In this document: positions 1-57,678 of the stretch, one piece after another
How positions within the stretch are numbered: position 1 is the first letter of the stretch
Layout of the letters: each line of letters begins with the position of its first letter
Assembly (NCBI GenBank): GCA_040220235.1
Contig: JAVJTO010000052.1
DNA: 57,678 bases
Source: Coleofasciculus sp. B1-GNL1-01
GTDB taxonomy: Bacteria; Cyanobacteriota; Cyanobacteriia; Cyanobacteriales; Coleofasciculaceae
Reading direction: 5' to 3' (one strand)
Program-made: the position numbers and the translations under genes
Notes under the pieces: generated by a model
The model's input: only the letters and a program-made list of their open reading frames with translations
What the model was told of the DNA's origin: nothing
Database searches by the model: none

Positions 1-99
1 AATATTCTTCGCAAAGTAAAGGCAAAACTCAGTTTAGATCTGAGTGAAGTTACTAGAGGTGCCTTGACAGCACCCATTCGTTTAAGGCTTTGGTCTTAG
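1..99 (+). CDS. tnpB: TnpB RNA-guided endonuclease, C-terminal fragment (5' part outside window)
   Basis: Translates NILRKVKAKLSLDLSEVTRGALTAPIRLRLWS*, resembling the tail that follows the last RuvC motif (..ANILRK..) in cyanobacterial TnpB. Confidence 0.75.
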   Translation, partial: NILRKVKAKLSLDLSEVTRGALTAPIRLRLWS

Positions 100-141
100 C
101 GATGCTAGAATCTGCGTCTATGAAAGAGCGCAGAGTGTCAA
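1..141 (+). mobile_element. Right end of an IS200/IS605-family element (tnpB 3' end, subterminal hairpin, TCAA end)
   Basis: Frame 1 gives a TnpB-like C-terminus, followed by hairpin TCTGCG(111-116)/CGCAGA(129-134) and GTGTCAA ending at 141. This is the usual right-end layout of cyanobacterial tnpB elements. Confidence 0.8.
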
Positions 142-156
142 ACCGGAACTGAAACC

Positions 157-1020
157 TTACGCCTTGGTCGTTGGTGACTGACAGCGCGGGCAAAAATGAG
201 ATGAACGCCCGGACAACTTAATCCGCTCAATTGGGGTCTCACAGACGCGACAAGGCTGTCCTGTGCGACCATAGACCCAAGCGACTCCACTGTAATTGCC
301 ATTGACGCCCTGGACATTGAGGAAGCTGCTGAAGGTTGTACCACCCGCCTCAATCCCCGCTTTTAAGACTTGAATAATCCCTTGGTGCAGCCGTTCAATT
401 TGGTCTACACTTAATCGGGCGCAAACGGTTTGAGGATGAATCCCACTCACGAATAAGGCTTCATCAGCGTAGATATTCCCCACACCTGCAACCAGGGATT
501 GGTCGAGGAGGGCGGTTTTAATGGAACGCTGAGATTTTTTCAGCTTCTGAGTCAAATACTCTGGGGAGAAGGCATCTGAGAAGGGTTCAGGTCCTAAATT
601 TTGCAATCCCGTGATAATGCTGTCACATTCTTCCCCAGGCGGCACCCACCACATCCGACCAAAAGTGCGTTGATCCACAAAGCGCAATTCCTGTCCTTGA
701 GGAAAAAACAAGCGCACTCGCGTATGCTTCTGTAAGGGTTCCGTTTGCTGAATCCATAAGAGTTGCCCACTCATCCGCAAATGTACCCCTAACCAGCCAG
801 CATCCCCATCCTCAGAGTGGCTAAGTTGGGCAAGTAGATATTTACCCCGTCGATGCCAATCGCTAATTCTCGTCTGCTTCACACCCTGCCAAAACGCCGC
901 CACAGAAACAGGGTAGGCGATGGTGCGCGGGAGCAACACATCCCCACCCTGAATAGCCTGGGTACAAGTAATTTGCTTGAGACCCAGACGAATTGTTTCC
1001 ACTTCCGGCAATTCAGGCAC
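157..1020 (-). CDS. mutM: Formamidopyrimidine-DNA glycosylase (Fpg)
   Basis: N-terminal PELPEVE, HLRMSG, H2TH motif GVGNIYADE, C-terminal zinc finger CRVC..CPRCQ. Confidence 0.98.
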   Translation of the reverse strand: MPELPEVETIRLGLKQITCTQAIQGGDVLLPRTIAYPVSVAAFWQGVKQTRISDWHRRGKYLLAQLSHSEDGDAGWLGVHLRMSGQLLWIQQTEPLQKHTRVRLFFPQGQELRFVDQRTFGRMWWVPPGEECDSIITGLQNLGPEPFSDAFSPEYLTQKLKKSQRSIKTALLDQSLVAGVGNIYADEALFVSGIHPQTVCARLSVDQIERLHQGIIQVLKAGIEAGGTTFSSFLNVQGVNGNYSGVAWVYGRTGQPCRVCETPIERIKLSGRSSHFCPRCQSPTTKA

Positions 1021-1042
1021 GGCTTCGGGTGATTCCGTTCCG

Positions 1043-1261
1043 TTACTTCTTCTTCTTCTTCCCTGGTGCCACGACTACCAGTTCGCTTTCCGCAAAGTTA
1101 TTGGTATTGATGCCGGAATAGTTGACTTTATCGAAACGGACGATGACAGGATAGATAATGCCGCTCTTGTCTACGGTTGCTACCGTTCCGACATCGTTAT
1201 ACCAATAGGATTCTTTGCGTTTAATCCGAACTTTTGCGCCGCGTGTTACTTCTTCTGCCAT
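1043..1261 (-). CDS. psaE: Photosystem I subunit IV
   Basis: [42 protein letters not shown] signature; adjacent to fpg as in other cyanobacteria. Confidence 0.97.
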
Positions 1262-1412
1262 ATCGGTTTTTCCCTTACGAATCTAGTTTTACAGCGTACT
1301 ACTGGATGAGGGGTGTCTGCTTACTATTTATTTTAAGTTTTATTACAAAGATGGGTTAAGAAACCCCTTGTTTCCAGATATAGAGGGGGATAGGGCAGAT
1401 GATGGGGGGCGA

Positions 1413-1561
1413 AAGCTGGGGGAGATGGGGAAGCGGGGGAAGCTGGGGAAGCTGGGGAAGCTGGGGAAGCGGGGGAAGCTGGGGAAGCTGGGGAAGTTTA
1501 TATGACCTGCTTCTGTTTCCCCACACCCCATACCCTACACCCCATACCCTACACCCCACAC
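1413..1561. repeat. STRR-type short tandem repeats (9-mer GGGGAAGCT array plus 7-mer CACCCCA/TACCC array)
   Basis: Directly visible tandem units. Related 9-mer arrays occur at about 15552, 16607, 25641, 38372 and 57287. Confidence 0.9.
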
Positions 1562-1571
1562 CCTTTTGAGC

Positions 1572-2228
1572 CTAATCCCGCCATCGCACCTGTACGAAAT
1601 AAGCAGGTCGTCCCCAGATATCGGAGGTATCGCTAATATCCTCAACAGCCAGATTAAAAGGAATCGCCGTGGTGAGGTAGCGTTGAGCCAAGATACCAAT
1701 GTCAGGGGTAAGTTGGGTGGCTGTAGCGGTGGCTAGACCTAAACCAATCAGTTGCTCAATCGGACCACGGGGTAGGAGAAGATGAGCGCCTAGGGCGAAT
1801 CCAGCCGTTAACATCATGCCAACGGAGAGATTTGTACCGCAACGAGGATGTACCGCTAAATTCCATTCCCCTTGGGTGAGACGATTCAATGCCAGAGGAA
1901 CCGCACGTCTCAAGTCCGATAAATTCACCTCACCATACAGGTAAAATCCTTGATCAGTGGATAAACCCCCTAAAGTATCATTATCCATCTCATGCACGGT
2001 GGTAGCTGTACCCGCAGGACTGCGACTAGGGCGTGACGTATAGTTGGCATTGGCTAAATCAGCCAGAACCCAAACCGTTGCATGTTCAAGAGCATGAACC
2101 TGACGCAACATTAACAGTTCTTTTAACCCTGGTACAAAAGGCAGTTGCTTGAGTAAGTCTGTATCTTGACTGGGATAGGGTGTAGGAACGTTAAAATCCC
2201 ACGTCTGAGCAGAAGTCGTATAAGTCAT
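1572..2228 (-). CDS. Conserved cyanobacterial protein (DUF6391-like, HALEH putative metal motif)
   Basis: HALEHAT and HPRCGTN motifs. The likely start is ATG 2228 (MTYTT), because the longer ORF runs through a REP palindrome. Confidence 0.75.
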   Translation of the reverse strand: MTYTTSAQTWDFNVPTPYPSQDTDLLKQLPFVPGLKELLMLRQVHALEHATVWVLADLANANYTSRPSRSPAGTATTVHEMDNDTLGGLSTDQGFYLYGEVNLSDLRRAVPLALNRLTQGEWNLAVHPRCGTNLSVGMMLTAGFALGAHLLLPRGPIEQLIGLGLATATATQLTPDIGILAQRYLTTAIPFNLAVEDISDTSDIWGRPAYFVQVRWRD

Positions 2229-2324
2229 AGCAGGATGTACTCTCAAACTCGCCGATATTCTTTTCACTGTAGCGTTGGTTATTGGAGAAGTCAGGAAAAA
2301 TGTACCATTGCTCCCCCAGCTCCC

Positions 2325-2349
2325 AGACGTGCCATGGCACGTCTCTACA
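2325..2349. repeat. GTAG-REP palindrome AGACGTGCCATGGCACGTCT
   Basis: Same palindrome family at about 2641, 19558, 38400 and 42818. Confidence 0.85.
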
Positions 2350-2690
2350 TTGCTCCCTCTGCTCCCATAACGACGCGATACAATACCAGGTAAGCATCTA
2401 GACACCGTACATCTTATTCGTGCCTATAACAAAAATTGGTGTCAATACTGCTTGGATAAGACTGATCCCCCCTAGTTCCCGGAGAATAAAAAGCATAAGC
2501 AACATCTGGCTTCCCTGTGTCAAAAAGCGAAGCCTCCTCTGGCTTCCCTGTCAAACAACAACGAACCCTTCTTTAGCTTTCACCTTTTGAAGAGAAAGGC
2601 AAGGGGGATCTATAAGGGAAGAGGGAGATCTGAATTTGACAGATGTGCCATGGCACGTCTCTAGCTAACGTTTGACGTTTGACTTACCTC

Positions 2691-4508
2691 ATGAGTAATT
2701 TTCCAGACTTATCCAGCCACGGTTTCAGGGTTGTTCGAGAATTAGGTCATAATCGCGCCGGTGGGAGAGTCACCTACCTAGCGGTGCCAATTCCGCCCCT
2801 GACGTCAGAGGGAACGCTGAAAGAACCTGTTGTGATTAAACAGTTTCAGTTTGCCCAAAGTGAGGCACATTGGTCAGATTATGACGCCATCGAACGGGAA
2901 ATTCAAGTGTTACGTGGCTTGAATCATCCAGGAATTCCCCGTTATTTGGATTCATTTCAAACTGAAACGGGGTTTTGTTTAGTCCAGGATTATAAAAAAG
3001 CCGCGTCTTTAGCCGTGCGGCGTAGTTTTGATCCGGCTGAGATTAAGCAAATTGCAGTTTCCTTACTCAATATTCTCGTTTATTTACAAAATCGCATTCC
3101 GCCAATTAGTCATCGGGATATTAAACCGGAAAATATCCTAGTTGATGATGAGTTGAATGTCTACCTGGTTGATTTTGGCTTGGCGCATATTGGCGGGAGT
3201 GAAATTGCCATGAGTAGTGTGGCGAAGGGAACAATTGGGTTCATCGCGCCGGAACTGCTGTTTAATCAACAAGTGAGTGAAGCCTCGGATCTGTATGGCT
3301 TAGGCGCAACGCTGATTTGTTTGCTTACGGGTATTGCTTCAACTGATATTAGTCAGTTAATTGATGAAGACTATCGGATTAATTTTAAACATCGGGTTCC
3401 TCGGTTGAGTTTGCGGTGGATTGAATGGCTGCAAACTCTGGTGGAACTGAAACCAAAAGACCGTTTTCTGGATGCGGCAACGGCGTTAGAAGCGCTGAAT
3501 CCGATTTATGTGATTCGAGTGCCAGAGGTAAATCTCAATGTCCCGTGTTTGGAGTTTACGGCGAAAAAATTGGGGGAAAAGATAACCAAAAAGGTTATTT
3601 TGACGAACTCCGTTCCCGATACGGTATTAGAAAGCCGTTGGCAAATCGCTCCTCATTTGAGTGATCCGCCCCATACCCCTGATTTCCATGAATGGATTTA
3701 CTTTGAGCAAACTCATTTTGTCAGCAATCAAGTGCTGTGCAAAATCACCGTAGATACGCGCAAGCTGATGGCGAATAAGCTTTATGAACGGGAGATATTA
3801 ATTCATAGTAATTCCCATCCAGAAACCCAAAGCTTAACCCTAAACGTGAAGACAGCCCCCGTACCGATTCCGGCGAAGAAATTGCCCTATTTTTCAGTTG
3901 GACTACTGATTTTCTTTGCCGCTGCTGCAACCTGGGTGGAAACAATGGCATGGGATGGTATTGTACGTCATAGTGGCACAGTTGGTGTTGCGATCGCGAT
4001 TTTCATTTCGGTGTTAGTGGCGGGATTGGGACTTGTGGCGGCGATTACGTCGGGGTGGATTAGTCAGGGGATGGCGAAGGTGCGATCGCGGTTTGGGGTT
4101 AAGGTGAAAGCGTTAGATACCGTAGCGGCTGTTTTTTTCGCAGGTGTCGCAGCGATAGTTGTGGCTCGATTTGGCGCTCAATTCCGGGCGACAGATATGG
4201 CAATTGCGGCATTTGCAGCGGTGGATGCAGTGGTATTTATGGCGGCGTTTGAAGGGGAAGGTGTGGCTCAAAGTTGTGTACAACGGGGGTTTAGTCAAGG
4301 GTTGGCGTTTGGGGTTTCTGTCTTATCCGCCGCCTTGGGAATTAGTTTAGGAATGGCTTTAAAGTTAGGGGTAGTTAATGGGATGGTTTTGGGGGCAATT
4401 TTAGGCACAGGTTTTCCTTTAGCTACGTTAATTTTATATCCCCCATTAGATCGGGCGAAACGGATTGCCCGTTATCGGAAATTTGAGCGGAATTTAATTA
4501 AACCGTAA
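2691..4508 (+). CDS. Hanks-type Ser/Thr protein kinase with C-terminal multi-pass membrane region
   Basis: VVIK, HRDIKPEN, DFG and GTIGFIAPE motifs; hydrophobic helices after about residue 400; ATG at 2691. Confidence 0.93.
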   Translation: MSNFPDLSSHGFRVVRELGHNRAGGRVTYLAVPIPPLTSEGTLKEPVVIKQFQFAQSEAHWSDYDAIEREIQVLRGLNHPGIPRYLDSFQTETGFCLVQDYKKAASLAVRRSFDPAEIKQIAVSLLNILVYLQNRIPPISHRDIKPENILVDDELNVYLVDFGLAHIGGSEIAMSSVAKGTIGFIAPELLFNQQVSEASDLYGLGATLICLLTGIASTDISQLIDEDYRINFKHRVPRLSLRWIEWLQTLVELKPKDRFLDAATALEALNPIYVIRVPEVNLNVPCLEFTAKKLGEKITKKVILTNSVPDTVLESRWQIAPHLSDPPHTPDFHEWIYFEQTHFVSNQVLCKITVDTRKLMANKLYEREILIHSNSHPETQSLTLNVKTAPVPIPAKKLPYFSVGLLIFFAAAATWVETMAWDGIVRHSGTVGVAIAIFISVLVAGLGLVAAITSGWISQGMAKVRSRFGVKVKALDTVAAVFFAGVAAIVVARFGAQFRATDMAIAAFAAVDAVVFMAAFEGEGVAQSCVQRGFSQGLAFGVSVLSAALGISLGMALKLGVVNGMVLGAILGTGFPLATLILYPPLDRAKRIARYRKFERNLIKP

Positions 4509-4624
4509 TCCTTTTGTCACTTCCCCCTCATCCCCTAACCCCTTCTCCCACCGAGGGGAGAAGGGGAACTATTACTCCCAGACGCTACAAACGCACGTCT
4601 TGACATATTCCTATTAAAATACCA

Positions 4625-5392
4625 ATGAAATTCGATGAACTGGATGCCAAAATGCGGGTTTATGAAACAGCCCATGATCACTGCGTTTTGCCGGGATTAT
4701 ATATGATAGCACGGTTAGATGGGCGCGGGTTTACTCGATTAACGCGAGACGTGCATCCATTTAAAGCCCCCTTTGATCAACGGTTTCGAGATGCGATGAT
4801 TCTCACCGTAGAACATCTGATGAATTGTGGGTTAAAGGTTATCTATGGGTATACTCAAAGTGACGAAATATCACTGCTTTTTGATGGTGCTGAGTCTGCC
4901 TTTAATCGCAAATTACGCAAGCTGAACTCCGTATTAGCTGGAGAAGCCAGTGCGAAATTTTCATTGATATTGGGGACAGTGGCATGTTTTGATTGTCGCA
5001 TTTCTCAATTACCGACAATTGAAATAGTGGTTGATTATTTCCGTTGGCGACAAGAAGATGCCCACAGAAATGCCTTAAACTCTCATAGTTATTGGTGTTT
5101 GCGGAATGATGGCAAAACTGCCCGACAAGCCACATCCCAGTTAGAACGGTTATCGGTGGCGGATAAGAATGAATTATTATTCCAACATGGGATTAATTTT
5201 AATCATCTACCCAACTGGCATAAACGAGGGGTAGGATTGTATTGGGAATCCTACCAAAAGCCCGGATTGAATCCCCTGACAGGTGAGACAACCCAAGCCA
5301 CCAGAAAACGGATTCGACAGGAGTTAAATCTGCCGATGAAAGACCAATATAGTCAATTTATTCGCGATGTGTTGAAGCAAATTAATCCGTGA
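4625..5392 (+). CDS. Thg1-like protein (tRNA-His guanylyltransferase family, 3'-5' polymerase)
   Basis: ARLDGRGF, YTQSDEISL, FDCR and DYFRWRQEDAHRN motifs. Confidence 0.93.
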   Translation: MKFDELDAKMRVYETAHDHCVLPGLYMIARLDGRGFTRLTRDVHPFKAPFDQRFRDAMILTVEHLMNCGLKVIYGYTQSDEISLLFDGAESAFNRKLRKLNSVLAGEASAKFSLILGTVACFDCRISQLPTIEIVVDYFRWRQEDAHRNALNSHSYWCLRNDGKTARQATSQLERLSVADKNELLFQHGINFNHLPNWHKRGVGLYWESYQKPGLNPLTGETTQATRKRIRQELNLPMKDQYSQFIRDVLKQINP

Positions 5393-5437
5393 TAAGTTAG
5401 ACGAACGGCATCAATGACATAAGACAAATGACCAACC

Positions 5438-6763
5438 ATGAACGATTTCCAGATATTAAAACGAATTTTTAATGCCTTTGACCCCTTTCGCCCCTTACCC
5501 CCCGGTGATCCAACTTACGTAGATTGTGAAGAAGTGCGGGGCGATTGTGATATTTTAATTGAATTAGGGCGATCGATTTTATTATCAGATAGAGTCACTT
5601 GTAATCTCTATGCGGGACATCGCGGGGCGGGAAAATCAACGGAATTACTGCGGCTGAAAGCTGACTTAGAAGAGCAGAAGTATTATGTCGTGTACTTTGC
5701 CGCCGATGATGAGGATATTGACCCAGAAGATGCCCAATATACGGATATTTTACTGGCGTGTACGCGGCGGTTATTAGAAGCGTTGAAAGATAATGCTAAA
5801 CCTGACCCGTTATTAAATTGGCTGAAATATCGCTGGGATTCGTTAAAAGAGTTGGCGCTAACTGAGGTGACATTTGAGAGTTTGAACCTGGAAACTCAGA
5901 TGTTACAGTTTGCCAAATTAACTGCCAATTTAAGAGCCGTTCCCAGTACCCGGCAAAAGATTCGCGAACAGGTGGATGCGAATACGGTATCCTTGATTGA
6001 GGCATTAAATGAGTTTATCACTGATGCCAAACACAATTTACCTTGGGGTTGTTCTGAATTAGTCGTAATTGCCGATAACTTGGATCGGATTGTGCCGATA
6101 TATGAACCCAATGGGAAACGCAGTAATCATGATGAGATTTTTATTGACCGTTGTGAACAACTGAGTAAATTAAACTGTCACACCATTTATACTGTGCCGA
6201 TTTCCATGGTGTATTCCGATCGAGGCACTGTGTTAGAAGATCGGTACAGTAAAGCCCAAGTTTTACCGATGATCATGGTACGCCAACCCACAGGCGAACC
6301 CTATACCAAAGGAATTGATAAGTTAAAGGAATTAATTGATAAACGCATTCGTCATAGTGTCCAGGATTTAACCCTAGAACAAGTATTTGAGGATACCAAT
6401 ACCGTCGAACAACTCTGTTTAATTAGTGGCGGTCATGTGCGAAACTTGATGCTATTAATGAAAACCAGTTTACAACGCAGTCCTCGTTTACCCATCGCAA
6501 AAAAAGCCGTGCGTCGGGCAATTACGGAGTTACGGGAAACCTATCGCACAGCGGTGAATGAACCGGAATGGATGATGTTGGCACAGGTTGCCAAAACCAA
6601 ACAGATGCCAAATCAAGATGAATATCGCAAACTGTTATTTAATCGCTGTATTTTAGAATATCGATATTTAGATGAAGGCGGAGAAATTAAAGTGTGGCAT
6701 GATGTCCATCCCTTAATTTATGGGATTGAGCGTTTTCAATCCGCATTGAATCAACTGTTGTAG
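5438..6763 (+). CDS. P-loop ATPase (STAND/KAP-like, cyanobacterial family paired with TPR genes)
   Basis: Walker A GHRGAGKS, Walker B LVVIADNLD, SGGHVR motif, C-terminal WHDVHP. Confidence 0.85.
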   Translation: MNDFQILKRIFNAFDPFRPLPPGDPTYVDCEEVRGDCDILIELGRSILLSDRVTCNLYAGHRGAGKSTELLRLKADLEEQKYYVVYFAADDEDIDPEDAQYTDILLACTRRLLEALKDNAKPDPLLNWLKYRWDSLKELALTEVTFESLNLETQMLQFAKLTANLRAVPSTRQKIREQVDANTVSLIEALNEFITDAKHNLPWGCSELVVIADNLDRIVPIYEPNGKRSNHDEIFIDRCEQLSKLNCHTIYTVPISMVYSDRGTVLEDRYSKAQVLPMIMVRQPTGEPYTKGIDKLKELIDKRIRHSVQDLTLEQVFEDTNTVEQLCLISGGHVRNLMLLMKTSLQRSPRLPIAKKAVRRAITELRETYRTAVNEPEWMMLAQVAKTKQMPNQDEYRKLLFNRCILEYRYLDEGGEIKVWHDVHPLIYGIERFQSALNQLL

Positions 6764-7048
6764 TTTGTAGTTTGTAGTAAGGGAACCTTAGCCTATCATC
6801 GTATTGCAGAGCAGACATTCATCTGTATTAATTTAACCTTGCAACCCTAGCCCCCAGATCCCCCTTCCGTCCCCCTTAAAAAGGGGGAGACCAAAGTCAG
6901 CCAGTAGGGTGGGCAATGCCCACCTGATATATTGGTAAAATAGAGGCATAAACTTGACAACTAAACCGAGCGCACGTCGGTGTTAGGATTAGGGCGCACG
7001 TCGGTGCGCCCCTACGGTTTCTGAACAGAATACATCAGCATCACAGCA

Positions 7049-8713
7049 ATGATCCGAAACCTGACCGAATGGGATGAAGACGATAAGGGCGACGCCGAGG
7101 ACGAATATGAAGCCCTGCGGCGTTCTTTGAGTTGGACAGAAGGATTTGGTTTGCTATTTGTTGATTGTACTCCCGCCAAAGGCGAGAAATTAATTAAGGA
7201 TGTCAAGCAGGATTTACCGCAAAAAAGCATCCAGGTTTTACGTCTCACCGAACCGATTGAGAATCTCTATACCGAAATTGCCAAATTACAGAATCGGGAT
7301 AGTATCGATATCTTATTTATCCAAGGGTTAGAACATTCGATTTATGACTATGAAAAGGCAATCAAAGATAATACAGAACGCCACAACTATTCATTGTTTT
7401 CTGTGCCACGTTTATTAGGTCATCTGAACCTACAGCGAGAATCATTCCGCGACCATTTTAATATCTGTTTCGTTTTTCTCTTACCCAAATTTGCCCTCAC
7501 CTATTTCAACCGCCGCGCCCCCGACTTCTTTGACTGGCGTTCTGGCTTATTTAAATTAGAGAGTCAAGGCGAGTTGGCTTTAGCAGAATTATCTCAAGGG
7601 GAAGATGAGTTTTGGTTGAAGCAAGGCAATCAGCAATATGAAGCTGGGGATTTAGTTGATGCAATTGTTTGCTGGGACAAAGCTTTAGACATTGCCCCTG
7701 ATTCTTACAGCGCCTGGAACTACCGGGGTATTGTCCTAAAAAAGTTAGGACAATTTGAGGAAGCGATCGCTAGCTACGATAATGCCATACAATTTAAACC
7801 TGATTCTGACAACGCCTGGAACAACCGGGGTAATGCCCTAGATGAGTTAGGAAAATTTGAGGAAGCGATCGCTAGCTACGATCAAGCCTTACAATTTAAA
7901 CCTGATAAACATGAAGCCTGGTTCAACCGGGGTATTGTCCTATCTAAGTTAGGAAAATTTGAGGAAGCAATCGCTAGCTACGATCATGCCTTACAATTTA
8001 AACCTGATTACCATCAAGTATGGAAAAACCGGGGTAATGTCCTATCTAAGTTAGGAAGATTTGCGGAAGCGATCACTAGCTACGATCAAGCCTTACAATT
8101 TAAACCCGATGACTATCAAGCCTGGAACAACCAGGGTATTGCCCTATTTAATTTAGGAAGATTTGCGGAAGCGATCACTAGCTACGATCAAGCCTTACAA
8201 TTTAAACCTGATTTACATCAAGCCTGGGATAACCGGAGTATTGCCCTGAGGAAGTTAGGAAGATTTGTGGAAGCGATCGCTAGCTACGATCATGCCTTAC
8301 AATTTAAACCTGATGACCATCAAGCCTGGAAAAACTGGGTTAATATCCTATCTAAGTTAGGAAGATTAGAGGAAGCGATCGCTAGCTTTGATAAAGCCTT
8401 ACAATTTAAACCTGATGACCATCAAGCCTGGTACAACCGAGGTTTTGCCCTGTCTAAGTTAGGACAATTGGAAGAAGCCATAATTTCCTGTAATAAAGCC
8501 CTAGAAATTAAACCAGATTCCGCTAATGCATTTTACAACAAAGCTTGCTATTTGGCATTGCAAAACCAAATTGACCTAGCCTTAGAAAACCTACAACAAG
8601 CCATCACGCTAAATCCTGATAAATACCGAGAGATGGCAAAAACAGATGCTGAATTGGATAACATTCGTCAAGATCCGCGATTTCAAGCGTTGATTCAAGA
8701 TGACACCGATTAA
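7049..8713 (+). CDS. TPR protein with N-terminal alpha/beta (degenerate NTPase-like) domain
   Basis: About 9-10 34-aa TPRs (AWxNRGxxLxxLGxFEEAIASYDxALQFKPD); N-terminal domain ends in RRAPDFFDW. Confidence 0.92.
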   Translation: MIRNLTEWDEDDKGDAEDEYEALRRSLSWTEGFGLLFVDCTPAKGEKLIKDVKQDLPQKSIQVLRLTEPIENLYTEIAKLQNRDSIDILFIQGLEHSIYDYEKAIKDNTERHNYSLFSVPRLLGHLNLQRESFRDHFNICFVFLLPKFALTYFNRRAPDFFDWRSGLFKLESQGELALAELSQGEDEFWLKQGNQQYEAGDLVDAIVCWDKALDIAPDSYSAWNYRGIVLKKLGQFEEAIASYDNAIQFKPDSDNAWNNRGNALDELGKFEEAIASYDQALQFKPDKHEAWFNRGIVLSKLGKFEEAIASYDHALQFKPDYHQVWKNRGNVLSKLGRFAEAITSYDQALQFKPDDYQAWNNQGIALFNLGRFAEAITSYDQALQFKPDLHQAWDNRSIALRKLGRFVEAIASYDHALQFKPDDHQAWKNWVNILSKLGRLEEAIASFDKALQFKPDDHQAWYNRGFALSKLGQLEEAIISCNKALEIKPDSANAFYNKACYLALQNQIDLALENLQQAITLNPDKYREMAKTDAELDNIRQDPRFQALIQDDTD

Positions 8714-8857
8714 CGTTATCCGTAGGGTGCGTTAGCGAAGCGTAACGCACCTTTGCCCTGCGTAAGTCCTGAATTTGATAGATTAAACTTAGGCACAGAA
8801 ACATCATCGGATCAAGGGCTAAAGCCCCGACTACGAACGAACAAGGAGAACTACGTT

Positions 8858-9400
8858 ATGGCAATCTTACAACTTCAAGACGGAACAACCTACACCCAAC
8901 TCAACGACATTACCCAGGAATTAGCCGCCCTGAATGTCAAACTCAATCATTGGTCAGTTGGCGATAATCCAGAGATTCGCCGCCTGTTGGCGCAAGACTC
9001 TTTAACTGATGAAGAAAAGGAACAAATCCTACAAGCGTTAGATAACTATTTTGAACACCTGAAACAAACCGCAGGTTATCAGTCTCGCGATTTAATTGTG
9101 CTGCATCCCGATGTCCCTAATCTGGACACAATGCTATCAAAATTTGACCGTTGTCATTACCACACCGATGACGAAGTGCGCTACATTGTCGCAGGTGAAG
9201 GGGTGTTTGGTTTTGTGCGTCCCGATGGTTCTCAAGTTGAATTAACGGTGCAGCCGGAAGAATATATTAATGTCCCGGCGAATACAGAACATTGGTTTCA
9301 TTTAACGCCATCTCGACGGGTGAAAGCGGTGCGCTATTTCACAACGACAGAGGGTTGGGTTCCGGAATATACGGGGACAAAAATTGATTTTGAGGCGTAA
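8858..9400 (+). CDS. mtnD: Acireductone dioxygenase (cupin, methionine salvage)
   Basis: HYHTDDEVRY..VPANTEHWF metal motif; AAGGAG Shine-Dalgarno before ATG 8858. Confidence 0.85.
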   Translation: MAILQLQDGTTYTQLNDITQELAALNVKLNHWSVGDNPEIRRLLAQDSLTDEEKEQILQALDNYFEHLKQTAGYQSRDLIVLHPDVPNLDTMLSKFDRCHYHTDDEVRYIVAGEGVFGFVRPDGSQVELTVQPEEYINVPANTEHWFHLTPSRRVKAVRYFTTTEGWVPEYTGTKIDFEA

Positions 9401-9568
9401 ATTTAGCCCCGGTAGGGACATGACACACCTAATTTTATGGATTAAAATTCCATCCGGAAACCGTAGGGGCGCACTGACGTGCGCCCTTTCCCGACGTGCG
9501 CCCGATTCCATCATAAAAATGAACCCACAATTTTAGCCGTGTCACGCCTGTAGGGGCGGGTTTAGAAA

Positions 9569-9755
9569 CATCTGTGTCAACTTAAGCTACAAAAAGAAAG
9601 CAATACCTTGAGCTGACCCCTCCCTAACCCTCCCCTTGCCAAGGGGAGGGAACATTTCCCCCCTTAGCAAGGGGGGATTAAGGGGGGTTAAGATTAAGTC
9701 AACGAGATTCAAACTCTGACAGGGAAAAACTTTTCCGCTTAAGTTGACACCAATG
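9569..9755. mobile_element. MITE with CATyyGTGTCAACTTAAGC-type terminal inverted repeats
   Basis: TIRs CATCTGTGTCAACTTAAGC / GCTTAAGTTGACACCAATG; flanks GTTTAGAAA / GTTTAGGAA (8/9 target duplication). Confidence 0.8.
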
Positions 9756-9822
9756 GTTTAGGAACTAACACGACTTGTTATCCATAACTGAACAACAAAA
9801 CCCATCATTCGTCTTAATCAAT

Positions 9823-10482
9823 TCAATACATCGTTAAAAACCATTTAATTCCAGCTATTACGCCCAGATGAACCGGATAAAACAAGTAAAACCATCGCGT
9901 TTTTATTCCTGCTTCCCCATTATGGAGGTAAATAAATACGGGCGCAATAATTCCAGCCAATTCAACAACACTCCCCCCAAGGGCGACATAAAGGATATGC
10001 GGAACTATATAAACCAGCCACCATTTAAAATTCAACTGTCCGGGATGAAACTGTGACATTATATAAACCAGTGGCAATGTAAAAAATCCTGCCTCGAAAC
10101 GAGCGACTATGGCAATCGTGGTAAACAATAAAACGATCGCCCCCTTCAGCAGACCGTTATTAACCTGCTTCGAGAGTCGAATCGTGGTCACGCCAGCCGC
10201 CAGCACGAACAAAATATTCAGGGGAGGCGTTGCTGAGAAAATTAAGGAATAAACATGAGAATAAATCGGTTGCGAAATAACTCCCAGTAGGATTAACCTA
10301 AAGACATAGTTCCAAATATTTGAGGTATAGTTTTCCCCTTGTGCCGCTAGCCAAGCAAATAGAGGAAAGCTCAAGCGTCCGAGTGCAACCATAATCGTTG
10401 CTTCTGGGAAAAATACCCGTCCCAGATGATCGATTAGCATCAGCAGACAGGCGATTAATTTAAGGTGAAATGAATTCAGCAA
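9823..10482 (-). CDS. TraX-family membrane protein (putative acyltransferase)
   Basis: LKLIACLLMLIDH, GRLSFPLFA, ISQP, LNILF and FYLFYPVHL motifs. Confidence 0.88.
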   Translation of the reverse strand: MLNSFHLKLIACLLMLIDHLGRVFFPEATIMVALGRLSFPLFAWLAAQGENYTSNIWNYVFRLILLGVISQPIYSHVYSLIFSATPPLNILFVLAAGVTTIRLSKQVNNGLLKGAIVLLFTTIAIVARFEAGFFTLPLVYIMSQFHPGQLNFKWWLVYIVPHILYVALGGSVVELAGIIAPVFIYLHNGEAGIKTRWFYLFYPVHLGVIAGIKWFLTMY

Positions 10483-10746
10483 TTTTATTAAAGGGAACAG
10501 GGAACAGGAAACAGGGAACGGGTAATACCTAATTCAAATGCACCTCAGCTTAATACTAAATCCGGGTTCCCCACCCCCGTTATAATTCAGTCCACGTAGG
10601 CGGACTTGGTTTGTGTAGTAGCGATTTTAATCGCCGTGGATTTTCTTCTGCCATGATCCACCCTAAGAACGATGAAAGAGGCGGGGTAGATTCCCTAACC
10701 TTGTAGTTTAGCAAAACCAATTAGGAAAACACATAGGAGGGTTTAC

Positions 10747-11514
10747 ATGGCTGATGATTATAGAGCCGAACGCACGATTTCTGCGGTATTTAAGGAGCAA
10801 GATCAAGTCGATACCGTAGTCCGACGCCTGGTCGATCGCGACGTTCCCTCAGATCATATCTCGGTGATGGGTAAGAATTTTCAATCTCAAAGCCGAATTG
10901 CTGGATTTATCAGTAAAAAAGATGTTATTTTAGGCGGACTCAGAACCGGGGCAATTTTTGGATCGTTATTTGGTTCCTTCTTAAGTCTGTTGACCGGGGT
11001 AGGTGTTTTATTCATTCCCTTTGTCGGTCCTGTGGTGTCAGCCGGTCCCCTGAGTGCTGTACTCTTAGGTGCAGCCAGTGGTGCGTTAGCAGGTGGTGCT
11101 GGTGCAGGTTTAGTCTCGGTGCTGGCGGCGTTAGGAATGTCAGAAGAAAAAGCAGCAATTTACCAAACCCGACTGCAAGCGGGTGAATTTCTGGTGATGG
11201 TAGAAGTTCCCGCCGGAAAATCTGGCGAATACCAACTCTTAATGCAAAATGCAGGTGGGGAAGAAATCCATACCAGCGATATGACCCTACCTCGTCCCTG
11301 TCCCGGTAAATGCAGTGATCCCAGCGATTTATCTCCCGAAGTGCGATCGCATCTGTCTGAAGCGGCTCAGAAAACATTTATCGAGCGCTACAATAGCGTG
11401 TACGATGAGAATCAAGACCCGATCCAGGCAGAACAAGCCGCATGGGAAACCATTCATCAGCAGTATGAAGAAGATGAAAATGGCGTCTGGTCTAAGCAAA
11501 AAGTGACCGCTTAA
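10747..11514 (+). CDS. General-stress (YflT-like, glycine-zipper) protein fused to a ChaB domain
   Basis: Gly-rich hydrophobic hairpin; C-terminal [21 protein letters not shown] ChaB-like motif; AGGAGG SD. Confidence 0.8.
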
Positions 11515-11580
11515 ATTGGGTTTGTAGTAAGGGAACCTTAGCCTTTTATTCAGTTAGGCAACCCAACCAATAAGCTTAAG

Positions 11581-11890
11581 TAGGATCTGCTGAATAAGTG
11601 GTGAGGAGAGGGAACAGGGAACAGTGCAGCAAGCCCTAAGTAGGGGCTGCTGAATAAGTCTTGTGGTGGGGAGAGGCAATAGGGAATAGGCAATGGGCAA
11701 TGGGCAATGGTTTTAACCCTCTGTCGAGGTAAAATTTGGTGCTGTTGTCGGCGAAAATTCCAGGATGCAAGACGGTTATAGTGTAAAAACCTTGCACTTG
11801 TTGGGTCGAAAAATGGCTGGAAACCCAAATCTTGTCTACCTTACACACTTATGCAGCAAGCCCTACTTAGGGCTTGCTGAATAAGTCGGA
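11581..11890. mobile_element. Tandem cluster of MITEs/IS ends with TAGGGCTTGCTGAATAAG-type termini
   Basis: Ends at 11581, 11641 and 11868, with inverted partners ..CAGCAAGCCCTA ending at 11638 and 11865. A related end lies at about 38349. Confidence 0.7.
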
Positions 11891-11978
11891 GAAAAATAAC
11901 CGATGGACTAATTAGTTATTTAACTGTTAAGTAAGTATAAGTCTTTTTTGCTGATTTTTTCTTAATGATAACCTTTGA

Positions 11979-13134
11979 GGCTACCAACCTAAGGCGGGAC
12001 AAGATGAAGAAAAAAGCGGAGGGGGGTTGCGGACAATGTTCGCGTTATATCATCGCGAACAAATACCCCGGTCTCACCAATGGGCTACCCCAATGCTTAC
12101 GATAAGTGTTGTTGTTGGTTTTTGGGTTGGCGAAGACTACTTAGTGTCTGGATATAAGTCTGACCAACTGTCTTTTAAAGAATCAATGGCTTTGGTTAAT
12201 TCATCGATTTGAACTCTTCTGACGACCTGGATAACCCCATTAACATGGGCAGCGCTTCCGGCAGCTCCGAGATGTTGGAGTCTGGCGGCTGCTACTCAAC
12301 TGTTCGATTAGTAGCGTGCATCGATTGTATCATAGAATTAAAAGAAGGAATCAACATCCGGAATCTCAATTGTGGGAAACTGAAGCTGGACAGCAATGGT
12401 TGCGTCTATTAGTATTTGCGGCGGTGTTTGTCTTTAGTCTTGAAGGGGGCATCGGTTGTGAGAGATTGTCGGAATTTTTTCATTTGCTGCGTCTTCAAAA
12501 ACATATTGCTGTATCTCCAAGTGCTTTACGCCGATTAAGAACCCGCCTAGAAGAAAAAATTATTGAGTATCAATTACATGTTCAATCTCAATCTGTACAA
12601 TCGGGTCGGCAAGTTGAGATTTGTGCCGCTGCCGATGAAAAGTTTTTTGACCAAGTTGTTCTGGTGATGCTAGATTTACCTTCCGGCTATATAATGGTTG
12701 AAGAGTTAACCGAAAATCGCCAATACAGGACTTGGCAGCTTTCGGCTCAAAAAATCTTACAAGACTTGGGCATGAAGGTCAAATATTTAGTTAGCGACCG
12801 AGCTAAAGCGATAGTCAAGCTGGCTCTCAGCGATTTAGGATGCCCCAGTATTGCTGACTTGTTCCATGAAAGCCAAGAAAACAATATCCGACACAACAGT
12901 TAGTTGATCAGCTATCCCAAAGACCAAGTTTAGATGATGCTAGGCTTGGGTCACTCAAGATAGGCTAAAGGGGCAGAAAAAGCCGATCTCATCAACAATT
13001 TTATACTTTCTCGATCTTGATGGATGCGCCAGCTTTCTTTCTGGGATGTTTGTTCGCGATGATATAACGCGAACATTGTCCGCAACCCCTCCTCAACTTT
13101 TTTCTTCATCTTGTCCCGCCTTAGGTTGGTAGCC
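11979..13134. mobile_element. Internally deleted IS with about 85-bp terminal inverted repeats
   Basis: GGCTACCAACCTAAGGCGGGACAAGATGAAGAAAAAAG..GTTCGCGTTATATCATCGCGAACAAA at 11979 is mirrored ending at 13134; encloses a transposase fragment. Confidence 0.88.
12316..12903 (+). pseudogene. Truncated transposase (DUF6399-like family)
   Basis: HPESQLWETEAG, AADE, VSDRAKA and ADLFH motifs. The ORF lacks a clean start, stops early and lies inside the TIRs. Confidence 0.75.
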
Positions 13135-13234
13135 GGAAAATTTATCACCTTATGTACGGGAGAGCCTTCACCAATAACTTAAAAACAAAACCCGCCCTTG
13201 TTTTTAAGAACAATAAACCATGAACAATCAACAC

Positions 13235-14593
13235 TTATTGCGCCGTAACTAATCCTTTATTTAATCGCCGCATATATTTATCTAAATCCCCAGCAACTTG
13301 ACCCGATAAAAAATAAGCGCCGAGTAAATTGGGAAACGACATAGCGATTAACATCCCATCGCTAAAATTAATCACCACACCGGAACTTAAAACCGCCCCC
13401 GTAAAAACCGCCAGGATAAACAACACCTTATAGAGAATTAAATTATTCTGTCCAAACAAATAATCCCAACAGCGTTCGCCGTAATAACTCCAGGAAATCA
13501 TCGTCGAGAAAGCAAAAAAGAAAATCGCGATCGCTAGCAGCAGAGGAAACCAGGAAATCGCTGTCCCAAAGGCGGCTGAGGTGACTTCCGCGCCACTGAG
13601 TTGGGCAAATTCGGGATTGCGATAGACGCCTGTAATCACAATCACCAACGCTGTCATATTACAGATCACCACCGTATCAATAAACGGTTCCAAGAGGGCG
13701 ACAATCCCCTCCCGGACAGGTTCTTGGCTTCTAGCCGCAGAATGGGCGATCGCGGCTGAACCCACTCCCGCTTCATTAGAAAATGCCGAACGCCTTAATC
13801 CCTGAATCATCACGCCAAACACTCCCCCCTCCACCGCCTCTGGAGATAATGCGCCGTTAAGAATCGTCAGCATCGCGGCGGGAATATCCATAAAATTCGT
13901 CACCAGAATCCACAGCGCCGCCACAAAGTAAATCACACACATCGCCGGGACAATCGCACCCGCCACTTGACCAATCCGTTTAATCCCACCAATAATAACT
14001 AAACCGACTAAACTAATCAGAATTAAGCCATAAAGCCAACTGCGCCCCACAAACCAGGGTACAACGGTGGTGATCGCTGCATACGATTGGTTCGCCTGAA
14101 ACATACTTGCGCCGCCAAATGCACCGCCAATACCCAGAATAGAGAAGATAACGGCTAACACCTTCCCCAAATTCTGATGTCCCATTTCCGCCAAACCCGC
14201 CGACAAATAGTACATTGGACCCCCAGCCACGGTACCATCGGGTTTAATCACGCGATATTTCTGACCCAGGGTACATTCAACAAACTTACTTGTCATCCCA
14301 AACAGTCCCCCCAGCGTCATCCACACCGTCGCACCCGGACCCCCTAAACTGATTGCGATCGCGACTCCGGCAATATTACCCAATCCCACGGTAGCCGAAA
14401 GCGCCGTTGCCAGGGCTTGAAAATGAGACACCTCCCCAGCTTCAGTCGGATCATCGTACTTTCCCCGTAACACCTCAATCGCATGCCAAAACCCCCGGAT
14501 GTTAATAAATTTCATCCGCAGGGTGAAGAAAATTGCACCGCTAATCAGCCAAAGGACACTGATCGAAAAAATACCTAGGGTCAAAAACTGCAC
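13235..14593 (-). CDS. agcS: Alanine/glycine:cation symporter (AGCS family)
   Basis: ATVGLGNIAGVA, GGPGA, GGPMYY, FSNEAGVGS and EPFIDT motifs. Confidence 0.93.
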   Translation of the reverse strand: MQFLTLGIFSISVLWLISGAIFFTLRMKFINIRGFWHAIEVLRGKYDDPTEAGEVSHFQALATALSATVGLGNIAGVAIAISLGGPGATVWMTLGGLFGMTSKFVECTLGQKYRVIKPDGTVAGGPMYYLSAGLAEMGHQNLGKVLAVIFSILGIGGAFGGASMFQANQSYAAITTVVPWFVGRSWLYGLILISLVGLVIIGGIKRIGQVAGAIVPAMCVIYFVAALWILVTNFMDIPAAMLTILNGALSPEAVEGGVFGVMIQGLRRSAFSNEAGVGSAAIAHSAARSQEPVREGIVALLEPFIDTVVICNMTALVIVITGVYRNPEFAQLSGAEVTSAAFGTAISWFPLLLAIAIFFFAFSTMISWSYYGERCWDYLFGQNNLILYKVLFILAVFTGAVLSSGVVINFSDGMLIAMSFPNLLGAYFLSGQVAGDLDKYMRRLNKGLVTAQ

Positions 14594-14777
14594 TGTGGTC
14601 TGCTCACTCAGGATACAATGGTATGCCCTTATAAGTCTTACAGTGCATCCGGTGCTTCTTCAACTGCTTTGCGGTCTATGGAACTTTCTTTTTCTGCCTA
14701 TCTCCCTATCTCCCTCTCACCCCCTCACCCCATCTACTCTATCTGCTATCTTTGAACGCAACTTGGTATCAGTCGGC

Positions 14778-15461
14778 TCACTGTCTTGCTCTCCTATATT
14801 CAATCCGAAGCTGTTGTACAGAAGGATTCTCAGCTTCAATAAAGCTATCCCGGCGAACTTCCTCTAATCTCAAGTCCTGAAATTGGGCAAGTTCCTGATT
14901 AGAAAGCGCCCAAGGTGGACCATCAGGTTCAGCCTCTGTCTGGCGAAATCGCGTGATTAATAACAGGATTCCCTCTATAGCCACCAAAGCCGCGATCGCA
15001 TCAATCACAGTTGATCGTACATTTAAGGGTAACGCTTGGATATTCCGGCATTCTAATACCAAGTCAAACTGATGACGCCAAGCTGGATCTAGCGCGAACA
15101 AATCAGCGACAACATAGCTAACTGGAGAATTGGGAAATCGTTGCTGACACCAGGCGATCGCGGTTGGAGAAATATCAAAGGCTGTCACGTTGAAACCCAC
15201 TCTAGCCAATGCTTCCGCATCATCACCCAATCCACAGCCAATAACTAAAGCCGAGCGATGATTCCCTTGGGGCTTATTTTTATTTAGCCAATCTTGGAAA
15301 TAGGGATGGGGTTTCAAACGCGCCCACGGTACTTGATTGGGATCACAATTGGCTTGGGAATATAAGCGATCAAACCATCCAGAGGGATCGGATTTGTTTA
15401 GCGCTTCTGTTGCCAAGAATTTGACTTTCTGCCGTAATCCTTCGGGTTGTTGTTCAAACAT
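14778..15461 (-). CDS. Class I SAM-dependent methyltransferase (thiopurine S-methyltransferase-like)
   Basis: LVIGCGLGDDA, AFDISPTAI and GPPWAL motifs. Probable start is ATG 15461; the upstream ATG 15524 lies in a MITE end. Confidence 0.85.
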   Translation of the reverse strand: MFEQQPEGLRQKVKFLATEALNKSDPSGWFDRLYSQANCDPNQVPWARLKPHPYFQDWLNKNKPQGNHRSALVIGCGLGDDAEALARVGFNVTAFDISPTAIAWCQQRFPNSPVSYVVADLFALDPAWRHQFDLVLECRNIQALPLNVRSTVIDAIAALVAIEGILLLITRFRQTEAEPDGPPWALSNQELAQFQDLRLEEVRRDSFIEAENPSVQQLRIEYRRARQ

Positions 15462-15521
15462 CAAACAGTCTCCAAGGGGGATAAGGGGGGATGGAGAGGG
15501 GGTTGGGGGTGAGGGCTGGAT

Positions 15522-15723
15522 CATTCATTGGTGTCAACTTAAGCGCTAAAAGCAGGGGAAGCAGGGGGAGCAGGGGAAGCGGGGGAAGCAGGGGAAGTAA
15601 GAGAATGCTCTTGCGGATTGCTCTTTCTCCTGTAATAGCTTAGGGAGAAGCAACACGATTAGTTTGTGTTGAACGGCTCGAAACCCTAATTGGCAAGGGT
15701 TGTGGCTTAAGTTGACACGGATA
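15522..15723. mobile_element. MITE, same TIR family as 9569-9755
   Basis: CATTGGTGTCAACTTAAGC / GCTTAAGTTGACACGGAT; flanks GGGCTGGAT / GGGCTGGAC; nested 9-mer STRR inside. Confidence 0.75.
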
Positions 15724-15742
15724 GGGCTGGACTAAACCCTAC

Positions 15743-15991
15743 CTATGCGGCATGTAACTCCATCTGACTCCCTAAAATCTGCTGAATCTTCTGATGTAAC
15801 TCGGCTTGGGTATGATGCTGAAGTGTTTCCAAAGACGCCAGTAACCGCCGCCTATCCGAGAATGGTAACATTGGCATCAACTCGTCCGCCTCTTCTAGCA
15901 TACGCTCTTGGGCTTCTGGAATTAGGTTCATCCAATTCGATAACAGCAAGTTACGCTCTATAATCGTTAATTTCCACTGATATTCAGGCAT
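15743..15991 (-). CDS. Hypothetical helical protein (82 aa)
   Basis: ATG with strong GAGGAG SD; protein-like composition. Confidence 0.7.
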   Translation of the reverse strand: MPEYQWKLTIIERNLLLSNWMNLIPEAQERMLEEADELMPMLPFSDRRRLLASLETLQHHTQAELHQKIQQILGSQMELHAA

Positions 15992-16170
15992 CCTGATCGG
16001 CTCCTCTATTCCTTTGTTTTCCTTTGTTCAGGATTTACTGGTGTGGATCAGGATGCTTTGCTGGTTAACTCACAACTCTCTCATCTTCCCAACTTTGTCC
16101 CGCTTCGTTAACATCTTCCTCATCTCCTATAACGGGTGTATCAATCATCCCACTCGTTCCGGAATCAGGC

Positions 16171-16548
16171 TCATCCTCGGATAACCGATTTCCTCGCCCA
16201 ATCTCTGGCATTTTCCATATAAATCAGTATCCGTTTCCAATATTTTTTCCAGTCTCCCTCTATCTTCAAGCAGTTTTTGACCGTCTCTAGGTAGAAAATA
16301 GTCGTGCGGCGTTCATCATTGTCGGGGCATCGCTCCAAAATCAGATTGTAGAGCTGCTGCCAATGATATTGCCAGTTGCCTTGCTCTGGATGGAAAATTG
16401 CCTCAAACAGGTTTCGCCAGAAAAACTCAATCGTGCCAATATCCTTAAGATGTTCTGGCGTTGGTTTATCCCAGCCGGTATGGCGAGCGCGTAAATCACT
16501 AATCGGCGGCAGATGTCCGCTCATAGATAACAAGGGGGCTAAAATCAC
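16171..16548 (-). CDS. Hypothetical protein (start uncertain, ATG 16524 possible)
   Basis: 125-aa ORF filling the gap; Trp-rich and helical; no family recognised. Confidence 0.55.
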   Translation of the reverse strand: MILAPLLSMSGHLPPISDLRARHTGWDKPTPEHLKDIGTIEFFWRNLFEAIFHPEQGNWQYHWQQLYNLILERCPDNDERRTTIFYLETVKNCLKIEGDWKKYWKRILIYMENARDWARKSVIRG

Positions 16549-16788
16549 TGATGCATATTTTACCTATCCCAGAGATAATGGGATGGTGGATGACAATAGG
16601 GTACGGAAGCAGAGGGAGCTGGGGGAGCTGGGGGAGCTGGGGAAGCAGAGGGAGCTGGGGAAGCTAGGGAAGCTGGGGGAGATGGGGCAGACAAGGACGA
16701 ATGACGTAGCTTGCTGGGAGCTGTTCGAGTATGACGAATGACTATCCCTACCGTTAACTTTAATTGTCCCCACCTACTTACACCTTGT

Positions 16789-16875
16789 CTAACTTGCCCA
16801 ACTAAAAAAGAGCGCGGCTAGGATAATCAACCCCAAAAGCGCGAGAGGAACCCAGAGATTCGCCAGCTCAATCAT
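16789..16875 (-). CDS. Candidate 28-aa single-pass membrane microprotein (not in ORF track)
   Basis: ATG..TAG reads MIELANLWVPLALLGLIILAALFFSWAS, a single clean hydrophobic helix. Confidence 0.55.
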   Translation of the reverse strand: MIELANLWVPLALLGLIILAALFFSWAS

Positions 16876-16962
16876 TTGGTCGTGTTTTGCCGTTGGTTAG
16901 GGAAATTGCTCCATTGATTATCTATAAAGAAACTATAAACTAAATTGGATGATGAGGACAGG

Positions 16963-19518
16963 ATGACCTATCTCGACCTAGTGACATGGCTGCGAGAACG
17001 CACCGCTTTTAGCATTCTCTCCGATGAAATTTTACAGGCGATCGCGCCACAGATGGAAGCGCTGGCGGTAAATGCCCAGGAGCGTCTGGTTATCGAAGAT
17101 ACCCCGGTAGACTATCTCTATATTCTGCAACAGGGGCGTATTGAAGGCTACCGAACCAACCAACTGGGTTCGATTTGGGGCGTCAGTTGGCTTACTGGTG
17201 CCGTGATTCATTTACAGGAGTTACTTCTCAATCAATCCGCACAGAGAACTATCGTCACCCGCAGCGACACTCACCTGTGGCGCATCCCAGCCGAACAATT
17301 CCGAGACTTAATCCACCAGTATCCCGAAATTTCTCAAGCCTTCTCACCCCAACTTGCCCAAGATTTGGCACACCTGTCGTCTCAACTTAAGGTCGAACAA
17401 GAACGCCAGGTGGCGCTGCGCCCCTATTTAGTCAACAAAGCCAAACGGGGAATTATTGGTAGAAGCCGTTATGCGGTACGACTCCGCCAACAAATCAAAC
17501 AAGCCGCTGATACTCGCCAATCTGTACTCATTTTCGGTGAACCCGGATTGGAAAAAGACAACACCGCCGCGCTGATTCACTTTGGTTCAGCCTATCGCCG
17601 CGAACCTGTGATTAAAATCGATTGTAGTAAAGTGCAAGCCAGTGGTGCGGAACTGTTTGGGCGGGAAGGGGGCAAACCGGGACTCATTGATTCCCTGAAC
17701 ACGGGAACGTTGATTCTCAATAATGTGGATGAATTGCCCCAGGATTTAATGCCTCAACTGGCAACTCTATTAGAAACTGGAACGTATCAACCTGTCCGCC
17801 GTTCCCTAGAACAATCGACGCAGGTGAAAGAGTGCAGCGCCCGGATTATTATGATTACCGAAACGGCGCTCCCCACGATTAGTCCCCTAGTTGGACAAGT
17901 GATAAAAGTGCCGCCACTGCGGGTGAGAAAAACAGATATTAGCGACCAGATGAACTATTATATTAGTCTTTTATGTCGCGCTAAAGGAATTAATAAACCC
18001 AAGATTACACCCGAAGCCCTACGTCAGTTACAAGGCTATGATTTTCCCGGTAATCTCAGGGAATTAAAAAACTTAGTGGAACGGGCGCTGGTTCAATCGG
18101 ACTCTGGCAAAGAACTCACGGAAGAACTGTTGTGGCCCTCCCAGAGTAAGAAAAAACAATTCCGCTTTAATCTGTTAAATACCTATCCCCAACTGCGGCG
18201 ATTTTTACGAAGTGATTGGTGGCCCGATCGCATTAACTATGGATTTACCTTAAGCTTGTTTGCCCTAGTCGTAATCATGGGCTTTATCGGTCCGCAAACC
18301 CGCCAGGAAAACTTTACCTTAAATCTCTTTTGGGCATGGTGGTGGCCCCTCGTCTTGATTGGCTTTCCCTTTGTGGGACGCCTCTGGTGTGCCGTGTGTC
18401 CGTTTATGATTTACGGGGAAGTGACCCAGAAATTATCCTTGTGGCTATTTCCGCGTCAGTTAAAACCGTGGTCACGACAATTAGCGGAAACCTGGGGCGG
18501 CTGGTTTTTGTTTGGCTTATTTGCCCTAATTTTCTTATGGGAAGAACTCTGGGATTTAGAAAATACGGCGTATCTTTCCGCTTGTTTACTCTTATTAATT
18601 ACGGCGGGAGCGATGATTTTCTCGGCAATTTTCGAGCGTCGCTTTTGGTGTCGCTATTTGTGTCCCATTGGTGGGATGAATGGTTTATTTGCCAAGTTGT
18701 CGATGACGGAGTTACGGGCGCAGCAGGGAACCTGTTCAGCCGAATGTACCACCTATCAATGTTATAAGGGTGGACCCCAGAAAGGGGAAGGAATGGAAAC
18801 CAATGGCTGTCCATTATATTCCCATCCCGCCCAGTTACAAGATAATCGGGATTGTGTTTTATGCATGACTTGTTTAAAAGCTTGTCCACACCGTTCTGTG
18901 GAGGTGAATTTGCGTCCGCCAGGGATTGAGTTGTGGACAACTCATATTCCTCGCAGTTATGAGGTGGCGTTATTGTTGTTGTTGTTAGGCGGTGTGTTTT
19001 TGCATCGCTTACCGGAGTTAAATCAGCAACTGAATTTACACCTAGATTTGAGTCAATTTGGCACACACGCTTGGTTTTCGTTGGCGGTTTTGAGTCTCCC
19101 GGCGTTGATTCCGTTAGTGGCGTATGGCGGAATTCAATTATCTTACCGACTGATTCAGACGCTCAACTTAACGATACCTAATCCCAAGCCGCGATCGCTG
19201 ATTGAGTTGGCGTATGGATATTTACCCTTGGTGTTGGCGGGGAATCTGGCGCACCATTTACGGTTGGGGTTGACGGAAGCAGGGCGAATTTTGCCTGTAA
19301 CCTTTGCCACGTTTGGGTTAAGTGGTGAGGGATTACCGATATGGGTGGCGCATCCGGCGGTAATTGCGTTTTTACAGGGAGTGACGCTGATTGCAGGTGT
19401 ACTGCTGAGTATGGTTCTGACACAGAAAATTGCCAGTCAGCCTGTGCGATCGCTCCTGATGCAACATTTAGGGATAGTAGTTTTAGGGATAAGTCTTTGG
19501 GCGATTATTGTTCGGTAG
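16963..19518 (+). CDS. cNMP-binding domain + sigma54-activator-like AAA+ domain + membrane 4Fe-4S (NapH/RdxA-like) fusion
   Basis: N-terminal CRP-like fold; GEPGLEKD, PPLRVR and FPGNLREL; GRLWCAVCP, WCRYLCPIG and CVLCMTCLKACP; many TM helices; ATG 16963. Confidence 0.88.
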   Translation: MTYLDLVTWLRERTAFSILSDEILQAIAPQMEALAVNAQERLVIEDTPVDYLYILQQGRIEGYRTNQLGSIWGVSWLTGAVIHLQELLLNQSAQRTIVTRSDTHLWRIPAEQFRDLIHQYPEISQAFSPQLAQDLAHLSSQLKVEQERQVALRPYLVNKAKRGIIGRSRYAVRLRQQIKQAADTRQSVLIFGEPGLEKDNTAALIHFGSAYRREPVIKIDCSKVQASGAELFGREGGKPGLIDSLNTGTLILNNVDELPQDLMPQLATLLETGTYQPVRRSLEQSTQVKECSARIIMITETALPTISPLVGQVIKVPPLRVRKTDISDQMNYYISLLCRAKGINKPKITPEALRQLQGYDFPGNLRELKNLVERALVQSDSGKELTEELLWPSQSKKKQFRFNLLNTYPQLRRFLRSDWWPDRINYGFTLSLFALVVIMGFIGPQTRQENFTLNLFWAWWWPLVLIGFPFVGRLWCAVCPFMIYGEVTQKLSLWLFPRQLKPWSRQLAETWGGWFLFGLFALIFLWEELWDLENTAYLSACLLLLITAGAMIFSAIFERRFWCRYLCPIGGMNGLFAKLSMTELRAQQGTCSAECTTYQCYKGGPQKGEGMETNGCPLYSHPAQLQDNRDCVLCMTCLKACPHRSVEVNLRPPGIELWTTHIPRSYEVALLLLLLGGVFLHRLPELNQQLNLHLDLSQFGTHAWFSLAVLSLPALIPLVAYGGIQLSYRLIQTLNLTIPNPKPRSLIELAYGYLPLVLAGNLAHHLRLGLTEAGRILPVTFATFGLSGEGLPIWVAHPAVIAFLQGVTLIAGVLLSMVLTQKIASQPVRSLLMQHLGIVVLGISLWAIIVR

Positions 19519-19751
19519 TCTTTTGTCCTTTGTCATTCGTCAAGCACCCCTGAACCTGTAGAGACGCGCCATGGCGCGTCTCTACAATTTTGAAGATAAA
19601 TTCTTACCATGAATTAATTTATTTGTCAAAACAATAGCAATAGGTTTTCGGGAATAAACCTTACGTAGGGTAACTAGCGAAACCTCTATCTCTCTGGTTT
19701 ACCTGAGGGATGGGAAAGAAATTCTCTAGTTAATTTATTCTCAGAATTGCC

Positions 19752-20207
19752 ATGAAGCACAGTGATTGGTTGCGCCTAACTAAGGAAGGTGAACGTCTTT
19801 GTTCAGTTCTCAGACAACAGGGGTACCACTGTCAAAAACAATCTCGCCGTCTGGCTTGGAATATCACTAAAGCTGAAGAGTCTCATACATTAACCTATTT
19901 ACCCCCACCGATAGCAGGTTGGACAGTGCTACCCAATCAGGAAACGCCCGCCCGAAAACAACTGATGTTATTAGTGCGTAATACCCTCAACCAGGAACGG
20001 TTAGAAACGCTCAACAGTAAGCTGGATATTGAAAAACCCATAGACTTAACCCGTCCTTGGGTGATTATCCGCTTATTGAATGATGCGCGTCGCTATACGG
20101 TAGCCCGATTTTACAATCGTCAAGACGCCGAAGATCACAAACGTGTACTCCGTCGCTTTATGCGTGGGGCTGAATTTGAGGTGATTTTTGACCCTGGCGA
20201 TGAGTGA
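19752..20207 (+). CDS. Conserved hypothetical protein
   Basis: C-terminal PWVIIRLL..VARF.NRQDAE..FEVIFD segment typical of a small cyanobacterial family. Confidence 0.7.
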   Translation: MKHSDWLRLTKEGERLCSVLRQQGYHCQKQSRRLAWNITKAEESHTLTYLPPPIAGWTVLPNQETPARKQLMLLVRNTLNQERLETLNSKLDIEKPIDLTRPWVIIRLLNDARRYTVARFYNRQDAEDHKRVLRRFMRGAEFEVIFDPGDE

Positions 20208-20579
20208 CGCTATTCGTCATTTGTCATTTGTCATTGGTAGTGGGAGCATCTTGCTCCCTGAAATACTCTATGACTTGCTCCCTGGAATACTCTATGAAAA
20301 CGCTACAGATTATATAGAGAGCGAGTCAAAGACGATTGATTTGATGTGAACAGTATTTAATTTTCTTTTAGCAAATAAAAGTCTGTTTGTCAATATATTT
20401 GAGGAAAAAGTGAATCTTAAATAATGAAAACTGTGAGCATCAAACGCTCAATAAGGACGACGAATACAATGTTGAGTCATGGACTGACAGGGAGTGTCGC
20501 CGATCATTGAATAATCACTGTCATAGCTGATCCCTCAAGGTAATGCGGCAATGCCAGTCCCATGTCAGAATGGTAATTT

Positions 20580-20728
20580 CTTTACATAAAGCAGTTTCTT
20601 CATCCAATCTTCATCAAATTCTGGGAACTCTTTACGTAAACTTTATAAATAAGTTTTGAAGCAACTACGGAGTCATCTTTACAAAAAATTCATAAATAAT
20701 CGGATTGATCTTTACGCAAGCTTTACCC
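20580..20728 (+). promoter_or_regulatory. Array of 11-bp-spaced CTT(T/C)A(C/T) direct-repeat pairs (OmpR/PhoB-type box-like)
   Basis: Pairs at 20598/20609, 20630/20641, 20677/20688 and 20710/20721, plus a single copy at 20580. Confidence 0.55.
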
Positions 20729-20815
20729 ACGCATTCCGGAAGACGAATATGATGAAAACAAATACTTACGGGCAGTTAATCACTTCCACCGTTCAATCAG
20801 CTCAACCCTGGAAAA

Positions 20816-21826
20816 ATGAAAAAGACTTTAACGAAAATTGCCGTTGCCAGTGCCAGTACAATTTTAGGAGCTACCGCAGCCCTTAGTTTATCGATGCCTG
20901 CTGAAGCTGGCAGTTTGAAAGGTTCAGCTAAAGACTTTAACGTCTTCGTCTTTGAAGATCTAGATGTTTACAATGTGGATGCTCATGGCAGGATAGCCGT
21001 CGGTGGCAATGCCACGTTGGAAAATTTTGGGGTCGCCAGTCAGTTGCCTGCTAACGGTGCAGGTGATACTTTAGTTGTTGGCGGTAACCTCAACTATAAA
21101 ACTAGTGGTCAGGTATTCGCTGGTGATGTAGTGGTAGGTGGCACAGCAACTCTTGATACTCCCAGCGTGAATATCAAGAATGGTCAATTAAAATCAGGAA
21201 ATCCAATTGCCTTTGGTGCTGCCGAGCAATTCTATAAGAATTATTCAGCTCAATTAGGGAATTTAACGACTAACGGCACAGTCCAGAATAACTCTAACAC
21301 GCTCAACCTAACGGGTAGTAGTTCAGACCTGAACGTATTTGAGCTTGATGCATCCGTCTTCGCCAATGCGAAAGGTTTAAATCTTTCGTTTGATTCTAAC
21401 TCTACAGTATTGGTTAACGTAACGGGCAACCCATTCGATCTCCAGAATGGTTTTCAAATTAATCTGAATGGTGATCCCAACGGTGCTGACGCTAACCGGG
21501 TTCTCTTCAACTTTGTTAATGCAACACAGATGAACTCTACAGGTTTTGCTTGGCAAGGCAGCGTTTTAGCGCCGTTGGCTGAGTACAATGAGTTCTCAAA
21601 TGGTCATATTAATGGGCAAATGATTGCCAAGTCAATTACGGGAAGTGGAGAATATCACATCGTTGCCCCAAATAATGAAGACAGTTCAGTAATATTTGAC
21701 GGAAACTTGCCTGATCCTGAACCTGTTCCCGAACCGTTAACAATTCTGGGTTCCGGTATGGCGTTAGGATTCGGTACTTTCTTTAAACGCCAACAGTCTA
21801 AAAAACAGAAGAATACCAAGCAATAA
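20816..21826 (+). CDS. Choice-of-anchor A domain protein with signal peptide and PEP-CTERM sorting signal
   Basis: Signal peptide ending PAEA; GRIAVGGNA, VLFNF and GSVLAPLA motifs; C-terminal VPEPLTILGSGMALGFG+KR. Confidence 0.92.
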   Translation: MKKTLTKIAVASASTILGATAALSLSMPAEAGSLKGSAKDFNVFVFEDLDVYNVDAHGRIAVGGNATLENFGVASQLPANGAGDTLVVGGNLNYKTSGQVFAGDVVVGGTATLDTPSVNIKNGQLKSGNPIAFGAAEQFYKNYSAQLGNLTTNGTVQNNSNTLNLTGSSSDLNVFELDASVFANAKGLNLSFDSNSTVLVNVTGNPFDLQNGFQINLNGDPNGADANRVLFNFVNATQMNSTGFAWQGSVLAPLAEYNEFSNGHINGQMIAKSITGSGEYHIVAPNNEDSSVIFDGNLPDPEPVPEPLTILGSGMALGFGTFFKRQQSKKQKNTKQ

Positions 21827-21862
21827 GGTGAATTGATTAATCTAGTCTTATCGCCAGAATTT

Positions 21863-21890
21863 GTAGGGGTACGATGCATCGTACCCCTAC
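21863..21890. terminator. Perfect GTAG palindrome between convergent genes (REP / possible bidirectional terminator)
   Basis: GTAGGGGTACGATGCATCGTACCCCTAC between the PEP-CTERM gene and gyrB stops. Confidence 0.55.
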
Positions 21891-21908
21891 ACTGTTTTAC
21901 CCAGGAAC

Positions 21909-25520
<3,612 letters not shown>

Positions 25521-25721
25521 TTATATGCTTTAAAATGGCAAAACACTCAGAAATTCTAACACAAAAGGCTTACAGGCGGCTACAGAGTAGTCTGAAGAGA
25601 TATTTATAGAGGGGATAGACCTTGCTTTGGATTGGGCGGGGGAGATAGGGGAGATAGGGGAGATGGGGGAGAGAATAATTTTTTCAATGAACCATGAACA
25701 ATCAACAATGAACCATGAACC

Positions 25722-26651
25722 ATGAACTCTAACAAACATCCCCAACTGATTGTGATTTGTGGGGCGACGGCGACAGGGAAGTCGGGGCTGGCGTTAGAAT
25801 TAGCGCAGCGATTAAATACCGTAATAGTAAGCGCGGATTCCCGTCAAGTTTACCGGGAGTTTGATATTGGCACAGCTAAACCTTCAGTCGCCGAACGACA
25901 GTTAGTTCCCCATTACTTGATTGATATTTGCGCTCCCACTGAAACATTAACCGTAGCCGACTATCAGGAACAAGCCCAAAAGTTAATTGCATCTCTCCCT
26001 TCGCCCCTGTTACTGGTGGGGGGTACAGGTTTATATATTAAAGCCATCGTTCGAGGATTAAAAATTCCTAGAGTCGCCCCCAATGAAGACTTGCGATCGC
26101 AGCTCTCATCTCTCGGTCAATCTCAATGCTATAATGTCTTACAACAAGTCGATCCCAAGGCGGCTGAGAAAATTCATCCCCATGATCAAGTCAGAATATT
26201 ACGAGCATTAGAAGTATTTTACATCACAGGACGTTCTATATCCGACCAGCAAGGCGAAAATTCACCAAATTATCCCATTCTTCCAATCGGTTTGCAATGT
26301 AAAGACGCTGACGCCCTCACCCGACGTATTGCCAAGAGAACTGAAACTATGGTAACAGCCGGATTAGTAGAAGAAGTGAAAACATTGGTGGAAAAATATG
26401 GCTGGTATTTGCCACTTTTGAATACCTTAGGGTATCGGGAAATGAAACAATATTTAGCGGGTGATATATCTTTATCTGAGGCAAAAGCATTAACGGTTGT
26501 GCATACGCGACAATTTGCCAAGCGCCAACGAACGTGGTTTCGGGCGTATCCAGAAATTGAATGGTTTGATGCAGATAGTCCGGATTTAGTCGATCAAGTT
26601 TGGCAGCGTGTTCAGGAATTTCGAGACAATATATCAATGAACTTAAGGTAG
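25722..26651 (+). CDS. miaA: tRNA dimethylallyltransferase
   Basis: GATATGKS, SADSRQVY, DIGTAKP, VGGTGLY and FAKRQRTWF motifs. Confidence 0.97.
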   Translation: MNSNKHPQLIVICGATATGKSGLALELAQRLNTVIVSADSRQVYREFDIGTAKPSVAERQLVPHYLIDICAPTETLTVADYQEQAQKLIASLPSPLLLVGGTGLYIKAIVRGLKIPRVAPNEDLRSQLSSLGQSQCYNVLQQVDPKAAEKIHPHDQVRILRALEVFYITGRSISDQQGENSPNYPILPIGLQCKDADALTRRIAKRTETMVTAGLVEEVKTLVEKYGWYLPLLNTLGYREMKQYLAGDISLSEAKALTVVHTRQFAKRQRTWFRAYPEIEWFDADSPDLVDQVWQRVQEFRDNISMNLR

Positions 26652-26687
26652 GTTTGTAGTTGCGCTGTCTTCGCCACATCCATCAAT

Positions 26688-27089
26688 TTACAAATTATCC
26701 AGATAAGATTGTAGCTGATCAAGCGTTGAAAATTTTAGTGCTTCTAAACTCAGAGTTTCCAGTTGTTCTAAGGACAGATGGTGAAGCTGGCTTCGCATCT
26801 GAGATGTCAGAGACGATAACCCATCTAACAGCAGAGAATAATTTCCGGTTTTGTAAGCTAGCTGTCTTAAAACAATAGATAAAGCCTCTTTTTTTCGAGT
26901 TTCTATTCTAGCTTCCTCGATCACTTTTTTGCCGCCACTCTCTTCAGTCGGTAACGCTTTAGCAATCATAGTGGCATTTTCTACGATTGTATTTCCTAGG
27001 CAAATATCATGACAAGCTTCCCATTCAGTTTCAGCTTCAATCTCTGTCTCATAATGAATGACAACCCAATATCGCTTTGGTTCACTCAT
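26688..27089 (-). CDS. DUF4351-like C-terminal domain protein
   Basis: EALSIVLRQL..LSLEQLETL..LKFSTLDQLQSYL resembles the C-termini of the two Rpn proteins; probable ATG 27089. Confidence 0.65.
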   Translation of the reverse strand: MSEPKRYWVVIHYETEIEAETEWEACHDICLGNTIVENATMIAKALPTEESGGKKVIEEARIETRKKEALSIVLRQLAYKTGNYSLLLDGLSSLTSQMRSQLHHLSLEQLETLSLEALKFSTLDQLQSYLDNL

Positions 27090-27133
27090 CGTTATCCTCC
27101 AGCAATTGTGCAATCAACGTGACTCTACCACAC

Positions 27134-27284
27134 TTATCTGGCATAAGTTTGTAAATCAAAAATAAGGGTCATTTTTCCACTTGTCCTTATCGTATTCAGC
27201 GTGAGTTAAGATATACTTAATGAAAATCGTTTGTTCGCTGTAAACTATATCTACTATTAGCCGATCGCGATTTCCTTTGATATT
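27134..27284 (-). pseudogene. higB: higBA toxin-antitoxin relic (HigB C-terminal half plus first 12 codons of a HigA-like antitoxin)
   Basis: 27284-27156 reads NIKGNRDRLIVDIVYSEQTIFIKYILTHAEYDKDKWKNDPYF*; overlapping ATG 27172 reads MTLIFDLQTYAR*. Confidence 0.8.
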
Positions 27285-27664
27285 GGTTAAGGTGCGTTAC
27301 GCTACGCTAACACACCCTACATATAGAGTCTTTGCGTAAGTCCTATGTTCTTCTATCCTGAGTATTATACTTGGCTCGCCCTACACCGGATTGCGATCGC
27401 ACTGAAAACGGCACATACTTCCTCAGACTATCAAGTTTACCAAATCGCTGAACCAACGTAAAATCATTAGTATAAGTTACCCCGTGGTGGGCAAGAACCA
27501 CAAAGGATAATATCAGGGTTTCAAGGATGATAACTCTTGCCCACTCTACTGACGATGCAAAAATCGAATCGTTAGCTCACGATTACAGCAAAATAGCCTA
27601 TCCATCCCTATAACTTTCCCCTAAAGTGTGATAGTGTCACCGCAGGATAAGGAATGATTGTCTG

Positions 27665-28345
27665 ATGCGAAAATTATTAAAAGGTGTTCATAATTTCCAA
27701 ACTCACTACTTCACCAGCCACCGAGAACTATTTGAACGCCTGAGTGAGGGACAACACCCCAGAATTCTATTTATTACCTGTTCCGACTCCCGGATTGATC
27801 CGAATCTGATTACTCAAACTGAACCGGGAGAACTGTTTATCATTCGCAATGTGGGTAACATTATCCCGCCTTATGGGGCTACCGCAGGTGGCGAAGGCGC
27901 GGCGATTGAATATGCGGTTGAAGCCTTAGGAGTTAAGCATATCATTGTTTGTGGTCATTCCCACTGTGGCGCGATGAAGGGACTTCTGCAACTGGGAGAA
28001 CTTACTGAGAAAATGCCGTTGGTGTATGACTGGTTAAAATATGCTCAAGCGACACGCCGGATTATTCAGGAAAACTATCAGGATGCTGAAGGGGAAGACT
28101 TATTGAATGCCACGATTGAAGAAAATATTTTGACACAGATTGAAAATCTCAAGACCTATCCCTCGGTTCACGCTAAACTGTATCGGGGTCTGATTAATAT
28201 TCATGCTTGGGTCTATAAAATTGAAACGGGTGGCGTTTATGTTTACAGCGCTGAACGATGCAATATCCAAGCCGAACATGAGGAGGAAGGTCAAGACCCC
28301 GAAAGCTTGAATATATCACCGTTGCTGGAGACTCAAACAGCGTAA
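27665..28345 (+). CDS. Beta-class carbonic anhydrase (CcaA/IcfA/CynT-like)
   Basis: CSDSR, RNVGN and CGHSHCG zinc motifs. Confidence 0.95.
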   Translation: MRKLLKGVHNFQTHYFTSHRELFERLSEGQHPRILFITCSDSRIDPNLITQTEPGELFIIRNVGNIIPPYGATAGGEGAAIEYAVEALGVKHIIVCGHSHCGAMKGLLQLGELTEKMPLVYDWLKYAQATRRIIQENYQDAEGEDLLNATIEENILTQIENLKTYPSVHAKLYRGLINIHAWVYKIETGGVYVYSAERCNIQAEHEEEGQDPESLNISPLLETQTA

Positions 28346-28582
28346 AGCGAGACTCGTTAGCCGTTAAAACGAGGGTTGACTAATGAGACACGATATGCAT
28401 GGTTGAAATTAAAGTCTGAATTCCCTGAAAATAGTATTTTATCAATCCTTTTTTGAGGAAGGACGAAGGGCGGCTTTTGTAGATAGGTTATCGGTTACAG
28501 GTAAACTAAATAGCAAAACTCGCCCCTACTGTATAACGTTTAACCTTTAACTTCCCCCTAGCGGTACTCGTAAACTCGACCT

Positions 28583-30055
28583 ATGTTGACCCAAGCCAAG
28601 CCCAAACGGAACTGGAAACCGATTATCAAGGAATTTGAAGCAGCTATTGGTAAAAAGGGTGTGGTTCGCCGCAAGGAGGAATTACTCACCTACGAATGTG
28701 ATGGATTACCCAGTTATCGCCAACGTCCGGCGTTGGTGGTACTTCCCCGCACGACTGAACAAGTAGCTGCTGCTGTTAAGCTTTGCGATCGCTATAATAT
28801 CCCTTGGGTGGCGCGAGGTGCAGGTACAGGCTTATCGGGCGGTGCTTTACCCGTGGAAGATTGTGTCTTAATTGTCACCGCCTTGATGAAGCGTGTCTTG
28901 GATATTGACTACGACAATCAACGGATTGTAGTTCAACCCGGAGTCATCAACAACTGGGTGACTCAAGCTGTAAGTGGTGCAGGATTCTATTATGCTCCAG
29001 ACCCCTCCAGTCAGATTATATGTTCCATTGGCGGTAATGTGGCTGAAAACTCTGGCGGGGTTCATTGTCTTAAATATGGCGTAACCACAAACCATGTTTT
29101 GGGGTTAAAACTGGTGGTTCCGGATGGATCAATTGTCGATGTTGGTGGCATGGTTCCGGAAATGCCGGGATATGATTTAACGGGGTTATTTGTGGGTTCC
29201 GAAGGCACATTAGGAATTGCTACAGAAATTACGTTGCGAATTCTCAAAACCCCAGAATCCATCTGTGTGGTTTTGGCAGATTTTACCAGTATAGAAGCCG
29301 CAGGTGCAGCCGTTGCCGATATTATTGGTGCAGGGATTATTCCAGCCGGAATGGAAATGATGGATAATCTCAGTATCAACGCGGTAGAAGATGTGGTGGC
29401 GACAGGGTGTTATCCCAGAGATGCGGGCGCCATTTTATTAGTAGAATTGGATGGGTTAGAGGTAGAAGTCAGCACCAACAAAAAGCGCGTGACTCAACTG
29501 TGTCAACAGAATGGGGCGCGAACGATTACCACCGCCAGTGACCCAGAAACGCGGTTAAAACTATGGAAAGGACGCAAAGCTGCATTTGCGGCGGCGGGAC
29601 ATCTGAGTCCCGATTATTTTGTCCAAGATGGGGTAATTCCTCGGACACAGTTAGCGCAGGTACTTAAAGACGTTGAAGCCTTAAGTGAAAAGTATGGCTA
29701 TCGGATTGCCAATGTCTTTCATGCTGGCGATGGCAATTTACATCCTTTGATTCTGTACGATGAATCAATTCCCGGTGCATTTGAACAGGTGGAAGAATTA
29801 GGGGGAGAAATCCTGCGACTTTGTGTAAATGCAGGCGGAAGTATTTCGGGGGAACATGGGATTGGTGCAGATAAGAACTGTTTTATGCCCGATATGTTCA
29901 GCGAGGCGGATTTGGAGACTATGAAATGGATTAATCAGGTGTTTAATCCTAAAGGCTTGGCGAATCCCGGAAAAGTATTTCCCACCCCTCGCACCTGTGG
30001 GGAAGCTGCCAATGCTCAAAAGTCAGCCCAGTTTAAGGATGTGGAACAGTTTTGA
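28583..30055 (+). CDS. glcD: Glycolate dehydrogenase FAD subunit
   Basis: RGAGTGLSGGA, APDPSS, ENSGGVHCLKYG, HAGDGNLH and GEHGIG motifs. Confidence 0.95.
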   Translation: MLTQAKPKRNWKPIIKEFEAAIGKKGVVRRKEELLTYECDGLPSYRQRPALVVLPRTTEQVAAAVKLCDRYNIPWVARGAGTGLSGGALPVEDCVLIVTALMKRVLDIDYDNQRIVVQPGVINNWVTQAVSGAGFYYAPDPSSQIICSIGGNVAENSGGVHCLKYGVTTNHVLGLKLVVPDGSIVDVGGMVPEMPGYDLTGLFVGSEGTLGIATEITLRILKTPESICVVLADFTSIEAAGAAVADIIGAGIIPAGMEMMDNLSINAVEDVVATGCYPRDAGAILLVELDGLEVEVSTNKKRVTQLCQQNGARTITTASDPETRLKLWKGRKAAFAAAGHLSPDYFVQDGVIPRTQLAQVLKDVEALSEKYGYRIANVFHAGDGNLHPLILYDESIPGAFEQVEELGGEILRLCVNAGGSISGEHGIGADKNCFMPDMFSEADLETMKWINQVFNPKGLANPGKVFPTPRTCGEAANAQKSAQFKDVEQF

Positions 30056-30093
30056 AGTTTATCGTTTAATTAGGGAAATATATTGGAGGAGAG

Positions 30094-30789
30094 ATGATGA
30101 TTGAGACAATAGAAGACCATACTATTCACACTCGATTTTTAAGTAGTAATTCCCGGGTTCTTGATTTGGGAGCAAATCGGGGTTCTTTTTCAAAAGCTAT
30201 GATTACACGTTTTGGTTGCCAATGCGTTGCTGTTGAACCGAACCCAAAGCTGTTTGAGAAGATTGAACCACATGAGCTTCTTAAAAAATACAACTTAGCC
30301 ATAGCTCATTTTAGCGGTTCAGTTAATTTCAATGTTAGTGAGGTTTCTGTTTCGTCATCAATAGTATATCGCTCTAAGCTTCATTCAAAAACAATTACGG
30401 TTAGTTGTCAACCTCTTGAGGAGTTTGTTATTGAACTGGGGTGGACTGGCGTTGATCTTATTAAGATGGATATTGAAGGTGCGGAAATCAATGTTTTTCA
30501 TAAGTGTTCAGACAGTTTTTTGAAGTCTATAGGTCAAATAACTGTTGAATTTCACGATCACAATGAAACAGTATCAAAATCTGAGGTTAAGGAGTTAATT
30601 AAACGCTTTGAATCCCTGGGATTTAGATGCTATAGTAAGTATCTGGGATGTTATTACGATACGTTATTTATTAATCAGAGCCTTTGTCCAATTTCAATAG
30701 GCGAGTATCTATGGATTCGCCATATCATTCGTAATCAGCAAGGTCTGCAACGTCGATTCCAAAAGTTGTTAGCGGCGGCATCTTCATGA
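30094..30789 (+). CDS. FkbM-family methyltransferase
   Basis: LDLGANRG, AVEPNP, LIKMDIEGAE and ITVEFH motifs. Confidence 0.9.
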   Translation: MMIETIEDHTIHTRFLSSNSRVLDLGANRGSFSKAMITRFGCQCVAVEPNPKLFEKIEPHELLKKYNLAIAHFSGSVNFNVSEVSVSSSIVYRSKLHSKTITVSCQPLEEFVIELGWTGVDLIKMDIEGAEINVFHKCSDSFLKSIGQITVEFHDHNETVSKSEVKELIKRFESLGFRCYSKYLGCYYDTLFINQSLCPISIGEYLWIRHIIRNQQGLQRRFQKLLAAASS

Positions 30790-30978
30790 GTTGAAACCTC
30801 TTTGGCTACTACAGCATTTCTCAGTCTAGTGAGGTATAGGCACAAGACGAGGTTAGCCTCTGTGAGTGCAAAAGTCTTATTCTCAATGTACCTCACCAGC
30901 ATGGAAAACGCTGTATTTTTTTCAGAAAAAAAGGAATAATATGCAATTTTTGGTTGTACTCAAGGAAATTAATCAGCA

Positions 30979-31704
30979 ATGAAAATAATTGACTATTTTG
31001 ACAGGATTTATATAATTTATATGCCTGAGCGATCTGACCGTTTTAAGCATATTAAAAATCAAGTTCATAGATTGGGAATAGAAAAGGATAACAATAAGCT
31101 GGTTTGGTTTCCAGGACTAAAATACGAAGATGCCGCAGGGTTTCCAAAAGCCAGTGTACGCGGTTGTGCTATGAGCCATTACATGGTAATGAAGCAAGCG
31201 AATGAAGAAGGAGTAGAAAAATTACTGGTCTTAGAGGACGATTGTCTGTTTAGCCGTCGTTTGATTAGAAATGAGCAGGAAATCGTAGATGAGCTTAAAA
31301 GTAGCGCGTGGGACTTTGTTTATCTTGGGCATGGTTCAAAGATAAAACACCAACAACAGAACCAAGGATACTTTATTAAAGTAGCTCACAATCAGAAAAT
31401 TCCGCTAACTCACTTCTGTGCCTACCATGGACGGGTTATGCCAGATTTAATCCAAATGATAACAGATTCGTTCGATCGAGCGCCTGGTCATCCAGAAGGT
31501 TCACCTATGGGTTTTGACGCCTATATGACAGTTTTCAGAAGGAATAATCCCGATAAAATCACTCTAATGGCTTCTCGCTCCTTAGGGGGACAATGTAGCA
31601 GCGCTAGTAATTTGACTCCAGGCCAATTAGAACAGTACAAACTGATCAAGCCGATACTTAGGCAAGCAAGAAGGCTGAAAAATGTAATTCGCTCTTTTGA
31701 ATAG
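30979..31704 (+). CDS. Glycosyltransferase family 25-like
   Basis: IYIIY..RSDR, GCAMSH, LVLEDD and WDFVYLG motifs. Confidence 0.85.
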   Translation: MKIIDYFDRIYIIYMPERSDRFKHIKNQVHRLGIEKDNNKLVWFPGLKYEDAAGFPKASVRGCAMSHYMVMKQANEEGVEKLLVLEDDCLFSRRLIRNEQEIVDELKSSAWDFVYLGHGSKIKHQQQNQGYFIKVAHNQKIPLTHFCAYHGRVMPDLIQMITDSFDRAPGHPEGSPMGFDAYMTVFRRNNPDKITLMASRSLGGQCSSASNLTPGQLEQYKLIKPILRQARRLKNVIRSFE

Positions 31705-31755
31705 TTAATAGAGTTAGGATTAACTATAAGACAGGAAAATAATGAAGTAAAATTT

Positions 31756-31968
31756 GTGTCTACAGCTAAACTCTGGTTGATTGAAATAGCCCTATTCGCG
31801 ATCGCTGTTGATTTAGTTATACCACCCCTTTCCCTGTTACTCATGATTTGGGTAGCGGCTATGGGGGGAACATTCGCCGTCGTGCTTTGTGACGTGCCAG
31901 CAGGAGCAACAGCCGTTGGTGTACATGCAAAGATCATAAAATCCCGAAAAGCTCAGGACAATGGTTAA
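31756..31968 (+). pseudogene. Chimeric remnant: GT2-like membrane segment joined to the C-terminus of a hexapeptide acetyltransferase
   Basis: DLVIPPLSLLLMIW segment abuts AVVLCDVPAGATAVGVHAKII, the CysE/WcaB-type C-terminal motif. Confidence 0.55.
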
Positions 31969-32665
31969 ATCAGTCACAGTTCCCAACATTTCTGCCACAG
32001 AACCCGACTGGAGTCGCGAACAACTGCGCCGCTGGTGGAACCCTAGCCGCCAATTGCTCAAATCTATCCGTAAGTATCAAAAGTGGCAGGAAAAAGGAGG
32101 ATTTGTGAGCAGATTTTTAGATCGGGTTAACGTCCTCCAGCATCGCTTCTCGAGCGTTGTCAGTGGTGCGGAAATCCCGCTCAACTGTAACATTGGCGGG
32201 GGACTCCTCCTCACTCATCCGAATGGCGTTGTGATTCACCCAGATGCTTCTATCGGACCCAATTGCTTGATTTTTCAAAGTTGGGGAAATGAATATGATT
32301 ACACGTCCTCATGGCATCCAAATGCTATATTAAATGATTGTGGTGATGGTGACTTCAACACCTTCGTTCGCAAAGTTATCCGCAAACGACCCGGGTATGT
32401 AACAGAATTTTACGGGTGGTACACGCAGCCTGGTGTTCGATTTATAGGCAAACAAGAAACGCTTGTTGATGACCTTATTTATGTTCTACGTCAGATAAAC
32501 ATCAAGTTCGATGAAGAAAGGTTAAAGAGCTTTCAACCTAAACATGTGAGTAAATCTCCTAATAAACCAATTGTTTGGGATGAAGAATTAAAAATTGAGG
32601 TAGAACGGCTGGAGTATGCTAGTCTAATAAGGTACGGTTATCCCACGCCATACTCCAATAAATAA
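31961..32665 (+). pseudogene. Chimeric ORF: N-terminal half of a serine acetyltransferase-like protein fused in frame to a sulfotransferase-like C-terminus
   Basis: GAEIP..IGGGLLLTHPNGVVIHP..IGPNCLIFQ breaks at 32278, then ..FIGKQETLVDDL..RYGY follows. Confidence 0.6.
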
Positions 32666-32992
32666 AAGAATACATCATAAAAATATAGCATTGACCCACG
32701 AGTCACCTTCTGGTGCGCCCTTTTCGCTAAGCAGCTTGGTGTCGAAACGGAACATATCGCCCATTCCTTTAACTTCCCCGACTTACCTCGTGGCGTGAAG
32801 TGAACCATCCTTATCCCATTACTCGTACCTCATTAGCCTGAAAAACGCTGTAGCGAGAAAACTGAAGATTATCCTTCGTAAAGATAAATAGGATTTCCTG
32901 AAATTATATGGATAAAAATTTACGGATGTAAATGTATCACGATTGGGTTAATCTAGATCTGAGGATGCTCAAGTTCCTATTACCCTTTTGAG

Positions 32993-33811
32993 ATGACTTG
33001 CCCAAAATTTGCTAGCTGTGTCTTTCCTCTTCCTTGTGCGCGGTTAAGAGTTCCCTATTTTCAAAGATGGTGTTGGCAATTTGGCTTAGGTATAGTCGGG
33101 GTTTTGATACCAAGTTGGGGTAACACATCTTGCCAAACGTTAGACACAATCCCAACCCCAATTCCAGAAATAAACCTGACGGCTCAATCTGAAACCCCAT
33201 CAAACTCAGCCGCCCAGGAATTGGAGTTAAATCCAGAGATTATTGAGAATAGTCCTGTATTACAACGCTGGTTACAAGACGTACCCAATGTTTTAGAGGA
33301 AATACGCCATGACCCCAGTTTTCGCACCCGCTTCCGGTTCGGCTATTCCCAGTTTCCCTCAACTGAACAAGCGGGGGGAGTGAATATCGGCGTCGAAGAT
33401 ATATTTATCAATCGTAGCGGGTTTACCGTCAGTGGGGATTATCACACCTCATTTAATGGCGATCGCGAAGCGTTTGGTGTAGACTTGCGGTACTATCTGC
33501 GTCCTTTAGGGCGTTATGTGAATGTGGCTCCCCTGGTGGGTTATCGCTATCTGGAGTCAAACGATTACACCACAGATGGCGTAAATCTCGGCGTAAAATT
33601 GCAATTGGTTTTATCTCGTACGGGTGCGGCTGATATTTCCTTAACCCAAAGTTTTGTCTCCCCAGGGAGTGAGGATGAAGTCGGTTTAACTACCTTGTCA
33701 GTTGGGTATGCACTCACCCCAGACTTGCGCTTATCCACCGATATTCAGAAGCAAAACTCGATAGAAGAAAAAGATAGTCGAGTTGGGATTATACTGGAGT
33801 GGATGCCTTAA
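32993..33811 (+). CDS. Conserved cyanobacterial protein, probable outer-membrane beta-barrel
   Basis: Amphipathic beta-strand pattern; ends GIILEWMP. Confidence 0.65.
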   Translation: MTCPKFASCVFPLPCARLRVPYFQRWCWQFGLGIVGVLIPSWGNTSCQTLDTIPTPIPEINLTAQSETPSNSAAQELELNPEIIENSPVLQRWLQDVPNVLEEIRHDPSFRTRFRFGYSQFPSTEQAGGVNIGVEDIFINRSGFTVSGDYHTSFNGDREAFGVDLRYYLRPLGRYVNVAPLVGYRYLESNDYTTDGVNLGVKLQLVLSRTGAADISLTQSFVSPGSEDEVGLTTLSVGYALTPDLRLSTDIQKQNSIEEKDSRVGIILEWMP

Positions 33812-33835
33812 TTTTGCAGCGTTAATATAACCAAA

Positions 33836-34471
33836 ATGCTAAGTGAAAAACGTCGCAGTGGGAAAACCCCAAAATCAAAGAAGCGAAAATTTTCTAGCTT
33901 CAATAAAAGTGAGGCATTTCAGTTACTAGGACTCACCGATTTGCTCCCTTGGACTCTACAAACAGAACCTGTTCAACTCAGTGCCTTTTTCCAAGAACAT
34001 CTTACCCGACTCAGCCGCAACTTTGACCTGGAAAGCTATGAAGAGTCCAAAAAGCTTTTAATTGATGCCATCTGCGATGAAGCCATTAACCCCTGTGAAC
34101 GGCTCAAAATCTGGAAAGGAGCGCAACTGGAAAGTGATCAGTTAGCGGGATATGTGGATTACCTGATTGCTGAACGTAAGCGATTTCTGGATATGCCGAG
34201 TCTCTGTATCATTGAAGCCAAAAAAGATGACTTTGAGCAAGGGTTAGCTCAATGCTTGGTCGAGATGCAAGCCTGTCAGTGGAATAACCAACAGAAGAAT
34301 TATATTATAGATAGTCTGGGAATCGTTACCAATGGCGAAGGCTGGAGATTCTACAAACTAGATATCAATGGAATTGGCTATGAAACGCCCCTGTACTCAA
34401 CGGGAGACATGGAACTTTTACTCGGACGGCTGCGCTATATTTTTCAACTCTGTCAACAAAATCTGCCGTAA
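33836..34471 (+). CDS. PD-(D/E)xK restriction-endonuclease-fold protein (HsdR N-terminal-like)
   Basis: GYVDYL..IIEAKK..GLAQ..GIVTNGEGWRF motifs. Confidence 0.8.
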   Translation: MLSEKRRSGKTPKSKKRKFSSFNKSEAFQLLGLTDLLPWTLQTEPVQLSAFFQEHLTRLSRNFDLESYEESKKLLIDAICDEAINPCERLKIWKGAQLESDQLAGYVDYLIAERKRFLDMPSLCIIEAKKDDFEQGLAQCLVEMQACQWNNQQKNYIIDSLGIVTNGEGWRFYKLDINGIGYETPLYSTGDMELLLGRLRYIFQLCQQNLP

Positions 34472-34527
34472 CCGAAAAAAGGTAAATTATATCAAAGATT
34501 CGTTTCCTCTGTATAACTTGAAGCTGA

Positions 34528-35424
34528 CTATCTCTCCATCAACCAATTTTCCAAATCTTCTAAACTGTCGAACTCTAATAAATCTTCTCCTAAACTTTCC
34601 AAATCTTCAATAGATAAATTCTGAACTTGACTGCTTGTTCCCACAGGGATTTCTCCAAAACGCTTTTTGAGTTGTCGCAGGATTAATCGCGATTCTCCTT
34701 TTTGTTCACCTTTTTGTTCTGCATAAATGATTCTCCCTTTCTCGTCTTGTAACATCATCCCTCGCCTATCTACTAGATCTAATTCTTCCACTGTCATATT
34801 GGCTTGGTTAGCCAGATTTAAGGCAAATTTTATTTCCGATACTTCTCCTAAACTCTCAGGGATATCCTCCAACATCGCCGCTTCTCGCAGAAAATAAATC
34901 CACTTATCTGTCAAACTCGTTAACTCTGAGAGAGTTTTCTTAAACTTAGGTAATTCGAGAAAGATTAGCTGTAATTCCTGATTGAGGATCTCAAACTTTT
35001 TCTCTCTCTCCTGAAACACAAATTTATTGATGACATCCTCTGTTTGTTGAAAGAGGATAAAATCGGTAATAGTAACTGCCATGGCTGGATTAAGCCGGGG
35101 ATAATCTTCTCCTTTGACTAGCTGATTGGCATAAGCTTTTGCTAAGTTATAAGCCACCCTTTTGTTGAAAGCAGCCATTGATGCGATTTGCATTTCTATG
35201 ACCACAATAGAGCCATCAGTTAAAACGGCTTTAACATCTAAATAGGTGTCTTTTAAGCTGAGTGTCTGACCGGGATTATAGGGGTTGACAATGGTTAAGT
35301 CTTTAATGACTGGCTCTCCATCATAAACAATAGCATTCAGAAAGCTGATTAATATCTCTTTGCTTTGTTCTGAACCAAATATTTTCTTAAAAGCATAGTC
35401 TACTTTTGGGCTTATAAATCTCAT
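34528..35424 (-). CDS. Rpn-family PD-(D/E)xK nuclease with DUF4351-like tail
   Basis: PKVDYAFKKIFG, LDVKA, IEMQ, ELPKF and DKWIYFL motifs. Confidence 0.92.
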   Translation of the reverse strand: MRFISPKVDYAFKKIFGSEQSKEILISFLNAIVYDGEPVIKDLTIVNPYNPGQTLSLKDTYLDVKAVLTDGSIVVIEMQIASMAAFNKRVAYNLAKAYANQLVKGEDYPRLNPAMAVTITDFILFQQTEDVINKFVFQEREKKFEILNQELQLIFLELPKFKKTLSELTSLTDKWIYFLREAAMLEDIPESLGEVSEIKFALNLANQANMTVEELDLVDRRGMMLQDEKGRIIYAEQKGEQKGESRLILRQLKKRFGEIPVGTSSQVQNLSIEDLESLGEDLLEFDSLEDLENWLMER

Positions 35425-35497
35425 ACTTGACCCCTTTGTTTATCACTATTTATTTAATATATTTTATGTGATCCCTGACATACTTACCTATCTGCCC

Positions 35498-36547
35498 TCA
35501 TGACTCAAACGGCTCAAGCAACGCTTCTACCGTAGTATCCGATACCTGATCAATCTCTAAGATGCGTGAGGCGTCTTGGTATAGATGCCCAATAGAACGA
35601 CGGTAGGCTGGATCATAGTGGTGACTTAGCAATTCTCCGACTAATGTATGCCATTGGTTTGTGTCGATTAAATGATACCAACGCCGAATTGTTTGCCCAC
35701 CGTAGCGCGATTTCAAGAACCCTAGCTTGCGTTTCAAAAGGTCGGGATGGCTGATGAAGTGGGGATACTCGTGCAGCAGCCGTTCGATTCTTACCGCTTG
35801 GGGGAGTTGAATTTCTATACAGTTTGCCTGCTTCATTTGTTGCCAAAGGGAGGGGGGCAAATAACGCTGTCCAATTTTATTGCTTTCGGCTTCTACCCAA
35901 ATTGGCTGACTGGGATCAAAGCGTTGTAATGCCAACAGGAGTAAGGATTCAAACTGTTTTTGCGAGGGTTGAGGAGTTGGTTCATCTTGCCACTGTTGAC
36001 CCAAGAGGGAACCGCGATGATTTGCCAAACCCTCTAAATCAAGGACTTGGACGCCGCGTTGCGCTAACTGGTGTAAAATATAGGTTTTCCCGCTACCTGT
36101 GAAACCGGATAACACCTGAAATGTAAACTGGGGCGGTAACGTTTCGAGTTGCTGACGCACATAAGTGCGGTAGGTTTTATAGCCACCTTCTAGAACAGTC
36201 ACTCGCCAGCCAATTTGATTTAAGACACCAGCCAGACTATGAGAACGTTGACCGCCACGCCAGCAGTACACCAGAGGATGATAGTCTTTGTCTTTAGCGG
36301 CAAAGTGAGACTCAAGATGTTGAGCAATGTTACGAGCAACCAGGGCGGCACCCAGTTTCCGGGCTTGGAAGGGGGAGACTTGCTTGTAAAGCGTTCCCAC
36401 TTTCGCCCGTTGTTCGTCATCGAGGACGGGTAGGTTGATCGCTTGGGGCAGATGATCCTCAGCAAACTCACTGGGGCTGCGAACATCAATAATTTCAGTA
36501 TAGGTTTCTAGCCAGGGTGCTTGAGTGTATGTGAGCGATCGCGCCAT
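35498..36547 (-). CDS. mnmH: tRNA 2-selenouridine synthase
   Basis: Rhodanese motifs IDVRSPSEF and YCWRGGQRS; P-loop GFTGSGKT; HRGS; probable ATG 36547. Confidence 0.93.
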   Translation of the reverse strand: MARSLTYTQAPWLETYTEIIDVRSPSEFAEDHLPQAINLPVLDDEQRAKVGTLYKQVSPFQARKLGAALVARNIAQHLESHFAAKDKDYHPLVYCWRGGQRSHSLAGVLNQIGWRVTVLEGGYKTYRTYVRQQLETLPPQFTFQVLSGFTGSGKTYILHQLAQRGVQVLDLEGLANHRGSLLGQQWQDEPTPQPSQKQFESLLLLALQRFDPSQPIWVEAESNKIGQRYLPPSLWQQMKQANCIEIQLPQAVRIERLLHEYPHFISHPDLLKRKLGFLKSRYGGQTIRRWYHLIDTNQWHTLVGELLSHHYDPAYRRSIGHLYQDASRILEIDQVSDTTVEALLEPFES

Positions 36548-36702
36548 GCTGATTTGTCTAGAGTGGTGGATAAAGTCCCGATTGCCAACCTTTTCTAGTG
36601 TATCGGAAGCCTGAGGTAGGGAGATTGACCACAAGCGACTGGGAGCAACTCTCCAGCATTCGCTATCTTGAATGAAAGGATCATTAAGGGTGAGGATGGG
36701 GC

Positions 36703-38346
36703 GTGTCTTACTTAATTTACGATCCCGATACTCCTAATCAAAAAGTTTATACCTTGGAGTCGGGGATTAATACTATCGGGCGTGAAGACGATAACACAAT
36801 TGTCGTACTTCATGGGTATCTCTCTCGTCACCATGCCCAAATTGTTATTTGCTCAGACTCAGACAGTGTCACATTGACGGATCTGCAAAGTCTCAATGGT
36901 ACGTTTGTTAACGAGTGTAAAATTGAGGAATGTCAAATCAAGCATGGGGATTTAATTCGCTTTGGGAGTGTGTTTTTCAAATTTGTGAAAACCCTTCCCT
37001 CTCCTCAACAAAAACCCCTTAATGAGGATACCTCGAATCTTTCGATTCTCCGGCAGGTTGCGCCTGAGAAGACGCGAATCACGATGCGAGAGTTACTGCA
37101 ACCTGATCAAGCAGAACATTCGGTTCTAAAACTCCGCAACCAAGATGCTCATCAGCGATCGGTTAATAAATTGCAAATTTTGCTAGAGGTGAGCAAACAG
37201 CTTTCCTCCCCCGAAGAACCTGACCGACTGATGCAAAAAATCTTGGATCTGTTGTTTGAGATCATGCAGGTGGATCGGGCAGCAATTTTGATGGTTGATG
37301 AACAGACCGGGAAATTGGAACAGAAAGCGGTGAAACTGCAATCGGATTATCAAGATAATACTCAGTTTTACAGCAAACGGATTGCTGATTTTGTTCGCAA
37401 GCAAGGCAACGGTATCTTAACGGATGATGCCCGAATTGACACATTGTTTAATGATTCAGTCTCGATTCTCAAACAAGGAATTCACGCCGCAATGTGTGTT
37501 CCGCTCAAACCGAGAGATACAGTCATCGGTGTTTTGTATGTGGATAATTTATCGATGACGGCTCTCTATTCTGATGAAGATTTGGAGTTCTTAACCTGTC
37601 TGGCAAACCAAGCCGCGATCGCGATCGAGAATTCTCGCCTTTATACCCAGATGGAGGCGGAGGCGGTGATGCGGGATAAACTAGAACGGTTCTTTCCGCG
37701 AACGGTGAGTCGTAAGCTGCGGGAGGAAGGCAATTTAGAAATTGTTGATACGGAAGTAACAGCGCTGTTTGCAGATATTAGTAACTTTACTAAAATGTCC
37801 TCCCAAATGGAACCTCGGCAAATTATTGAAATGCTCAATGAGTATTTTCAGGTGATGGTTGAGGAGATTGTTTTTCCTTATGAAGGCACATTAGAAAAAT
37901 ATATTGGTGATGCATTATTAGCGGTTTGGGGCGCTCCCTATCGCAAACCCGATGATGTCGATTTAGCGGTAAGAGCCGCGATTGATATGCAATGGGCAGT
38001 TCGCCGTTTAAATCAAGTGTGGATTCAAAGCAAAAGACGACCGATTCAAATTCACATCGGCTTAAATACGGGGAAAGTGGCGGCGGGAAATATCGGTTCG
38101 GCAAAACTGATTCAATATGCCACGATTGGTGATACTACGAATGTGACCAGTCGGATTTGTAATTTAGCCAAACCCAATGAAATTTTAATCGCTCAAAGTA
38201 CGTTAGATAAACTCAATGACCGAACTATTCCTGTAGAAAAAATGCCGCCAATGCGAGTGAAGGGGAAAGCTCAACCGTTAGATCTCTATCGAGTTTTATG
38301 GTATAAAATTAATCAGGATAAAGTAATACAAAACGGAGATAAGTAG
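36703..38346 (+). CDS. cyaD: Adenylate cyclase, FHA-GAF-class III catalytic domain
   Basis: FHA motifs IGR..SRHHA..SLNGT; GAF; FADISNFT, EKYIGDA and IGDTTNVTSR. Architecture matches Anabaena CyaD. Confidence 0.85.
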   Translation: MSYLIYDPDTPNQKVYTLESGINTIGREDDNTIVVLHGYLSRHHAQIVICSDSDSVTLTDLQSLNGTFVNECKIEECQIKHGDLIRFGSVFFKFVKTLPSPQQKPLNEDTSNLSILRQVAPEKTRITMRELLQPDQAEHSVLKLRNQDAHQRSVNKLQILLEVSKQLSSPEEPDRLMQKILDLLFEIMQVDRAAILMVDEQTGKLEQKAVKLQSDYQDNTQFYSKRIADFVRKQGNGILTDDARIDTLFNDSVSILKQGIHAAMCVPLKPRDTVIGVLYVDNLSMTALYSDEDLEFLTCLANQAAIAIENSRLYTQMEAEAVMRDKLERFFPRTVSRKLREEGNLEIVDTEVTALFADISNFTKMSSQMEPRQIIEMLNEYFQVMVEEIVFPYEGTLEKYIGDALLAVWGAPYRKPDDVDLAVRAAIDMQWAVRRLNQVWIQSKRRPIQIHIGLNTGKVAAGNIGSAKLIQYATIGDTTNVTSRICNLAKPNEILIAQSTLDKLNDRTIPVEKMPPMRVKGKAQPLDLYRVLWYKINQDKVIQNGDK

Positions 38347-38483
38347 ATAGGGGCTACTGAATAAATGTTGTGGGGAGCAGGGGAAGCTGGGGAAGCAATG
38401 TAGAGACGTGCCATGGCACGTCTGGGAGATGGGGAAGATGGGTAAGCAAATGACGAATAACAAATGACAAATGACGCTTTCCG

Positions 38484-38513
38484 CCGTTAACTTTAATTGT
38501 CCCCACCTACTTA
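38484..38513. repeat. 30-bp dispersed repeat / MITE end
   Basis: CCGTTAACTTTAATTGTCCCCACCTACTTA is identical at 16751-16780. Confidence 0.8.
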
Positions 38514-38517
38514 TTCG

Positions 38518-39858
38518 TTAGAGGTTAAAGTAATTTGTAAAATAATCCTGATATAATTGACAGCTTACCTTGACTTGATTAACATCTAAAGTAATTAATC
38601 CCAGGCTTTTCAACTCAAACATAATCTCTTCGTTTAAAAATGCCGGAGACAACAATATAGTTTTAAAAGATTCCATTAAATCAATATTCTGTTTAATTTT
38701 TCTAGATAAATAGCAAAGGTGCGGCTTAAAAATAGCTTGATAAACAACCGCATTTGAAACCAGCTCTTTCAAAGGTACATGGTGCTGTAAGCTATGATAC
38801 AACGCTAGTCTAACCAAATAAGGATATCCGCCTGTGATCAGCATTAACGGGTGCAATTCAGACGGCGTTAGTTTAAATCCATGCCGTTGAGCTAACTCTT
38901 CGACTTCACGCTGATTAAACGGGGGTAACTCAATTGGCACGCCGATATTAAAGGGAGATTGATTAGCTTGTATGGGAATATAAATATCAGTGGAATGAAC
39001 CAGGATAATTCGCAACTTTTGCCAAATCACTAAATCTTTTCCCTTTTCATGCCAGTGACGCAATAGAACCAGAAAATCACGGGAAAGGCTTTGATGTTCA
39101 AACAGTTGATTAATCTCATCTAATCCAAAAATTAGCGGACTATCAAGATTGTTCAAAATATATTCTTGGAAATAAAGGGTACAACTGACTAATGTGCCAA
39201 CATCTTCATCCCAATACTCATTTAATTTAGAGTCTAATCCTAACTGCCGGGTAACATTCGCACACAGCCAGCGCAAGAATTGATTCGTAGACGCCAATCG
39301 GCTAGTTTCAACTTGGTTTAAACTTAAGCGCACAGTCGCCCAATTCTGGGTTTTTCCGTAAGCAAGAATCCGACTGAGGAGAGACGTTTTGCCCATTTTA
39401 CACGGGGCTTTGATGCGAATCAGTGCAGCTTCCTTGAGAATTTCTTGATAACAGGTTTGTTCAAGGTTATGCCGTTCAATGTACAAAGGAGAGTTGAGCG
39501 GAACTTGTCCTTCTGGAGATTCTGAATGTAACTTCTCTAAACCAGTAGAGAGATACTGGTTTTTAGGAATAGAGGCATTGGGGATTTTTTGTTCGAGGAC
39601 AGCACGGCAATTCGTTCGATTAACTTTTTCTCCTAAAACCTCTGATATTAATTTCCATAGATTTGGCGCAACATGTTGACGAATATATTTTTCGGAATAG
39701 TGATTTTCACGAGCGATTTGTACATAAGTTTTAGGCGTTTCTTTTAAAGACTCTTGCAAGAGAACTTTTTGAATAAAACTAAGCCTTTTCCCAGTTTTTT
39801 GATAAATAAAGTTTTCAGTTTGTTGAATAAGGCTGAGTTTAATAGTCATCGATTTCAA
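38518..39858 (-). CDS. wHTH + AAA_35 (STAND-like) protein
   Basis: N-terminal TYVQIA..LWKLISEVLGEKV wHTH; PEGQVP..YIER, KAPCKMGKT, LDEI, SPFNIG and GGYPYL motifs. Confidence 0.85.
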   Translation of the reverse strand: MKSMTIKLSLIQQTENFIYQKTGKRLSFIQKVLLQESLKETPKTYVQIARENHYSEKYIRQHVAPNLWKLISEVLGEKVNRTNCRAVLEQKIPNASIPKNQYLSTGLEKLHSESPEGQVPLNSPLYIERHNLEQTCYQEILKEAALIRIKAPCKMGKTSLLSRILAYGKTQNWATVRLSLNQVETSRLASTNQFLRWLCANVTRQLGLDSKLNEYWDEDVGTLVSCTLYFQEYILNNLDSPLIFGLDEINQLFEHQSLSRDFLVLLRHWHEKGKDLVIWQKLRIILVHSTDIYIPIQANQSPFNIGVPIELPPFNQREVEELAQRHGFKLTPSELHPLMLITGGYPYLVRLALYHSLQHHVPLKELVSNAVVYQAIFKPHLCYLSRKIKQNIDLMESFKTILLSPAFLNEEIMFELKSLGLITLDVNQVKVSCQLYQDYFTNYFNL

Positions 39859-40768
39859 TATTCAATGCACCTCTTTCAATTAGCCATTGCTTTTGGGTTT
39901 GGCTTAAGCCGATGGCATTGGTAAATAGCGCTCCTTTAACTCGACAACCGGATAAATTTACGGATTGGAGTTGGGTGTCTTTTAAGTTGGCATAACGTAA
40001 ATCGGTATCCACTAACACTGTTTTGTCAAGCACAGCCCCTTCTAAATTTGCTTTAAATAGAGAGGCTCTGCTCAAATCAACATCGCTCAAATCTGTATTT
40101 ACAAGGATAGCTAATTCTAAAGCAACCTGTCGCAAAATTGCCCCGGTTAAGTCAGCATCACTTAAATCGGCTTCAACTAAATCCGCTTCGCTTAAGTCTG
40201 CACCACATAAAATTGTTTTGTGGAGTTGCGCTCCTTCCAAGTCAGTCTGACGCAATGAAGCGTTGGTAAGAATGGCTTCTTCCCAGTTGGTTTGACACAG
40301 CTTCGCCTGATTAAAAATTGCCTCGGTGCCATCAACTCCTTTTAAATTCGCTTGGAACAAATCTGCTCCCCTTAAATCAGCGCGGGTTAAACAAGCGATG
40401 TCTAAGCAACTATTCGTGAGATTGGCGGCGTTTAAGCAAGCTGACTGAAGATTAGCATGATTCAAGCGAGCATTACTGAGGTTGGCTTGGCTTAAGCTGG
40501 CTTCACTGAGATTTGCCCACAGCAAGCTGGCATAAACTAAATTTGCTTGGTCTAAATTACTATTTTTTAAGGTAGCTTGGTTTAAATCGCACCAGATAAA
40601 TTTAGCCCGTTTGAGAATACTTTGATTTAAGTCGGCACAACTGAGATTGGCATAACTAAAGTCAGCACCACTCAGATTGACACCACTTAAGGAAATTTGG
40701 TTAAAGCGAATCGATTGAAAGTTTCTTTCGTGAGTTGCATAACGTTGAAGAATGTCTTTTGCCTTCAT
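39839..40768 (-). CDS. Pentapeptide-repeat protein
   Basis: Continuous A(D/N)Lxx repeats; typical N-terminus MKAKDILQRYA..ERNF at ATG 40768; stop overlaps the next gene. Confidence 0.92.
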   Translation of the reverse strand: MKAKDILQRYATHERNFQSIRFNQISLSGVNLSGADFSYANLSCADLNQSILKRAKFIWCDLNQATLKNSNLDQANLVYASLLWANLSEASLSQANLSNARLNHANLQSACLNAANLTNSCLDIACLTRADLRGADLFQANLKGVDGTEAIFNQAKLCQTNWEEAILTNASLRQTDLEGAQLHKTILCGADLSEADLVEADLSDADLTGAILRQVALELAILVNTDLSDVDLSRASLFKANLEGAVLDKTVLVDTDLRYANLKDTQLQSVNLSGCRVKGALFTNAIGLSQTQKQWLIERGALNIEIDDY

Positions 40769-41064
40769 GTTCCGGATATAGGCTGGGGGATATGAATCAG
40801 TAATCGACAATTATTGCAATATATTACATATTTTCGCCATGAGATCTCTGTTTGGTTAACAAGGTAAGGGATTGAATAGGGGATATGTTTCAGTTCAATT
40901 CTATGACTTATAGGTATTGACTAAGATACCCTATTGTGCATTATTAGGATTTGAGCCAAAAATTCTCTATTCAAGATCTGAACTTTAGGGACTATATTTC
41001 TCAACTCTAAGCTGTAATACTAAGACCATTGCCAATGTTGCTTTGACAGATAAGGTTTTAGACT

Positions 41065-41337
41065 ATGAGTGAGCAAAATTCCAAAGGTTCAGGTCATATT
41101 GTTCCCCTGGAATCTCTCAGCTTTGATAGCTTTGGACGTAATCCGGCGACCGATATTGTTTGTGTGACTCCAGTTCGCACTGTGGTTCGACGCGAAGAGG
41201 AAATTGTGCTGATTCGCAAAGTAAGAAAGGTAGAAGAAATCGATGCGAGTCCGGCTTGCCCAATCAATACCACTCAAATGGCTCAAGTTCAACAAGAGGG
41301 CGAAGTAGTCTTTGAGGAACAACAAGTAGAATCGTAA
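41065..41337 (+). CDS. 90-aa protein consisting mainly of a two-Cys 54-aa module shared with the 637-aa protein
   Basis: The module is conserved at protein level with synonymous divergence against 44632-44793, which strongly supports coding status. Confidence 0.9.
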   Translation: MSEQNSKGSGHIVPLESLSFDSFGRNPATDIVCVTPVRTVVRREEEIVLIRKVRKVEEIDASPACPINTTQMAQVQQEGEVVFEEQQVES

Positions 41338-41348
41338 TTCATCTAATG

Positions 41349-41379
41349 AGCCAGATAGGCTGACTGGGTTTATCTGGCT
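41349..41379 (+). terminator. Intergenic stem-loop after the 90-aa gene
   Basis: AGCCAGATA / TATCTGGCT 9-bp stem followed by TCGTTT. Confidence 0.55.
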
Positions 41380-41413
41380 TCGTTTACGTTACAGCGGTTT
41401 GCAACTCAATGAA

Positions 41414-41731
41414 ATGGCAACTAAGCAGAATTTTTCGAGTTTCCAAGATTTAATTCAGAATTCTCCTACGCCGATTTTAGTCAGCTTCTATGCAACCTGG
41501 TGTGGATACTGTAAAATGATGGCTCCCATTTTAGAGCAGGTGAAGACGTCAATGGGAGATCGCATCAAAGTGGTGAAAATAAACACCGAGAAATACCCCA
41601 AACTAGCCTCTAAGTATGAGATTCAGTCGTTGCCGACTTCAATTTTATTTATCGAAGGTGAACAAGCCAGTCGCATCAAGGGAGTGATGCAAACGCCAAA
41701 ACTGATTGAATATTTAACAAAATTCCTTTAA
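41414..41731 (+). CDS. Thioredoxin (y-type-like) with WCGYC active site
   Basis: FYATWCGYC, VVKIN and IQSLPT motifs; ATG 41414. Confidence 0.92.
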   Translation: MATKQNFSSFQDLIQNSPTPILVSFYATWCGYCKMMAPILEQVKTSMGDRIKVVKINTEKYPKLASKYEIQSLPTSILFIEGEQASRIKGVMQTPKLIEYLTKFL

Positions 41732-41744
41732 ACTCTAAAATTGA

Positions 41745-42815
41745 TTGGGACTGTATTCCAGAATCAATGGGGGTTGTACATTGAAGCGTCTTGCCAAAAT
41801 CCTTAAATCAATCGGCGTTGTTTTCGGTTTTATCGTCAGCAGTTTTGGACTAATGATAATTTTAGGCTTAATTTTACCTGCTGTTTTGGAATACAAGCGA
41901 AATCTGGCGATTAATTATAATCGACAAGCCGAAACGCTTTATCAGGCAAGACAGTACGAACAGGCAATTGAGATTTACAACAAAGCGATTCAAGCTTATC
42001 CAAATTTGGCGTTGTCCTACTACAATCGTGGCAATTGCTTTTTTGCCTTAAATGACTATCAAGAAGTCTTGCAAAACTATAATGATGCGCTGAAACTGAA
42101 TTCTAGCTATCCACAAGCCTATAATAACCGGGGAAATACGTACTATTTACTAGGGGATTATCATCAAGCGATCGCGGATTATACGCAAGCGATTAAATGT
42201 AATCCTAAGTATGAGCGGGCTTACTATAATCGCGGGAATGCTTACTATAATTTAAGCGAGTATCAACAAGCGCGGTTAGACTTTAGTCATGCCATTCAAC
42301 TCAATCCTGATTATGCTGAAAGTTATAATAATTTAGGGAATACCTATATAGCCTTAAATCAATATCAACAAGCGATTGACAGCTACGATAAAGCGATCGC
42401 GATCAATCCTAACTATGCTCAAGCCTATAATAATCGCGGCAATAGCTACTACTATTTAAATAACGTCGTGCAAGCCATTAGCAACTATGCCAAAGCCATT
42501 ACGCTGGATAGTCAAAATCATGAAGCATATAATAATCGCGGCAATGCTTACTATGCCCTACAAAAATATAAAGAAGCACTCAAGAATTACGACCAAGCTT
42601 TAACCCTTTGTCCGAATCATATTGAATCCTATTATAATCGCGGCTTAGTTCAGATTAAACTGAAGCAAAAACAAAAGGCGATCGCGGACTTGCAGAAAGC
42701 GGTTCAGTTGGCGCAGCAGCAGGAGAATCAGCTAGTGCTGGAGGTGATTAAAGACGCCATTGAGAAACTGCAAATGAATCAAGAGATTCCCAATGTTTTA
42801 CCCAGTCAAAGCTAA
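41745..42815 (+). CDS. Membrane-anchored TPR protein (start possibly TTG 41781)
   Basis: N-terminal hydrophobic helix, then about 8 AYNNRGNAYY-type TPRs. Confidence 0.9.
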   Translation: MGLYSRINGGCTLKRLAKILKSIGVVFGFIVSSFGLMIILGLILPAVLEYKRNLAINYNRQAETLYQARQYEQAIEIYNKAIQAYPNLALSYYNRGNCFFALNDYQEVLQNYNDALKLNSSYPQAYNNRGNTYYLLGDYHQAIADYTQAIKCNPKYERAYYNRGNAYYNLSEYQQARLDFSHAIQLNPDYAESYNNLGNTYIALNQYQQAIDSYDKAIAINPNYAQAYNNRGNSYYYLNNVVQAISNYAKAITLDSQNHEAYNNRGNAYYALQKYKEALKNYDQALTLCPNHIESYYNRGLVQIKLKQKQKAIADLQKAVQLAQQQENQLVLEVIKDAIEKLQMNQEIPNVLPSQS

Positions 42816-42906
42816 GGTGTAGAGACGTGCCATGGCGCGTCTGTAGGGGCGGATTTCACTAAACCCGCCCCTTGAGTGTTTAGATTAAAGAGAGTAGGAG
42901 AGGAAA

Positions 42907-44820
42907 ATGAATTTATCCAAAACATCTGGCGAAGATCTAACACCCGGAACCGTCTATCTTCAGGATTATCAATCGGATCAACCCAGTAATCTGTATACCT
43001 TAGACTTAGTGACAGGGAACACCAAATTAATTGGTGCGATCGCCACCTCCGTAACCGATATTGCTTTTGTCGATTCCCAGCTTTATGGACTCGATCAAAC
43101 TGATGATGGTCAAACCACATTATTCCTCAATATTAACCCCACCACTGGGGAAGCCACAGTGATTGGTGATATTGGCTTTGCGGTTGCCGGTTTAGCCTAT
43201 CACCACCAGCGCCAGACTCTCTATGCTAGCAGTGCCAAACAATTAATTTCCATTAATCCCGCCACCGGAAAAGGGACACCCGTGGTAACCATTAAGGATC
43301 GAGAACGCAACTGTGGTGAAGTCACTTTTGCGGCTGATGGCATCGCTTATATTACCCTAATTGGTTATGACCACCAGAAATTCTTAGCCACCTGTGATCT
43401 CGATACAGGTTCAGTCAATCTTATTGGCAATACTGGCTTCCCTGATCTTGGCAGTATGGACTTTATTGGTGATACTCTTTATGGCGTTACGGGTAATTTC
43501 TTTAATTTAGGTAAAGATGGTCAACTCATCCGTATTAATCCTCAAACAGGTACAGGAACCTTAGTCACCATGACTGAACCGAGAGGGCGTTGGGCAGGAC
43601 TTACGGTTTATCAACCTGTGACCCAATCAACCCCTCAACCAACCACACCGACAACTACGATTACTCCGGAGAAATCCATGACTCTATTAACCATTGATAC
43701 CCAAGACCATTGCTATATTATTGACCAAGGTGCTATGGAACACCTACAGTCTAATGTGGCAAACTCAATTCGCTTAGACCAAGGAACGTATACCATAAAA
43801 ATTGCTAGTGGTCGCTACAGTTACGCTGAGGATAAAGAGCAAGGCGAACCCTTTGTCTTACTCTGGATCTATGGTATAGATGGCAGTACGTTTGTTAATA
43901 AAAACACGGGCTTTGAAACTGGGGCAACGTGGACAACATTGAATGGCTATGATGACCCCTTAAGTTTAGAGGTCAAAGATAAAGCGGTTGTTTGTGCCTT
44001 ATTCTTTGATATCAATAAAACCGATAACAGTGGCTTAATTACCCTATCCATTGCAGACAAAAAATCGACGACAACGCCTCAAACCCTAACCGTTGATAGT
44101 AAAACCAATTGTCATTTATTGAATCCGGACTACTTGAGGAGTCTCCAGCAATGGCAGACCAACTATATTGATCTAGAACCGGGAACTTATAAAGTGACTA
44201 TTCGCGAAGGAAATGCCCAGTATTGGTCAGGAGAACAAAAGTTTAAATTAGAACCTTGGGCGATCCTTTGGGTCAAAGGGGGCAAATTCATTACTAAACT
44301 CACAGGTATTGAAGTTGAACAAAGCTGGCTGTCGCTGAATGGGTATGAGGATTTTATCCCTCTTGAGGTCAAAGAAAAGACAACGATTTGCGGATTATTC
44401 TTCGATACCTACAAAGAGGATAACCAAGGACAAGTTGTTTTAGCCATTGAACCCGTTAGCGTTACTCACTTAATCGAAGAAAAAGAAAAAGTGAAAAATA
44501 AGGTGATGTCTGATTCCGATTCATCACCAGAAACCCCGTCAGATCAATCGGGTAAAAAGGTTGAAGCTGAAGTTGATTACTCTTACCGTAGCCAACGCCC
44601 TGGTTCTGTCAGTGTAGGAAATTTAGCCACATTAAGTTTTGACAGTTTCGGACGTGATCCGGCGAGAGATATTGTCTGTGTTACTCCGGTTCGTACTGTA
44701 GTTCGACGGGAGGAAGAAATCACAATTATTCGCAAAGTCAGGAAGGTTGAAGAGGTTGATGCGAGTCCGGCTTGTCCTGTGAATACCACTCAAGTTTCCA
44801 GAGAAACAGTCGGCGAATAA
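42907..44820 (+). CDS. Multidomain protein: beta-propeller, Pro/Thr linker, two tandem beta-sandwich (LecA-like by inference) domains, C-terminal two-Cys module
   Basis: Repeated L..I(N/D)P.TG blades; duplicated about 125-aa domain with EP..LW, LNGY.D and FFD...DN.G; GGAG/GAGG SD. Confidence 0.85.
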   Translation: MNLSKTSGEDLTPGTVYLQDYQSDQPSNLYTLDLVTGNTKLIGAIATSVTDIAFVDSQLYGLDQTDDGQTTLFLNINPTTGEATVIGDIGFAVAGLAYHHQRQTLYASSAKQLISINPATGKGTPVVTIKDRERNCGEVTFAADGIAYITLIGYDHQKFLATCDLDTGSVNLIGNTGFPDLGSMDFIGDTLYGVTGNFFNLGKDGQLIRINPQTGTGTLVTMTEPRGRWAGLTVYQPVTQSTPQPTTPTTTITPEKSMTLLTIDTQDHCYIIDQGAMEHLQSNVANSIRLDQGTYTIKIASGRYSYAEDKEQGEPFVLLWIYGIDGSTFVNKNTGFETGATWTTLNGYDDPLSLEVKDKAVVCALFFDINKTDNSGLITLSIADKKSTTTPQTLTVDSKTNCHLLNPDYLRSLQQWQTNYIDLEPGTYKVTIREGNAQYWSGEQKFKLEPWAILWVKGGKFITKLTGIEVEQSWLSLNGYEDFIPLEVKEKTTICGLFFDTYKEDNQGQVVLAIEPVSVTHLIEEKEKVKNKVMSDSDSSPETPSDQSGKKVEAEVDYSYRSQRPGSVSVGNLATLSFDSFGRDPARDIVCVTPVRTVVRREEEITIIRKVRKVEEVDASPACPVNTTQVSRETVGE

Positions 44821-44860
44821 AATAATGAATGATGTTAGAATAAACGGCAATTAACAGGAT

Positions 44861-45060
44861 GTAGGGGCGACCCGCTGCATCAATGAACAATACTTATCCA
44901 CTCAATTGACTCGGGTCGCCCTATCTTTACCCATCGGTAACAGTTGGGGCGACTCGCTGCATCAATAAACAATCCCCATCCACTCAATAAACTCGGGTCG
45001 CCTCATTTTCACCCCTCAGTAATAGATAATGTGTATTGCCGTTTATGCAAAAACAACATG
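44861..45060 (+). repeat. Two tandem 82-bp GTAG hairpin units plus leader; third copy at 46258-46375
   Basis: Stem GGGCGACCCG / CGGGTCGCCC with conserved loop CTGCATCAAT..AACAA..TCCA.TCAAT. Confidence 0.88.
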
Positions 45061-46236
45061 TCACGTCAACCTCAACCCTCAGCAACTCATCGCCAACCCA
45101 ATTCAATTATTCCTCTAGAAATTGAATCCCTCGATGAATTTGACCAGTATCTTAAAGACAAACAAAGTCTTGCCAATGTTGTTTTTCAAAGCTTGGATTT
45201 AACGGCATATTCTGAAATATTAAAAAAATACGACTTAACCAATACCGTCTTTTTAGGCTGTCGTCTGACACCCGATACTCTAACCTATATTTTAAACACA
45301 GGTGGCTTAGTCTTTCCACCCTTAACCTATGTTCCATACAATGCTTATCGTAATCGTCTTTATTCTCCCGATGAATTAATGGGAGAGTATCAAGTTGGAG
45401 TAACAGGAAGCTATCAGAATACTCTGGATGGTCGAATTTATAACCATTATGTCAAACAGGGCAAAGATCACCCCCCTAGTATTCTAGAAACCCTCGCCCA
45501 ACGGTTACATGATCATGCGATTACCGATGCTTTAGAAGAACTGATTGATGGGCGAAACGTTGTGGCAATTATGGGTGGACATTCCCTGAAACGGAGTGAT
45601 CCCAACTATATAAAAGTGGCGCGAATTTCTGGAGAATTGACCCGTCGCGGCTATTTAATGACCAGTGGTGGCGGACCCGGTGCCATGGAAGCCACCCATT
45701 TAGGTGCATGGTTTGCCTATCGTTCCCAGGCGGAATTAGAAGATGCGGTGGAGATTCTGGCGACTGCACCGATTTATAAACCGATGGAACAATGGTTAGA
45801 TACGGCGTTTGCGGTGAAACAAAAATACCCACTTCAAGATAAAAATGGGCAATATCCAGAGAGTTTAGGCATTCCCACCTGGTTATATGGTCATGAACCG
45901 CCCACCATTTTCGCCACCCACATTGCCAAACTCTTTGCCAATAGTATCCGGGAAGAAGGGTTACTCGCGATCGCCAAATATGGGGTAATCTATTCTCCAG
46001 GGAGTGCCGGAACCATTCAAGAAATCTTCCAAGACGCTTGTCAGAACCATTACAACTCCTTTGGTGTGGTGAGTCCGATGATTTTCTTAGGCGAAGATTA
46101 CTGGAAATGTAAAAAACCCGTGTTTCCGTTATTGGCGCAATTAGCGGCGGGGAGAGAATACAGTTCACTGTTGGCGATTACCGATTCCGTAGATGAGGTG
46201 ATTCAACAAATTGAACAATTTGCCGCCACATTATAA
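45058..46236 (+). CDS. LOG/SLOG-family nucleotide-binding protein
   Basis: VAIMGG, TSGGGPGAMEA and PGSAGTIQE (PGGxGTxxE-like) motifs; ATG 45058 (the longer ORF runs through the repeat). Confidence 0.85.
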   Translation: MSRQPQPSATHRQPNSIIPLEIESLDEFDQYLKDKQSLANVVFQSLDLTAYSEILKKYDLTNTVFLGCRLTPDTLTYILNTGGLVFPPLTYVPYNAYRNRLYSPDELMGEYQVGVTGSYQNTLDGRIYNHYVKQGKDHPPSILETLAQRLHDHAITDALEELIDGRNVVAIMGGHSLKRSDPNYIKVARISGELTRRGYLMTSGGGPGAMEATHLGAWFAYRSQAELEDAVEILATAPIYKPMEQWLDTAFAVKQKYPLQDKNGQYPESLGIPTWLYGHEPPTIFATHIAKLFANSIREEGLLAIAKYGVIYSPGSAGTIQEIFQDACQNHYNSFGVVSPMIFLGEDYWKCKKPVFPLLAQLAAGREYSSLLAITDSVDEVIQQIEQFAATL

Positions 46237-46257
46237 CTAATTTTGTGTTCAAGATCG

Positions 46258-46375
46258 GTAGGGGCGACCCGCTGCATCAATTAACAACACTCGTCCATTC
46301 AATTAACTCGGGTCGCCCTATCTCCACTTTCGGTAACAGAGACTATTTCTTTGCCGTTTATTCAAAAACAACATG
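46258..46375 (+). repeat. Third copy of the hairpin-leader unit
   Basis: Matches 44943-45060, including TTGCCGTTTAT.CAAAAACAACATG. Confidence 0.88.
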
Positions 46376-48025
46376 ACCAATTCAACCCATTCCATTCCGC
46401 CCGTCGATTTAGTCATCGTCATCGACACCAGTCCCTCAATGCGAGATGAAGCCCAAGCCCTAAGTCAAGCCGCCGCTGCTGCAATTAAAGCCGCCAGTTC
46501 TAGCTGTCCGTCCGATTTACGAACTGAATGGTTTGGCATCGAAGGGACTTGGAAAAATACCAATTTTAGCCGCCGAATTCGCGACTATCTAATCCAAGAG
46601 TGCAACGCGCCGGAAACTGAAATTCGGGCAAGAAAACGGGGGGAACTCAAAGATGCAGGCGCCCAAGAAGACGCCGCCCGTACCATTGAAGATATTGCCA
46701 ATCACTTTAACTGGCGCGAGGATGCAGCGAGGGCAATCTTTTACCTAGGGGATGAAGCCTTAGAAGCCGGAGGTTCTCAAACCACCCAAGAGGATATTGA
46801 CGCCGCTAATCGCGCCATATCCCAGGCAAAAACTGCCAATATCACGATTCACACGTATTTAGGTAAGTCGAAGAGTAAACATCGAGACAGTATTCAAAGC
46901 GAATATGCCAGAGTCGCCTCAGAAACTGGGGGACAAGCCTTTACTGACCAAGACACCCTCAAAGGCTTTGAAGATGTTCTAGAAAAAGTCATTTGTGGCA
47001 GTTGTGCATCGCAACCAGAAACACCCTCAAAACGTCCAATTCGCCAGAAAACACTGAACATTGGCACATTCAACCTTTATAATCTGGTTCTGCCCAATGT
47101 CACCTATTACGACACCAATAAATATAGCCCAGAACTTTATCAGCGCAAAAAAACCTGGATTGCCCGTCAAATCGAACAAATGGATGCCGATATTATCGGG
47201 TTCCAGGAACTGTTTCACGAGGAAGCCTTGCGGGAAATCCTCACCGAAACCCCAGACTGTGCCAATGCTAATCTAATTACCGCCAATCCCACCGGGGACA
47301 AACCAACTGTCGCGTTGCTGTCGAAAGTTCCGGTTCTCAACCACCAAATCTTCACCGAATTCCCCGAAAAGGCACGTCTAGACATGGAAGGGACAGCCAT
47401 TCCTCTGCATAGCTTTTCCCGTCCCCTGTTATCGGTGGATCTTGCCTTAAGTGATACGGTTGAATGTACTGTATTTGTGGCTCATCTTAAGTCTAAACGC
47501 CCTATCATACCTGAAGATGCCGATCGCAGTGACCCCGTGGAAAAAGCCAAGGGACAAGCCCGGGCGCTACTGCGTCGGGCGGCTGAAGCTACCGCCTTAC
47601 GGGTGATTCTCATGGAAACGCTGCAAAACCGCAAACGTCCAGTAATCGTAATCGGGGATTTAAATGATAGCGGTTTAGCCGTAACCAGTAAAATTATCTC
47701 CGGTGAACCCCCTTGGGAAAAACTAAGATTTGCCCAAAAGCAGGAAATCTGGGACGTACTGCTTTATAGTGTCAAGGACATTCAGGCGCGTCAGAGTTAC
47801 GGTGATTTCTACTACACCCATATTTACAACGGGTACTACGAGAGTTTGGATCATATTCTCGTGAGTGAAGAATTGGTGGCACAAAATCCGGATCGCATTG
47901 GTAAGGTGACGTATGTTTCTGTCTATAACGATCATCTCATCGATGAAACCTTGAGTTACGAAGACATGGAAAAATGGAAGTCGGATCACGGACAAGTCGT
48001 TGCCTCGATTCGACTGGAATCTTAA
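46373..48025 (+). CDS. vWA domain fused to an endonuclease/exonuclease/phosphatase (EEP) domain
   Basis: MIDAS motif DLVIVIDTSPSM; EEP motifs TFNLYN, DIIGFQE, HLKS, GDLND, LDHI and SDH. Confidence 0.88.
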   Translation: MTNSTHSIPPVDLVIVIDTSPSMRDEAQALSQAAAAAIKAASSSCPSDLRTEWFGIEGTWKNTNFSRRIRDYLIQECNAPETEIRARKRGELKDAGAQEDAARTIEDIANHFNWREDAARAIFYLGDEALEAGGSQTTQEDIDAANRAISQAKTANITIHTYLGKSKSKHRDSIQSEYARVASETGGQAFTDQDTLKGFEDVLEKVICGSCASQPETPSKRPIRQKTLNIGTFNLYNLVLPNVTYYDTNKYSPELYQRKKTWIARQIEQMDADIIGFQELFHEEALREILTETPDCANANLITANPTGDKPTVALLSKVPVLNHQIFTEFPEKARLDMEGTAIPLHSFSRPLLSVDLALSDTVECTVFVAHLKSKRPIIPEDADRSDPVEKAKGQARALLRRAAEATALRVILMETLQNRKRPVIVIGDLNDSGLAVTSKIISGEPPWEKLRFAQKQEIWDVLLYSVKDIQARQSYGDFYYTHIYNGYYESLDHILVSEELVAQNPDRIGKVTYVSVYNDHLIDETLSYEDMEKWKSDHGQVVASIRLES

Positions 48026-48330
48026 GCCAATCTTTAATTTGATTGACAAAAAGACGGTAAATCGGTTGACTCGTTCTCAGAGTAAACGAACGCCGTCCAG
48101 TCTTCGTTTAGGCTTCATGGTTATAGCGCTACGCGCTAGGCAATAGGCAATAGGTAACGTGAAACGTATTACCCGGTCAGATTTGTAGGGTGGGCAAGGC
48201 TTATAAGCCGTGAAATCCTAATATTATCGTTCCTTGTTCTTGCCCACCTCACAGTAACGTGAAACCTATTACCAGTACAGCAAGATATGAGTTGACGATT
48301 TACCCTTTATTCACGTTCAGGAGAAAAATT

Positions 48331-50040
48331 ATGACGACTCAATCCCCCCTCTCATCACAACGACGGGTTGGCATTATTCCCGCCTTAAAAGCCGATCGCC
48401 AATCTAACACATGGCACACGGTTAAATTTGATCCCCCGTTTCCTCAGGATACCCAAGTCGCCGTTATCCCGATGACGCAAACCTATAACGGACCCGAAAC
48501 CCCAGGGTTAAGACTTCGCAATGTTACCCCAGAAGGATTCGAGATTCGCTTCGATGAAATTGTCGCCCGGGGACGTTCGGCGGATGGGGCGCATCTGGAT
48601 GAAGCTGTCGCCTGGATTGCCTATCCTGTATCTACCCAAGAGGATGATACGCCAGGAACACCAGGAGTCCCTACCTTTCCCCCCGAATCTCTTGATATAA
48701 CCACCGATACAATTTATCAGCTACTGTGGGAACACGATGAAAATCAATTCTCAGTGAGTCCCCGCAACAGTTCAGGGGACTGGGAAAACCCAGACGCTGA
48801 TATTTTATTAGATGAACAGGTAAAAGCAGCAGGTCAACGCGAAATTGATTTAGCCACTCATCCTCTCTTCTATAAAGTAAATGAAGCGAAACTATTTGAC
48901 AACGATCGCACCTATTCCAGCTTTATACAACTTTTAGATAACTATGCCATTCGTGTGGCTGAACCCGAAAAGACGGTCGAGGAAGAAGTCCAAGAACAGC
49001 AAGCGTTTTTAGCAAAAATCATTAACACCAAGCCTATGCAGCTTGCCCGGACTTATATCAATCAAAACTTGGGCGAAAGTCTTTCGGAAGAAGAATTCCG
49101 CACCAATCTACAGCGGATCTGGTTTGAACTTTATACGAATCACTATGGCGGCAAATCGACTGAGTTTGCCTCTGGCTTTGAACATGTATTTGTCGGCGAA
49201 GGTAAATTTGATATCCATTCGGGAAGTAAAAAAGAAAACTTTGGCAAAATTTCCGGTTATCACTCATGGGTGAAGTTTTACCTGGATGAAAAGAATCAGC
49301 GGGTCAATTATTTAGGCTACAAGTATGACTTAAAAGGAGAGAATGGTTCCCAAAATCCCAATGTTGTCACCTTGCAGATGACCAAGAAAGTAATTGATAT
49401 GCAAGGAAACGTAATTGCCAAACTGTTTAAACCCAAAGGCGGCTTCTTCGTTGGTCCGAGTCCCGAATGTGAAATGGCAATGGCAACGGTTGCCTATTAC
49501 GAAAGTGTTCATGGCAAAATTACGGACAAGCGCCGGATTACCATTAATGACGCTACCTATAATTTAGTCTTGTATCGCAGCACGAATCCCAATGGCAGTC
49601 GTGGTGAATTCATTCGTTCCTTTTTTCCCATTTTCTTGGCAATGGATGATGGCGAAACACCGGACACTGATGAACCTGTTGTTGAGCCGATTGATGAAGT
49701 GACAAACAACAATGGTGATGTGGTCATTTTCGCCACCCAACCCAACCCAGAAGGCAGTGATGAAGGGAATGAGTGGGTTGAGTTAAAGAATACCACCAGT
49801 AATCCGATTGATTTATCGGGTTGGAAACTGCAAGATAAGTTAGACCGTCCAGAAGATATTAGTGGCACGCTGCAACCGCAGGAAGTCAAGCGATTTACCA
49901 TTTCGCGAGCTAATTATACGACTATGCAATTGGGGAACAGTTCGGGTATTATTGCCTTAATTGATTCTGCTGGAAATGAGGTAGCCATGGTTAGTTATGG
50001 TTCCGCTAGTTCGGGTGAAGTGATTCGGTTTGTGTCCTAA
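48331..50040 (+). CDS. Lectin-like N-terminal domain + EndoU/XendoU endoribonuclease + lamin-tail domain
   Basis: SGFEHVFVGE, GYHSWVKFY and KPKGGFFVGPSPECEMA (EndoU); NPEGSD..EWVELKN..DLSGWKL (LTD); AGGAG SD before ATG 48331. Confidence 0.85.
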   Translation: MTTQSPLSSQRRVGIIPALKADRQSNTWHTVKFDPPFPQDTQVAVIPMTQTYNGPETPGLRLRNVTPEGFEIRFDEIVARGRSADGAHLDEAVAWIAYPVSTQEDDTPGTPGVPTFPPESLDITTDTIYQLLWEHDENQFSVSPRNSSGDWENPDADILLDEQVKAAGQREIDLATHPLFYKVNEAKLFDNDRTYSSFIQLLDNYAIRVAEPEKTVEEEVQEQQAFLAKIINTKPMQLARTYINQNLGESLSEEEFRTNLQRIWFELYTNHYGGKSTEFASGFEHVFVGEGKFDIHSGSKKENFGKISGYHSWVKFYLDEKNQRVNYLGYKYDLKGENGSQNPNVVTLQMTKKVIDMQGNVIAKLFKPKGGFFVGPSPECEMAMATVAYYESVHGKITDKRRITINDATYNLVLYRSTNPNGSRGEFIRSFFPIFLAMDDGETPDTDEPVVEPIDEVTNNNGDVVIFATQPNPEGSDEGNEWVELKNTTSNPIDLSGWKLQDKLDRPEDISGTLQPQEVKRFTISRANYTTMQLGNSSGIIALIDSAGNEVAMVSYGSASSGEVIRFVS

Positions 50041-50073
50041 AGGATTGTTTTTTGTCGGAGTGGGTTTCAACCA

Positions 50074-50151
50074 TTCAACTTAAGCTAAAAAATTTCCAAT
50101 ACCTTGAGATAAACCCCTCCCTAACCCTCCCCTTGCCAAGGGGAGGGAACC
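50074..50151. repeat. Partial copy of the 9569-9755 MITE including the CCCTCCCCTTGCCAAGGGGAGGG hairpin
   Basis: TCAACTTAAGCTA..CAATACCTTGAG..CCCTCCCTAACCCTCCCCTTGCCAAGGGGAGGGAAC is shared with about 9577-9653. Confidence 0.75.
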
Positions 50152-50203
50152 AGGAGAAAACTAATTCTTCCATTATCCGCTGTAAAAAAAAGAGAGGTTC
50201 CAC

Positions 50204-51676
50204 ATGTCAATCAACGGCACAATGATGCAATATTTCCACTGGTATATTGATCCCAATCTGATCCTGTGGAATGACGTTAAAACCAAGGCGCAAGAATTAG
50301 CCGATGCGGGATTCACCGCGTTATGGCTACCTCCCGCCTACAAGGGAATGGGAGGAACGTATGATGTCGGCTACGCCGTGTACGATATGTATGATCTGGG
50401 GGAATTTGATCAACATGGTACTGTTCGCACTAAATACGGCACTCTTGAGCAATATTTAGCCGCAATCAACGCCTTACACGCATCAGGAATACAAGTTTAT
50501 GGGGATACTGTCTTAAATCATCGCATGGGAGGTGAAGGGACAGAAATTGCCCGCGCTACTCCCTTTAATGAATATGATCGGCTGCATCCTAAAGGATGGA
50601 CAAGGGATATTAAAGCCTACACCCATTTTAAGTTTCCGGGTCGTCAGGGCAAGTATTCTAATTTTGAATGGCATTGGTGGCATTTTGATGCTGTTGATTA
50701 CGACGATTACACCAAGGAACCCAATACGCTTTATCTCTTTGAGGGGAAAGTCTTTGATGATTATGTGGCATTAGAAAAAGGAAACTTTGCCTATTTAATG
50801 GGATGTGATCTGGATTTCCAGAGTCAAGAGGTGCGCGATGAAGTGACTCGTTGGGGTAAATGGTATCTGGATACCACAGGCGCTGATGGTTTCCGTCTGG
50901 ATGCGATTAAACATATTTCATCCTGGTTTTTCCCGCAATGGTTAGATGAGATGCGGTATCATGCGGGCAAAGATTTGTTTGTGGTGGGTGAATATTGGTA
51001 CAACAATATTGACACCTTACATTGGTATATCAACGCCGTTAATGGCAAAATGTCGGTATTTGATGTGCCACTCCACTACAATTTCTATTACGCCAGTCGT
51101 TCTGGTGGACATTATGACATGGGGAGTATTCTCAATGGCACTTTGATGCAGCAACGTCCCACCCATGCGGTTACATTTGTAGAAAACCATGATTCCCAAC
51201 CGTTACAGTCATTAGAAGCGCCAGTAGAACCCTGGTTTAAGCCCTTAGCTTACGCGATCATTTTATTGCGCCGCGAGGGGTATCCTTGTGTCTTTTATGC
51301 CGATTATTACGGTACAGAATATGAGGATTACGGCAAAGATGGCAATCGGTACAAGATTTTTCTTCCCTCTCACCGTTGGATTATTGACAAATTACTCTAT
51401 GCTCGGAAACAGTATGCTTATGGGGATCAATACGATTACTTTGATCACTACAATACAATTGGTTGGACGCGCTTAGGGGATCACGCTCATCCGAAAGCCA
51501 TGGCGGTGATTATGAGTGATAGTGTGCCAGGTTACAAGTGGATGGAAGTGGGTAAACCGAATGCCAAGTTCTATGATTTAACCGAACATATAAAAGAACC
51601 CATTTATACCAATGAATGGGGATGGGCAGAATTTCGGTGTAACGGCGGTTCTGTTTCCGTTTGGGTTCAAGAATAA
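50204..51676 (+). CDS. amyA: Cytoplasmic alpha-amylase, GH13 (subfamily 5-like)
   Basis: NGTMMQYFHWY, GFRLDAIKH, GEYW and FVENHD motifs. Confidence 0.93.
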   Translation: MSINGTMMQYFHWYIDPNLILWNDVKTKAQELADAGFTALWLPPAYKGMGGTYDVGYAVYDMYDLGEFDQHGTVRTKYGTLEQYLAAINALHASGIQVYGDTVLNHRMGGEGTEIARATPFNEYDRLHPKGWTRDIKAYTHFKFPGRQGKYSNFEWHWWHFDAVDYDDYTKEPNTLYLFEGKVFDDYVALEKGNFAYLMGCDLDFQSQEVRDEVTRWGKWYLDTTGADGFRLDAIKHISSWFFPQWLDEMRYHAGKDLFVVGEYWYNNIDTLHWYINAVNGKMSVFDVPLHYNFYYASRSGGHYDMGSILNGTLMQQRPTHAVTFVENHDSQPLQSLEAPVEPWFKPLAYAIILLRREGYPCVFYADYYGTEYEDYGKDGNRYKIFLPSHRWIIDKLLYARKQYAYGDQYDYFDHYNTIGWTRLGDHAHPKAMAVIMSDSVPGYKWMEVGKPNAKFYDLTEHIKEPIYTNEWGWAEFRCNGGSVSVWVQE

Positions 51677-51789
51677 GCGATGAATCAATGTAGGTTGGGT
51701 GGAGCGACAGCGATACCCAACATTTCCTTGAGGGATATGGCTCATAACGTTTGCATTGGTTGGGTTTCGTACCTTAACCCAACCTACGG

Positions 51790-52692
51790 CTACGGCGATC
51801 GCTCCTCAAGCCAACTTGACAAATCAGCCAAACTGTTGAAGTCTAAAAAATCTTCTCCTAAGCTTTCTAAATCTTCAAGAGATAAATCCTCAATTTTGCG
51901 GCTGAGCGTCGCCGGGATGTCTCCAAAACGCTTTTTAAGTTGGCGCATGATTAAGGCAAGTGCTTCAGTGAGTCGTCCTTTCTCTTCAGCATAAGTAATT
52001 CGTCCTTTCTCATCTTGCAGCATCATCCCTCGCCGCTCAACAATGTCCAATTCTTCTACTGTCATGTTGGCTTGATTCGCCAGTTGTAACGCAAATTCTA
52101 TCTCTGATACTTCTGCCAAACTCTCAGGAATACTCTCTAAACGTGCCGCTTCTTTCAGAAAATAAATCCATTTATCTGCCAAAGTATGTACCTCAGACAG
52201 GGTTTTCTTGAATTTCGGTAATTCTACAAAAATTAGCCGCAGTTCATTTCCGAGAATTGGAAACTTATCCTCTTCCTCATAAAAGGAAAGCTTACTGATT
52301 ATTTTCTCTGTATTTTGAAATAATATGAAATCCGTGATTGTCACCGCTATTGCCGGATTGAGAAGGGGATAATCTTCTCCTTTTGCCAACTGGTTGCTAT
52401 AGGCTTTTGCCAGATTATACGCCACTCGCTTATTAAATGCTGACATAGAGGCAATTTGCATCTCTATGATCACAATCGAGCCATCGGCTAACACCGCTTT
52501 TACATCTAAATAGGTTTCTTTTAAGCTAATCACCTGACCGGGATTATAGGGATTTACAATCGTTAAGGATTGAATCACCTTCTCGCCGTCATAAATGATG
52601 GCATTGAGAAAACTGATTAAAATGGCTTGACTTTGTTCGGAGCCGAATATTTTTTTAAAGGCATAATCAACCTTGGGGCTAATAAATCTCAT
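51790..52692 (-). CDS. Rpn-family PD-(D/E)xK nuclease with DUF4351-like tail (paralogue of 34528-35424)
   Basis: Same motifs; near-identical N-terminus MRFISPKVDYAFKKIFGSEQS. Confidence 0.92.
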   Translation of the reverse strand: MRFISPKVDYAFKKIFGSEQSQAILISFLNAIIYDGEKVIQSLTIVNPYNPGQVISLKETYLDVKAVLADGSIVIIEMQIASMSAFNKRVAYNLAKAYSNQLAKGEDYPLLNPAIAVTITDFILFQNTEKIISKLSFYEEEDKFPILGNELRLIFVELPKFKKTLSEVHTLADKWIYFLKEAARLESIPESLAEVSEIEFALQLANQANMTVEELDIVERRGMMLQDEKGRITYAEEKGRLTEALALIMRQLKKRFGDIPATLSRKIEDLSLEDLESLGEDFLDFNSLADLSSWLEERSP

Positions 52693-53202
52693 GGATTTCT
52701 CCCGTTCAAGCTTGAAAAGACAGAAGATAGTTTAATCGTAACACAAGTTCCCGCTGACCCTGAGCTATTTCCAGCCTCAAATAACACCACAGGGCTACAC
52801 CCAACTATCACCCTTGCGCCCTTCTAGTCAACTTTACAAATCTTCTAAACGGTTGAAGTCTAAACAATCTTTCCCTAAACATTCTACATTTTTAATCAAT
52901 AAATCTGTTTAGCGGCTTAAGCTGTCATGCATTTAAATGGGAAATGGCTAGTACAAGAAGGCAGAAGTCCGAAGGCTCCAGGGCAGAAGGCTATGAGGAA
53001 CATAATGTAGCTGCTTTTAGGGAGCTTGTTAACTGGTTAGTATTTGAAGCCGCGCTGCACTAGCCAGCAAGACACTCGCACTACAAGGATTTTTTTTGGT
53101 CTACTGAATTCATTTGTCACCTCTTCGGCTTTTCAACGCTAGGATTAAGGATAATCATCATTAGAAGCGATCGCGTTGATGTATATCGAGGACTAAACAA
53201 CG

Positions 53203-53802
53203 ATGAGTGGAAAAAAGATTTTAATGGTCGTTGGCGATTTCGTCGAAGACTACGAGGTCATGGTGCCATTTCAGGCATTGCAAATGGTGGGACATACTGT
53301 TCATGCAGTTTGTCCTGATAAAAAGGCTGGAGACAGCGTAAAAACAGCCGTTCACGATTTTGAAGGAGATCAAACCTATAGTGAAAAACCGGGTCATAAC
53401 TTCGCCTTGAATGCCACATTCAGTGAGGTAGTCGCCGCCGATTATGATGCCTTGGTGATTCCTGGTGGACGCGCCCCGGAATATATCCGCTTAAATGAGA
53501 CGGTTCTAGAGATAACCCGTCACTTTGCCCAAGCCAATAAACCCATCGCCTCTATTTGTCACGGATTGCAGGTTTTAGCCGCCGCTGGTGTGCTAGAAGG
53601 AAAAAGTTGTACCGCGTATCCAGCTTGTGGACCCGATGTGAAATCAGCCGGCGGACTATATACCAACATTCCGGTTAATGAAGCCATGGTTGATGATAAT
53701 TTAGTCACCGCCCCCGCTTGGCCCGCACACCCGGCTTGGTTAGCCGAGTTTCTGAAATTGTTGGGGACAAAAATTGAACATCAACAGATGGCAGCGGTTT
53801 AA
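53203..53802 (+). CDS. pfpI: DJ-1/PfpI family protein
   Basis: [15 protein letters not shown] and SICHG motifs. Confidence 0.92.
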
Positions 53803-53861
53803 CTTAACAGGCAAAGCCTCCTCAAGGACATTCCCAGGCTTCGCCTGGGAACGAGGCTAAG

Positions 53862-54836
53862 CTACGCGCCAAACAAGAGTAGCCAAATGGGTAAGGTGAG
53901 TAACAGTCCTGTTGAACCAACGGCTAGGGCTGTCACGGTTAACTCGCGATCAAGTTCATACACTTCGGCAATGACTAAGGTGGCAAAGGCTGGCGGCATT
54001 GCCATTTGCAGGACGATCGCTAACTGCGGCTTACCAACTATGCCAAACTGTGATAACGCTATCCCTAACACTAAGGGGAGCAGTAACATTTTAATGCCCA
54101 GACCCACCCCCGCTTGTTTAACTTTGCGCCAAGACGCCAACTGACTCAAGCGCATACCAATCAGAACCAGTGAAAGCGCGATCGCACTCCAGGCAAATTT
54201 TTCCATTCCATCCTCCAGCCATCCCGGTAATGCAACCTGACGCAACCCCAATCCGATGCCCATACTCCACAGCGCCGGATTAATCACCAGCGATCGCACT
54301 AACTGCCCCTGACTCTTCTCACCCTGACCAAAACGTGCCGCTAATACTACCCCTAAACCATAAGCGCCCAGTAACGTTCCCAGCATGTCATAAAATAGCG
54401 CCCAACCAAAATAGTTTTTTCCCAACAAGGTTAGATTAACGGGAAACCCTAAATACCCTGTATTTCCCACCATCGACGCTAGCAAGAAACTCCCTTGAGT
54501 CGGTTTATTCCATTCATGAGGAGTATCATTTGTCAAGCCCTTGTTCGCGGCAAAGTTCCCCCCACCCTTAATCCAAAACCAAGCCAATCCTGCACCCAAC
54601 AAAATCGCCACCCAAGCCGCGATCGGAGCAATCCAAATCTTTCCCGATAGATCTGCACCCCGCAGAAACGTAATAATACTGATAGGAACTCCAATCCAGA
54701 ATAGAAATTGACCAATAAACGTTGGTATCCACCGGGGCATTAACCGTCCCAACACCCATCCGAGTAGCACACCACCCCCTAGCTGGAGGTAAAGTTGGAA
54801 CAAGGGTTGTAAACGCTCTGGATCTAGGCTGGGCAT
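53862..54836 (-). CDS. AEC (auxin efflux carrier) family transporter
   Basis: GNTGYLGFP, NPAL and AMPPA motifs; about 10 TM helices. Confidence 0.9.
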   Translation of the reverse strand: MPSLDPERLQPLFQLYLQLGGGVLLGWVLGRLMPRWIPTFIGQFLFWIGVPISIITFLRGADLSGKIWIAPIAAWVAILLGAGLAWFWIKGGGNFAANKGLTNDTPHEWNKPTQGSFLLASMVGNTGYLGFPVNLTLLGKNYFGWALFYDMLGTLLGAYGLGVVLAARFGQGEKSQGQLVRSLVINPALWSMGIGLGLRQVALPGWLEDGMEKFAWSAIALSLVLIGMRLSQLASWRKVKQAGVGLGIKMLLLPLVLGIALSQFGIVGKPQLAIVLQMAMPPAFATLVIAEVYELDRELTVTALAVGSTGLLLTLPIWLLLFGA

Positions 54837-55010
54837 TAGAGAAGGATCAAACAGACAACGGTTTTGATGATACGTCAGTCTCTCAGAAAAGAAATTGGCA
54901 CAGATTACAGAACGGAAAAACTTATACTATAGAGTTCACTGCTACCTTCTTCCAGTTGGAATAGGTTCCCCTTTCCCCGTTCAAGAATTAGCACCTTCAG
55001 GAGTGGAGTT

Positions 55011-55913
55011 TTGAATACCCCCGATTTTCCAGGAGAACCCGTCAACCTATCCGAATCAACAGAGGAGGATATTCCCGTAGCCGTCAGGGATACACCCGAC
55101 ACCCGAAAGCGATCGCGGTTGCAGCCGTTCCTAATTATCCTGGCAGTATTAGGAGGCGGCGCGATCGTTTTGGCGCTAATCCTATCCTCGTCCACTTCAC
55201 AATCCCCTCAAACGGTTACGGCTTCCCCCCAACCCACGACAACGGATACCTCCACCCCAGCTACTCCAGAAGAGAGTGAGAGTGAGAACGACGTTGATAA
55301 TCTTCTCGGACACCTCCCCTACGAAGAAGCCCCCCTATCTGAACTCGAACCGATTACCTCAGATGGTCGGATTCAACTCCGGGAAGCAGCGGCGAAGAAA
55401 TTTAAAGCGATGAAGGCAGCCGCTCAAGCTGATGGCATCGTATTAGTAGCAATATCTGGCTATCGTACTCAGAAACAGCAACAGCATCTGTTTTTTGACA
55501 TCAAAGCACAACGGGGACAAGTCGCGACAAAACGGGCTGAAGTCAGTGCGCCTCCGGGTTACAGTGAACATCACACCGGTTATGCGGTCGATATTGGCGA
55601 TGGCAGAACACCTGCCACAAATCTGAATACCAATTTTGAGAATACGGCGGCGTTTAAGTGGCTGGAAGAGAATGCCGCGTATTATAGCTTTGAGTTATCC
55701 TTTCCCAAAGGAAATCCCCAAGGTGTGAGTTATGAACCATGGCACTGGCGCTTTGTCGGAGATCCAGATAGTTTAGAAACCTTCTACAAAGCCCAAAATT
55801 TGGATCGTCCTGATTTGGAACCGTCTCCTTCTCCCTCAGAACCAGAGGATGACTCTAGTACCCAAGAACAGGGAACAGAGAATAAAGAACGGGAAATAGA
55901 GAACCGGGAATAG
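55011..55913 (+). CDS. D-alanyl-D-alanine carboxypeptidase, M15B/VanY family
   Basis: TM anchor; SGYR, SEHHTGYAVD and YEPWHWRF motifs. Confidence 0.92.
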   Translation: MNTPDFPGEPVNLSESTEEDIPVAVRDTPDTRKRSRLQPFLIILAVLGGGAIVLALILSSSTSQSPQTVTASPQPTTTDTSTPATPEESESENDVDNLLGHLPYEEAPLSELEPITSDGRIQLREAAAKKFKAMKAAAQADGIVLVAISGYRTQKQQQHLFFDIKAQRGQVATKRAEVSAPPGYSEHHTGYAVDIGDGRTPATNLNTNFENTAAFKWLEENAAYYSFELSFPKGNPQGVSYEPWHWRFVGDPDSLETFYKAQNLDRPDLEPSPSPSEPEDDSSTQEQGTENKEREIENRE

Positions 55914-56040
55914 AGAACGGGGAAAGGTTGTTGTAATGCGAGCGTCTCGCTCGCTATTTTGTATGGGTTTTTATCCCAAGAGGGAACAGGAAGGAACGGG
56001 GAACAGTAAAGAATGTTCTAACCTGCCAAGGTAGCTGCTA

Positions 56041-56174
56041 TATAGCACTACGCATCTACGTTAGGACAAAAGAAGAAAAATTTAAATCGCTCAATCCCTT
56101 GATGAGTCAGGGTTTTTCTTCCAAGAAAGCCCATTGCCTATTGCCCATTGCCCATTGCCTAGCGCGTAGCGCTA
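56041..56174. mobile_element. MITE with ATAGC(A/G)CTACGC termini and CCCATTG 7-mer repeats
   Basis: TATAGCACTACGC .. GCGTAGCGCTAT; a related end occurs at about 48122. Confidence 0.65.
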
Positions 56175-56260
56175 TTCCCGAAGAGGACTGGCGTGTTGCT
56201 CATACTAGGATAGAGGAAAAGCTGCGCCGGAATGCCCAAACTCAGAAGGGTTGGACGTTA

Positions 56261-56422
56261 ATGGATTCTGCGACTCTGGTTGACGCGGCAAAATTGTTAT
56301 GTGAATCCGATGCTGCATCTCCTACTCCTGAAGAGTTACGTTGGCTTAGGGACAATTTGCTCGAACACCAGCAAGCTGTGGAAAAACTTATCAAATTAAT
56401 TGATTCTTTATTAAATCGGTGA
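56261..56422 (+). CDS. Small hypothetical helical protein (53 aa)
   Basis: ATG 56261; the upstream part of the 107-aa ORF is MITE-derived. Confidence 0.4.
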   Translation: MDSATLVDAAKLLCESDAASPTPEELRWLRDNLLEHQQAVEKLIKLIDSLLNR

Positions 56423-56600
56423 CTCAAAAGTCCAATATCATAATTGTAAAGACTTTCTTTAGCTTGTCACCGATAACCTATCAATCAAATCCGTTCTAAT
56501 TCAAATGCTAATATTCTGATATCACTAGAAGTTTACTTTGTCAATGGCAAACCGTTAAAAATTTAAAATCAACCCTCAACACAACGCACTTTTATATCAA

Positions 56601-57287
56601 ATGATGCAGCAAACCACTCTCAATGTAATTGCCATTGGTATCTTTGGCATGACCCTTTCCGCCCTACTGACTCCAATTTTTAACATTCCGCCAGCAATTC
56701 CCGCCTTGGCAACATTTGGAATTTTAGGATTAGTTACGGTAGACAGTCTCAGCTTTCAAGGTAAAGGCACAACGGTACTATTAGATTGGTTAGCCCAGAG
56801 GCGCAGTGACTATCGCGATCGCATTCTGCACCATGAAGCGGGTCATTTCCTGGTGGCTTACCTGTTGGGGATTCCGATCAGGGGGTATACGCTGACAGCC
56901 TGGGAAGCCTTGAAGCAGGGACAACCGGGTTTAGGTGGCGTGCAATTTGATACTCAGCAACTCTCACCGAATCCCCTTGCCCTTGGCGAAATGCGATTGA
57001 CTCTGGATCGATTCTGTACCGTTTGGATGGCAGGAATTGCGGCAGAAACCCTGGTTTATGGTGAAGCGGAAGGCGGAATCGACGATTGCCAAAAATTAAA
57101 AGAGGCGTTGAGATTATTTGAACGTCCTGTTGGTGAATTTACCACCAAACAGCGTTGGGCGATGCTGCAAGCCCAAACAATGTTACAGGACAACTGGGAG
57201 GCTTACGAAGCCCTTGTTAAAGCTATGGCAGAACGGACATCCGTAGGCGACTGCTATCGCCTGATTCAAGATCATTATCACAGTTGA
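56601..57287 (+). CDS. Membrane zinc-protease-like protein (peptidase M41-like, no ATPase)
   Basis: Two N-terminal TM helices; HHEAGHFLVAY and MAGIAAE motifs. Confidence 0.85.
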   Translation: MMQQTTLNVIAIGIFGMTLSALLTPIFNIPPAIPALATFGILGLVTVDSLSFQGKGTTVLLDWLAQRRSDYRDRILHHEAGHFLVAYLLGIPIRGYTLTAWEALKQGQPGLGGVQFDTQQLSPNPLALGEMRLTLDRFCTVWMAGIAAETLVYGEAEGGIDDCQKLKEALRLFERPVGEFTTKQRWAMLQAQTMLQDNWEAYEALVKAMAERTSVGDCYRLIQDHYHS

Positions 57288-57324
57288 GCTGGGGAAGCTG
57301 GGGAAGCTGGGGGAGAAAAATTAG

Positions 57325-57476
57325 TAAGCTGTTCGGCATTTAAACCTTAATATCAATAATGGCGCAATCCTTGCCGTAGTGCGTTAAGCGAAGCCATGCC
57401 GCAGGCTTTGCATCTTGCTCGCTATATTGAGCATCTTGCTCGCTACTAATACCCAAATTAAATGCATTACAGCTTA
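57325..57476. mobile_element. MITE with TAAGCTGT..GCATTTAA termini
   Basis: TAAGCTGTTCGGCATTTAAA / TTAAATGCATTACAGCTTA; related ends at about 52918 and 10532. Confidence 0.65.
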
Positions 57477-57678
57477 GGGGCGGGTTTAGTCACATTTAGG
57501 TGCGGTCTAGAAAGGATAATAGTGAAACCCGCCCCTACACACGTAAACTACAGGAGCTTGGTAGCCCCGGTCTTTCAAAGCCGGGGAGGAAAAGCGACAT
57601 TGCGGATTTATCCGCCTTCGTGACATACTTGAGTGGTGAGTAGGAATAACCATCTACGTGACGAATCATCCTAGTACG

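Follow-up and report, generated by a model that had tools for sequence, protein, structure and literature searches.

The window, a stretch of 57,678 nt from Coleofasciculus sp. B1-GNL1-01, carries seven co-oriented genes on the plus strand (41065-50040) opposite two divergent genes on the minus strand (38518-40810), and all nine predicted ORFs (9 of 9) were found at their coordinates. The divergent pair had been called AT-rich, and it is mildly so (GC 0.385-0.399 vs 0.405-0.472 in the plus-strand cluster). The domains assigned in the original prediction (AAA_35, pentapeptide, thioredoxin, TPR, propeller, SLOG, EEP, vWA, EndoU and LTD) were matched in Pfam, those of SLOG and vWA weakly. The locus consists of the following features.

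38518-39858, minus strand: AAA_35 STAND-like ATPase (Pfam PF14516) with a probable N-terminal wHTH; recurring partner, likely regulator
39839-40810, minus strand: pentapeptide-repeat protein (Pfam); recurring partner
41065-41337, plus strand: stand-alone Cys-module protein of 90 aa (core 41161-41262); predicted major scaffold subunit
41348-41380, plus strand: 14-bp hairpin directly after the stand-alone Cys-module gene (fold stability against shuffles)
41399-41731, plus strand: dedicated thioredoxin (WCGYC; Pfam); core partner
41745-42815, plus strand: membrane-anchored TPR protein (Pfam, hydrophobic N-terminus); core partner, predicted tether
42907-44820, plus strand: five-bladed propeller, two JR domains and a C-terminal Cys module at 44677-44778 (structure model); predicted cargo subunit
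44861-45060, plus strand: intergenic repeats and a 25-nt leader, which occurs again before the vWA-EEP gene at 46258-46375 (repeat search)
45058-46236, plus strand: LOG/SLOG protein (Pfam and PDB profile matches); genus-restricted, probable passenger
46373-48025, plus strand: vWA-EEP fusion (Pfam); vWA is a head of the system elsewhere, EEP a probable part-time associate
48331-50040, plus strand: EndoU-LTD protein (Pfam XendoU and LTD) with an N-terminal domain that has no Pfam match; probable passenger
50204-51676, plus strand: AmyA-type alpha-amylase (profile match), an alpha-glucan gene beyond the range of the original prediction

Promoter-like sites in the window number 35 compared to 28.1 expected and were given no weight.

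The Cys module and its partner genes

The Cys module has 34 residues (Cys-x31-Cys) and occurs alone, as the 90-aa protein, as well as fused to larger proteins. The two copies in the window, which are the only ones in this genome, are 81% identical over 159 nt, with 14 synonymous vs 3 non-synonymous codon differences over the 34 codons. The stand-alone protein has 110 homologues of similar length, and 12 residues of the module are invariant in 93 aligned rows (C33, P36, R38, E44, E45, R51, R54, K55, E57, A61, C65 and P66). The free form is found in one to three tandem copies per locus, while the fused form may sit at either end of a protein. Copies are more alike within one locus (0.88) than between loci (0.81-0.83), and for only 12 of 24 fused modules is the nearest stand-alone copy one from the same locus. 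The module was detected in 8 of 401 genomes of the order, and in 9 of 401 in a second sample; the named carriers belong mostly to filamentous genera.

No match to the 90-aa protein was obtained in Pfam, NCBIfam, PADLOC, PHROG or PDB, and an Atlas search with the module returned nothing usable; two borderline matches (P0259 and P0260) proved to be unrelated repeats. The libraries searched contain no family that matches the module, JR or the helical-tail sister system described below. A description of the system was not found in the literature searched, nor in the accessible parts of the supplements of PMC7159879 and PMC8195603, and subscription papers or bioRxiv supplements could still hold one. 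The monomer model of the 90-aa protein (pLDDT 58, pTM 0.18) was not used, and a scan of the module for a self-pairing strand by charge complementarity gave no clear register.

The hairpin following the stand-alone gene is unusually stable (z -3.9, with none of 200 shuffles equally stable) and would favour a surplus of the small protein. Such hairpins (-15 kcal/mol or lower) follow 8 of 16 last stand-alone genes, compared to 32 of 106 other genes. That only 8 of the 16 loci have a strong hairpin weakens the argument.

Conservation of the neighbourhood was evaluated in 30 module loci, many of which are incomplete. This set excludes three loci from the genus of the window (L001, L002, L081), six that are short, near-duplicate or spurious (L064, L066-L068, L075, L076) and the duplicate L077; five genomes are represented by two or more loci. 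A thioredoxin gene occurs in 11 of the 30 loci and a TPR gene likewise in 11. For all six neighbouring thioredoxins tested, the best match is the thioredoxin of the window and not another thioredoxin of the same genome, and CxxC is absent from two of the six. Similarly, the TPR protein of the window is the best match in its genome for seven of seven neighbouring TPR genes. The AAA_35 protein (E 9e-127; presumably with an N-terminal wHTH, which has no profile match) is the best match for the divergent AAA_35 genes of L007, L010, L025 and L078, and the pentapeptide gene for those of L010, L025 and L078. Four genomes of the genus lack AAA_35 together with the module genes. The partners found beside other clusters are thus orthologous to those in the window, rather than random TPR or thioredoxin genes. 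The proposal of an undescribed multi-gene system was borne out to this extent: recurrence and best matches indicate that the Cys-module proteins, the thioredoxin, the TPR protein and the AAA_35/pentapeptide pair belong together.

It had also been stated that the soluble members have no obvious signal peptides. None is evident on the thioredoxin, but the N-terminus of the TPR protein is a hydrophobic anchor. Its gene is intact in four strains without the module, which argues for a module-independent role, so the protein may not be a tether.

TPR domains commonly bind peptides, and the module could be a docking or sorting tag that is read by a single partner (TPR protein, thioredoxin or a protease), with the free protein as competitor or buffer. 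A near-identical short sequence at either terminus and the co-occurrence of a dedicated TPR protein and thioredoxin are in line with this. However, 19 of the 30 loci have no TPR gene nearby, 19 have no thioredoxin gene nearby, and up to three tandem free copies fit structural subunits better; we hold a tag of this kind to be quite improbable.

The nucleotide enzymes of the window

The assignment of two nucleic-acid hydrolase folds was correct, as EndoU (XendoU, E 1e-62) and EEP (E 9e-13) are matched in Pfam. The LTD domain is matched at E 5e-16. The SLOG protein has a weak Pfam match (E 0.004) and matches to LOG/PpnN structures in PDB (E 5e-8 to 4e-4). Catalytic-type motifs are intact in all three enzymes; among these motifs, GGGPG and PGxxGTxxE are kept on the SLOG fold, and two catalytic His and the Lys region are kept in EndoU. 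By profile and motif, the enzymes are ordinary members of the LOG/PpnN, XendoU and EEP families.

The start of the SLOG gene was assigned to the ATG at 45058, because the start given by the ORF finder (44944) falls within the intergenic repeat; that of EndoU is probably at 48331. The intergenic repeat has 120 matches in the genome and the 25-nt leader two copies. These repeats and the duplicated leader look like traces of local insertion or shuffling.

SLOG is found in 3 of 201 genomes of the order (E<=1e-30), all from one genus, and in none of five other module-bearing genomes. Of 52 related loci, only two have SLOG and EndoU next to propeller-JR, and these two are from the genus of the window. 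EndoU adjoins the module only in this genus, and in one genome (G172) it is located elsewhere and broken. Strains of the same genus retain SLOG, vWA-EEP or EndoU and yet have no module genes. EEP occurs in 4 of the 30 module loci, with stand-alone EEP genes inside the clusters L045, L062 and L070. Its homologues are mostly stand-alone proteins of about 330 aa; the vWA-EEP fusion is unusual, being found in the genus of the window and, in a version with a degenerate vWA domain, in Limnospira/Arthrospira.

From this distribution, SLOG and EndoU are best regarded as probable local passengers and EEP as a part-time associate that joined in one lineage. Co-location in other genomes holds for the module, thioredoxin, TPR, AAA_35 and pentapeptide genes, for EEP part of the time, and for SLOG and EndoU only within the genus, and a single nine-gene system centred on nucleotide enzymes had to be abandoned. 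The same applies to a scaffolded pathway from RNA via nucleotide to nucleobase (EndoU, EEP, LOG). The three enzymes are adjacent and co-oriented, with intact motifs, and EEP does recur. However, none of them carries the module, SLOG is genus-restricted and shares the duplicated leader with vWA-EEP, and among strains the three are retained or lost independently. Because SLOG and EndoU rarely adjoin the module and strains keep the enzymes without the module genes, we consider such a pathway highly improbable as the conserved function.

Binding heads and comparison with conflict systems

Among 120 long module proteins, 119 bear only five types of head: vWA, five-bladed propeller, JR beta-sandwich, LecA-like and PA14/fibro-slime. 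All five are non-catalytic, the linkers to the module are mostly of low complexity (Pro/Thr-type), and no effector enzyme or NTPase is fused to the module in any of the 120. Between families, head conservation is about 45-65%.

The propeller-JR protein (637 aa; Pfam DUF4394/DUF6923) has 52 related loci. Its structure prediction reaches a pLDDT of about 90 over the propeller and the two JR domains and leaves the module unresolved. The propeller superimposes on 2h2n (Z 18.3, rmsd 3.5, 221 residues aligned), and propellers were all that fold searches against PDB and viral libraries retrieved. The vWA domain of the window has a weak Pfam match and a MIDAS-like DTSPS motif; in about 20 other loci vWA is fused to, or adjoins, the propeller-JR gene.

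The original prediction spoke of putative lectin domains, and this label is unproven: JR has no Pfam or PDB match, including CBM20 and CBM48, and the N-terminal domain of the EndoU protein has none in Pfam. JR does reach a rank-10 Atlas cluster with 17% PA-IL members (score 0.90). It was also considered as a relative of the LecA-like head, and was rejected as such; profile comparison gave a probability of 2%, and another alignment matched only the shared module. Because JR has no known relative, sugar binding by this domain remains a supposition. The LecA-like head itself matches PA-IL in three of six proteins tested (E 0.004-0.03, below the gathering score; PllA E 0.59) and has an ND-x-DN motif, of the calcium-binding kind, in 22 of 22. 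The PA14 head is matched at E 9e-10.

In a sister design, the module is replaced by an unrelated helical tail, again with two cysteines, and there are membrane-anchored carriers (43 of 53 loci). Homology of tail and module was rejected (profile comparison probability 0.1%).

Small modules shared between neighbouring genes are known from conflict systems, and the cluster could be an immunity or cell-death signalosome, as had been suggested. The module would then be an EAD-like adaptor or amyloid motif, the lectin-like heads would sense, and AAA_35 or the nucleases (EEP, EndoU, SLOG) would act. The patchy spread in mostly filamentous genera speaks for this, as do the precedent for intracellular lectin-fold sensors in immunity, the accumulation of nucleases at this locus, and two further fusions, one TIR-TRADD-N protein with a degenerate module and one TPR protein with a module. 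With the EAD and vWA-MoxR ternary systems, as far as these are described in the accessible parts of PMC7159879 and PMC8195603, the cluster shares a small non-catalytic module in neighbouring genes, more alike within than between loci, together with vWA, propeller, TPR, pentapeptide and STAND-like components and a patchy distribution. In contrast to these systems, no MoxR, VMAP or iSTAND protein is seen here, AAA_35 being the sole ATPase among 11 window proteins scanned. An effector C-terminal to vWA exists as vWA-EEP in the genus of the window, and in other loci it is a propeller, JR, module or tail that comes after vWA. The module is located on binding heads and not, as in EADs, on effectors and a core NTPase or third component (0 of 120); it stands alone in tandem, has two invariant cysteines and is accompanied by a dedicated thioredoxin.

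BASS motifs, which in the accessible text of 10.1101/2020.01.06.895854 are about 25 aa long and occur as pairs, one on an NLR N-terminus and one on a Bell domain, are likewise short, beta-prone and shared by two neighbouring genes in filamentous cyanobacteria. Here, the module has at least 34 residues, is charge-rich and cysteine-capped, the ATPase has no motif, there is no Bell match, and a module at an NLR N-terminus or a Bell C-terminus is absent from the 120 long module proteins.

Several further points weigh against a signalosome. Neither of the two module copies of the genome is on an NTPase, AAA_35 included, the TIR fusion has neither of the cysteines (a single degenerate case among 58 matches), the heads are conserved, and neither SLOG nor EndoU stays together with the module across genomes. 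A search of the seven plus-strand genes with PADLOC 2023 gave generic TPR matches only, AAA_35 had one match at E 0.006, and no catalogued anti-phage system was matched by the core genes. The partners of the module are binding domains and not effector enzymes. We regard a signalosome as the weaker explanation and as unlikely.

Membrane fusions, glucan genes and a scaffold model

Of 230 module proteins, 229 have no hydrophobic N-terminus, and in the single flagged case it is the module itself that was flagged. The heads are found on membrane proteins as well. JR forms the end of signal peptide-PBP-TM-DUF4912 proteins and vWA-JR the end of PBP-TM-TPR proteins, and in L038 a TM-TPR segment is fused to propeller-JR-JR. 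A clear Trp/Leu membrane segment is present in 20 of 26 such PBP-TM proteins (the other six picks are Ala-rich stretches, not membrane segments, and were set aside), and 19 of these 20 have more Lys/Arg on the C-terminal side. In these fusions, JR and vWA would thus face the cytoplasm.

In PBP-TM proteins of the same build, a glycogen phosphorylase replaces vWA-JR. A lysine, which we take to be the PLP site, is absent from five of five anchored copies and kept in four of four ordinary ones, and the anchored phosphorylase is probably inactive. Of the 30 module loci, 7 have an alpha-glucan gene within 6 kb (6 of 17 with JR, 1 of 13 without), against a background of about 4% that was taken from the genome of the window alone, and the positives are kin that represent perhaps 3-4 independent events. 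The same distance holds for 7 of 25 PBP-JR loci. Within 6 kb, such genes are found at none of the other 23 module loci and none of 44 tail-type loci. The neighbours come from three enzyme classes; alpha-glucan genes are also located beside the L039 and L063 clusters.

PA14/fibro-slime and LecA-like domains are typical of surface proteins, and LecA itself is not known to have a signal peptide. The module proteins could form an adhesin fibre of surface or sheath, which would be exported without leader, cross-linked by disulfides and equipped with calcium-dependent lectin heads for mat cohesion. The two head types and the Pro/Thr linkers agree with this. It is at odds with the missing signal peptides, with the lack of a recurring secretion gene in the neighbourhoods examined, with a leaderless thioredoxin as partner oxidoreductase, and with the location of JR and vWA-JR, which follow a membrane segment and occupy the phosphorylase position. 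We judge such a fibre to be rather improbable.

We favour, at a probability of roughly 0.4, a model in which the Cys-module proteins co-assemble into an intracellular scaffold tethered to a membrane. Its starting point is the observation that the same module occurs free and at either end of head proteins. Free and fused modules would interact homotypically, and with the free form in excess, as predicted from the tandem stand-alone copies and the 3' hairpin, a head-decorated oligomer or polymer would result. As judged from the fusions, assembly would take place in the cytoplasm at a membrane, with the anchored TPR protein as predicted tether. By controlling whether the two invariant cysteines are reduced or oxidised, the thioredoxin would switch assembly, and the divergent AAA_35 protein may regulate the cluster. 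In the weakest step, JR-bearing versions would localise alpha-glucan granules, or the associated enzymes, to the membrane, glycogen being the likeliest putative client. A more ambitious version, which we think somewhat unlikely, is a redox-switched plug-in polymer at the membrane that is part of a broader, undescribed apparatus of PstS-like domain in the periplasm, TM span, dead glycogen phosphorylase and JR, which would anchor glycogen granules and couple them to outside signals.

Fm7001 and All4981, the coiled-coil-rich filament proteins of 10.1101/674176, are also candidates for intracellular self-assembly with a TPR member, and the tail-type sister proteins resemble them in being long and helical. 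The accessible text on these proteins has no vWA, cysteine or glycogen link and, by description, the short module, which is not a coiled coil, is set apart from them.

For the glycogen step, the eukaryotic glycogen and starch targeting scaffolds STBD1 and PTST, which are non-catalytic and combine a glucan-binding head with a membrane anchor or coiled coil, serve as a working analogy. There is no homology; JR matches neither CBM20 nor CBM48, and in contrast to these scaffolds the anchor is one subunit and the heads are others, with a common tag to connect them. To our knowledge, the positioning of glycogen granules in cyanobacteria and the role of many leaderless lectin-like proteins are open questions; if glycogen anchoring is correct, the scaffold would be a bacterial counterpart of the eukaryotic ones. 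Even if this step fails, the module, JR and the helical-tail system match no family searched, and several filamentous cyanobacteria carry an undescribed cluster with a two-cysteine tag that is both free and head-fused. If the assembly step is true, a short, genetically fusable and thiol-controlled tag would be a useful engineering part. The parts list comprises the 90-aa protein, the tag, the thioredoxin, the anchor and, in sister loci, membrane-bound pseudo-phosphorylases.

Free and fused copies of a cysteine module

All nine open reading frames between 38518 and 50040, which the original prediction had combined into one system, are present as described, and the calls of AAA_35, pentapeptide, thioredoxin, TPR, propeller, LOG/SLOG, EEP, XendoU and LTD were confirmed by Pfam, NCBIfam and PDB searches. 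The 90-aa protein has no match in Pfam, NCBIfam, PADLOC, PHROGs or PDB sequences. Its core, a 34-residue module (Cys-x31-Cys), occurs a second time as the C-terminus of the 637-aa protein.

41065..41337: 90-aa protein, free copy of the module
42907..44820: 637-aa protein, tag copy of the module
45058: true start of the SLOG gene

The 34 codons of the two copies show 14 silent and 3 amino-acid differences. The family is compact (110 short and 159 longer homologues); a search of 1.84 billion representatives returned 58 matches and no distant relatives. In an alignment of 93 rows, 12 positions are invariant, including both cysteines. The spread is patchy (8 of 401 genomes of the order; a second sample, drawn from the class, gave 9 of 401). 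In 119 of the 120 long proteins listed, the module is found at either end of a protein with a vWA, propeller, JR (a new beta-sandwich domain), LecA-like or PA14/fibro-slime head, and the remaining one carries TPRs. The module is common to free and fused proteins, and the heads are interchangeable. At the start of a cluster there are usually one to three free copies, with the tagged genes behind them, and a strong hairpin is located 3′ of the free gene in the window and in 8 of 16 loci. Some free copies end exactly where others read Gln, resulting in short and long forms (L069:4976-5843, L062:13515-13742); short forms come first in the L069 tandem. The TIR-TRADD-N protein P0255 has at its end a module without the cysteines, and the TPR protein P0208 also ends with a module.

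For EADs, module copies within one locus are more alike (PMC8195603). This similarity is shared by the module described here, but the effector/NTPase pairing of EADs was not found for it, and no nuclease or NTPase is fused to the module in any of the 120 listed long proteins. BASS, as far as the accessible portions of its description go, differs by its motif pairing, which the module does not show. We consider an immune signalosome rather unlikely. The searched passages of PMC7159879, PMC8195603 and 10.1101/674176, and the open full texts and supplements searched, contain no description of the module. As far as the searched libraries reach, the module-based system, whose function is putative, is of a new kind.

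Partner genes and passenger enzymes

Among 30 module loci, a TPR gene occurs in 11, thioredoxin in 11, EEP in 4, and SLOG and EndoU in 1 each, which is the window. Module-neighbouring genes have the window gene as best match in its genome, G000 (8.66 Mb; closest named relatives are Coleofasciculus records, 94-96%), for TPR (7/7), thioredoxin (6/6), pentapeptide (3/3) and AAA_35 (4/7 tested), despite many paralogues there. The partner genes are orthologous.

In a census of 52 loci containing a relative of the 637-aa protein, a vWA domain is nearby in 24, AAA_35 in 11, a pentapeptide gene at ≥50% in 6, the module in 5, thioredoxin in 5, EEP in 3, and SLOG and EndoU in 2 each, both from the genus of the window. 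SLOG (E≤1e-30) is found in 3 of 201 genomes of the order, all from one genus, and in 0 of 5 other module-bearing genomes. EndoU is widespread elsewhere, and is broken and unlinked in genome G172. Four of nine genus genomes (G481, G494, G620, G647) are devoid of the AAA_35, pentapeptide, 90-aa, thioredoxin and 637-aa genes. The TPR gene is intact in all four, SLOG is kept in three (the G620 copy is broken), and vWA-EEP and EndoU are kept in two, with a contig break in G647. One contig from public runs skips vWA-EEP and another skips 38308-41699. The window genes are separated by intergenic repeats (38399-38424, 42818-42843, 44861-45024, 46258-46339, ~50113-50170), which have 271, 120 and 76 matches in G000 and flank genes gained or lost between strains. 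A 25-nt leader common to SLOG and vWA-EEP has only 2 copies in G000. Strain-by-strain retention, contig skips, repeats and the duplicated leader indicate that the enzyme block is a locally shuffled addition. SLOG and EndoU are passengers: of the nine genes, the module, thioredoxin, TPR, AAA_35 and pentapeptide genes recur together in other loci, but in these loci SLOG and EndoU accompany them only in the genus of the window. SLOG, EEP and EndoU are ordinary members of their families, and the degradation of RNA via nucleotides to nucleobases, for which such enzymes had been invoked, is very improbable.

An FHA-GAF-adenylate/guanylate cyclase gene (36703-38346) is convergent with the AAA_35 gene; its PycC matches reflect generic cyclase similarity. 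A Kunitz/BPTI-domain gene is directly 3′ of two module clusters (L070:12823-13350, L062:8313-8921), and what by eye resembles a JAB/E2/E1 ubiquitin-like set is 3′ of fibro-slime-module genes (L075:4698-7917, L080:2256-4517). DUF2235-like genes occur inside two module clusters (L039:12854-13900, L078:1720-2754). Without the module, vWA domains of the same type form tandem pairs (P0266, P0312, P0356), one with an OmpA-like domain.

Heads, JR domains and a sister design

The predicted structure of the 637-aa protein has a propeller (closest match five-bladed 2h2n, Z 18.3) and two JR beta-sandwiches, with pLDDT about 90; Pfam and PDB searches found no known relative of JR. JR matches occur in 35 of 301 genomes of the class, with a search profile that also contained the module. 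In the fetched loci, JR is mostly the C-terminal end of signal peptide-PBP-TM-DUF4912 proteins (PBP, periplasmic-binding-protein domain). A clear membrane segment is found in 20 of 26 such proteins, and 19 of these have the positive charge C-terminal to the segment, which places JR in the cytoplasm. Loci L122 and L127 have vWA-JR behind PBP-TM, and L038 has TM-TPR fused to propeller-JR-JR. Module proteins are without hydrophobic N-termini; an exported adhesin fibre, which would carry such heads as LecA-like or PA14/fibro-slime outside the cell, is unlikely. A stand-alone JR gene (130 aa) and a gene for a signal peptide-PBP-TM-DUF4912-JR protein form a widespread pair (L113-L114, L120-L142); in G000, PBP and DUF4912 matches are on contig C108.

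The heads of the module proteins have another tail in 43 of 53 loci, as vWA-propeller-JR-JR followed by a long helical repeat rich in Asn and Gln and then by a C-terminal domain in which two cysteines are conserved (L004-L052, e.g. L010:9287-13888, L005:15471-16928, L008:13196-14902). The tail was considered as a relative of the module and rejected, being unrelated by comparison. In some of these loci, a membrane protein is encoded whose positively charged side bears this tail. Two unrelated tails with the same heads, and membrane-anchored partners for both, argue for a display scaffold. That the module is a non-polymer docking tag seems unlikely. Genes for a DUF2235 (Tle1-like) hydrolase, haem peroxidase, catalase-like protein and lipase, which we take to be an oxylipin-like set, recur beside tail-type loci (L005:17723-20859, L011, L025, L038).

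A putative scaffold and a glucan lead

From sequence comparison we tentatively propose, with a probability of about 40%, a thiol-controlled, membrane-located module scaffold that displays the heads, with glycogen as putative client. Module copies would assemble homotypically, with the free subunit in excess, on the cytoplasmic side of the membrane; the thiol state would control the scaffold, the AAA_35 protein may regulate the cluster, and glycogen would be the client. Against this scaffold, TPR survives in strains without the module, partners are absent from most module loci, and CxxC is absent from 2 of 6 module-neighbouring thioredoxins.

Of 30 module loci, 7 have an alpha-glucan gene within 6 kb (6 of the 17 loci with JR), compared to 4% of random positions in a single genome, G000, but as the positive loci are kin they stand for perhaps three or four events and give a lead, not a statistic. 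Such genes also occur within this distance in 7 of 25 PBP-JR loci and in 0 of 44 tail-type loci.

Alpha-glucan genes at module loci
Amylase: window, L039, L063
Neopullulanase-type GH13: L116
Degenerate phosphorylase: L145, L147
GH13, ~5 kb off: L148

Some PBP-TM proteins of the same build as the JR carriers have a glycogen phosphorylase domain.

Membrane-anchored phosphorylase-like proteins (four have a PstS-like PBP domain in front)
L113:11262-15737
L130:10515-14345
L136:2675-7630
L142:9441-13394
L145:9453-12482

One lysine, presumably the PLP site, is missing in all five anchored copies covering the motif and kept in 4 of 4 ordinary copies; a sixth anchored copy is split and degenerate. The anchored proteins are also without basic residues of ordinary phosphorylases and often occur beside an intact glgP. 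They are probably pseudoenzymes, judging from these residues.

Follow-up and report, generated by a model that had tools for sequence, protein, structure and literature searches.

A two-cysteine module, encoded free and as a protein tag in cyanobacteria, points to a possible disulfide-controlled scaffold

A gene cluster of Coleofasciculus sp. B1-GNL1-01 encodes the same small two-cysteine module twice, once as a free protein and once as the C-terminal tag of a multidomain protein, and the cluster points to a previously undescribed, self-assembling scaffold that is held or switched by disulfide bonds. We found no description of this gene cluster in the literature. It lies in a window of 57,678 nucleotides, the whole stretch of DNA that was analyzed, and its features are collected in Table 1. 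Both open reading frames, of 90 and 637 aa, are present where an earlier sequence-only reading of this DNA had placed them; absent from that reading was the gene for a membrane-anchored TPR protein, which sits between the thioredoxin and the 637-aa gene.

Table 1. Features of the module locus, in window coordinates
Feature	Position	Strand	Remarks
Free module protein, 90 aa (proposed scaffold subunit)	41065..41337	+	variable N-terminus, acidic tail
Module, free copy	41116..41277	+	upstream LSFDSF motif, then Cys-to-Cys core; CVxPxR at Cys33
Free-copy cysteine codons	Cys33 41161-41163, Cys65 41257-41259	+	
Stem-loop 3' of free gene	41348..41380	+	terminator-like or 3' stabilizer
Dedicated thioredoxin, WCGYC active site	41399..41731	+	likely start ATG 41414
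TPR protein, 356 aa, N-terminal transmembrane segment	41745..42815	+	frequent neighbor
Tagged protein, 637 aa	42907..44820	+	propeller, two Y domains, low-confidence linker, module
Five-bladed beta-propeller (DUF4394/DUF6923 repeats)	42940..43620	+	no catalytic assignment
Two Y domains (unnamed beta-sandwich, ~125 aa each)	43678..44466	+	ending D-x(4)-D-N-x-G
Module, tag copy	44632..44793	+	Cys591 codon 44677-44679, Cys623 codon 44773-44775
VWA fused to EEP nuclease, untagged accessory gene	46373..48025	+	
Alpha-amylase accessory gene	50204..51676	+	without evident signal peptide

The two 54-residue copies, the only ones in this genome, share 48 residues at a DNA identity of 79.6%. They differ by 20 synonymous and 6 non-synonymous codons, with 25 of the 33 base differences at third positions, and the purifying selection on the peptide that had been proposed from this pattern was borne out by counting (NG86: dN 0.084, dS 1.14, dN/dS 0.073, Fisher p 2e-10). 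A recent duplication or gene conversion was rejected because dS between the copies is 1.14. The two cysteines stand 32 residues apart in both copies (C33/C65 and C591/C623), the second within an invariant Cys-Pro (C65-P66), and the intervening 31 residues hardly vary and keep a fixed length. After 10 of 337 proteins that could not be anchored were left out, both cysteines were found in 320 of the remaining 327, and the first carries C[VLIF]xPxR in 317. The same spacing is kept in 150/152 free proteins and in 125/129 C-terminal, 39/40 N-terminal and 6/6 internal tags, so that 170 of the 175 tags retain the pair.

The module falls outside every named family searched, as the earlier reading had supposed. 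The free protein has no Pfam match at E ≤ 1, the module none in NCBIfam or the Atlas, and a 65-sequence module profile matched no PDB sequence at E ≤ 10; PADLOC returned nothing for the six window proteins tested, and no relative was found in viral contigs. Comparison with EAD or Death-like profiles in Pfam and NCBIfam gave no match. PHROGs yielded one match for a single module homologue (E 0.034), which we dismissed. A named family, loss of the Cys pair and loss of the small-gene/tag pairing had been listed beforehand as sequence-level grounds for refutation, and none of the three was found.

The cluster is carried by some filamentous cyanobacteria, and the distribution of the family is patchy: within the order, 8 of 401 genomes have it. 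All named members are cyanobacterial, the cultured Scytonema sp. NIES-4073 and Lyngbya aestuarii BL J among them. Tags are N-terminal, C-terminal or internal in more than 20 architectures, terminal in 169 of the 175 tagged proteins, and they are joined to a shuffled set of propeller, VWA, fibro-slime/PA14, LecA-like and unnamed beta-sandwich domains. The pairing of small gene and tagged gene is kept at 32 loci with both kinds, and in all 32 the free genes, numbering one to three and often present as two or three paralogues, lie upstream of the tagged genes. A tag scores just slightly higher against its own free partner (0.84) than against others (0.79), the own partner being the best match for 14 of 53; fusion and fission are common at these loci. 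Across 52 loci no RiPP-type modifying enzyme, protease or transporter recurs. At three loci the free gene and a TPR gene lie between nifV and nifB, and one locus is flanked by a heme peroxidase and a catalase-like gene.

The propeller dominated the match lists when the 637-aa model was searched by fold (best Z 18.1, rmsd 3.6, 222 aligned, 2h2n). For the Y domain, the Atlas pointed (0.90) to a cluster in which PA-IL makes up 17%; no PDB sequence matched the domain, nor did its profile match that of the LecA-like cargo. Its likeness to PA-IL/LecA is a lead only; elsewhere the domain occurs behind the membrane helix of PstS-like proteins with a signal peptide. In line with the propeller/lectin protein of the sequence-only reading, the cargo of tagged proteins includes PA14 and LecA-like domains. 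The fibro-slime cargo exceeds its cut-off (TIGR02148, 91-107 bits), whereas the LecA-like cargo matches PA-IL (PF07828) weakly, in 4 of 15 members and below the curated cut-off (best E 0.0036), with PllA as its sole, weak PDB match (E 0.92). An N-terminal hydrophobic segment is missing from 173 of 175 tagged proteins, and in 21 of 30 cases K/R residues are richer after the membrane segment of the TPR protein. Together with the place of the Y domain behind the membrane helix of PstS-like proteins, these features suggest that the parts are made in the cytoplasm and stay there.

The gene after the small gene does encode a thioredoxin (TIGR01068, 105 bits; cut-off 96.8), and one is present at 30 of the 52 loci. 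Twenty-four of the 30 group in one clade (100/99), outside which the closest paralogue of the genome itself falls; the operon thioredoxin is thus a dedicated paralogue. Its motif CGYC is given in PMC4960241 as the active-site motif of E. coli DsbC. The first active-site cysteine is present in all 30 operon thioredoxins, with CxxC in 20 and CxxS in 10. The proposed redox control must be qualified, because a third of these thioredoxins, 10 of 30, are CxxS. A reducing cytoplasm disfavors disulfides.

Loss of the thioredoxin is coupled to loss of the module in five close relatives. Four genomes of the same genus are without the free gene, the thioredoxin and the tagged gene, and in a fifth a different deletion runs through the free gene and thioredoxin and the tagged gene is broken. 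The TPR gene is intact in relatives without the module, as is the alpha-amylase gene, which belongs to the same-strand run at 10 of the 52 loci; VWA-EEP and EndoU are retained in just two of the four module-less relatives. EEP nuclease occurs at 8 of the 52 loci, never fused to the tag, and other loci have a tagged form of the VWA domain that is untagged in the VWA-EEP gene. Several loci have an AAA_35 NTPase nearby; its proximity was given no weight because this genome holds 42 AAA_35 matches.

AF2 gave a low-confidence monomer for the free protein (pLDDT 56) and a value below 50 for the module as a tag. Failure to find a fold would be expected of an obligate assembly, and equally of a disordered tag. 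The beta-hairpin of the earlier reading is disfavored because, from residue 37 to residue 59, only 8 of 4991 positions are G/N/D/P, which leaves the center nearly free of turn residues; we infer instead an extended antiparallel strand. The core is rich in charge (13 of 34 residues). An antiparallel charge register did not reach significance (best p 0.15; two-register p 0.066), and a rival parallel offset of 6 gave p 0.044. Parallel in-register amyloid motifs have a charge-poor core; the module differs from these, as its 13 charged residues would stack on themselves. The stem-loop behind the free gene is real (z -3.2, 0/200 shuffles folding as well, not a genome repeat), but the raised level of small protein that had been read from it found little support: a hairpin follows the last free gene (15/42) only slightly more often than it follows a tagged gene (17/63), and the codon-bias test for high expression was flat (79th percentile). 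Promoter and terminator counts were close to shuffle levels.

We put at about even the chance of a homotypic scaffold under thiol control: its subunit would be the free protein, it would be made in the cytoplasm, and tagged proteins with glycan-binding heads would be assembled into it. The module would be the homotypic assembly unit, and the free protein, whose gene comes first and is frequently present as two or three paralogues, would form the bulk of an oligomer or fiber. Larger proteins with the module at either end or internally would be incorporated into it and present glycan- or surface-binding heads through flexible linkers. The two cysteines may form disulfides that lock neighboring chains, and the dedicated thioredoxin may form, shuffle or open these bonds; since the parts appear to be cytoplasmic, the lock would set in upon oxidation or when a cell ruptures. 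Because the monomer model is of low confidence, assembly, fold and location are offered here conditionally, as are homotypic binding, a polymer, the disulfides and sugar binding. A fuller version we advance only tentatively: a previously undescribed cyanobacterial fiber or lattice in which a charged strand of ~45 residues polymerizes, takes up any partner tagged at either end and is locked by disulfides between chains under its own isomerase-like thioredoxin. Kept unlocked in the cytoplasm, it would set on rupture or oxidation into a matrix decorated with lectins, and a commoner version would be built on a rod of 31-residue repeats that shares the CVxPxR motif. If co-assembly is true, this would be a new class of bacterial polymer that displays binding domains in mat- and crust-forming cyanobacteria, and the module a short portable tag for either terminus, possibly thiol-switched. 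The system for testing it is small, comprising one protein of 75-90 aa, one thioredoxin and natural strain pairs with and without the cluster within a genus.

The sequence-only reading had likened the module to the shared adaptors of conflict systems, and we consider it unlikely that the module is an EAD-like adaptor for conflict or cell death, one that links sensors of glycans with hydrolytic effectors within a signaling complex, small or nucleated. The analogy fits four tagged proteins with signaling domains, namely TPR-repeat in P0142 and P0242, a weak Death_3 in P0145 and TIR with a weak TRADD-N in P0153, all of which lack the first Cys. It does not fit the other members: these are just 4 of 175, their own loci were not found, and a locus search for the TPR-repeat fusion returned 12 loci with the module in none. 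Patchy presence, repeated loss of the module and the hydrolases near its loci (EEP nuclease, EndoU, Tle1-like, amylase) would suit such a role, as would the nearby AAA_35 genes, but no tagged protein carries the EEP nuclease, the operons have no NTPase core, AAA_35 is matched 42 times in the genome and PADLOC was blank for the six window proteins. PMC7159879 describes EADs as fused domains, most of them all-alpha. That the module instead is a sorting or export tag for an unknown export or surface route, in which the free protein would serve as pilot or chaperone, the TPR protein and thioredoxin as handlers and the cargo as sheath or mat adhesin, is rather improbable. The fibro-slime/PA14, LecA-like and VWA domains are of kinds typically seen in surface proteins, and both the missing signal peptides and the terminal position of 169/175 tags speak for it, but the tag, unlike a linear secretion signal, is used at either end as well as inside a protein, the clusters have no recurring transporter or protease, the free protein is tag throughout and the TPR gene is retained without the module.

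A cofactor or redox sensor, in which the cysteines bind metal or heme and the module regulates or dimerizes proteins without any scaffold, seems improbable to us. Cys-Pro heme motifs exist, and the invariant C65-P66, the locus between the heme peroxidase and catalase-like genes and the three nifV-nifB loci agree with this. There are, however, two cysteines only, spaced by 32 residues, and no His is conserved; a ligand loop would not need 31 near-invariant residues of fixed length between them, and the two or three tandem free genes are left unexplained. Frequent fusion and fission at these loci could also have produced tags as non-functional by-products of duplication of, or fusion with, a small neighboring gene, a reading that is largely refuted and to which we assign a very slight probability: dN/dS is 0.073 at a dS of 1.14, 170/175 tags retain both cysteines, and the tagged gene is lost or broken wherever the free gene is lost.

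The proposed scaffold has partial likenesses among known systems. The Bacillus endospore appendages, or ENAs (L-ENA ena3 and F-ENA), are described as a stand-alone subunit with a fused Ena-core copy in ExsL, with tip proteins, disulfide cross-links and no secretion signal (PMC11362473, PMC12357932). The module shares the small cluster of stand-alone and fused copy, here at 32 loci. The ENA subunit, however, is a DUF3992 protein well modeled by AF2, whereas the module has no DUF3992 or PDB match; there are no spores or collagen stalks here, the cluster encodes a thioredoxin, and identity between fused and free copies is about 80% as against 17% for ExsL. EADs are presented in PMC7159879 as small, non-enzymatic, terminal domains of adjacent genes in filamentous cyanobacteria, with predicted homotypic coupling. 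The module is likewise small, non-enzymatic, mostly terminal and found in adjacent genes. Unlike EADs, which are mostly helical and sit on an NTPase-system core and effectors, it leads its operon as a free copy and comes with binding-domain cargo, a Cys pair and a thioredoxin; none of the 175 tagged architectures contains an NTPase, P0142 and P0242 being the two TPR-repeat fusions. Streptomyces chaplins comprise short stand-alone and long fused forms of a two-cysteine domain that co-assemble; they are hydrophobic, Sec-exported and sortase-anchored. The module resembles them as a small two-cysteine domain with free and fused versions, but 13 of its 34 core residues are charged and it has neither a signal peptide nor a Pfam match. 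Likeness to LecA/PA-IL and fibro-slime/PA14 is confined to the heads; the module itself is different.

The module can be replaced. In other cyanobacteria, at all 18 module-less loci fetched, the same cargo ends in a Pro/Gly-poor rod of 31-residue repeats, and, like the module and the Y domain, this rod has no family name. Its Cys pair is 27 residues apart in 120/120, and 119/120 carry CVxPxR, the motif at the module's first Cys. No thioredoxin, TPR or free module gene lies beside rod-type genes, and a profile match between the rod and module tails was insignificant (probability 0.4%). A long Pro/Gly-poor repeat rod recalls Fm7001 and All4981, coiled-coil-rich cytoplasmic polymers of filamentous cyanobacteria, by description rather than by sequence; its hydrophobic period, however, is 3.88, where a heptad has 3.5. 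The main text of PMC7002697, on Fm7001 and All4981, leaves propeller and VWA domains unmentioned in the part considered here. On the tree, the swap from module to rod is a single event (support 89).

Two ORFs of the window, one for a free 90-aa protein and one for a 637-aa protein tagged at its C terminus, share a module of 54 residues, 48 of them identical as the sequence-only reading had reported, and a search of the genome revealed these two copies only. The codon differences between the copies comprise 20 synonymous and 6 non-synonymous changes, giving a dN/dS of 0.073 at a dS of 1.14; the pair is thus an old duplicate under strong selection, and the purifying selection suspected from the third positions is borne out. 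Between the two genes lie the stem-loop (z of -3.2) and thioredoxin gene already noted, followed by a gene for a TPR protein with an N-terminal membrane segment.

Features of the window with their coordinates
Feature	Position	Remarks
Free module ORF, 90 aa	41065-41337	ORF call
Tagged ORF, 637 aa	42907-44820	ORF call
82-nt palindromic intergenic repeat, three copies	44861-44942, 44943-45024, 46258-46339
Hydrolase-like gene run	44944-51676	SLOG/LOG-like, VWA-EEP nuclease, EndoU, alpha-amylase
AAA_35 NTPase and pentapeptide-repeat genes, divergent	38518-40810	minus strand
tRNA 2-selenouridine synthase MnmH and FHA-GAF-adenylate cyclase	35498-38346	ordinary genes

Searches of Pfam, NCBIfam, PADLOC, PHROGs, PDB sequences and the Atlas gave no match to the module, in agreement with the earlier remark that the motif was not recognized from any named family. 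We gathered 110 small relatives, 53 representatives (one of these spurious) and 149 longer proteins, 120 of which were listed. Every relative with a named organism is cyanobacterial, the nearest being from Coleofasciculus, and the distribution is patchy, with the module present in 3 of 401 genomes across the phylum, 8 of 401 within the order and 2 of the 6 other genomes in the genus. Cysteine and position counts are based on the 327 of 337 distinct proteins that could be anchored: the module is free in 152, C-terminal in 129, N-terminal in 40 and internal in 6, and 320 of the 327 retain both cysteines at equal spacing, as had been anticipated for homologues. At its minimum the core starts a little ahead of the first cysteine and stops a little past the second, and the upstream LSFDSF motif is missing from some tags.

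To describe gene order we used 52 loci from named genomes, some of which share a genome or end at a contig edge. The free gene is present in 44, the tagged gene in 41, an operon-type thioredoxin in 30 (one unrelated thioredoxin excluded), the TPR gene in 30, an alpha-amylase in 10, an EEP nuclease in 8 and a Tle1-like gene in 4. The proposed pairing of small gene and tag recurs, with one to three free genes ahead of the tagged genes in all 32 loci that carry both. The cargo of 175 tagged proteins consists of a few shuffled domains, namely a five-bladed propeller, a pair of unnamed beta-sandwich domains (Y), fibro-slime/PA14 (above cut-off), VWA (below cut-off) and a LecA-like domain (weak match). 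Four of the 175 (P0142, P0242, P0145 and P0153) have TPR-repeat, Death-like or TIR domains in place of these, and in each of them the first cysteine is lost; these variants, for which a search for genomic context found none, are possibly re-used as signaling adaptors.

The stem-loop had been proposed to enrich the small-gene mRNA. A strong hairpin stands behind the last free gene in 15 of 42 cases, as opposed to 3 of 31 for thioredoxin genes and 4 of 31 for TPR genes; tagged genes, however, have one in 17 of 63 cases, and codon tests were uninformative. A higher level of the free protein thus receives only mild support.

The operon thioredoxin is dedicated to the module cluster: 24 of 30 fall in one clade (support 100/99) that excludes this genome's closest paralogue. 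All 30 keep the first active-site cysteine, with CxxC (mostly CGYC) in 20 and CxxS in 10. CGYC is the motif of E. coli DsbC (PMC4960241), a hint that these thioredoxins may act as isomerases and not as reductases. Four genomes of the same genus retain the genes on either side and lack the free gene, thioredoxin and tagged gene; their left deletion junctions are alike, which may reflect one shared loss. In a fifth relative another deletion passes through the free gene and thioredoxin, and the tagged gene is broken. The TPR gene is intact in all five and is therefore not strictly part of the system. The palindromic repeats lie near the points where deletions in relatives end, and the hydrolase-like run, whose EndoU has a lamin-tail domain and an N-terminal domain without assignment, is variably deleted in relatives. 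The AAA_35/pentapeptide-repeat arrangement recurs at locus L022 and is gone from all five relatives without the free gene.

AF2 models were confident for the propeller and both Y domains, and not for the tag or free protein. Turn residues occupy 8 of 4991 core positions and 13 of 34 core residues are charged, which disfavors both a beta-hairpin, and with it the hairpin fiber first envisaged, and an in-register amyloid. Antiparallel self-pairing in registers 98 and 100 would place Cys-33 opposite Cys-65 of the next chain with about seven salt bridges and one clash, equaled by shuffles in 7-15% of trials; a rival parallel pairing has an offset of 6 (p of 0.044).

The Y domain occurs in 50 of 401 genomes. 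At the fetched loci that lack the module, 18 of 18, the same cargo terminates in a long rod of 31-residue repeats (hydrophobic period 3.88, Pro/Gly under 1%). All 120 rod proteins end in a cysteine pair 27 apart, the second cysteine lying in CVxPxR in 119, the motif found at the module's first cysteine. No module locus has the rod, which is a natural substitute for the module. The swap is a single event on the tree (support 89), the profile-profile match between module and rod tails is insignificant, and rod genes are solitary, with no thioredoxin or TPR gene alongside, all of which cautions against over-reading. The unnamed, widespread cyanobacterial rod family (loci L115-L124, L133 and L134, e.g. 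L117:8341-10878; proteins P0258-P0377) bears propeller/VWA/Y heads on roughly 550-650 aa of repeats and is a candidate filament-former.

We give about an even chance to a model in which the free protein would bind its own kind as the subunit of a polymeric scaffold, tagged binding heads would be taken in alongside it, and the cysteine pair would lock or open the scaffold as disulfides acted on by the cluster's own thioredoxin. The data establish the gene anatomy, the selection, the thioredoxin coupling and the replacement by the rod, from which self-binding, the polymer, the disulfides, the ligands and the place where the system acts are inferred. The systems most alike in working are the Bacillus ENA clusters (PMC11362473, PMC12357932) and EAD coupling (PMC7159879), yet the module cluster fails defining features of each. 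An EAD-like conflict adaptor is unlikely; we regard a sorting tag as improbable, a cofactor domain as if anything slightly more so, and non-functional fusions as scarcely credible. Searches of the open-access literature found no description of the cluster; the module may be among the source data of PMC7159879. We consider the family and its set of parts new in kind, the logic familiar and the mechanism a proposal.

With regard to location, a hydrophobic N terminus is absent from 173 of 175 tagged proteins, and in the remaining two a membrane segment precedes basic residues. In 21 of 30 TPR proteins K/R are more numerous behind the membrane segment than ahead of it (start codons uncertain), and PstS-like proteins of other genomes, which have a signal peptide, carry the Y domain behind their membrane helix. 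Together these sequence features point to the cytoplasm. The usual place of action of PA14, LecA-like and VWA domains, however, is extracellular; both observations would fit if lysis released the proteins.

A second arrangement of free domain plus fused copy, built on the Y domain itself, occurs at L127:6811-9305, L129:7380-10624 and L130:6786-12635, where the gene for a free single Y domain lies ahead of one whose product is built as signal peptide, PstS-like part, membrane helix, (DUF4912) and Y. Genes for the TPR protein and the free module lie within a nif cluster, between nifV and nifB, at L037, L038:8954-10267 and L041, and the tagged genes of these genomes, where seen, are at separate loci (L039, L042, L044). 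Downstream of free genes at two loci (L060:1173-2576 and L064:5792-7030) are members of one unnamed family of helical proteins with Trp-rich C-terminal repeats, one with an N-terminal membrane segment; that of L060 has no Pfam or NCBIfam match. At five Lyngbya-type loci (L031:16815, L032, L035, L036 and L059) a protein with two Kunitz domains is encoded downstream of the cluster.
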